Program-made: the position numbers and the translations under genes
Shown: positions 1-4,976 of the stretch, piece by piece
Layout: the number at the start of each line of letters is the position of its first letter
Numbering within the stretch: the stretch's first letter is position 1
The notes under the pieces: model-generated
Database searches by the model: none
Told to the model about the DNA's origin: nothing
Seen by the model: the letters and a program-made list of their open reading frames with translations, nothing else
Source: a virus
Lineage: Duplodnaviria > Heunggongvirae > Uroviricota > Caudoviricetes
Length of the DNA stretch: 4,976 bases
Strand: one strand, 5' to 3'
IMG/VR virus record: IMGVR_UViG_2693429680_000009

Positions 1-72
1 GGGAAAAATATCATCAGATGGCTGCTTAAAAAAAGAACAAATGGTAGTGTCCGCTATTGCCAGTACACCTCA
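1..72. repeat. Left copy of a 72-bp perfect terminal inverted repeat (partner at 4905-4976)
   Basis: Reverse complement of 4905-4976 matches 1-72 base for base (checked in 10-nt blocks); identity ends at 73 (g) versus complement of 4904 (t). The left copy holds an ATG at 41 that opens only a 21-codon ORF (41-106). Confidence 0.95.
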
Positions 73-253
73 GGATAGCGGTCATGTGATGCCGGTTTCC
101 CGGTAACTCAGCACCGGTATCTGAGTCAACGTTTTCTCTACTGGGTCATTTCCGATACGCCCTGCCTGCTGACAGGCTTTCATCACATCTGAAAATATAG
201 CACCCTGACTGATACTGTAGTACCTAAGGTTCCAGAAACTGTGATGTATCCGG

Positions 254-280
254 CACAGAAAAGCCCCTCCGGAGAGGGCT
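254..280 (-). terminator. Putative rho-independent terminator (minus strand)
   Basis: Minus-strand imperfect GC-rich hairpin AGCCCTCTCCGGAGGGGCT (core palindrome CTCCGGAG) followed by TTTTCTGTG. Confidence 0.5.
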
Positions 281-476
281 GGAGAGTGGCGCTATGTGCC
301 ATTGCATGATGCCGGGTGCCTCCCGGTGAATTCAGTACCAGCACCTGAATCCGCGATTATCCCATATACCTACTCGCTGATTGCCCCTCCGCACAGGGGG
401 ATTCACCATGCCAGTTTCTTTTAACAAACTCCCCGCAAAACAGACAACTGTCAACCGTCTGAATTGTGAGACATTT

Positions 477-502
477 AAAAAAAAGGCCCGCAAAAGCGAG
501 CC
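477..502 (-). terminator. Rho-independent terminator just 3' of tRNA-Arg (minus strand)
   Basis: Minus-strand hairpin GGCTCGC-TTTT-GCGGGCC (7-bp stem, one mismatch) followed by eight T (plus-strand A-run 477-484). Confidence 0.7.
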
Positions 503-516
503 AGGGAAAATAAGTG

Positions 517-593
517 TGGCGCGTTGTACTGGATTCGAACCAGTGACCGATTGCTTAGAAGGCAATTGCTCTGTCCGGCTGAGCTAACAACGC
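517..593 (-). tRNA. tRNA-Arg (anticodon UCU), 77 nt, CCA encoded
   Basis: Reverse complement GCGTTGTTAGCTCAGCCGGACAGAGCAATTGCCTTCTAAGCAATCGGTCACTGGTTCGAATCCAGTACAACGCGCCA folds as a cloverleaf: acceptor GCGTTGT/ACAACGC, D stem GCTC/GAGC, anticodon stem ATTGC/GCAAT, loop CTTCTAA (anticodon TCT), T stem ACTGG/CCAGT, T loop TTCGAAT, discriminator G, CCA. Confidence 0.9.
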
Positions 594-693
594 TGAATAC
601 CGATAATGGACCGCCATCGGGGACCCGCCCCCGCACCAACAACCCTGTTATCGTGTCGTCTGCTCTTCCTGATAAGCTAATGGCGGTTTGTGA

Positions 694-769
694 TGGTGGC
701 CCTTGCTGGATTTGAACCAGCGACCTGGCGATTATGAGTCGCTCGCTCTCACCACTGAGCTAAAGGGCC
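694..769 (-). tRNA. tRNA with anticodon CAU, most likely tRNA-Ile2 (lysidine type), otherwise elongator tRNA-Met; 76 nt, CCA encoded
   Basis: Reverse complement GGCCCTTTAGCTCAGTGGTGAGAGCGAGCGACTCATAATCGCCAGGTCGCTGGTTCAAATCCAGCAAGGGCCACCA: acceptor GGCCCTT/AAGGGCC, D stem GCTC/GAGC, anticodon stem AGCGA/TCGCC (one A-C mismatch), anticodon CAT, T stem GCTGG/CCAGC, T loop TTCAAAT. Resembles my recollection of E. coli ileX more than initiator or elongator Met; Ile versus Met cannot be settled from sequence alone. Confidence 0.85.
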
Positions 770-805
770 GGGAGCAGAATAATAACGGTCCGTAATTAAT
801 TCCGC

Positions 806-832
806 AATAAAAAACCCGCTCGGCGGCGGGTT
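806..832 (-). terminator. tR'-like rho-independent terminator between the Q-type gene and the tRNAs
   Basis: Minus-strand hairpin AACCCGCCGCCGAGCGGGTT (stem CCCGC/GCGGG) followed by TTTTTTATT, about 40-65 nt downstream of the predicted late promoter. Confidence 0.65.
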
Positions 833-871
833 GTAGAAACTCTTCTAACGTCAGGCATAAAACGCCCATAG

Positions 872-1726
872 TTATGACGAATTTACCACAGATTCCGGAA
901 AAATCAACCTAGTTACCTTTTTTAACTGCCGCTCAGCCCATGCTTCTTCAATATCAAACCGAGTCACCAGCGCATCATAGAATTTCTTAACTGTTTTTTC
1001 CCATGACGCGCGTGTTATCTGGTTTGTCACCTCGCATATAGCATTAAATGCCTCCGTTGATGGTAGTCTTTCATAGCCACGACCACCACAACGCTGGCAG
1101 TCTCTGATAACAGGCATACCACGTTTTACCGACTCTTCACGATGAATGGCGACACCACGCCCACGGCAATCCTTACAGGCGGTGGAAACCTCACCCTTTC
1201 CGCCACACTCCGGACAGGCAACTTTTACCACCTCCCTGACTTTTTTCCATTCTTCCCAGTAAGACGGATACACACCTTTCGTACACTTTGCCCATACCGG
1301 CGGCTTACCATCCGGATACTGGATCTTGTTTGTAAAAACCTCGCTTTCAATAAATTTTTTTCCGTGACAGCAGGGGCACTGTTTTTTGCTCGCCGCGCTA
1401 CGGGCATAATCTTCAAACGCATACGAAGCCATAATACGCATCACTGCCGGTTTTATTTCTGCCGGGAGTTTTCTTAACGCCGCCACGCGATCACACCGAC
1501 TGAGTGCATATTCTGTCAGCAATTCTGTTGCCCGCTCTCTGTCATTCATACTAATGCCCATTTTCCCAAGGAACGCAGAAACCCCCATCTCAGCCCGATT
1601 CTGTGTCATGCCCTGCGCGGCCATCACATCAGTGATACTCAGCGCATCTTTCGACGTTGAGGCCGATGCATCAGTCAGGCCGGGGGATTTTGGGGAGTAG
1701 TATTTCGGTAAATCTTCCAGTTTCAT
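872..1726 (-). CDS. Q-type late-gene antitermination protein (284 aa, multiple CxxC zinc-finger-like motifs)
   Basis: Long ORF with CPCC, CPEC...CKDC and CQRC motifs. Sits directly downstream of rusA (ATGA overlap at 1723-1726) and directly upstream of a promoter/terminator pair and tRNA genes, the canonical lambdoid Q position. Family call is by context and recollection, not a search. Confidence 0.7.
   Translation of the reverse strand: MKLEDLPKYYSPKSPGLTDASASTSKDALSITDVMAAQGMTQNRAEMGVSAFLGKMGISMNDRERATELLTEYALSRCDRVAALRKLPAEIKPAVMRIMASYAFEDYARSAASKKQCPCCHGKKFIESEVFTNKIQYPDGKPPVWAKCTKGVYPSYWEEWKKVREVVKVACPECGGKGEVSTACKDCRGRGVAIHREESVKRGMPVIRDCQRCGGRGYERLPSTEAFNAICEVTNQITRASWEKTVKKFYDALVTRFDIEEAWAERQLKKVTRLIFPESVVNSS
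880..907 (-). promoter_or_regulatory. Putative late promoter (pR'-like) embedded in the last codons of the Q-type gene
   Basis: Minus strand: TTGATT (-35, plus 902-907), 16-bp spacer ending TGG (extended -10 TG), TAAATT (-10, plus 880-885). Predicted start near 873, reading toward the terminator at 806-832 and the tRNAs. Confidence 0.45.
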
Positions 1727-2103
1727 TTTTTGACCTGCCCTTCAAGCATTATGGGATAAATCTTCACCCCCAGACGTCCACCAGATACTGGCTGAGCACG
1801 AACGATATTGATTTCATCAAACTGCTCATCGTCCATTAGCAACCCCGCATGCGTCAGCGCATCCAGCGGCGCTTTCAGAATATTGTCCAGGTCACGGCGG
1901 CGCTTATCCGGTGGTTCTGCAATAATTTTTATTGCCAACCTTCCGGACAGGCTTAATTTCAGCCGCTGCTGGCGAACAATAAGCGCCACTGCCCGGCGAT
2001 AACGCTCCCCGGCTTTTGATACAAAATATGTGCTGCCACGACGACGCCAGTAAGTGTTCACCGTCGGCGGGTAAGGTAAAACAAATTCTATGCGCTCGGT
2101 CAT
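1723..2103 (-). CDS. rusA: RusA-family Holliday junction resolvase (126 aa)
   Basis: Protein contains PDKRRRDLDNILKAPLDALTHAGLLMDDEQ and VLPYPPTVNTYWRRRG, matching the RusA acidic catalytic core as I recall it from E. coli RusA. Start abuts the upstream stop (TAAATG at 2101-2106). Confidence 0.9.
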   Translation of the reverse strand: MTERIEFVLPYPPTVNTYWRRRGSTYFVSKAGERYRRAVALIVRQQRLKLSLSGRLAIKIIAEPPDKRRRDLDNILKAPLDALTHAGLLMDDEQFDEINIVRAQPVSGGRLGVKIYPIMLEGQVKK

Positions 2104-3162
2104 TTATGCTTTCCACTTCAGAACACCCGAATTTCTCGCGTGCATTAAAAAACGAATCAGCAACAACAGCTGACTGCCGTGTTTCTCTTCAAAATCTTTT
2201 ACTCCGGCATGTAGTTCGTTACGGCATTTACGGCATAACGGAATAACAAACAAATCATCAGCCTTTGTTCCCATCCCTCCCAGTCCATGACCAATGATGT
2301 GATGCGGATCATCTGCCTGATTGCCACACGTCATGCATTTCTGCGTTTTTACCCAGCGCGTGTATACAGGCATCTCTTCCCGTTGTGATTTCTGGCGCTG
2401 GAGATACTGAGCCGGTGACTCCGGATCAACGGCAATGCTGACCACCGTCTTTTCCTGTGGTGGGTTCTGTTGCTGGTGGACGTGAGGCAGTAACGCAATA
2501 TTTTTTGTGCGCTGCTTCAGTATGCTGGTGGCTGTCTGCTCTCCCGGTATGATGTCGCTTTCACTGTACACAGAGCGAATTTTTTCCGCACGCAACCCCA
2601 GCGAACGACGTAATACCGCTTCCGGTAGCGCGTCCGCCACCTGATTGCGGACCGCCCACCAGGATAATTCAGCCAGAGATAATTCACGCTCCTGCGTACC
2701 GCTTATTGCGTGACCGATGACGTCAATCATCCATGCTGACAGGTTTTGATGAGCAAGTTGCTCGAGTGATTCGGATGTCTGGTCACGCAGCTGGTTGTCG
2801 CAGTGCCAGCACAACACCATTGCGCCGGTACCATAACGGTGAATGACGGTTTCGCTGTGATGATAATCGCCGTGTGGCCACTGGCAGGATTTAATATGGC
2901 GCAACAGCCAGTCAGACAATGCACCAGCACCACCAGCAGCACGAATCACCCGTGCGTTACTGAAAAACGGCAGCAATGTTTTGTCTTCCACCAGCGGCTG
3001 GCGAGCGGCAGGAACGACCCCGGACGGCAGATTACGCATGCTTTTTGGTTCCGGCTCCACCAGTATTCTGCCGTTATGGAATGCTGACATTGATTCACGG
3101 CCTGGCTTAACGATAACCAGACCGAGTTCCGGTACCAGAACAGGTCGAAGTAATACCCGCAC
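2104..3162 (-). CDS. DUF968-family prophage protein (YdfU-like) with C-terminal HNH-like motif, 352 aa
   Basis: Full-length ORF in the position YdfU-type genes occupy before rusA/Q. C-terminal CMTCG...PHHIIGHGLGG...LCRKCRNELH has HNH-like CxxC...HH...CxxC...H spacing. Start is uncertain: GTG at 3162 sits only 4 nt from a GGAGG; internal ATGs at codons 25 and 42 lack a good RBS. Confidence 0.72.
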   Translation of the reverse strand: MRVLLRPVLVPELGLVIVKPGRESMSAFHNGRILVEPEPKSMRNLPSGVVPAARQPLVEDKTLLPFFSNARVIRAAGGAGALSDWLLRHIKSCQWPHGDYHHSETVIHRYGTGAMVLCWHCDNQLRDQTSESLEQLAHQNLSAWMIDVIGHAISGTQERELSLAELSWWAVRNQVADALPEAVLRRSLGLRAEKIRSVYSESDIIPGEQTATSILKQRTKNIALLPHVHQQQNPPQEKTVVSIAVDPESPAQYLQRQKSQREEMPVYTRWVKTQKCMTCGNQADDPHHIIGHGLGGMGTKADDLFVIPLCRKCRNELHAGVKDFEEKHGSQLLLLIRFLMHARNSGVLKWKA

Positions 3163-3237
3163 ATTACCTCCAGATCCGTTGCTGGAATGTGCGGGACGGA
3201 CGCGTTGGCCGTTCGGAGTAAGGGAGCCTGACGGAGA

Positions 3238-3519
3238 TTATCCAGTGACGGTAGTCGAGGCTAAGGGCTTTTTTAACCTCGCATCCGCGCCTGCGGTAAC
3301 ACTGAATGAGCCATTCGGCCTGTTCTTCAGTGCATGGGGGATGCTGGTACCAATCAGATTTAAATGCGTGAGAGCGCCGCCCGTGCCTGCTGGCAAAGAC
3401 GGCTGAATTATCAGAATTGTGTAGTCTGGAAGGCAGTGGCTGACAATAGCGCCATTCTCAACGCGCACAGTATAGAGGCCATCTTCACTAAAAATTTCAC
3501 GTAATTCTTCGATTTTCAT
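3238..3519 (-). CDS. Small hypothetical protein (93 aa from the ATG at 3519; the track calls a TTG one codon upstream), in the rem position of Qin-like prophages
   Basis: ORF with RBS GGAAGG 9 nt upstream of the ATG; lies between the hok terminator and the DUF968 gene. No recognisable motif. Confidence 0.45.
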   Translation of the reverse strand: MKIEELREIFSEDGLYTVRVENGAIVSHCLPDYTILIIQPSLPAGTGGALTHLNLIGTSIPHALKNRPNGSFSVTAGADARLKKPLASTTVTG

Positions 3520-3601
3520 CAACAGAATCCTTCCAGATAAATAGCACTCCCCTGTTCGGGGTCCATCCCTCTTCTCCCTGCGCGCTACTTAAGTATTTTT
3601 G

Positions 3602-3631
3602 ATTCTATTCCGGCACCATCTAAAACTTCAA
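3602..3631 (-). promoter_or_regulatory. Putative sigma70 promoter for the small-ORF/DUF968/rusA/Q operon
   Basis: Minus strand TTGAAG (-35, plus 3626-3631), 18-bp spacer, TAGAAT (-10, plus 3602-3607), immediately after the hok terminator and about 85 nt upstream of the ATG at 3519. Confidence 0.3.
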
Positions 3632-3639
3632 ACGCGTTG

Positions 3640-3671
3640 AAAATAAAAACAAAAACCCGCCGAAGCGGGTT
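3640..3671 (-). terminator. Rho-independent terminator of the hok transcript
   Basis: Minus-strand hairpin AACCCGC-TTCG-GCGGGTT (stem CCCGC/GCGGG, tetraloop UUCG) followed by TTTTGTTTTTATTTT. Confidence 0.8.
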
Positions 3672-3739
3672 AAGTGTGGGTGCATTGAGGATGCCTGACC
3701 CATCAGAGGTGGCGAGGGATTTCTCCCCCGCCTGGTCTC

Positions 3740-3895
3740 TTACTCCTCAGGTTCGTAAGCTGTGAAGACAGCGACCTCCGTCTGGCCGGTTCGAATTCGT
3801 ACCTCGCAGAGGTCTTTCCTCGTTACCAGTGCCGTCACTATGACGGTTAAACAGATGACGATCAGGGCGATTAACATCGCCTTTTGCTGCTTCAT
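3740..3895 (-). CDS. hokD: Hok/Gef-family type I toxin (51 aa), HokD/RelF-like
   Basis: Translation MKQQKAMLIALIVICLTVIVTALVTRKDLCEVRIRTGQTEVAVFTAYEPEE: single transmembrane helix and conserved Hok C-terminal region; matches HokD/RelF as I recall it. RBS AAGGAG 7 nt upstream of the ATG at 3895. Confidence 0.9.
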   Translation of the reverse strand: MKQQKAMLIALIVICLTVIVTALVTRKDLCEVRIRTGQTEVAVFTAYEPEE

Positions 3896-3952
3896 AGCCT
3901 GCTTCTCCTTGCCTTTCGGCACGTAAGAGGCTAACCTAGATTTGCCGTTCAT
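3740..3952 (-). CDS. mok-like leader reading frame (70 codons), in-frame N-terminal extension of hok
   Basis: ATG at 3952 preceded by GAGG; the frame runs through the hok start. The 19-codon extension MNGKSRLASYVPKGKEKQA resembles the layout of chromosomal mok/hok pairs as I recall them. Confidence 0.55.
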   Translation of the reverse strand: MNGKSRLASYVPKGKEKQAMKQQKAMLIALIVICLTVIVTALVTRKDLCEVRIRTGQTEVAVFTAYEPEE

Positions 3953-4030
3953 AGATTGAGCCTCAGATTAATGTTAAGCGTCTTGCCGGACGCGTAATGT
4001 TAACTGGGGCTTTTCTCTATCTGCCTTTTG
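3940..4030 (+). ncRNA. Expected Sok-like antisense RNA region (not resolved)
   Basis: Inferred from hok/sok architecture only: the antisense regulator should be on the plus strand opposite the mok start. The best plus-strand promoter-like match is weak (TTGCCT 3909-3914, TAACCT 3932-3937) and no clean plus-strand terminator was found; a hairpin GCGTC/GACGC lies at 3976-3993. Confidence 0.2.
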
Positions 4031-4071
4031 GTGTTCATGCCTGAGACAGATAGCCTCAAGCACCCGCTGCA

Positions 4072-4099
4072 ATTCTACTTAACTCTCCTTTTCCCGCAA
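4072..4099 (-). promoter_or_regulatory. Putative hok mRNA promoter
   Basis: Minus strand TTGCGG (-35, plus 4094-4099), 16-bp spacer, TAGAAT (-10, plus 4072-4077). Predicted 5' end GGGUGCUUGAGGC near 4065 is complementary to the transcript 3' region (plus 3678-3690), as expected for hok mRNAs. Confidence 0.55.
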
Positions 4100-4186
4100 A
4101 CCGTTTTTATCCCCAGCGGCAAATCGAATACACCACCAGCGCCACCGCCATCGCAATTCCTACCGTTGTTAATGCTTCAGGCCAGG

Positions 4187-4531
4187 TCATCGTAAAATAT
4201 CCTCCACGCTTATCAGTCCGTTCCGCTCCAGATAACTCATCGCCTTATCCGGTAATTTGCAGTCTGGCTTCGCTTTCCTCAGTTGCCAGGTTAACTGCTT
4301 TACCAGCATGGTTAACTCATCGACCAGACGCTGATATCCCACTGGTTTGTATTCATGCAATTTACCGGCTGGCTCTGCTGCCAGCGATACCAGTGCGATT
4401 TCCAGAACAGCAATATCCATCTTATATGTGCGGATGATGTCATGGTCGATTGTGCCCGGTATGCACAGTCTCTGTGCTTCAATAGTCTCCTCTGCGTGAG
4501 CTATTAACTGCTCTCTGGTAAAAGTCGTCAT
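4187..4531 (-). CDS. Hypothetical protein, 114 aa, partial paralog of the upstream 55-aa ORF
   Basis: ORF from the track. Its ATG (4529-4531) overlaps the stop of the upstream 55-aa ORF (ATGA). Shares N-terminal MTTFTRE and a central [10 protein letters not shown] motif with that ORF. Confidence 0.55.
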
Positions 4532-4695
4532 GCCGTAGCCCCTTCTTGATATTTTTCAAACCAGAACACAACCGGCTCTGCTTCCAGCGATGCCAGCGCA
4601 ATCCGTGCCAGTTCCATTTGTTCACCACGGGTAAGCCCGTTTTCAAGCGGGTTTTTAATGAACAATTCAATACGTTCTTTGGTAATAGTGGTCAT
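4528..4695 (-). CDS. Hypothetical small protein, 55 aa, absent from the ORF track ([55 protein letters not shown])
   Basis: Hand-translated codon by codon. RBS AAGGAG 6 nt upstream of the ATG at 4693-4695; stop TGA at 4528-4530 overlaps the start of the 114-aa ORF. Confidence 0.5.
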
Positions 4696-4705
4696 GTGTT
4701 ACTCC

Positions 4706-4936
4706 TTAACCCGCAGTGCTTTCAACTGATGAGGGGAACAAAATCTTTTCATCAAACCCTGCATTCATATCATGAACAGCAACACACCAATCCATCGACG
4801 AACGATTATCAAGAGCCTCCATGATTTCATCCATGCGGCGTAGGTCATACAGGTAAATGCTTTTATCGCCAATGGTGTAAAAGCCAATTTTTTTCGGTGA
4901 TGGATGAGGTGTACTGGCAATAGCGGACACTACCAT
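4706..4936 (-). CDS. Hypothetical ORF, 76 aa, whose start codon and first 10 codons lie inside the right inverted repeat
   Basis: ORF from the track. No convincing RBS before the ATG at 4936 or the internal ATGs; its stop sits immediately upstream of the 55-aa ORF's RBS. May be a fragment or have a different true start. Confidence 0.35.
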   Translation of the reverse strand: MVVSAIASTPHPSPKKIGFYTIGDKSIYLYDLRRMDEIMEALDNRSSMDWCVAVHDMNAGFDEKILFPSSVESTAG

Positions 4937-4976
4937 TTGTTCTTTTTTTAAGCAGCCATCTGATGATATTTTTCCC
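4905..4976. repeat. Right copy of the 72-bp perfect terminal inverted repeat
   Basis: Exact reverse complement of 1-72. Confidence 0.95.

Follow-up and report, generated by a model that had tools for sequence, protein, structure and literature searches.

Inward-facing ends of two inverted IS600 copies very probably account for the terminal inverted repeat of a lambdoid prophage contig

The window, that is, the whole stretch of 4,976 nt analysed here, consists of a unique segment of 4,832 bp framed by two short arms (Table 1). From its ORFs, its tRNAs, Rfam and the Pfam families of identical proteins, the segment is recognised as an early-late junction module of a lambdoid prophage, where we find a 76-aa hybrid ORF, ORFs of 55 and 114 aa, hok/sok, an ORF of 94 aa, a DUF968 (NinG-like) gene, RusA, a Q antiterminator in its 284-aa allele, a tRNA(CAU) annotated as tRNA-Ile in E. 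coli, a tRNA-Arg(UCU) and STnc100. Compared with S. sonnei chromosomes, the window is 100% identical over positions 1-593 and 99.7% identical over 807-4976, and the finished S. sonnei loci differ from it by an additional methyltransferase module of 1.5 kb between Q and the tRNAs and by a Q allele of 273 aa. Colinearity over the whole window was found in no finished genome examined, and an exact-pattern scan of species-representative genomes gave no match.

Described by parts, the window corresponds to sequence of the type of locus L003 over 1-593 and of the type of contig L016 over 505-4976. The exact 125-nt join near tRNA-Arg is also present on three longer IMG/VR prophage contigs, L026 is colinear with positions 72-808, and the passage from Q to the tRNAs without the methyltransferase recurs in L013, L016, L017, L022 and E. 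coli strain 2D. Since both joins are found on other contigs, each of them is taken as natural and an assembler chimera at tRNA-Arg was discarded; the whole combination of joins occurs in no single finished genome, and look-ups of the two ORFs spanning the join returned nothing useful.

Table 1. Features of the window, with the evidence on which each assignment rests
Position	Strand	Feature	Basis
1..72	+	Left arm, last 72 nt (IRR end) of IS600-B	100% identity to annotated IS600 termini
41..106	+	21-codon hybrid ORF, MVVSAIASTP/QDSGHVMPVSR and stop	Read from sequence
73..75	+	GGA, inner copy of the 3-bp target-site duplication of IS600-B	Empty versus occupied site
73..4904	-	Unique segment between the IS600 copies, lambdoid prophage early-late junction module, 4,832 bp	ORFs, tRNAs, Rfam, Pfam of identical proteins
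4706..4936	-	76-aa hybrid ORF	Start codon and first 10 codons from IS600 end
4902..4904	+	GGA beside IS600-A, presumed copy of its original target duplication	Natural site in L023, flanks in L003
4905..4976	-	Right arm, terminal 72 nt at the IRR end of the other copy, IS600-A	Identity to annotated IS600 termini

The two arms are 100% reverse-complementary, as established both by a repeat search and by direct comparison of the ends, which confirms the perfect 72-bp terminal inverted repeat described in the sequence-only reading. The abrupt end of the identity at 73 and 4904, pointed out there as well, also holds, the match falling to chance level past the arms. No k-mer of at least 12 nt from the arms occurs elsewhere in the window, and a perfect inverted repeat of 72 nt arising by chance in 5 kb is estimated at ~1e7 x 4^-72, or ~1e-36. 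In agreement with the earlier statement that nothing inside explains the repeat, neither the ORF list nor the Pfam families of identical proteins gave a transposase, integrase or invertase within the window.

Sequence identity places the 72-mer at the right end (IRR, on the 3' side of the transposase) of IS600, where it forms the terminus of this insertion sequence of 1,264 bp, a member of the IS3 family, IS3 group, first described from Shigella sonnei. A total of 4,932 matches to the 72-mer were counted in 2,665 E. coli genomes, plasmids included, with up to 43 per genome; all 72 of its nucleotides align at 99% identity or more in 2,206 E. coli records, and it is also found in 744 Escherichia/Shigella plasmids annotated as IS600, such as pWR501 and pO157. 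The matches in E. coli genomes carry the annotation 'IS3-like element IS600 family transposase', that of IS600 ORF2 also occurring among the matches, and the homology of the window to E. coli genomes breaks exactly at 72/73 and 4904/4905. In annotated copies of the element, the transposase CDS, which involves a programmed frameshift, stops 43 nt before the terminus and hence within the 72-mer. Each arm accordingly holds the tail of the transposase, its 8 final codons followed by the stop: on the left, codons occupy positions 3-26 and the TAA 27-29, with the terminus ...CACCTCA ending at 72, and on the right the stop lies on the minus strand at 4948-4950, as the mirror image of the former. The termini of the element, with IRL reading TGAGGTAGCCTGAGTTTAACGGACAC and IRR, in reverse complement, TGAGGTGTACTGGCAATAGCGGACAC, are imperfect inverted repeats of the TG...CA form, and the ends of the arms in the window (...CACCTCA and TGAGGTG...) follow the same TG/CA rule of the IS3 family. 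In this arrangement, the body of IS600-B lies to the left of the contig and that of IS600-A to its right.

Both insertions leave short ORFs running across the borders of the element. Outside the arm, the 76-aa ORF corresponds to the C-terminal portion of a phage gene of 87 aa in its uninterrupted form, as in the E. coli homologue at 1530-1793 of L023, and the exact 76-aa protein is encoded immediately downstream of an IS600 transposase in the 10 finished loci shown. The 21-codon ORF begins in the other IS600 end as the mirror image of the first part of the 76-aa ORF, runs out into the flank and is probably meaningless.

Finished genomes supply what the window lacks. In eight finished S. sonnei chromosomes (L003, L005-L008 and L010-L012), both junctions recur exactly, base for base, and lead into full IS600 copies; the finished chromosomes with the 76-aa ORF next to IS600 measure 4.8-5.0 Mb, and two of them were identified as S. 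sonnei. In those eight, the two copies are inverted relative to each other and flank the same lambdoid module, with Hok/Sok, DUF968, RusA, the Q antiterminator and two tRNAs. The IS600-A junction leads into a full-length copy in all ten finished loci (L003-L012), and the IS600-B junction into a full copy of 1,264 bp in the eight two-copy loci, the finished relatives thus showing at both junctions the size of ~1.26 kb and the orfA/orfB organisation of the element. Its product there is a protein of 385 aa with HTH_Tnp_1 and rve (DDE) domains, annotated with a 'programmed frameshift' (-1). The two copies of L003 are 100% identical across 1,264 bp, and over the loci compared the copies differ by 0-3 mismatches.

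On the left, IS600-B entered by simple insertion and duplicated 3 bp of its target. The empty site is kept in L004 and L009 as ...GCTATCC/TTCCAGG..., whereas the occupied site of L003 reads GCTATCC-IS600-TCCTTCCAGG, which gives a TCC/TCC duplication, or GGA in the orientation of the window. The right copy departs from the textbook case. Its natural site in L023 is GGTGATGGA/TAGCGATC, and its flanks in L003 are an outer TTT and an inner TCC, the reverse complement of GGA, which do not form a target duplication; the presumed GGA partner is no longer beside the element, the natural upstream DNA is found inverted and 3.5 kb away, and in L011 the outer flank differs. The absence of a matching duplication fits a later rearrangement and is explained by an inversion of the adjacent DNA. 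As a side observation, the two IS600 insertion sites have 11 of 12 nt in common (GGATAGCGGTCA vs GGATAGCGATCA), and in the context of this similarity the GGATAGCG-like sequence resembles the IRR; a common IS600 target motif was considered and rejected, six other IS600 flanks in the loci examined being without it.

The length of the arms finds its explanation in draft assemblies. At the same junctions, draft contigs overhang into the IS600 IRR by 98/98 (L016), 70/72 (L022), 48/52 (L021), 34 (L015) and 31 nt (L020), and the contigs of L013 and L019 stop 72 nt into IS600 at a different IS600 junction. The overhangs thus vary in length with the assembly, are nearly equal at both ends and recur at other IS600 junctions. 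Because other assemblies give 31-98 nt and the value of 72 recurs at a different junction, this number is a property of assembly and not of biology, and probably represents k-1 of the source assembler. The idea that IS600 has a natural border at its base 72 was rejected, given that the flanking copies are identical over their full length and that arm length depends on the assembly.

Altogether, these data point to a plain origin of the repeat. The window would be an entire short-read contig of a Shigella sonnei-type genome, made of the unique DNA between two full-length IS600 copies that stand in opposite orientation within a defective lambdoid prophage, with the IRR ends of both facing inward. 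Since many identical copies are present per genome, the assembler would be unable to pass IS600, and the contig would stop at a fixed distance, 72 nt, into the element at both ends. As both ends enter the same IS600 end from opposite directions, a perfect terminal inverted repeat is the consequence, and the transposase is missing from the window because the contig stops 72 nt into each element. Judging from the relatives, the source strain itself would carry both copies in full length. We consider with high confidence that two inverted IS600 copies, together with contig ends lying inside them, explain the repeat, which is real but ordinary and an instance of a phenomenon already known.

Several other origins were weighed against this one. 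A fold-back or chimeric assembly, in which one true end is copied reverse-complemented onto the other, would also place a perfect repeat exactly at both contig ends, but each arm, together with 500 nt or more of the flank particular to it, occurs independently in finished long-read chromosomes, and both junctions are also seen in drafts from other pipelines, making such an artefact highly improbable. The arms could in turn be genuine MITE-like remnants, solo IS600 ends of the source strain, as the window shows nothing past 72 nt; it is nevertheless very unlikely that two remnants were cut at the same 72nd base in coincidence with both contig ends, and the full copies in all relatives, as well as the arm pairs of other assemblies, equal or nearly so but of different length, leave this idea with hardly any credibility. 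The architecture of an IS, a cargo and an inverted IS recalls a composite transposon in which two IS600 copies and the module moved as a unit. However, the outer flanks, TTT and TCC, share no 3-bp duplication, that of the left copy spans this copy alone (the empty site being kept in L004/L009), and the cargo lies in its native prophage context on the side of the left copy, in the gene order of uninterrupted E. coli prophages; a transposition of this kind is exceedingly improbable.

A different question, compatible with the preferred explanation, is whether the module is actively invertible, so that recombination between the identical inverted copies would flip the Q/tRNA module and both orientations would coexist in the population or among lineages. 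Being long (1,264 bp), inverted and near-identical, with 0-3 mismatches, the copies would make a good RecA substrate, and IS600 rearrangements do occur in these genomes, as seen in the missing duplication and displaced upstream DNA of IS600-A and in the outer flank of L011. Yet in all eight finished two-copy loci one and the same IS stands between the outer flank CCTGGAAGGA and the inner flank GGATAGCGG, a linkage that represents the native order of Q, SASA esterase and holin, orientation being readable in finished loci but not in short-read contigs such as the window. The inverted isomer appeared in none of the 25 contigs read, and active inversion is considered unlikely. A further idea is that of an on/off switch built by IS600, in which the flipped module would leave Q cut off from the late genes of the defective prophage in certain cells or lineages; with all eight finished relatives in the native orientation, it is a quite doubtful one. 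A site-specific invertible segment of the Hin/Gin/Cin/Pin type was discarded as well, the window having no recombinase ORF and its borders being IS600 termini instead of hix/gix-like sites.

In the light of two inverted IS600 copies with their bodies just outside the contig, a cause named by none of the three possibilities advanced by the sequence-only reading, these can be reconsidered. An invertible or inversion-duplicated segment was right only insofar as inverted repeats of 1.26 kb, which could recombine, enclose the module, but the orientation is native in 8/8 finished loci and the left target duplication is intact. A recombination junction between two related prophages is not supported, both junctions being of IS600 with prophage. 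Regarding a fold-back artefact at contig ends, the junctions are real, as they are present in finished genomes, while the part that stands is that nothing but the position of the contig end sets the length at 72 nt.

The locus adds one more example of the erosion of a lambdoid prophage by IS600 in S. sonnei. Of its two insertions, one has shortened a small early gene, and the other has parted the Q/tRNA region from the late genes, those of the esterase and the holin. Lambdoid prophage remnants flanked by IS600 occur in Shigella, for instance in the stx region of S. dysenteriae type 1. The likeness to this region resides in a defective lambdoid late-regulatory region, with Q and tRNAs, peppered with IS600 and IS1, whereas here there is no stx and the IS600 pair is inverted and not direct; neither amplification nor deletion was seen at this locus. 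With respect to the element itself, the arms agree with the annotated IRR at 100% identity and IS600 shows no difference, the window holding 72 nt of each copy; the left copy shares the 3-bp target duplication of IS600, and the right-hand copy is without a matching one.

A word of caution follows for draft genomes, in that a perfect terminal inverted repeat at contig ends can represent an overhang into an inverted multi-copy IS. Such overhangs are routine in Shigella because IS600 is among five massively expanded IS, which are found expanded in every species of the genus (PMC7373316). The transposase that seems to be missing in these cases lies just outside the contig. The present contig behaves like the breaks that arise at multi-copy IS when Shigella genomes are assembled from short reads (de Bruijn graph), with the same overhangs of equal length that depend on the assembly and not on the locus. 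Unlike the usual breaks, however, the same IS is found here on both sides, inverted and with the same end facing inward, which mimics a mobile element.

The window, whose 4,976 nt are the full length of its source, is bounded by a perfect terminal inverted repeat of 72 nt. A repeat search and a direct comparison confirmed that positions 1-72 are the exact reverse complement of 4905-4976 and that identity falls abruptly to chance level at 73 and 4904, as the sequence-only reading had described. No 12-mer of the arms recurs elsewhere within the window, and a perfect inverted repeat of this length in 5 kb, for which we estimate a chance expectation of ~1e-36, cannot have arisen by chance. That reading likewise correctly noted that the window contains no ORF for a transposase, integrase or invertase (ORF listing); the transposase that accounts for the repeat, that of IS600, sits just outside. 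In searches of 5,426 complete E. coli genomes with the whole window and, separately, with each of its ends, prophage homology extended precisely up to the arms (72/73 and 4904/4905) and no further, and neither junction was present in any of these genomes. The 72-mer alone gave 4,932 matches in 2,665 E. coli genomes (up to 43 per genome, 806 on plasmids), annotated as 'IS3-like element IS600 family transposase', and it also matched 744 Escherichia/Shigella plasmids, including pWR501, pCP301 and pO157, with an IS600 annotation. IS600 is 1,264 bp long, with an IRL TGAGGTAGCC... and an IRR ...GTACACCTCA. Since the frameshifted transposase CDS stops 43 nt short of the element terminus in two annotated copies (L001 and L002), the arm is the IRR (transposase-3′) end; within it fall the final eight transposase codons and the stop codon, with the TAA at 27-29 and its mirror at 4948-4950.

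Both junctions were matched base for base in eight finished S. sonnei loci (L003, L005-L008 and L010-L012), where a full-length IS600 adjoins each junction and the two copies are inverted, with their IRR ends inward. The ten finished loci lie on chromosomes of 4.8-5.0 Mb, including CP060117 (S. sonnei UKMCC1015) and CP022457 (S. sonnei 2015C-3566), and in 10/10 of those listed a full IS600 transposase is found immediately upstream of the right-junction ORF. This ORF of 76 aa, whose first 10 codons are provided by the IS end, is on record in the assembly collection for 795 blocks, of which 83 include contigs >1 Mb. The two IS600 copies are 100% identical to each other in L003, and those of most other loci show 0-3 mismatches from the L003 sequence, higher counts being small indels in some long-read assemblies. 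By alignment to the finished loci, window 807-4976 shows 99.7% identity and 1-809 shows 95.9%, with 100% for the subset 1-593.

The segment could, with low probability, invert in the source strain through the 1.26-kb repeats, yet module inversion was seen in none of the 8/8 finished loci with both copies; all of them retain native linkage, with Q followed by the SASA esterase and then the holin in their native order. A composite transposon was rejected, as the outer flanks of the pair mismatch and the left copy (IS600-B) has its own duplication. The empty left site, kept in the finished loci L004 and L009, reads ...GCTATCC/TTCCAGG..., and the occupied one GCTATCC-IS600-TCCTTCCAGG, giving a 3-bp target duplication; IS600-B is a textbook insertion. 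The flanks of the right copy (IS600-A) are unmatched (TTT vs TCC), without target duplication. Moreover, with the uninterrupted E. coli prophage L023 as reference, the DNA expected past 4904 (DUF4014, a 70-aa gene and DUF977) is inverted ~3.5 kb away in S. sonnei, and the IRL of IS600-A is now fused inside DUF977. Altogether, the unmatched flanks, the displaced inverted DNA and this fusion make IS600-A also a rearrangement breakpoint, an event outside the window that looks like an IS600-end-associated inversion. The second breakpoint, CACCACA/GGACAGCG, keeps the GGA triplet and carries no IS; the relocated stretch is interrupted by IS1 (L003 6543-10032, outside the window, right of 4976), and L011 has yet another outer flank at IS600-A.

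The length of the arms is fixed by assembly, not biology. Taken as the distance that a draft contig end reaches into the IS600 IRR, the overhang was 31 nt in L020, 34 nt in L015, 48 and 52 nt in L021 (likewise bounded by an IS600-tip inverted repeat), 70 and 72 nt in L022, 98 and 98 nt in L016, and exactly 72 nt, at a different IS600 junction, in L013 and L019. Contigs from de Bruijn graphs end at a collapsed repeat with equal overhangs, constant within an assembly and differing between assemblies, and the even values among them (70, 72 and 98) point to k-1, k being odd, as a likely length. The repeat is thus real but ordinary: a short-read assembler cut into the two inverted IS600 copies on either side of a prophage fragment, and only their tips are visible. 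Five IS, IS600 among them, are expanded in all Shigella species, and Shigella reference chromosomes hold 229-348 IS insertions each (PMC7373316), so contig breaks of this kind are routine.

The window differs from the finished S. sonnei loci by the lack of the 1.5-kb N6/N4 DNA methyltransferase module found there between Q and the tRNAs, by a divergent allele of the tRNA spacer (594-806), and by an 8-bp indel at 906, with which Q is 284 aa long instead of 273 aa; the mosaic region comprises 482-811 and 906. The assembly collection has the 284-aa Q in 385 blocks, never on a contig >0.2 Mb. An assembler path switch within tRNA-Arg was suspected, but both joins were found elsewhere: three longer IMG/VR prophage contigs carry an exact match to the 125 nt spanning tRNA-Arg, contig L026 is colinear with window 72-808, and the Q-terminator-tRNA join recurs in E. 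coli strain 2D as well as in several independent drafts. The mosaic is therefore plausible biology, the whole combination being found in no single genome among the finished ones reachable. Several draft contigs (L014, L016 and L019; GCA_9001579xx, 9001584xx and 9001594xx) hold two or three partial RusA-Q-tRNA copies with IS600 between; they resemble chimeras of two related prophages created by scaffolding or gap filling and are unfit as structural references.

Features of the prophage module between the two IS600 copies, all on the minus strand
Feature	Window position	Strand	Remarks
STnc100 sRNA	251-440	-	Rfam, 123.6 bits, full length (strong)
tRNA-Arg(UCU)	517-593	-	
tRNA(CAU)	694-769	-	ARAGORN: Met(CAT); RefSeq on E. 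coli homologues: tRNA-Ile
Q antiterminator	872-1726	-	
RusA	1723-2103	-	
DUF968	2104-3162	-	
94-aa ORF	3238-3522	-	
hok	3740-3952	-	Hok_Gef ORF, 70 aa (51 aa from internal start)
sok	3890-4065	-	Rfam match, 112.4 bits
114-aa ORF	4187-4531	-	
55-aa ORF	4528-4695	-	
76-aa hybrid ORF	4706-4936	-	

The module includes a complete hok/sok type I toxin-antitoxin locus (3740-4065, minus strand). Its tRNA(CAU), which we take to be a lysidine-modified ileZ-like tRNA, typical downstream of Q in lambdoid phages, pairs with the rare-codon tRNA-Arg(UCU). STnc100 lies downstream of these phage tRNAs, with the IS600-B insertion 178 nt further on; Stx phages carry stx in the region downstream of their tRNAs.

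The IS600 right end contains an outward-reading ATG 32 nt from the tip, so any insertion of the element can create a hybrid ORF starting MVVSAIASTP... Such ORFs occur here at both ends, the second at 41-106 (plus strand). The 76-aa hybrid is routinely annotated as a gene, although what it represents is an 87-aa phage gene that has been truncated and takes its start from the IS. Nearly identical 12-mers are found at both IS600 targets, GGATAGCGGTCA at the left junction (window 73-84) and GGATAGCGATCA at the right, the latter taken from the natural uninterrupted site in L023 (1727-1738), and IS600 is oppositely oriented at the left and right targets. The 12-mer resembles the interior of the IS600 IRR (AATAGCGGACA) and is absent from six other IS600 flanks in the loci compared. 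It could be chance, or an IR-like target preference such as has been reported for other IS3-family elements.

Follow-up and report, generated by a model that had tools for sequence, protein, structure and literature searches.

The window, by which we mean the whole stretch of 4,976 nt that was analysed, is a piece of prophage in which all the credible genes lie on the minus strand. They begin with three small early ORFs at 4706-4936, 4528-4695 and 4187-4531, the first of which encodes 76 aa and is chimeric, with its first 10 codons coming from IS600. They go on with a hok/sok toxin-antitoxin locus (Hok family ORF at 3740-3952 and sok at 3890-4065, the latter with an Rfam score of 112 bits), a 94-aa ORF (3238-3522), a gene for a DUF968 protein (2104-3162), RusA (1723-2103) and the gene of a 284-aa Q antiterminator (872-1726), which matched the Pfam family Antiterm/Q PF03589 with E = 1.8e-53. 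From Q onwards the order on the minus strand is Q, PR′, tR′, ileZ, ψargN, argO, a terminator, STnc100 and IS600. Both the exact 284-aa Q protein and the exact 76-aa protein (UniProt Q3Z0Y9_SHISS) are named from Shigella sonnei. The gene names ileZ, argN and argO follow GenBank annotations.

Two tRNA genes were called on the minus strand by both ARAGORN and the Rfam tRNA model, one with a CAT anticodon at 694-769 (72.5 bits) and one with a tct anticodon at 517-593 (70.1 bits), the E values of the two Rfam matches being about 1e-14 to 1e-15. The Q ORF is the upstream neighbour of the pair and lies on the same strand. The gene at 694-769 is identical at 76 of 76 positions to the annotated ileZ (tRNA-Ile) of the Stx2a phage AP012536.1, and also identical to ileZ copies in E. 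coli prophages; such identical copies carry the PGAP label tRNA-Ile. The label 'Met' given to it by ARAGORN arises because the unmodified anticodon alone is read. In the comparison with K-12 genes, it matched ileX (tRNA-Ile CAU) at 68 of 76 positions and the elongator metT at 54 of 78, and its anticodon loop, CUCAUAA, is the same as that of ileX, which is a lysidine-dependent tRNA-Ile2. TilS reportedly separates tRNA-Ile2 from elongator tRNA-Met by means of the C4-G69 and C5-G68 pairs, as Ikeuchi and colleagues are said to have found in 2005. Both pairs are given by the acceptor GGCCCUU...AAGGGCC of ileZ and shared with ileX, whereas K-12 metT has U4 and A5, and the G1-C72 pair of ileZ excludes a tRNA of the initiator type. 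We predict that the CAU tRNA is of the tRNA-Ile2 (lysidine) type and reads AUA, and the annotation should be changed from tRNA-Met to tRNA-Ile2 (ileZ). The second gene is argO, tRNA-Arg(UCU), the predicted reader of AGA, and is identical at 77 of 77 positions to argO of both the Stx2a phage AP012536.1 and E. coli ATCC 11775.

An earlier reading, made from the sequence only, had placed a tRNA pair with these two identities (CAU of Ile type and UCU of Arg type) downstream from Q at 477-769. The identities are borne out by the ARAGORN and Rfam calls, by the 100% identity to ileZ and argO and by the greater closeness to ileX than to metT, and the position by the tRNA calls together with the Pfam match of Q, which are far beyond chance. 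The same reading had described AUA and AGA as rare in enterobacteria, and codon counts agreed with it. Precisely, ATA and AGA occur 2.3 and 1.0 times per 1000 codons in 34 K-12 core genes, 13.9 and 7.4 times in the window's genes, 12.6 and 13.8 times in the late genes of an intact relative (L019) and 36.8 and 14.7 times in stx2AB, and with respect to the 34 core genes the two codons are about 6-7 fold enriched in the prophage genes.

These counts also bear on a different role for the pair. Phage tRNAs can evade tRNA-targeting defences, and ileZ and argO could serve mainly to replace host tRNA-Ile and tRNA-Arg cut by anticodon nucleases (colicin D-like, PrrC-like) in infection. We consider this improbable, since the anticodons of the pair correspond precisely to the two rarest codons, those with a 6-7 fold enrichment in phage and cargo genes, and the anticodon loop of ileZ is unchanged with respect to the host ileX; moreover, no nuclease is known to target tRNA-Ile2. 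Indirectly, such a role would fit the module sequence, which is 100% identical across very different phage backgrounds, and the published observation that lambdoid phages with these tRNAs are neither better nor worse codon-adapted than those without them (PMC4631060).

The spacer of 100 nt between ileZ and argO (594-693) holds a decayed tRNA-Arg(UCG) gene, ψargN (607-686, minus strand), which was recognized by alignment to intact argN and by its fold. The acceptor, D and T stems are retained and align with those of intact argN (UCG); where the anticodon arm should be there is a hairpin of 7 bp closed by a 3-nt loop, and the T-loop, of 6 nt, lacks TTC. No tRNA was called at this position by ARAGORN, nor by Rfam even at E up to 1. 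A functional, odd tRNA was considered and rejected, given the lack of a 7-nt anticodon loop, the defective T-loop and a folding z-score of only -1.3. The same ψargN variant is present in 1851 of the 5426 complete E. coli genomes, with 1048 records at ≥99% identity, and the whole ileZ–ψargN–argO layout is found in the Stx2e phage φP27 as well as in roughly one in three complete E. coli genomes. With argN decayed, the window does not have the three-intact-tRNA form of the ileZ-argN-argO module and fits the two-tRNA φP27 subtype. Three phage tRNA genes have been described in 933W, VT2-Sakai and others, and two in φP27 (PMC4631060). The spacer should be annotated as a pseudo-tRNA.

In a preprint (10.64898/2026.05.13.724894), tRNA matches near Pas/STnc100 loci are taken as integration hot spots, and on that basis ileZ and argO might be seen as remnants of a prophage integration site, with attB/attP in a tRNA gene. 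For this locus we find the idea barely credible: the ileZ and argO genes are complete and have CCA ends, they lie in the middle of the prophage, which extends on both sides of them, between Q and the lysis genes, and ileZ/argN/argO occupy the same position in the phage records AP012536.1 and φP27 NC_003356.1. In fact, the pair lies where a late-operon module is to be expected, i.e. downstream from Q/tR′, upstream from the cargo and lysis genes and on the same strand as these.

The terminator scan returned a tR′-like intrinsic terminator downstream from Q at 806-832 (stem at 813-832 plus a T-run), the argO terminator hairpin at 485-502 and the STnc100 terminator hairpin at 262-280, all on the minus strand; for terminator-like hairpins with T-runs, 5 sites were found against 1.2 expected from shuffles. 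By eye we read a putative PR′-like late promoter at 868-907 (minus strand), overlapping the 3′ end of Q and formed by TTGATT (907-902), 16 nt, TAAATT (885-880) and then a -10-like AACTAT (873-868), at the place of which there is AACGAT in the complete S. sonnei locus L023. We take this element to be a likeness of lambda PR′, with its TAAATT -10 and AACGAT pause element. A candidate sigma-70-like promoter, also read by eye (TTGCGG, 17 nt, TATTAT), lies just upstream from ileZ at 779-807 (minus strand); it is below the threshold of the promoter scan, and this promoter-like block is conserved whether the preceding gene is Q or the methylase. A Trp_leader match at 806-912 and other weak Rfam matches in 1-950 were discarded as chance, being far below the gathering scores.

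From the sequence and from the known model of lambda late transcription, we infer how the module would work. RNA polymerase started at PR′ would normally halt at tR′, so that a lysogen would make a short transcript, StxS-like and some 70 nt long. When Q has been made upon induction, it would render the polymerase terminator-resistant, and the Q-modified enzyme would pass both tR′ and the argO terminator, transcribing the tRNAs, the cargo slot and STnc100, and proceed to the lysis genes; the weak sigma-70-like promoter upstream from ileZ may add some Q-independent expression. The tRNAs would be freed by RNase P and 3′ processing, and the host TilS would turn C34 of ileZ into lysidine, so that ileZ would read AUA and argO would read AGA, two codons that the host seldom uses and that are several-fold commoner in the genes of the phage itself and in cargo genes.

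Downstream from argO, the sequence-only reading had seen terminators, about 400 bp of noncoding DNA and an inverted repeat. The terminators and the repeat are there; the stretch taken as noncoding is instead an sRNA gene and should be annotated as such. It is a member of the STnc100 family of prophage sRNAs, related to PasD (251-440, minus strand; Rfam RF02076), and matched the model over its full length (model positions 1-206), scoring 123.6 bits where the gathering score is 47, with E = 1e-27. A second 'STnc100' at 24-212 was rejected, as it scored 21.8 bits, far below the gathering score, and extends into IS600 sequence. In the Stx2a phage, a member of the STnc100 family starts 75 nt downstream from stx2B. 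The position of STnc100 downstream from stx2 has also been published, and homologues of STnc100 were detected in STEC vesicles (PMC12370729).

Between argO and STnc100 there are 76 nt in the window, and this interval was compared by local BLAST with those of relatives that carry an insert. The 1332-nt stx2AB segment of a Stx2a phage (L016) falls between positions 473 and 476 of the window, and a 642-nt DUF3927 segment, found in many E. coli and S. sonnei copies, takes the place of positions 482-504 in four relatives (L019, L020, L007 and L013). These mapped insert sites mark out about 30 nt around the argO terminator as a slot for cargo that is variable and occurs in at least three states. In the window the slot (474-505, minus strand) is empty, with only the argO terminator hairpin inside. 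It is also empty in E. coli ATCC 11775, TUM10008 and PS2Canimalfeces12 and in complete S. sonnei chromosomes, with a gap of 75-79 nt in all of them. The ORFs in 73-516 gave no Pfam family match, and therefore there is no protein-coding cargo inside the window; two of them, at 183-344 (minus strand) and 296-424 (plus strand), were considered as hidden cargo and rejected, as they gave no Pfam match and overlap the sRNA. The PGAP call 'hypothetical protein, partial' at the equivalent site in relatives is probably spurious. A Stx-converting prophage should have stxA/stxB after argO and before STnc100 or the lysis genes, and the window has neither gene there.

The synteny of the region was the same in the prophages compared. 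In E. coli relatives Q is followed by a 65-aa ORF and a DNA methylase gene (in some arrangements only), ileZ, argN, argO and STnc100, the latter often in two tandem copies, and after STnc100 by IraM, DUF1737 or the SASA esterase nanS-p, and then by holin, lysozyme and Rz. Precisely, the order Q-(methylase)-ileZ-argN-argO-(stx)-STnc100-nanS-p-holin was found in E. coli prophages, in the Stx2a phage and in S. sonnei chromosomes, and the window shows the same module order with the slot empty. It had been claimed that in Stx-type phages a tRNA cluster at this position sits just upstream from the toxin genes, which we saw in the Stx2a phage and in φP27, and that the cargo site may be empty here, which agrees with the stx2AB position (473/476) holding nothing in the window. 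That no cargo gene follows the tRNAs is correct within the window and incorrect beyond it, as complete S. sonnei chromosomes have a nanS-p-like SASA esterase gene on the other side of IS600. The apparent lack of following genes is due to the edge of the window, since the esterase and holin genes lie beyond IS600. Judged from the sequences of these relatives, an empty stx slot is the usual state among those without Stx (L001-L003 and L023) and is no evidence of loss. The precise map of the stx slot, from the argO terminator to STnc100, and the fact that a slot with at least three states is flanked by highly conserved RNA genes should help to judge whether a lambdoid prophage has held, or could take up, a toxin cassette.

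The window is bounded by a perfect 72-nt inverted repeat (1-72 and 4905-4976). Both arms are identical, at 72 of 72 positions, to the IRR end of an annotated IS600 of E. coli CFSAN004176. Precisely, positions 1-72 (plus strand) are the last 72 nt, at the IRR or transposase-distal end, of an IS600 with its body to the left of the window, and positions 4905-4976 (minus strand), recognized as the other repeat arm and by their IS600 identity, are the IRR end of a second, inverted IS600 with its body to the right. In four relatives (L004, L007, L013 and L023) the arm sequence adjoins an IS600 transposase, annotated by PGAP as 'IS3-like element IS600 family transposase', and in three of them (L004, L007 and L023) an rve-domain ORF is adjacent to the IS600 end. 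The arms being IS600 IRR ends, a prophage fragment of 4832 bp is flanked by two inverted IS600 copies with IRR inward. We read the inverted repeat as the ends of two IS600 copies, apparently with no relation to the function of the tRNA module, and it should be annotated as a pair of IS600 ends.

A target-site duplication of 3 bp is typical for elements of the IS3 family. For the left IS600, one copy of it is the GGA at 73-75 (TCC on the minus strand); in L023 this IS600 has TCC on both sides, and the S. sonnei chromosome CP032523.1 (L024) carries the uninterrupted, empty site, ...GCTATCCTTCCAGG... The left IS600 is therefore a simple insertion, with no rearrangement. The right IS600 is different, as a target duplication is absent (TTT vs TCC) and on its far side the DUF977 gene lies in inverted orientation, which points to some IS-linked rearrangement in the early region, far from the tRNAs. 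A match of the GGA/TCC flanks of the two IRR ends was considered as a trace of duplicative inversion and rejected, since it is of 3 nt only and the left copy has a normal direct duplication. The left IS600/prophage junction was found in no complete E. coli genome, homology ending at positions 71/72 of the window, and an exact-pattern search for both junctions found no match in species-representative contigs, a collection that is evidently without this S. sonnei lineage. In the S. sonnei chromosome CP151357.1 (L023), the order is IS600, the same early genes, Q, the 65-aa ORF, methylase, ileZ, argN, argO, STnc100 and IS600, and beyond that IS600 there are a second STnc100, a 617-aa SASA esterase and holin.

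This bears on the proposal that a cargo gene, stx or another, formerly lay downstream from the tRNAs and was removed or moved by an IS600-associated rearrangement. An IS600-linked rearrangement did occur in this prophage, as the missing duplication of the right copy and the inverted DUF977 indicate, and the patch at 593-980 described below reflects recombination around the tRNAs. Nevertheless, the TCC duplication of the left IS600 is intact and an uninterrupted allele exists in S. sonnei, the interval from argO to STnc100 is colinear, at 95-99% identity, with that of IS-free, stx-free E. coli prophages, and the esterase and holin genes remain behind IS600. We thus regard the former presence and loss of a cargo gene as very unlikely. 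The sequence-only reading had offered, as options beside an empty site, that the cargo had been lost, or displaced in a rearrangement of which the repeat is the mark, and had proposed to inspect what lies beyond position 1; the left insertion and its uninterrupted allele contradict the former, and the S. sonnei chromosomes, with the second STnc100 copy, the esterase and the holin at that place, essentially refute displacement. The prophage is nonetheless defective, given its IS600 insertions, the right copy without a target-site duplication and the inverted DUF977, and Q-driven late expression may for this reason have ceased here.

The window is also a mosaic. With respect to the complete S. 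sonnei locus (L023), it is identical at 1-592 and 981-4976 and different at 593-980, where it has ψargN in place of argN and small changes upstream from ileZ. The 3′ end of Q differs from that of L023 by three SNPs and an 8-bp deletion; this deletion took out the usual stop codon, and for this reason Q is 284 aa long, corresponding to the 273-aa form plus 11 residues. The window is also without the 1.5-kb segment of L023 that carries the 65-aa ORF and the methylase gene. Over positions 525-4976 the window shows no difference from 'module 1' of L007, a draft contig of S. sonnei that also carries the methylase module further downstream, and from this pattern of identity the window corresponds to L007 minus everything between its two argO copies. 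We mapped the crossover within argO, at 525-592, the 68 nt common to both copies. In another draft contig (L013) the same two modules are joined elsewhere, near 440-472.

A Q of exactly this 284-aa sequence is present in 385 blocks of the collection, all of them on contigs of ≤84 kb and none on contigs above 200 kb. Given the mosaic and this distribution, the adjacency of the 284-aa Q, the two-tRNA module, STnc100 and IS600 could result from an assembly join; as far as can be judged, the join in the window could be either a genuine homologous deletion or a repeat-induced assembly join. The single adjacencies are found in complete genomes, that of Q, ileZ, ψargN and argO in E. coli and that of argO, STnc100 and IS600 in S. 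sonnei chromosomes. The crossover in argO is a warning that short-read contigs across such repeated modules may be chimeric.

Taken together, we consider the locus, with a probability of about 85%, as the tRNA module that is standard in the late region of lambdoid phages of 933W/φP27 type, lying in a defective, IS600-interrupted Shigella sonnei prophage. Two further suggestions can be made about its fate. It is unlikely, although less so than the alternatives considered above, that the intact ileZ/argO pair, possibly with STnc100, has been retained in a dead S. sonnei prophage because the host now uses the pair; if this were true, the pair might raise the translation of the AT-rich, AUA/AGA-rich genes of the virulence plasmid, independently of Q, by means of the promoter-like element of ileZ. 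In addition, the perfectly conserved argO, together with STnc100, may act as homology arms for swaps of the cassette between them (empty, DUF3927 or stx2) by recombination, in which case the argO crossover in the window would be one such swap.

The tRNA feature is already known, being the ileZ/(argN)/argO module that Stx-type lambdoid phages carry, here with two tRNAs as in φP27. With a known tRNA pair, a slot in its usual empty state and IS600 ends, the finding is an ordinary one, and its significance goes little beyond a correct annotation. Among the known systems, the phage Stx2a_1447 (AP012536.1; a Stx2 phage of 933W/Sakai type) has 100% identical ileZ and argO. Its cluster is oriented alike, has the same terminator behind argO and likewise lies in the late operon downstream from Q and upstream from STnc100. 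Unlike in the window, where argN has decayed, the stx slot holds nothing and Q is directly next to the tRNAs, its argN is intact, Q is separated from the tRNAs by a methylase and other genes, and stx2AB lies between argO and STnc100. The phage φP27 (NC_003356.1) shares the layout of two tRNAs about 100 nt apart and, between them, the same replaced argN anticodon arm, and its record annotates only ileZ and argO; it differs in having stx2e directly after argO, a methylase upstream from ileZ and no STnc100 match within the scanned region. In the prophage of E. coli strain 602354 (CP025847.1), Q is directly followed by ileZ, ψargN and argO, called tRNA-Ile and tRNA-Arg by PGAP, with 97.7% identity over positions 505-900 of the window, and the toxin is absent as in the window; unlike the latter, it has the 642-nt DUF3927 segment before STnc100, a 273-aa Q, no IS600 and intact lysis genes. 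As regards the single elements, ileX of K-12 is chromosomal whereas ileZ is phage-borne, and the two differ by eight substitutions, including A27/C43 in ileZ for G27/U43 in ileX. Of IS600 (IS3 family), the window includes no more than the terminal 72 nt of each copy. The position of the STnc100 (RF02076)/PasD family member with respect to both the tRNAs and the esterase gene is that seen in other prophages; a single copy lies in the window and the second tandem copy beyond IS600.

The segment between positions 593 and 980 of the window is a mosaic patch that differs from the corresponding locus of a complete S. sonnei chromosome (L023, CP151357.1), while the flanks on either side are 100% identical to that locus. 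One crossover of the patch falls inside argO (window 525-592). Since two draft contigs (L007, from S. sonnei, and L013) join the same modules in another way, the join found in the window may be either a real deletion or a chimera of the assembly.

At the other end of the fragment, no target duplication flanks the right-hand IS600 (window 4905-4976; 8769-10032 in the complete S. sonnei locus), which has TTT on one side vs TCC on the other, and the DUF977 gene lying past it is inverted with respect to the normal prophage order. Taken together, these two observations suggest that the early region underwent an IS600-associated inversion or deletion. A chimeric ORF of 76 aa (window 4706-4936, minus strand) has its codons 1-10 inside the IS600 end, and its remainder is a truncated early gene of 87 aa; it corresponds to the UniProt entry Q3Z0Y9_SHISS ("Prophage protein") and was found on 832 contigs.

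The fragment bracketed by the IS600 ends includes a complete hokD/sok type I toxin-antitoxin locus (window 3740-4065, minus strand), with matches to Pfam HOK_GEF at E = 3e-23 and to the Rfam family sok at 112 bits. In relatives, hok/sok is located beside a 92-aa ORF upstream of DUF968. The early region of the related prophage of E. coli 602354 (CP025847.1, 10275-13668 of our locus L019) carries instead the IteA/IteS anti-phage system, with iteS/iteA flanked by the 92-aa ORF and the DUF977 gene. The early-region site holding either hok/sok or iteS/iteA is thus a second place where prophages of this family vary in their cargo.

The STnc100 sRNA gene (RF02076; window 251-440, minus strand) was matched over its full length with 123.6 bits. 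In relatives the gene occurs twice in tandem; here the second copy is found past the IS600, outside the window. Antisense to STnc100, PGAP calls in E. coli genomes a partial "hypothetical protein", which is probably spurious. A preprint (10.64898/2026.05.13.724894) found no unambiguous tRNA hits by Pas/STnc100 loci in bacteriophage genomes and read such hits as integration hot spots; in contrast, annotated ileZ, argN and argO adjoin stx and STnc100 in phage records (AP012536.1, NC_003356.1).

In the tRNA-shaped remnant ψargN (window 607-686, minus strand), the anticodon arm is closed, with a stem of 7 bp and a loop of 3 nt, and the T-loop measures 6 nt. More than 1000 E. coli records keep it at ≥99%, and it is also present in phage φP27.

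An 8-bp deletion (window 872-910, minus strand), by which a short AGGTAAC-like duplication lost one of its copies, takes out the stop codon of Q and lengthens the protein from 273 to 284 aa, the extension being directly upstream of the -35 element of a PR'-like promoter. Transcription from this promoter to the terminator tR' that follows it (window 806-907, minus strand) would yield a short RNA, roughly 70 nt long, as a counterpart of StxS known from Stx2 phages.

Follow-up and report, generated by a model that had tools for sequence, protein, structure and literature searches.

The window, the 4,976-nt stretch of phage DNA that we analyzed, is the nin/Q region of a lambdoid prophage, and its recognizable genes all lie on the minus strand. 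They include hok with its sok antisense RNA (3740–4065), genes for a DUF968 protein (3162–2104) and RusA (2103–1723), the open reading frame of a Q antiterminator in a 284-residue, stop-loss form (1726–872), a tRNA with anticodon CAT (769–694), tRNA-Arg (TCT; 593–517), and an STnc100-family RNA (440–251). The CAT tRNA was called Met by ARAGORN and is annotated as tRNA-Ile (ileZ type) in RefSeq relatives. Segment 806–907, the subject of this analysis, overlaps the 3′ end of Q and carries a predicted late promoter, PR′, and an intrinsic terminator, tR′; the first tRNA begins 37 nt past this terminator, and a second intrinsic terminator (502–477, ΔG –13.8) lies beyond both tRNAs. From the cassette to the end of the window, only the two tRNAs and the STnc100-like RNA are present, with no late lysis genes downstream of tR′ in the window. 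In the close relatives L001 and L002, holin/endolysin genes are located 2.5–4 kb downstream, and the module sits upstream of holin and lysin genes in phage mEp460_ev081 and E. coli 2D. Megablast matched the same region to mEp460_ev081 and to thousands of E. coli chromosomes. In Stx2 phages and phiP27, homology to the tRNA region starts at ~809, directly past the tR′ hairpin, and Q-PR′-tR′ thus behaves as one exchangeable mosaic module.

The Q reading frame matched Pfam PF03589, 'Antitermination protein Q' (E 1.8e-53), which is the lambda Q family and is separate from the Q21 (PF06530) and Q82 (PF06323) families (PMC9388147). Besides PF03589, a Pfam scan of the protein returned just a sub-threshold DnaJ zinc-finger match and no PF06323. 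BLASTP aligned the protein end to end with lambda Q (4e-41, 32% identity), with ...VTR as the shared terminal residues (in the window Q, those that precede its tail), and the N-terminal sequences MKLEDLPKYYSPKSP of the window Q and MRLESVAKFHSPKSP of lambda Q share the pattern M(K/R)LE...SPKSP. The PDB matches (7UBM, 7UBN, 4MO1, and 7UBJ) were all lambda Q, with a phmmer E value of 4.2e-41 to 7UBM. As judged from domain content and homology, the Q gene product is a member of the lambda Q family. It differs from lambda Q by a ~68-residue insertion in the zinc-ribbon 'arm' and, in the allele carried by the window, by an 11-residue C-terminal tail. The canonical protein of this subfamily has 273 residues and ends in ...KKVTR, with R273 encoded by the AGG at 910–908. 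The extended form is present in annotation: RefSeq lists an identical 855-nt coding sequence in strain YZMc17-1, and the 284-residue protein appears, for example, as WP_072646276.1.

The first-pass annotation had placed a late promoter within the last 12 codons of the Q-type gene, and we re-located its features exactly where it had put them on the minus strand. A –35 hexamer, TTGATT (907–902), which aligns with TTGACT of lambda and P22, is separated by a 16-nt spacer, TTTCCGGAATCTGTGG (901–886), from a –10 hexamer, TAAATT (885–880), exactly as in the PR′ promoters of lambda and P22. The TG at 888–887 makes this a true extended –10 element (TGgTAAATT, 888–880). The last 12 codons of the reading frame, from L274 to the TAA stop at 874–872, span 907–872, so the –35 hexamer coincides exactly with codons L274 and I275. 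Written out, the window reads TTGATT-16-TAAATT-cgtcat-AACTATGGG, and lambda reads TTGACT-17-TAAATT-tgactc-AACGATGGG. We consider TTGATT-16-TGgTAAATT very likely to be PR′, the late promoter that goes with a Q-type antiterminator.

AACTATGGG begins 6 nt past the –10 hexamer, at the position of AACGATGGG in lambda. In lambda, AACGAT is a sigma-dependent pause element and is followed by GGG at +7 to +9 (PMC5001585); because the GGG occupies +7 to +9, AACGAT corresponds to +1 to +6. In the P22 annotation, likewise, the late RNA has its 5′ end at the first A of AACGAT. By homology with lambda and P22, transcription from PR′ would start at A873, inside the TAA stop codon of Q, and the pause element AACTAT (+1 to +6) with the following GGG (+7 to +9) would span 873–865 on the minus strand. 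Lambda spacing predicts a sigma-dependent pause at +16/+17 (858/857). A pause site overlapping the 3′ end of Q, as originally proposed, does not follow from these positions, because only the start of the element (A873) falls inside the stop codon and the predicted pause lies 14–15 nt past the reading frame. Across 43 module haplotypes, A2, A5, T6, and the GGG were fixed (one apparent exception proved to be a 1-nt register shift), with three alleles at +3 and four at +4; the T at +4 in the window is an uncommon variant, found in 2 of the 43. Fixed A2, A5, T6, and GGG around variable +3 and +4 positions are what one would expect if sigma reads the hexamer as a –10-like element, which suggests that it serves in this way.

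The terminator tR′ comprises the stem AACCCGC/GCGGGTT (832–813, minus strand) and a T tract that extends to 806, with a calculated ΔG of –11.2 kcal/mol. Counted from A873, the stem spans +42 to +61 and the last T is +67, in agreement with the earlier estimate of a first terminator about 40–65 nt from the predicted start. From this start and this T-tract end, the terminated leader RNA is therefore predicted to be ~66–68 nt. The brevity of the leader had been singled out as a special feature, but it is the norm of the Q family: the annotated tR′ of P22 spans +31 to +59, and an equivalent hairpin and T tract were present in all 20 of 20 non-lambda relatives, ending between +47 and +67, with unrelated stem sequences. 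The 194-nt leader of lambda is the outlier in its own Q family.

For comparison, we used loci that encode the Q protein, 16 from GTDB and 80 from IMG/VR, plus six annotated phages. Relatives whose Q proteins are 39–55% identical keep the same order of elements, namely –35, ~17 nt, –10, 5–7 nt, AACGATGGG or a close variant, and a terminator. Such relatives include those of Mangrovibacter, Atlantibacter, Scandinavium, Phytobacter, Kosakonia, Buttiauxella, and Entomohabitans, as well as Yersinia phage YeP1, phage PHB10, and the 250-residue QuuQ-type protein of Escherichia and Shigella. We found nothing specific in the literature on PR′ mapping for the 273-residue Q subfamily, including quuQ/ydfT. 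The promoter spacer TTTCCGGAATCTGTGG was identical in 40 of 43 haplotypes and nearly the same in phage PHB10 (TTTCCCGAATCTGTGG; Q 55% identical) and Erwinia phage 59 (TTTCCCGAAACTGGGG; Q 51% identical). As the spacer recurs in these two phages and the lambda Q-binding element (QBE) is located between –35 and –10 (PMC4914094), we regard it as the candidate QBE of this long-arm subfamily. The spacer sequence differs from that of the lambda QBE, and binding of Q at this site is therefore proposed on grounds of conservation. We also considered the spacer palindrome TTCCGGAA as a site for a Q dimer and rejected it; the dyad is not conserved, and relatives carry TTCCCGAA or TTCCGAAA.

Multiple comparisons with known systems bear on this assignment. 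First, the closest known systems are the lambda one described below and the gene 23/P late (PR′)/qut/t late cassette of P22, whose Q protein likewise belongs to the lambda Q family and which has a TAAATT –10 hexamer, a 6-nt gap, and a pause element (AACGAT) from +1. Its annotated promoter, qut, RNA 5′ nucleotide, and tR′ occupy positions equivalent to those in the window, and, as in the window, its tR′ is very close to the promoter; the terminated P22 RNA is ~60 nt. Unlike the window Q, P22 gp23 has 207 residues with a single zinc ribbon; in addition, 42 nt separate its stop codon from the –35 hexamer, no tRNA genes follow its cassette, and its spacer (QBE) reads TTTTGAATAAAGTTGGG where the window has TTTCCGGAATCTGTGG. 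Second, the lambda Q/PR′/tR′ system (6S RNA) shares the identical –10 hexamer and the 6-nt gap, has AACGAT with GGG at +7 to +9, and has a structurally defined mechanism that involves a QBE between –35 and –10, a sigma-dependent pause, NusA, and a Q nozzle. It differs from the window in its 194-nt leader, its 42-nt gap between stop codon and –35, and its 17-nt spacer without TG at –15/–14, compared with 16 nt and a TG in the window. Third, PR′-tR′ of Stx phages (StxS) likewise combines a late promoter with a nearby terminator to give a short RNA and is constitutive in the lysogen, with ileZ/arg tRNA genes downstream of tR′ as in the window. In those phages, however, Q belongs to a different family, RNase E trims a 258-nt leader to 74 nt, and sRNA function has been shown experimentally. 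Finally, phage 82 PR′ (Q82, PF06323) follows the same logic of QBE, sigma-dependent pause, and terminator with an unrelated protein family, and it has a pause element at about +9 to +14, a GCC discriminator at +15 to +17, and a pause at +25. A GCC after a T-rich hexamer in the window had raised the suspicion of an 82-type PR′; this assignment was rejected, as the window Q is PF03589 rather than PF06323 and the 82 pause positions differ. We treat the resemblance of the window sequence TTTTATGCC (+12 to +20) to 82 as coincidental, because the essential A at hexamer position 2 is absent.

In sequence terms, the Q homologue, the promoter, the pause element, and the terminator of a lambda-Q-family cassette were all found, and we conclude with high confidence that segment 806–907 of the minus strand is the cis-acting half of such a late-gene cassette, comprising PR′, a candidate QBE, pause element, and tR′. 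For its operation, we infer promoter activity, a start site, a pause, Q binding, and Q-dependent read-through as follows. RNA polymerase with sigma-70 would start constitutively at A873 from TTGATT-16-TGgTAAATT, and sigma region 2 would then rebind AACTAT and GGG (+1 to +9), holding the polymerase at about +16/+17. Without Q, the polymerase would escape and terminate at the +42 to +67 hairpin, releasing an RNA of ~66–68 nt. With Q bound at the promoter spacer, Q and NusA would modify the paused complex, which could then read through tR′, the two tRNA genes, and the 502–477 terminator toward the lysis genes. Overlap of the promoter with the Q frame is secondary, arising from an 8-bp microhomology deletion that leaves the reading frame to stop at the predicted start site.

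The terminated ~66–68-nt leader might in addition act in trans as an sRNA in the manner of StxS, a proposal that is compatible with the cassette assignment and that we consider unlikely. Its attraction lies in precedent: the constitutive PR′ of Stx phages yields, from its terminated transcript in lysogens, the Hfq-bound sRNA StxS, which has analogues in lambda 6S RNA and in the short late transcripts of phages P22, 21, and 82 (PMC7547250). The predicted window leader would also carry a Rho-independent terminator and a U tail at its 3′ end. Against a trans-acting role, the leader past the pause element shows no conservation outside the close clade, and its minimum-free-energy fold has two small, weak hairpins before tR′, with a z score of –1.3 for the whole leader. 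We rejected a structured leader, as this z score is just –1.3 and natural variants break the small hairpins without compensation. Searches for a known identity led to two further rejections. Rfam assigned no family at threshold to 806–912; the sole match, Trp_leader, scored 25.7 bits against a gathering score of 41, and we read it as a chance resemblance to a terminator. The 66-nt prophage sRNA HnrS/EcOnc10 was considered as well, but the source (PMC13502914) reports neither its sequence nor where it lies with respect to Q, and the leader is not HnrS, because Sakai Sp9 has a different Q (PF06530/DUF1133) and unrelated downstream sequence.

Why the promoter lies inside Q in the window is explained by comparison with close relatives. 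In these relatives, the sequence ...GTA ACT AGG TAA caagg TTGATT ends a 273-residue Q at VTR, and –35 begins 5 nt past the stop codon. In the window, the sequence is ...GTA ACT AGG TTG ATT..., with 8 bases absent between two AGGT repeats; alignment places the deletion junction at 910–907 (minus strand), where just one AGGT is left of the AGGTAACA/AGGT direct repeat. Because this deletion (AGGTaacaAGGT to AGGT) removed the TAA, the reading frame runs 11 extra codons through –35, spacer, and –10, and the promoter encodes a read-through tail, LIFPESVVNSS, followed by a stop (907–872, minus strand). Among the loci that we fetched, the AGGTAACA unit was present in two copies in 69, in one copy in 4 and in the window, and in three copies in one (L039). 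We surveyed 5,426 complete E. coli genomes and found the junction in 1,235 (~23%); 4 of these (0.3%) align without the 8-nt gap, and 1,231 have the canonical arrangement. Exact-pattern scans of IMG/VR recovered the one-copy form in 6 contigs and the two-copy form in at least 120. Given 4 genomes against 1,231 and 6 contigs against at least 120, the overlap is a rare stop-loss allele and not the architecture of the unit.

These numbers bear on the idea that the overlap of promoter and Q is a selected design, compact or autoregulatory, in which the Q C-terminus and its binding site are co-encoded or a copy-number switch operates. Some observations lend themselves to such a view. The AGGTAACA unit occurs in one, two, and three copies, and the Q genes that carry the one-copy allele diverge by ~4% and have two downstream contexts, so that the allele must have recurred or spread. 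Nevertheless, we regard selection for the overlap as very improbable. The one-copy allele is the small minority given above; Q proteins across the family, as in lambda and P22, end in ...VTR and then stop; the distance from stop codon to –35 is free to vary in the family, from 5 to 42 nt; and an 8-bp unit present just two or three times would be a poor substrate for slippage. The first-pass annotation had described a compact antitermination unit with its promoter in the regulator gene. The compactness holds, because a qut-type region and a close terminator directly follow PR′, but the placement in coding sequence is no design feature, being the result of a rare 8-bp deletion where 1,231 of 1,235 genomes stop 5 nt before –35. 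The unit is thus an ordinary member of a known cassette, with the stop-loss allele as its sole peculiarity.

A chance match of the two hexamers, with the true late promoter elsewhere and the 832–806 hairpin just ending the early/Q transcript, is another account. The hexamers alone match at 8 of 12 positions and were unlisted by a generic promoter scan, and read-in transcription would be stopped by any hairpin past Q. This account is, in our estimation, highly improbable. TTGAYT-N16-TAAATT occurs once in the window against 0.01 expected occurrences, and the lambda-derived composite TAAATT-N6-AACGATGGG, allowing at most one mismatch, occurs once against 0.00 expected from 200 shuffles. Position and spacing equal those of annotated P late, qut, and +1 in P22, the promoter arrangement is conserved down to 39% Q identity, and between Q and the tRNAs the generic scan found no better sigma-70 match. 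A sequencing or assembly error as the source of the absent 8 bp, to which the window, as a short contig with a repeat at its end, might be prone, can be given almost no weight, as the same allele recurs with different flanks in the 4 complete E. coli genomes and in the 6 IMG/VR contigs, and its occurrence on Q genes 95.6–100% identical to that of the window, in two downstream contexts, indicates that it is real.

The consequences of the allele for Q can be considered in light of lambda. In lambda Q, the final 12 residues refold so as to pack against the flap-tip helix of RNA polymerase and against the Q torus, and substitutions at L202 and T206 abolish antitermination (PMC9388147). Because the lambda C-terminus makes these flap-tip contacts and such substitutions are so damaging, the 11-residue tail could impair the 284-residue Q. 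A bolder proposal, which we consider improbable, is that the AGGTAACA unit is a rare contingency switch that adds the tail to Q, that the ~67-nt leader is an Hfq-dependent sRNA, or both. If this were true, the switch would extend the C-terminus of Q by 11 residues whose codons lie in its own promoter and binding site, antitermination and hence prophage lysis would be attenuated or retuned by the tail, and the upstream A-tract would be shifted relative to –35.

For the cassette as assigned here, the finding has several implications. A promoter inside a regulator gene can be the trivial result of a stop-loss deletion. The module is common in complete E. coli genomes, where it would gate rare-codon tRNAs and lysis genes, and knowing where PR′, the pause element, and tR′ lie aids the annotation of prophage late operons and of short leader RNAs. 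Finally, the 284-residue allele is a natural C-terminal extension mutant with which the role proposed for the Q C-terminus from the lambda Q cryo-EM structures may be tested.

Compared with the Q antiterminator of lambda, the Q-family protein of the window has an insertion of ~68 amino acids in its zinc-ribbon arm (~1090-1380 on the minus strand; residues ~117-215), and this arm contains four CxxCxGxG-type motifs (CPCCHGKK, CPECGGKG, CKDCRGRG, and CQRCGGRG) versus two in the lambda protein. The window protein also matched DnaJ_CXXCXGXG with a score of 30.7 bits, slightly below the cutoff of 32.7. These features suggest an extended, two-zinc, DnaJ-like arm, which may account for the differing sequence of the spacer of the predicted late promoter PR', the candidate Q-binding element. 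Just upstream of the –35 hexamer, where the window has one copy of the 8-bp direct-repeat unit AGGTAACA and two are usual, a single IMG/VR locus (L039) has three copies, and comparison of these sequences thus indicates that the tract has undergone both expansion and contraction.

The Sp9 prophage of E. coli Sakai (L100) differs in encoding a Q protein of another family (DUF1133/PF06530). After this gene, at 15390-15515 of the locus, promoter-like hexamers are followed by ~70 nt and then by a terminator (gccaccggaaggtggttttttt), an arrangement that could represent the PR' leader of that module. This candidate leader might correspond to HnrS/EcOnc10, a 66-nt sRNA reported in Sp9, Sp10, and Sp12 in a study that gives no sequence for HnrS (PMC13502914).

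The ends of the window form a perfect 72-nt inverted repeat (1-72 versus 4905-4976), which also covers the 5' end of a 76-aa ORF at 4706-4936. This terminal repeat is real, as both copies recur in inverted orientation ~6 kb apart in a second IMG/VR contig, L102 (36-107 and 6130-6201), and the contig end is probably the point at which the assembler met the repeat. Apart from ~640 extra bases in L102, including a DUF3927-type small ORF region, L102 and the window are 99.9% identical. The extra bases lie between the tRNA-Arg gene and a match to the STnc100 sRNA family (L102 4508-5151 versus window 481-505), a position occupied in the window only by a short terminator segment (502-477). The STnc100 match itself is strong (251-440 on the minus strand; 123.6 bits versus an Rfam cutoff of 47), lies 3' of the tRNA genes, and ends at the 280-262 terminator; a second, weak Rfam match to this family spans 24-212 on the same strand. 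The late transcript would run across the strong match. Elsewhere in the window, the segment 3650-4065 (minus strand) contains a hok toxin ORF (PF01848) accompanied by its sok antisense RNA (112 bits in Rfam) and, directly downstream, a sub-threshold isrK-like match (25.7 bits versus a cutoff of 50) that terminates in the 3671-3654 terminator.

Homology to Stx2 phages and phiP27 (88-94%) begins at ~809 in the window, directly past the hairpin of the predicted terminator tR'. By our reading of the sequence, this shared tRNA module contains a promoter-like site on the minus strand (TTGCGG at 807-802, a 17-nt spacer, and TATTAT at 784-779), from which transcription would begin 2-4 nt ahead of the tRNA at 769, so that tRNA expression might not rest on Q read-through alone. 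This first tRNA (694-769 on the minus strand) has a CAT anticodon and was called Met by ARAGORN; RefSeq labels its homologues tRNA-Ile of the ileZ type, presumably lysidine-modified. Between them, this tRNA and tRNA-Arg(TCT) would read ATA and AGA, both of which are rare codons.

Follow-up and report, generated by a model that had tools for sequence, protein, structure and literature searches.

The window, i.e. the whole analysed stretch of 4,976 nucleotides, covers the end of a lambdoid nin region, and all its genes are located on the minus strand (Table 1). Three small ORFs are followed by a Hok/Gef family ORF with a sok RNA, a Rem-like ORF, a DUF968 gene of the YdfU family, rusA, Q, two tRNA genes and the STnc100 sRNA. 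The DUF968 gene starts with GTG at 3162, with GGAGG upstream at 3167-3171, and ends with TAA at 2104-2106. The ATG of rusA follows this stop codon at once, and the stop of rusA overlaps the start of Q as ATGA. The Hok ORF and sok together make up a complete hok/sok type I toxin-antitoxin locus, after which a terminator-like hairpin was found at 3654-3671. A second frame (3164-3436, minus strand) overlaps the Rem-like ORF and is separated from the DUF968 start codon by a single base. It is homologous to an ORF of ~92 aa which abuts the DUF968 start in related genomes and which is annotated as 'hypothetical protein' in one strain and as 'toxin to Rem' in a related phage; in the window this frame apparently has no ATG, GTG or TTG start of useful length.

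Table 1. Features of the window and conserved positions of the DUF968 protein. Conservation refers to the 104 non-redundant full-length homologs.
Feature	Position	Strand	Conservation	Basis, remark or putative role
Three small ORFs	4706-4936, 4528-4695, 4187-4531	minus		
sok RNA	3890-4065	minus		Rfam, 112 bits
Hok/Gef family ORF	3740-3952	minus		
Rem-like ORF	3238-3522	minus		first ~30 residues match K-12 Rem
YdfU-family (DUF968) CDS	2104..3162	minus		352 aa; ORF list and sequence
N-terminal domain core, residues 78-135	2758..2931	minus		predicted second beta-beta-alpha zinc finger
Linker, residues 190-261	2380..2595	minus		partly disordered
C-terminal predicted His-Me finger (HNH) domain, residues 262-352	2107..2379	minus		
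HNH motif, residues 276-318	2209..2337	minus		translation and conservation in 104 homologs
Codon 314	2221..2223	minus		CGT (Arg) vs CAT (His) in relatives; single transition
rusA, Holliday-junction resolvase	1723..2103	minus		Pfam RusA E 1.5e-16; PHROG 34 E 4e-56
Q, late-gene antiterminator	872..1726	minus		Pfam PF03589 (Antiterm family) E 1.8e-53
tRNA-Met	694-769	minus		
tRNA-Arg(UCU)	517-593	minus		
STnc100 sRNA	251-440	minus		Rfam full-length, 123.6 bits; downstream of phage tRNA genes
C276			104/104	putative zinc ligand
C279			96/104	putative zinc ligand
H287			101/104	putative auxiliary metal ligand
H288			101/104	putative general base
D303			104/104	putative stand-in for the HNH Asn
C310			98/104	putative zinc ligand
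Position 313			H 54, C 41 (C or H 95/104)	putative zinc ligand
Position 314			His 99/104	putative primary metal ligand
H318			100/104	putative +4 auxiliary ligand

At least 1000 contigs encode a protein identical to the DUF968 product, which is recorded as 'DUF968 domain-containing protein [Shigella sonnei]', and in S. sonnei chromosomes of ~4.8 Mb the locus lies between two inverted IS3-family elements. The gene is a YdfU-family member of a lambdoid prophage remnant in S. sonnei. The ends of the window form a perfect 72-nt inverted repeat (1-72 and 4905-4976). The repeats correspond to the outer ends of the two inverted IS3-family copies that flank the segment in complete ~4.8 Mb Shigella chromosomes, which rules out an assembly or hairpin artefact; accordingly, the window is a contig delimited on both sides by repeated IS ends. 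At ~807-809, a segment of ~1.5 kb which lies downstream of Q and encodes an N6/N4 DNA methyltransferase is missing in comparison with complete Shigella chromosomes carrying the identical DUF968 protein (L004, 8365-9889). The 3' end of Q (872-913, minus strand) is also altered: the product has 284 aa vs 273 aa in L004. Since the sequence reads past ...KKVTR into LIFPESVVNSS, the usual stop codon of Q was lost or shifted.

The DUF968 protein was matched by Pfam DUF968 (PF06147) at residues 160-344 with an E-value of 2.6e-62 and 210.3 bits, the gathering cutoff being 27.8, and over its full length by PHROG 96 ('HNH endonuclease', E 1e-162). It shares 78% identity over the full length with YdfU of the E. 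coli K-12 Qin prophage (b1560), which shares its two-domain layout and likewise precedes Q in the nin region. Neither NCBIfam nor PADLOC gave a match, so that nothing connects the protein with a known defence system. A search of 1.8 billion cluster representatives resulted in 1270 relatives. The first alignment contained the query and 33 full-length relatives (25-92% identical); the enlarged set comprised 104 non-redundant full-length homologs, including 80 loci added from Enterobacterales genomes. The linker between the two parts of the protein holds the family motif VDPEpPA...RPK with an invariant K258, and its pLDDT in the predicted structure falls below 50 at residues 227-240.

The sequence-only reading had placed an HNH-nuclease-like zinc motif at residues 276-318 of the 352-aa ORF. 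Both the residues and the coordinates agreed exactly with the translation of 2209-2337 on the minus strand, CMTCGNQADDPHHIIGHGLGGMGTKADDLFVIPLCRKCRNELH. The spacers of that reading (x8/x4/x6/x6/x3) were wrong, and its pattern, used as a regular expression, gave no match; the actual spacing is x6/x4/x5/x5/x4, i.e. CMTCG-x6-HHII-x4-GG-x5-DD-x5-LCRKC-x4-H. Judged by the matches to Pfam DUF968, HNHc_6 and PHROG 96 and by the conservation in the 104 homologs, the HNH motif is far above chance. The match to Pfam HNHc_6 (PF16784, 'putative HNHc nuclease') at residues 261-328 was marginal, 28.0 bits with a cutoff of 26.6, and reached 31.1 bits (E 2e-7) with the C-terminal domain alone as the query; it spans model positions 113-184 only.

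The structure predicted for the full-length protein had a mean pLDDT of 86. Its C-terminal part consists of a helix (265-272), a strand (285-288), a glycine-rich loop, a second strand (306-309) and three further helices (311-319, 321-328 and 331-344), and thus contains the beta-beta-alpha core, with an antiparallel pair of strands leading into a helix. The Foldseek matches were weak (best E 0.8); HNH domains were at the top of the list, and the best structural similarity among all matches was to Ref. A PDB sequence search with the single protein found nothing relevant, and the PDB search with the C-terminal profile was not significant, the best match being YbcO with E 0.68. The model, the HNH-led Foldseek list and the Pfam and PHROG profiles support the proposed HNH fold at the end of the protein, so that the comparison of profiles and structures suggested earlier came out in its favour. 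Poor conservation of the motif among DUF968 homologs had been named beforehand as a possible objection; in the 104 homologs the residues were strongly conserved. Residues ~262-352 can be regarded as a His-Me finger (HNH) domain with a putative nuclease role.

An HNH domain of DUF968 proteins beside RusA and Q is already known from Pfam, PHROGs and two papers. DUF968 proteins with a C-terminal zinc-finger HNH motif, found fused to recombinases, were described by Curtis et al. 2014. Jablonska et al. 2017 placed DUF968 and DUF1364 in His-Me finger group 7, naming YdfU and YbcO (3G27), listed RusA and Q as neighbours and proposed a role in recombination. A nuclease function of YbcO was predicted by Kaur and Subramanian 2016. 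Two relatives have been assayed: Gp16 of the staphylococcal phage phiNM1 is a nickase, which nicks plasmids, is bound and stimulated by RecA, and is dead as the C181A mutant (Xu et al., NAR 2026), and P1 Ref cuts only RecA-bound DNA.

The similarity of the C-terminal domain to Gp16 was 37% over 59 aa in BLASTP (E 5e-8), with 34.5 bits for the family HMM. Gp16 has the same CxxC...CxxH/C zinc site and H...H-x3-H pattern and is likewise encoded by an early phage gene near rusA. The corresponding values for YbcO were E 2e-5 and 16.8 bits, while the similarity to Ref was marginal (pairwise E 0.015). By sequence, the DUF968 protein does not belong to Pfam DUF1364 (YbcO), nor was it matched by Pfam RecA_dep_nuc, the Ref family, even at E-values up to 10. 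YbcO of DLP12 (PDB 3G27) differs in being a 96-aa single-domain protein with a C-x7-C first zinc pair and Asp at the position of H318; in DLP12 it fills the same slot before rusA. Ref (PDB 3PLW) differs in that its basic N-terminus is disordered and a long insertion precedes the active-site H153. Judged by these similarities, the C-terminal domain of the DUF968 protein probably forms one small group with YbcO (DUF1364), P1 Ref and phiNM1 Gp16.

The published definition of the His-Me site comprises a His in strand 1 and, as the direct metal ligand, an Asn or His within the first turn of the helix. Auxiliary ligands are D, E or H immediately preceding the catalytic His and a polar residue at position +4 or +8. 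Mapped on the model, the definition points to H288, found at the end of the first strand, as the strand-1 His, H314 as the helix ligand, H287 as the preceding residue and H318 as the +4 residue. These roles are consistent with the aligned sequences of Gp16, YbcO and Ref, where H288 corresponds to Gp16 H157, YbcO H32 and Ref H113. The sequence-only reading had taken H318 for the final histidine of the HNH motif; by the published definition, the primary ligand is at position 314 and H318 is auxiliary.

The set H287-H288-D303-H314-H318 is complete in 99 of the 104 homologs. The four Cys/His ligands characteristic of HNH domains with a treble-clef zinc knuckle are also present, C276/C279 before strand 1 and C310/C313 where strand 2 passes into the helix. 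All eight homologs without C279 also lack C or H at position 313, and all eight retain H-H-D-H-H. Since the two losses coincide, the Cys pairs are predicted to form one zinc site, in line with the CxxC...CxxC site proposed earlier. Four homologs with a degenerate catalytic set retain all four zinc ligands. In three distant full-length proteins (P0200, P0205 and P0223) the HH pair, the GGMGTK loop and both helix histidines are lost and the four zinc cysteines are kept; their sequences suggest C-terminal domains that were inactivated naturally. Residue 302 (2257-2259, minus strand), beside the invariant D303, is a second departure of the window from the family consensus: it is Asp (KADD) in the window and in the E. 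coli/Shigella subclade and His (KAHD) in 94 of the 104 homologs.

It is very unlikely that the domain is a non-catalytic zinc finger in the whole family, binding only DNA or protein, e.g. as a cofactor for Q or for recombination proteins, in the manner of the dead Smad MH1. Such a role would fit the published existence of dead His-Me fingers, the four members that keep all zinc ligands without the catalytic residues, and the position of the gene immediately upstream of Q genes, which belong to several unrelated families. Against it, the full H-H-D-H-H set is found in 99 of 104 homologs, including the eight without the zinc ligands, which argues for selection on catalysis and not only on zinc-dependent folding. 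Moreover, nuclease activity in vitro is known for the homolog Gp16.

In the window, position 314, directly behind the second CxxC, is occupied by Arg, the sole Arg among the 104 homologs, a feature missed by the sequence-only reading. The closest 120 cluster representatives all have CRKCH, in contrast to CRKCR of the window. The zinc site is CCCH in YdfU of Qin (CRKHHNELH), which retains His314, and CCCC in the window (CRKCRNELH), which has Arg314. The Asn or His of the first helical turn, present in the family, is thus absent from the S. sonnei copy, in which the auxiliary ligands H287 and H318 are intact. As H318 is only an auxiliary ligand, the classical H-N-H triad of this copy is incomplete. 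In comparison with an E. coli allele, the dN/dS was 0.15 for the whole gene and 0.023 for the C-terminal domain, where H314R was the only replacement alongside 10 synonymous changes. The gene is no obvious pseudogene, given that at least 1000 contigs carry an intact Arg allele.

Because the primary metal ligand His314 is replaced with Arg, the S. sonnei copy is probably catalytically impaired, i.e. a nuclease of reduced or no activity, encoded by a decaying prophage with flanking IS elements. The substitution need not abolish the function, since Gp16 mutants at the equivalent positions kept part of their effect in vivo: alanine at the equivalents of H314 (H185A) and H318 only partly relieved the toxicity, and growth inhibition was unaffected by alanine at the equivalent of H288 (Xu et al., NAR 2026). 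We consider it unlikely that the S. sonnei protein is a fully active HNH nuclease working like its E. coli relatives, either with H287 and H318 sufficing for the metal or with the Arg stabilising the transition state. The partial relief by Gp16 H185A, the intact H288, H287, D303, H318 and four zinc ligands, and the intact ORF with its exact sequence on so many contigs would agree with full activity. The contig count, however, is no sign of selection because S. sonnei is clonal and heavily sequenced. Also contrary to full activity, position 314 is His in 99 of 104 homologs and never otherwise Arg, its equivalent is His in YbcO, Gp16 and Ref, and it is the direct metal ligand as defined in the His-Me finger literature.

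[quoted passage not shown] The model contains a helix (78-89), two strands (105-110 and 113-118) and a helix (119-125), with C93, H101, C118 and C121 as putative zinc ligands and the conserved motif C-W-H-(H/C)-D-N. C93 and C118 are invariant, residue 101 is H or C in 103 of the 104 homologs and residue 121 is C or H in all of them. Residues ~78-135 are therefore predicted by the model and the alignment to form a second zinc-bound beta-beta-alpha finger. No conserved histidine was found at the end of its first strand among the 104 homologs; the spot equivalent to the metal ligand is occupied by D122 (96/104). The second finger is probably non-catalytic and most likely would be a module for binding DNA or a partner.

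An internal duplication, i.e. homology of the two fingers, was unsupported by sequence profiles: hhalign of the N- and C-terminal domain profiles gave alignments in register that were not significant (P 0.03-0.09). The N-terminal HMM scored only 0-4 bits with Gp16, Ref and YbcO, and the PDB search with the N-terminal profile gave chance matches only. The NinB/Orf-like DNA-binding domain seen at the N-terminus of Gp16-type Gram-positive fusions is absent from the DUF968 protein. In P0146, P0174, P0176, P0226 and P0127, the N-terminal part of YdfU is joined to tail-tip, tail-fibre or portal domains; these proteins were not accepted as real architectures, being most likely chimeras of prophage deletion or mis-assembly.

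A tandem arrangement of His-Me fingers may tentatively be proposed, which we regard as possible but somewhat doubtful. The N-terminal finger, having lost its catalytic histidine, would target DNA branches or a partner, e.g. RecA, and the C-terminal Ref/Gp16-type nickase would cut, the S. sonnei H314R protein binding without cutting. Neither the second finger nor the natural H314R mutant was found in the papers examined. The predicted N-terminal finger and the missing metal ligand of the S. sonnei allele are new points.

The gene neighbourhood was compared at 80 enterobacterial loci, which were found with a narrower alignment, as the diverse alignments had too few conserved stretches. The DUF968 genes at these loci belong to the nin region, and the next gene downstream is usually Q. 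The downstream Q genes belong to at least four unrelated families (PF06530, PF03589, PF06323 and DUF1133), plus one unassigned type. In contrast, RusA is encoded directly downstream in only 3 of the 80 loci; it is found within 4 kb in 44 of them, mostly upstream and on the same strand. The tight DUF968-RusA-Q operon proposed from the sequence thus holds in the window, where the TAA/ATG and ATGA junctions couple the three genes translationally, and not as a trait of the family. Qin has no rusA between ydfU and Q, whereas the window has it there. The conserved neighbour is Q and not RusA, which is a new point. The frequent co-occurrence within 4 kb rules out RusA and DUF968 as mutually exclusive alternatives.

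Genes for NinG, NinB and YbcO were found in none of the 80 DUF968 loci. Like the DUF968 protein, lambda Rap (NinG) is encoded in the nin region shortly before Q, and it is an HNH-type, branch-specific endonuclease. No sequence relationship between NinG and the DUF968 protein could be detected (6.5 bits, no Pfam NinG match). DUF968 and NinG may be alternatives to each other, since NinG was absent from all the DUF968 loci.

The same neighbourhood makes it hardly credible that the protein is a packaging-associated HNH protein like gp74 of HK97, or else a mobile homing endonuclease, instead of an enzyme of recombination or replication. The adjacency to terminase or portal genes typical of gp74 was not found; the gene lies in the early nin region, between hok/rem and rusA-Q and away from the terminase. 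Unlike a mobile gene, it keeps the same syntenic position in the 80 loci from many genera, and its nearest relatives in structure and sequence are Ref, YbcO and Gp16, not gp74.

In the proposed mechanism, C276, C279, C310 and C313 would hold a structural zinc that connects the first hairpin with the beginning of the helix. In the active site of the family, H288 would act as the general base at the end of the first strand, one catalytic divalent metal would be held by H287, H314 and H318, and D303 would substitute for the HNH asparagine. The analogy with Gp16 and Ref suggests a metal-dependent DNA nickase as the family enzyme, which would be expressed from the nin region just before Q, act on phage replication or recombination intermediates and possibly be stimulated by RecA. 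To the explanation as a whole, comprising the C-terminal His-Me finger domain, the proposed nickase family and the impaired R314 copy, we assign a probability of about 0.8.

A cloned S. sonnei copy would probably be a dead or weak enzyme, and the use of a His314 allele is advisable for biochemistry. For the uncharacterised ydfU of E. coli, the analysis provides a putative residue-level map of the active site, which is tied to the assayed enzymes Gp16 and Ref.

Follow-up and report, generated by a model that had tools for sequence, protein, structure and literature searches.

The minus-strand stretch 4099-3640 of the window (the whole 4,976-nt stretch of DNA analyzed here) very probably carries an intact type I toxin-antitoxin module of the hok/mok/sok family, as judged from its sequence elements, and this allele is probably active. 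A sequence-only reading had described an apparently complete hok/mok locus around a HokD-like toxin; all of the features that it named were found on the minus strand, and every coordinate was correct when re-read from the sequence. A full hok/mok/sok locus in a lambda-like prophage is of a kind already described and is ordinary in Escherichia coli, and the locus is of low interest for this reason.

Genomic setting of the locus

According to the ORF list and the Pfam and Rfam matches, the window corresponds to the early-right (nin) region of a lambda-like prophage, whose genes are read from the minus strand. Small unknown ORFs come first in the gene order, followed by the hok locus, the rem-like 94-aa ORF (3522-3238), a DUF968 protein (3162-2104), RusA (2103-1723), the antiterminator Q (1726-872), tRNA-Met(CAT), tRNA-Arg(TCT), and an STnc100 RNA. 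The closest E. coli match was 97.5% identical and had the same gene order as the window. No Pfam or NCBIfam match was obtained for the flanking ORFs of 114, 94, 76, 55, and 27 aa.

Upstream of the locus lies a 27-aa hydrophobic ORF (4107-4190, minus strand). Its ATG and the stop codon of the preceding 114-aa ORF overlap in the sequence ATGA, and it ends just before the hok -35 box. This stretch is conserved but unannotated in phage 933W (L001, approximately 2432-2512). Directly after the hok terminator, a promoter-like sequence, TTGAAG-18-TAGAAT (3602-3631, minus strand), precedes the rem-like ORF; K-12 rem is preceded by a near-identical promoter-like sequence, with both hexamers the same and three differences in the spacer. 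Farther downstream, between Q and STnc100, the minus strand carries two phage-borne tRNA genes, tRNA-Met (CAT) at 694-769 and tRNA-Arg (TCT) at 517-593, and the tRNA at the position equivalent to tRNA-Met (CAT) in the closest E. coli match is annotated as tRNA-Ile. The STnc100 sRNA match itself (RF02076; 251-440, minus strand) is strong at 123.6 bits and is adjoined by a second, weak partial match of 21.8 bits (24-212, minus strand).

The hok and mok reading frames

The toxin gene is a 51-aa ORF (3740-3895, minus strand, ATG at 3895) that matched Pfam PF01848 HOK_GEF with an E value of 3e-23 and a score of 81.6 bits (cut-off, 22). Its product is identical to K-12 HokD/RelF. The 70-codon mok-like leader that had been noticed in the sequence was recovered from the ORF list (3740-3952, minus strand): it starts at an ATG at 3952, runs in the hok frame, and shares its stop codon with hok. 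A Shine-Dalgarno (SD) sequence, GAGG (3964-3961), is located 8 nt upstream of the mok ATG, and both the SD and the ATG are intact. The layout of mokW and mokC is the same.

Promoter and leader of the hok/mok mRNA

The hok/mok promoter (4072-4099, minus strand) consists of a -35-like TTGCGG at 4099-4094, a 16-nt spacer, and a -10 box TAGAAT at 4077-4072. The sequence is present as the sequence-only reading had given it, with 6 nt between the -10 box and the G at 4065. The -35 hexamer is weak, matching the consensus at only three of six positions, and the region upstream of the -10 box is unconserved among close relatives. In an alignment of 40 homologues from Escherichia, Kluyvera, Photorhabdus, Pantoea, Erwinia, and an R1-like plasmid, a TAnnAT-type -10 box was found exactly 6 nt before a GG(G/C) start in all 40, though their upstream sequences are unrelated. 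Owing to their weak hexamers, the hok and sok promoters both went uncalled in a consensus promoter scan, whose only promoter-like site was the one at 3631-3602; the two promoters are backed instead by conserved spacing and by mutagenesis of sokW.

The predicted mRNA 5' end coincides with the tac element (GGGUGCUUGAGG / GGGTGCTTGAGG; 4054-4065, minus strand), and the leader extends over 3890-4065. It contains the ucb/anti-SD AAGCCCC (4012-4006), the mok SD, the Sok target region, and the dcb AGCCUC (3932-3927). The Rfam family RF01794 matched at 4065-3890 over the full length of its model (positions 1-157), with 112.4 bits (gathering score, 59) and an E value of 7e-26, and model position 1 fell exactly on the 5' end at 4065 that the sequence-only reading had predicted. 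RF01794 is named for the "sok" antitoxin, but it is modeled in the orientation of the hok mRNA, with tac at the start of the consensus and the hok AUG at its end. A match on the mRNA strand therefore marks the hok leader and not the Sok strand, and automatic annotation from this family would place "sok" on the wrong strand.

Pairing of the mRNA ends and a possible structural switch

Complementarity between the 5' end and a site close to the 3' end of the mRNA had been proposed, together with a fold of the full transcript as a check. The 3' partner, the fbi element (CCUCAAUGCACCC / CCTCAATGCACCC; 3678-3690, minus strand), pairs with tac through 6 + 6 bp around a one-base bulge, an interaction published in PMC9841398. 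In the minimum-energy fold of the transcript 4065-3645, nucleotides 1-12 paired with 3690-3678, forming all 12 tac/fbi pairs around one bulged U (z = -6.6), each with a pair probability of 0.90-1.00. The pattern CCTCAA(N0-1)GCACCC occurred in the window only at the two partner sites (0.00 expected from 200 shuffles). The tac/fbi complementarity is no chance match.

The 5' dodecamer was also matched to its best 3' partner in 53 related loci of other genomes; in almost every intact one, this partner was located approximately 45-56 nt (mostly 48-50 nt) after the hok stop codon. The two elements covary: GGGUGC/GCACCC is replaced by GGGCGC/GCGCCC in Photorhabdus and Pantoea (U4-A to C4-G), and in the second half GAGG/CCUC is replaced by GAGA/UCUC in Kluyvera and Photorhabdus (G12-C to A12-U). 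From the 40-sequence alignment, the RNAalifold consensus recovered the outer six pairs unprompted. Pair 4/430 was U-A in 26 homologues, C-G in 11, U-G in 2, and broken in 1. In the outer helix as a whole, 99.6% of the cells were paired, compared with 23-59% when the partner columns were slid by 1-3 positions. Because the bulge shifts the columns between clades, pairs in the second half of the helix were not countable in the MAFFT alignment and were judged from per-sequence duplexes.

The terminator scan placed an intrinsic terminator of the hok mRNA after fbi (3640-3671, minus strand), with a 7-bp stem, a UUCG loop, and a U run. The stem-loop occupies 3671-3654, and the dedicated UUCG-loop terminator of the sequence-only reading was thus located. 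K-12 hokD and two of the compared loci (L006 and L007) carry this terminator as well.

The closed and open states of the RNA were also compared by folding. In the full-length fold, ucb paired with the mok SD region. When the tac/ucb "open" fold was imposed, it cost +11.2 kcal/mol in the full-length RNA versus +1.4-2.0 kcal/mol without fbi, and the mok SD paired with dcb in the forced open fold once the 3' end including fbi had been removed. This change in energy matches the published switch model (PMC9841398). The unconstrained minimum-energy fold of the 3'-truncated RNA was a local 5' hairpin, which corresponds to the published "metastable" structure, with the tac/ucb stem lying 1.4-2.0 kcal/mol higher. 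Since the tac/ucb fold is near-isoenergetic without fbi and is still not the minimum-energy fold, the modeled thermodynamics are compatible with a closed-to-open switch after the loss of fbi and are no proof of it.

A weak match to isrK, an sRNA of Salmonella Gifsy prophages (RF01394), was observed at 3650-3731 on the minus strand, where it spans the hairpin in the hok 3' UTR as well as fbi and the terminator. Either chance or a distant relationship between isrK and the hok 3' end may lie behind this match; with 25.7 bits against a gathering score of 50 (E = 0.014), it was too weak to interpret.

Placement of the predicted antisense Sok gene

An antisense Sok partner had been expected by the sequence-only reading, which did not delimit it and suggested alignment with known loci. 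When the locus is aligned with two annotated relatives, sokW of 933W and sokC of K-12, a predicted gene can be placed on the plus strand. Its promoter (3909-3937), read from the sequence, has a -35 box TTGCCT at 3909-3914, a 17-nt spacer, and a -10 box TAACCT at 3932-3937, and from the -35 to the -10 box it has exactly the sequence of the sokW promoter of 933W/Sp5. The mutagenic primers used to make a "promoter-less" sokW replace exactly the TAACCT -10 box, and this mutation abolishes antitoxin activity (PMC8621323).

The predicted Sok RNA of approximately 71 nt (3944-4014, plus strand) would start at the G at 3944 and end somewhere in 4014-4022. For comparison, the annotated sokW of 933W (L001, 2674-2604) is 71 nt long and starts 8 nt inside mokW, and the annotated K-12 sokC (L004, 653-711) starts at the equivalent position. 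Folding of the predicted RNA (-33.2 kcal/mol, z = -5.9) left the first 7 nt, GCCGUUC, at least 98% unpaired as a single-stranded 5' tail; a long hairpin follows, and the 3' end is a U tract. The terminator scan did not call this hairpin, which is long and imperfect; it is supported by the folding instead. The discriminator and 5' tail differ from those of sokW, and so promoter strength and the exact start site could differ. Loss of the Sok target or of the mok initiation signals from the leader had been named as evidence against a complete locus. No such loss was found, with the mok SD, the ATG, and the leader all intact.

Comparison with K-12 hokD

K-12 hokD is usually described as lacking its own upstream control, and the copy in the window had been proposed to be a more intact version. 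Both points hold. The K-12 gene, which belongs to the Qin cryptic prophage, aligns only from 3909 downstream, that is, from 14 nt before the hok ATG, and relE is directly upstream. The aligned DNA, which takes in fbi and the terminator and reaches into rem, is 94.5% identical, and the Hok protein is identical. Thus, the upstream control elements are absent from the K-12 copy. It has no promoter, tac, or ucb, no mok start or Sok target, and neither the -10 box nor the start site of sok; relBE stands in their place.

This comparison bears on the idea of a remnant of the K-12 hokD/relF kind, in which decay or truncation would have left a toxin ORF without its own control region, dependent for its expression entirely on read-through from genes upstream. 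The identity of the two Hok proteins and the RefSeq practice of calling homologous sites simply "hokD" would fit such a remnant. Against it, the window carries a 156-nt leader (4065-3910) and an upstream promoter, both missing in K-12, RF01794 matches the leader over the full model, and the ORF list and Pfam revealed no relBE genes in the window. A remnant is accordingly most improbable. The truncated hokD/relF type, in which hok directly adjoins relBE and the leader, mok, and sok are absent, does not describe the window with its full leader. Both the decayed-remnant and the relBE-fusion ideas were rejected on the alignment, in which K-12 homology begins only at 3909.

Comparison with hokW/mokW/sokW, R1 hok/sok, and hokC

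The closest studied system is hokW/mokW/sokW of the Stx2 phage 933W and the Sakai prophage Sp5 (AF125520; PMC8621323), which is 92.7% identical over 520 nt. Both loci are in lambdoid prophages, with mok in the hok frame and sok antisense across the mok start, and they have the promoter, tac, ucb, hok SD, fbi, and the sok -35 to -10 stretch in common. The C terminus of the toxin differs (...FTAYEPEE in the window versus ...FVDYESEK in HokW), as do mok codons 2-5 (NGKS versus LNTC in mokW). The Sok 5' tails therefore also differ, being GCCGUUCAU in the window and GUUCAGCAU in sokW. In addition, the window has its own UUCG-loop terminator after fbi, whereas 933W has none, and the rem-like, DUF968, RusA, and Q genes follow downstream in place of the YgiW-like gene of 933W.

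Plasmid R1 hok/sok (parB) has the same order of elements and the same RNA logic (tac/fbi, ucb, and mok in the hok frame), and an R1-like locus could be aligned with the window locus over its whole length. The sok promoter lies inside the mok-hok junction in both, as TTGCGC-17-TATCCT in R1 and TTGCCT-17-TAACCT in the window. The Hok proteins of R1 and the window are clearly more divergent (for HokW and R1 Hok, an identity of 44% was reported in PMC8621323), and R1 has an insertion of approximately 17 nt in the 5' hairpin. R1 hok/sok is plasmid-borne with a proven role in post-segregational killing, whereas the window locus is in a prophage.

For K-12 hokC/mokC/sokC (gef), tac is identical to that of the window and the leader can be aligned. 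The annotated SokC start is at the position equivalent to that in the window, 8 nt inside mok. However, the K-12 hokC leader is shorter, with the hok ATG at +150 instead of +170, and IS186 lies just downstream with the fbi partner lost.

Prevalence and annotation of complete loci

When the 521-nt locus was used as a query, matches were obtained in 4933 of 5426 complete E. coli genomes, at a median of two and a maximum of nine places per genome. A near-full-length copy, defined by at least 80% coverage of the query, which is unreachable for the truncated K-12 type, was present in at least 3824 of the 5426. Among phage records, 78 also contained the locus; one of them is 933W, in which mokW, hokW, and sokW are annotated. 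Complete copies like that in the window are what is commonly found, and their annotation goes back to the 933W genome. As reported in a survey (bioRxiv 10.1101/2025.08.07.668861), hok is enriched in prophages.

The 60-nt mok/Sok core of this allele (3921-3980) was at least 99% identical in 1113 of the 5426 complete genomes, and no annotated feature lay under it among the matches listed. One strain with the exact 60-mer is E. coli E2865 (NZ_AP018808). In most E. coli genomes, the gene that RefSeq calls "hokD" usually belongs to a full hok/mok/sok module and is not the truncated K-12 form, with mok and Sok left unannotated. The coordinates given here for the window could be used to annotate Sok in this common allele.

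Proposed mechanism and role

The following mechanism is drawn from the anatomy of the locus and from the R1 and 933W/Sp5 systems. A stable mRNA of approximately 420 nt would be made from 4065 to approximately 3645. In the full-length RNA, tac would pair with fbi while ucb holds the mok SD, and in this closed form mok and hok would not be translated and Sok could not bind. Slow trimming from the 3' end would remove fbi, after which tac would pair with ucb and the mok SD with dcb, so that the mok start and the Sok target become accessible in the refolded 5' end. Sok, a short-lived RNA transcribed from the other strand, would then bind through its single-stranded 5' tail, block the translation of mok and hence the coupled translation of hok, and lead to cleavage by RNase III. 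Once Sok synthesis stops, the 51-aa Hok would be made and the inner membrane depolarized. Sok synthesis could stop upon prophage loss, shut-off of host transcription, or prophage induction, the last of which has been shown for hokW-sokW.

For the 933W/Sp5 system, HokW is toxic and is found at the inner membrane, and sokW counteracts it (PMC8621323). The sokW RNA vanishes after the addition of mitomycin C, and HokW appears in a RecA-dependent manner approximately 1 h before the endolysin. Deletion of hokW-sokW halves phage release and has no effect on the growth of the uninduced lysogen (PMC8621323). By analogy, the most likely role of the window locus would be to help with lysis and phage release upon induction; prophage retention or the exclusion of other phages is a possible role.

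A locus that is complete in sequence may still be silent in function, perhaps transcribed with too little Hok released, and persist only as a passenger of the prophage. According to work cited in the survey (bioRxiv 10.1101/2025.08.07.668861), the native chromosomal hokA, hokB, and hokC were reported to be unable to mediate post-segregational killing, and they also gave no rifampicin-induced killing; completeness of sequence therefore does not prove activity. The weak -35 hexamer of hok points in the same direction. On the other hand, every regulatory element is intact and under visible constraint, as seen in the compensatory changes of tac/fbi and the conserved position of the -10 box, the very similar hokW-sokW is active in its native prophage (PMC8621323), and the exact 60-nt mok/Sok core is kept in the 1113 genomes mentioned above. 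On balance, a silent locus is unlikely, and an active module is the preferred reading.

Variation of the Sok 5' tail among prophage loci

Among 72 distinct prophage loci, nearly all of which encode an identical Hok protein, the most variable stretch of the transcript was 3960-3941 (minus strand), which comprises the mok start and codons 2-5 and corresponds to the Sok 5' tail. Its entropy was 0.64-0.84 bit, compared with roughly 0.2 bit or less over most other transcript positions, and at least 15 discrete variants were present. Three loci that reside together in Shigella flexneri SFBU1023 (L010, L012, and L016) all had different variants, as did the three loci of E. coli ECMA0423 (L007, L015, and L008).

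In one of the latter, L008 (approximately 430-600), tac is degraded, reading CATGTGGCTATGTGCC in place of the expected GGGTGCTTGAGGCTAT, and the leader has small deletions. This is a decaying copy, unlike the intact locus in the window.

Different Sok-target variants in co-resident prophages would fit a module that works by the same RNA mechanism and whose main role is defense (abortive infection against other phages) or prophage retention through the killing of cells that lose the prophage, and not help with lysis. However, the only direct test of a prophage hok/sok locus, hokW-sokW, revealed help with lysis and a two-fold higher phage release, the uninduced lysogen grew equally well after its deletion (PMC8621323), and hok loci are not enriched near defense systems (bioRxiv 10.1101/2025.08.07.668861). 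Defense or retention as the main role is thus a less probable reading, though one of some weight, and help with lysis is preferred.

The variation of the Sok tail may reflect selection for private Sok specificity, for which two genomes are too small a sample. We tentatively suggest, as a conjecture with the odds somewhat against it, that the variants are specificity classes, that is, an "immunity type" in which the Sok of one prophage does not neutralize the Hok of another. If this is true, each prophage would keep a private toxin switch, and the window would represent one common class, with the Sok 5' tail GCCGUUCAU. The variable Sok 5' tail poses a concrete and testable question about cross-talk between the toxin-antitoxin modules of co-resident prophages.

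Follow-up and report, generated by a model that had tools for sequence, protein, structure and literature searches.

The 55-aa open reading frame (ORF) that runs into the start of a 114-aa ORF in the window, the whole 4,976-nt stretch of viral DNA analyzed here, is probably a recombination chimera that reflects ordinary phage mosaicism, and a mosaic pair of 'EaA-like' genes is our preferred overall explanation for this arrangement. Sequence and profile comparisons assign both ORFs to a modular, heavily shuffled family of accessory proteins from lambdoid and P22-like prophages. 'EaA-like' is a working name used here for this family (phrog_3323, phrog_60 and phrog_660), which has no Pfam model. 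The pair is a new, fully mapped member of an already known mosaic prophage accessory gene family, and the current understanding of phage biology is unchanged by these results. If the chimeric origin is correct, the locus provides a clean example of how a small prophage ORF is born when a cassette is exchanged in frame at a short, conserved motif in coding DNA. The same locus is caught in three states: an HNH endonuclease gene followed by the 114-aa gene, the 55-aa ORF followed by the 114-aa gene, and a single 101-aa hybrid gene. The analysis also removes a false lead, that of a new toxin-antitoxin (TA) system at this site.

Domain composition and relatives of the two ORFs

Direct reading of the sequence bears out the preliminary description of a 55-aa ORF with a strong AAGGAG ribosome-binding site (RBS) and an ATGA overlap with the 114-aa ORF (Table 1), in which the TGA stop codon of the former overlaps the ATG start codon of the latter. 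The shorter ORF had also been described as missing from the ORF track. It is indeed absent there, but RefSeq annotates both ORFs, so the omission reflects only a length cut-off. In phage vB_EcoS-689R5 the 55-aa ORF carries the name 'EaA protein'.

Table 1. Coordinates of the gene pair, its component modules and the adjoining genes (positions are those of the window).
Feature	Position	Strand	Remarks
55-aa ORF	4528..4695	minus	RefSeq WP_000207997.1, 'hypothetical'; probably chimeric, N module only
Shine-Dalgarno (SD) sequence AAGGAG	4702..4707	minus	Sequence read directly; 6 nt 5' of the 55-aa ATG (4695-4693)
Codons 1-41 of 55-aa ORF	4573..4695	minus	EaA-type N module (starts MTTITKE)
Codons 42-55 and stop of 55-aa ORF	4528..4572	minus	Same DNA as the 3' end of the ArgO145-type HNH endonuclease gene
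ATGA stop/start overlap of the 55-aa and 114-aa ORFs	4528..4531	minus	Plus strand reads 'tcat'
114-aa ORF	4187..4531	minus	RefSeq WP_000206826.1, hypothetical; short complete family member; phrog_660, E = 8e-43
N module of 114-aa protein, residues 1-54	4370..4531	minus	Predicted two-helix hairpin
C module of 114-aa protein, residues about 68-114	4187..4330	minus	Predicted three short helices
Direct repeat, copy 1	4574..4602		Encodes the shared motif of the 55-aa ORF
Direct repeat, copy 2	4371..4399		Encodes the shared motif of the 114-aa ORF
3' part of upstream 87-aa gene	4706..4904	minus	WP_000224233.1 in intact prophages; phrog_1714
hok/sok type I TA locus, immediately downstream	3740..4065	minus	HOK_GEF (Pfam); Rfam sok 3890-4065, 112 bits

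The translations of the two ORFs contain the common N-terminal sequence (MTTITKE or MTTFTRE) and the central motif that had been noticed before. Their N-terminal 41 and 54 residues, respectively, align with 33% identity (BLASTP, E = 1e-5), and both proteins match identical positions of the same PHROG profiles (phrog_60 at 116-165/170, phrog_660, phrog_5117 and phrog_3323), which indicates that their likeness is homology and not chance. The partial paralogy that had been proposed therefore holds, in the form of one homologous N-terminal module in both products. A corresponding DNA similarity is also present. The two copies of the direct repeat in Table 1 are identical at 25 of 29 nt and form the top direct repeat of the window, and the coordinates reported earlier were off by only 1-4 nt.

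A local tandem duplication was considered as the origin of the two N modules and was rejected, since closer relatives of each are found elsewhere. A DUF551 protein (P0066) has an N-terminus identical to residues 1-47 of the 114-aa protein, and it joins this N allele to the DUF551 domain at the shared motif. The first 44 residues of the 55-aa ORF show 86-93% identity, over 42-44 aa, to P22 EaA, HK620 HkaE and the N-termini of DUF551 and DUF550 proteins (tblastn against phage genomes). The modules of other genes are thus much nearer relatives of each N module than its neighbor is, which argues against local duplication.

The N module of this family consists of about 45 residues in two helices. 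It starts with M-T-T-[IF]-T-[KR]-E, ends with the shared motif, and is followed by a flexible linker and then by highly diverse C-terminal parts: a DUF550 pyrophosphohydrolase domain, a DUF551 domain, a 45-residue C module, or nothing. Alignment of the relatives gives a modular plan of N module, variable middle and C module. The 55-aa ORF matches phrog_3323 (E = 1.3e-19) and phrog_60 (E = 4.3e-18), and the 114-aa ORF matches phrog_660 (E = 8.2e-43). A profile of the N module matched 1596 clusters in a search of 1.84 billion 50%-identity representatives, in proteins of 55-457 aa, and among the matches listed with their best stretch in the N module this stretch starts, with few exceptions, at residue 1-8. 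Among 118 scanned representatives, 21 have DUF551 and 6 have DUF550 (pyrophosphohydrolase), and most of the 118 have no Pfam domain at all. An N module that is this abundant (about 1600 clusters at 50% identity), is joined to DUF550, DUF551 and numerous un-named domains, and lacks a Pfam model would merit a family definition.

The preliminary description had not recognized a family for either protein. Scans of Pfam, NCBIfam and PADLOC returned zero family matches for the 55-aa and the 114-aa protein, and it is the PHROG matches that place both in the EaA-like family. A literature search on both sequences, their accessions and EaA/DUF551 found nothing relevant; the lambda Ea22 papers alone were useful, for comparison.

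The 114-aa protein combines an N module, a linker and a C module. An AlphaFold2 model predicts a hairpin of two helices (H6-26 and H30-51) with pLDDT above 90, a disordered linker at residues 56-62 and a three-helix C module. The pTM of this model is 0.42, according to which the two modules are predicted to be independent of one another. The last 45 residues recur as the C-terminus of family members of 160-200 aa, and the C module also matches N15 genes 45/45.1, an ST64B gene annotated as ead/Ea22-like, and H19J. Foldseek searches with the model recovered generic helical hairpins only from the PDB and BFVD (best E = 1.3 and 0.4), and a profile search of PDB sequences gave a single designed coiled coil (E = 0.065). 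The N module may serve as an oligomerization or adaptor hairpin, and the genes of this family are probably non-essential, dispensable accessory factors of the early operons of lambdoid and P22-like prophages.

The closest relatives of the pair are P22 EaA, HK620 HkaE and the DUF550/DUF551 prophage proteins, which have their N module in common with the 55-aa ORF. P22 EaA and its kin are likewise early-operon accessory genes in highly mosaic regions. P22 EaA itself (317 aa) consists of the N module, PF04447 (dATP/dGTP pyrophosphohydrolase) and PF04448 (DUF551), whereas the 55-aa ORF lacks both domains and the 114-aa protein carries a different, un-named 45-residue C module instead. Neither window ORF has any Pfam domain, which sets both apart from P22 EaA proper. 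The location differs too: the window genes are part of a nin-like region rather than the ea region.

The next closest group is that of the Ea22/ead-like proteins, and some phage records label relatives of the window proteins 'Ea22' or 'ead/Ea22-like'. Lambda Ea22 has three parts (PMC10834534): a short N-terminal segment, a helical stretch and an exchangeable C-terminal domain. This general design resembles that of the window proteins. At one locus (L086) a hybrid of the two window ORFs lies in one gene run with three upstream PF13935 genes, with an 87-aa gene between. Neither ORF matches Ead_Ea22 (PF13935) at E <= 0.1. A pro-lysogenic activity has been described for lambda Ea22 (PMC7093339, PMC10834534), and this role cannot be transferred to the window proteins.

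Recombination joints in and around the 55-aa ORF

Comparison with phage ArgO145 suggests where the two parts of the 55-aa ORF come from. In ArgO145 an identical 114-aa gene lies behind a gene for an HNH endonuclease of 121 aa, which it overlaps by ATGA as in the window, and the C-terminal end of the HNH protein is shared with the tail of the 55-aa ORF. The DNA of the window is 100% identical to ArgO145 from GTTGTGTTCTGG (codon 42) through the 114-aa gene, and it is unrelated 5' of GTTGTGTTCTGG. Codons 1-41 are therefore of EaA type, and codons 42-55 correspond to the 3' end of an HNH gene together with an SD-like sequence (GAAGGGG) before the 114-aa ATG and the ATGA overlap, both of which lie within this tail. 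The joint falls directly after EAEP. The 55-aa ORF keeps just the last 14 HNH residues and is not itself a member of the HNH family: its match to phrog_2118 is limited to residues 31-54 (E = 0.0021), and a Pfam scan finds no match to PF01844 (HNH).

A second joint is located about 10 codons into the gene behind a shared DUF4014 gene. Where two loci are compared (L001 6560-7140 and L002 2880-3520), the 87-aa gene and the HNH gene open near-identically right after the DUF4014 gene (MATLTKKERA and MALTKKQRA). These codons are the putative left-hand homology patch of a cassette exchange. A block composed of the 87-aa gene and the 41 EaA-type codons occupies the place that the body of the HNH gene has in ArgO145, and both of its joints are at short in-frame homologies. 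Such a cassette was probably swapped for the HNH gene body upstream of the 114-aa gene, with the right-hand crossover in frame at the E-P|V boundary. A crossover there would leave the 55-aa ORF with the final 14 codons of the HNH gene, the ATGA overlap and the SD-like sequence that belongs to the 114-aa gene. Parsimony suggests that the HNH arrangement is ancestral and the 55-aa arrangement derived.

The same tail is found behind several different genes. At 83 loci with the 114-aa gene, the upstream partner is an ORF of the 55-aa type (59 loci), an HNH gene (20) or a 61-aa ORF (4) that combines a different N-module allele with the same tail. All 83 partners share the tail sequence and the ATGA, whatever the gene, and a further N allele with this tail is present in P0230. 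Among 5426 complete E. coli genomes, the joint between the EaA-type N module and the tail occurs in 331, and the joint between the HNH gene and the tail occurs in 385.

The DNA that encodes the shared motif is, as judged from these and other gene comparisons, a short homology patch that serves as a recurrent in-frame recombination joint. A 101-aa protein of E. coli and Shigella (P0031) joins the first 37 residues of the 55-aa ORF to the part of the 114-aa protein that begins at SLAAEP. Deleting exactly the 203 bp that separate the repeats, with a crossover inside ATCGCTGG, turns the DNA of the window pair into the gene for this protein. The flanks of this hybrid gene are identical to the window in one locus (L085) and have one mismatch in another (L086). 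It occurs in the same nin context and also in the ea region adjoining the integrase gene. Counts of the hybrid in E. coli genomes are confounded by BLAST having bridged the 203-bp gap, and the one usable figure is an upper limit of 18 records at >=99% identity. A second protein, of 107 aa (P0036), has an unrelated N allele, and the DNA identity of its gene to the 114-aa gene jumps from ~40% to 100% at the IALASL codons. This gene is solitary and has its own RBS, with a 95-nt gap on its 5' side; a ParE/ParD pair comes after the gene, on the opposite strand.

These comparisons suggest that the window pair may collapse to the 101-aa hybrid through a 203-bp deletion. If the motif DNA is a recurrent homology patch, then the pair would be metastable. 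Module exchange in lambdoid phages generally produces the same sharp change of identity at short homology patches on both sides of a cassette. What is specific here is that one coding motif is repeatedly the joint and is present twice in tandem, and this is no difference in principle. Three apparent fusions of the 55-aa and 114-aa ORFs, of 137-168 aa and with a scrambled junction (P0001, P0002 and P0024), come from Logan/ENA assemblies only, and they are most likely frameshift sequencing errors, not true fused genes.

Translation of the pair and alternative readings

Because its SD sequence is strong, the 55-aa ORF is presumably translated, and the ATGA overlap by itself is compatible with translational coupling to the 114-aa ORF. 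Translation of the 55-aa ORF would then help to bring ribosomes to the 114-aa start. The region that initiates translation of the 114-aa gene could in this way include the tail and the ATGA, and any ORF that reads through to that stop would serve. Ribosome delivery of this kind would explain why the same last 14 codons and stop are present in every partner. RNA folding around the 114-aa start detected no significant structure that sequesters the SD sequence (z = -0.33).

The preliminary description had made its proposal depend on conservation of the 55-aa frame in related prophages, and the frame is intact in 59 of the 59 copies examined, with no nonsense or frameshift variants among isolate genomes. 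These copies fall into 16 haplotypes, mostly singletons, and contain 9 synonymous and 8 non-synonymous variable sites, a comparison based on few sites and confounded by gene conversion. An intact frame with these counts would fit a degree of selection on the peptide and speaks against pure debris. The selection signal is confounded by gene conversion from full-length paralogs and by low diversity.

Two readings that differ from the mosaic explanation bear on what the 55-aa product might do. It might be a functional stand-alone N-module 'microprotein' that uses its hairpin to pair with the corresponding module in the 114-aa protein or in other EaA-like proteins and modulates these partners, with the ATGA overlap setting the stoichiometry. 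This seems unlikely, even though the frame is intact in every copy and in about 331 genomes, the SD sequence is strong, the synonymous to non-synonymous ratio is 9:8, and the short architecture with its tail recurs in at least four different N-module alleles. Helical hairpins also commonly dimerize into four-helix bundles. The 114-aa gene does without the 55-aa ORF elsewhere, where it is found behind an HNH gene, alone or as part of a hybrid, and in-frame gene conversion from paralogs would preserve an open frame without selection. An AlphaFold2 model of the natural frameshift fusion P0001, in which the 55-aa and 114-aa parts are joined, shows no confident packing (pLDDT 54.7, pTM 0.41), although this is a crude test that has no alignment depth in the first half. 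We consider it quite unlikely that, in addition, the N-only peptide is a selected microprotein that heterodimerizes with full-length EaA-like N modules, including its neighbor, and tunes or inhibits them while the motif DNA is maintained as a dedicated homology cassette. If true, this cassette would allow in-frame shuffling of effector domains by prophages. Unrelated and apparently random tails are found on many other N-only ORFs (P0154, P0157, P0163 and P0197), which suggests that truncated ORFs of this type are frequent by-products. The same observation counts toward the reading of the 55-aa ORF as debris, either untranslated or giving a peptide that is rapidly degraded, in which case the 114-aa gene alone matters and the frame is open because the event is recent. 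The chimeric origin and the very low diversity of the ORF would fit such a history, as would the insertion sequence (IS) that cuts the gene directly 5' of the 55-aa ORF here and separates this ORF from the rest of the early operon. Debris is nonetheless distinctly improbable, as a consensus AAGGAG at ideal spacing makes translation likely, several divergent N alleles keep the same frame and stop, and interrupted or fused forms are absent from isolate genomes and appear only in the assemblies noted above.

The pair had also been proposed to be a two-component module, such as a TA-like or regulatory pair, at the position of relBE in Qin-like prophages. This reading is not supported, and a TA-like or other obligate two-component module at the relBE position beside hok we regard as very improbable. 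The positional part of the proposal stands. The order Q-ydfU-rem-hokD-relE-relB of the K-12 Qin prophage parallels the order Q-RusA-DUF968-94aa-hok-114aa-55aa of the window, so that both pairs are two small overlapping genes in the same orientation and in the same place relative to hok, rem/DUF968 and Q. Unlike relBE, the window ORFs have no sequence or profile similarity to RelB or RelE, and neither protein matches a TA or defense family in Pfam, NCBIfam or PADLOC. Structure searches produced no PDB match with E < 1 and only generic hairpins in the PDB and BFVD. The two products share a domain, and it is atypical for the components of a type II TA system to share a homologous domain. The pairing itself is not conserved across prophages, which had been proposed as a check: the 114-aa gene is found behind HNH genes (20 of 83 loci; 385 genomes), by itself in P0036 and as part of a fusion in P0031. 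The two genes are thus no obligate pair, and in otherwise identical prophages the pair fuses to one hybrid gene. The small size of the genes and their ATGA overlap would be in keeping with a TA pair, but the overlap probably derives from the HNH gene. Genuine TA pairs of the ParDE/RelE type, encoded on the opposite strand, occupy the adjacent slot in ArgO145 and in one further prophage locus (L089), which is the slot held by hok in the window. The 114-aa gene of the mosaic pair therefore flanks an addiction-module slot and does not fill it.

The surrounding nin-like region

The window corresponds to a lambdoid prophage's nin-like region and contains, in order along the minus strand, the truncated 87-aa gene, the 55-aa and 114-aa ORFs, hok/sok, a 94-aa ORF, DUF968, RusA, Q and two tRNAs. 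A complete genome has replication genes, YdaT, Cro and a LexA-like repressor further upstream. The hok/sok locus is the true addiction module of this region, and it sits in an interchangeable addiction-module slot bounded by the 114-type gene and rem/DUF968.

The two ends of the window (1-72 and 4905-4976) form a perfect 72-nt inverted repeat. Their sequence corresponds to the end of an IS element of the IS3 family (IS600-like), of which E. coli chromosomes and plasmids carry multiple copies, and phage homology begins at 72 on the left and ends at 4904 on the right. These matches and limits define a 4.8-kb segment that is flanked by inverted IS ends. This is either a composite-transposon-like arrangement or a contig that was broken inside repeats. 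The IS end truncates the 87-aa gene at 4905, and a 76-aa ORF that runs from 4936 to 4706 on the minus strand consequently has a chimeric N-terminus, with its first 11 codons within the IS end.

The Q antiterminator gene (872-1726, minus strand) encodes 284 aa with PF03589 and a weak match to a DnaJ-type zinc finger. Prophages with an identical 55/114 region have a different Q of 229 aa (PF06323 in L084 and L087; annotated as 'antitermination protein Q' in L001), and these differing Q genes are further mosaicism within a few kb. Downstream of Q are genes for tRNA-Arg(TCT) and a CAT-anticodon tRNA (517-593 and 694-769, minus strand), the latter predicted to be tRNA-Met by ARAGORN and having a homolog annotated as tRNA-Ile in RefSeq. 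Stx-type lambdoid phages have a similar arrangement of Q and tRNA genes. The Rfam model of the sRNA STnc100 matches positions 251-440 (minus strand), downstream of both tRNA genes (123.6 bits vs a gathering score of 47).

The 94-aa ORF (3238-3522, minus strand) ends 75 nt before the start of DUF968, and only its residues 1-30 match phrog_340. Only 1 nt separates DUF968 from a 90-aa gene in L085, and the 94-aa ORF may be a rem-like gene altered by frameshift or recombination.
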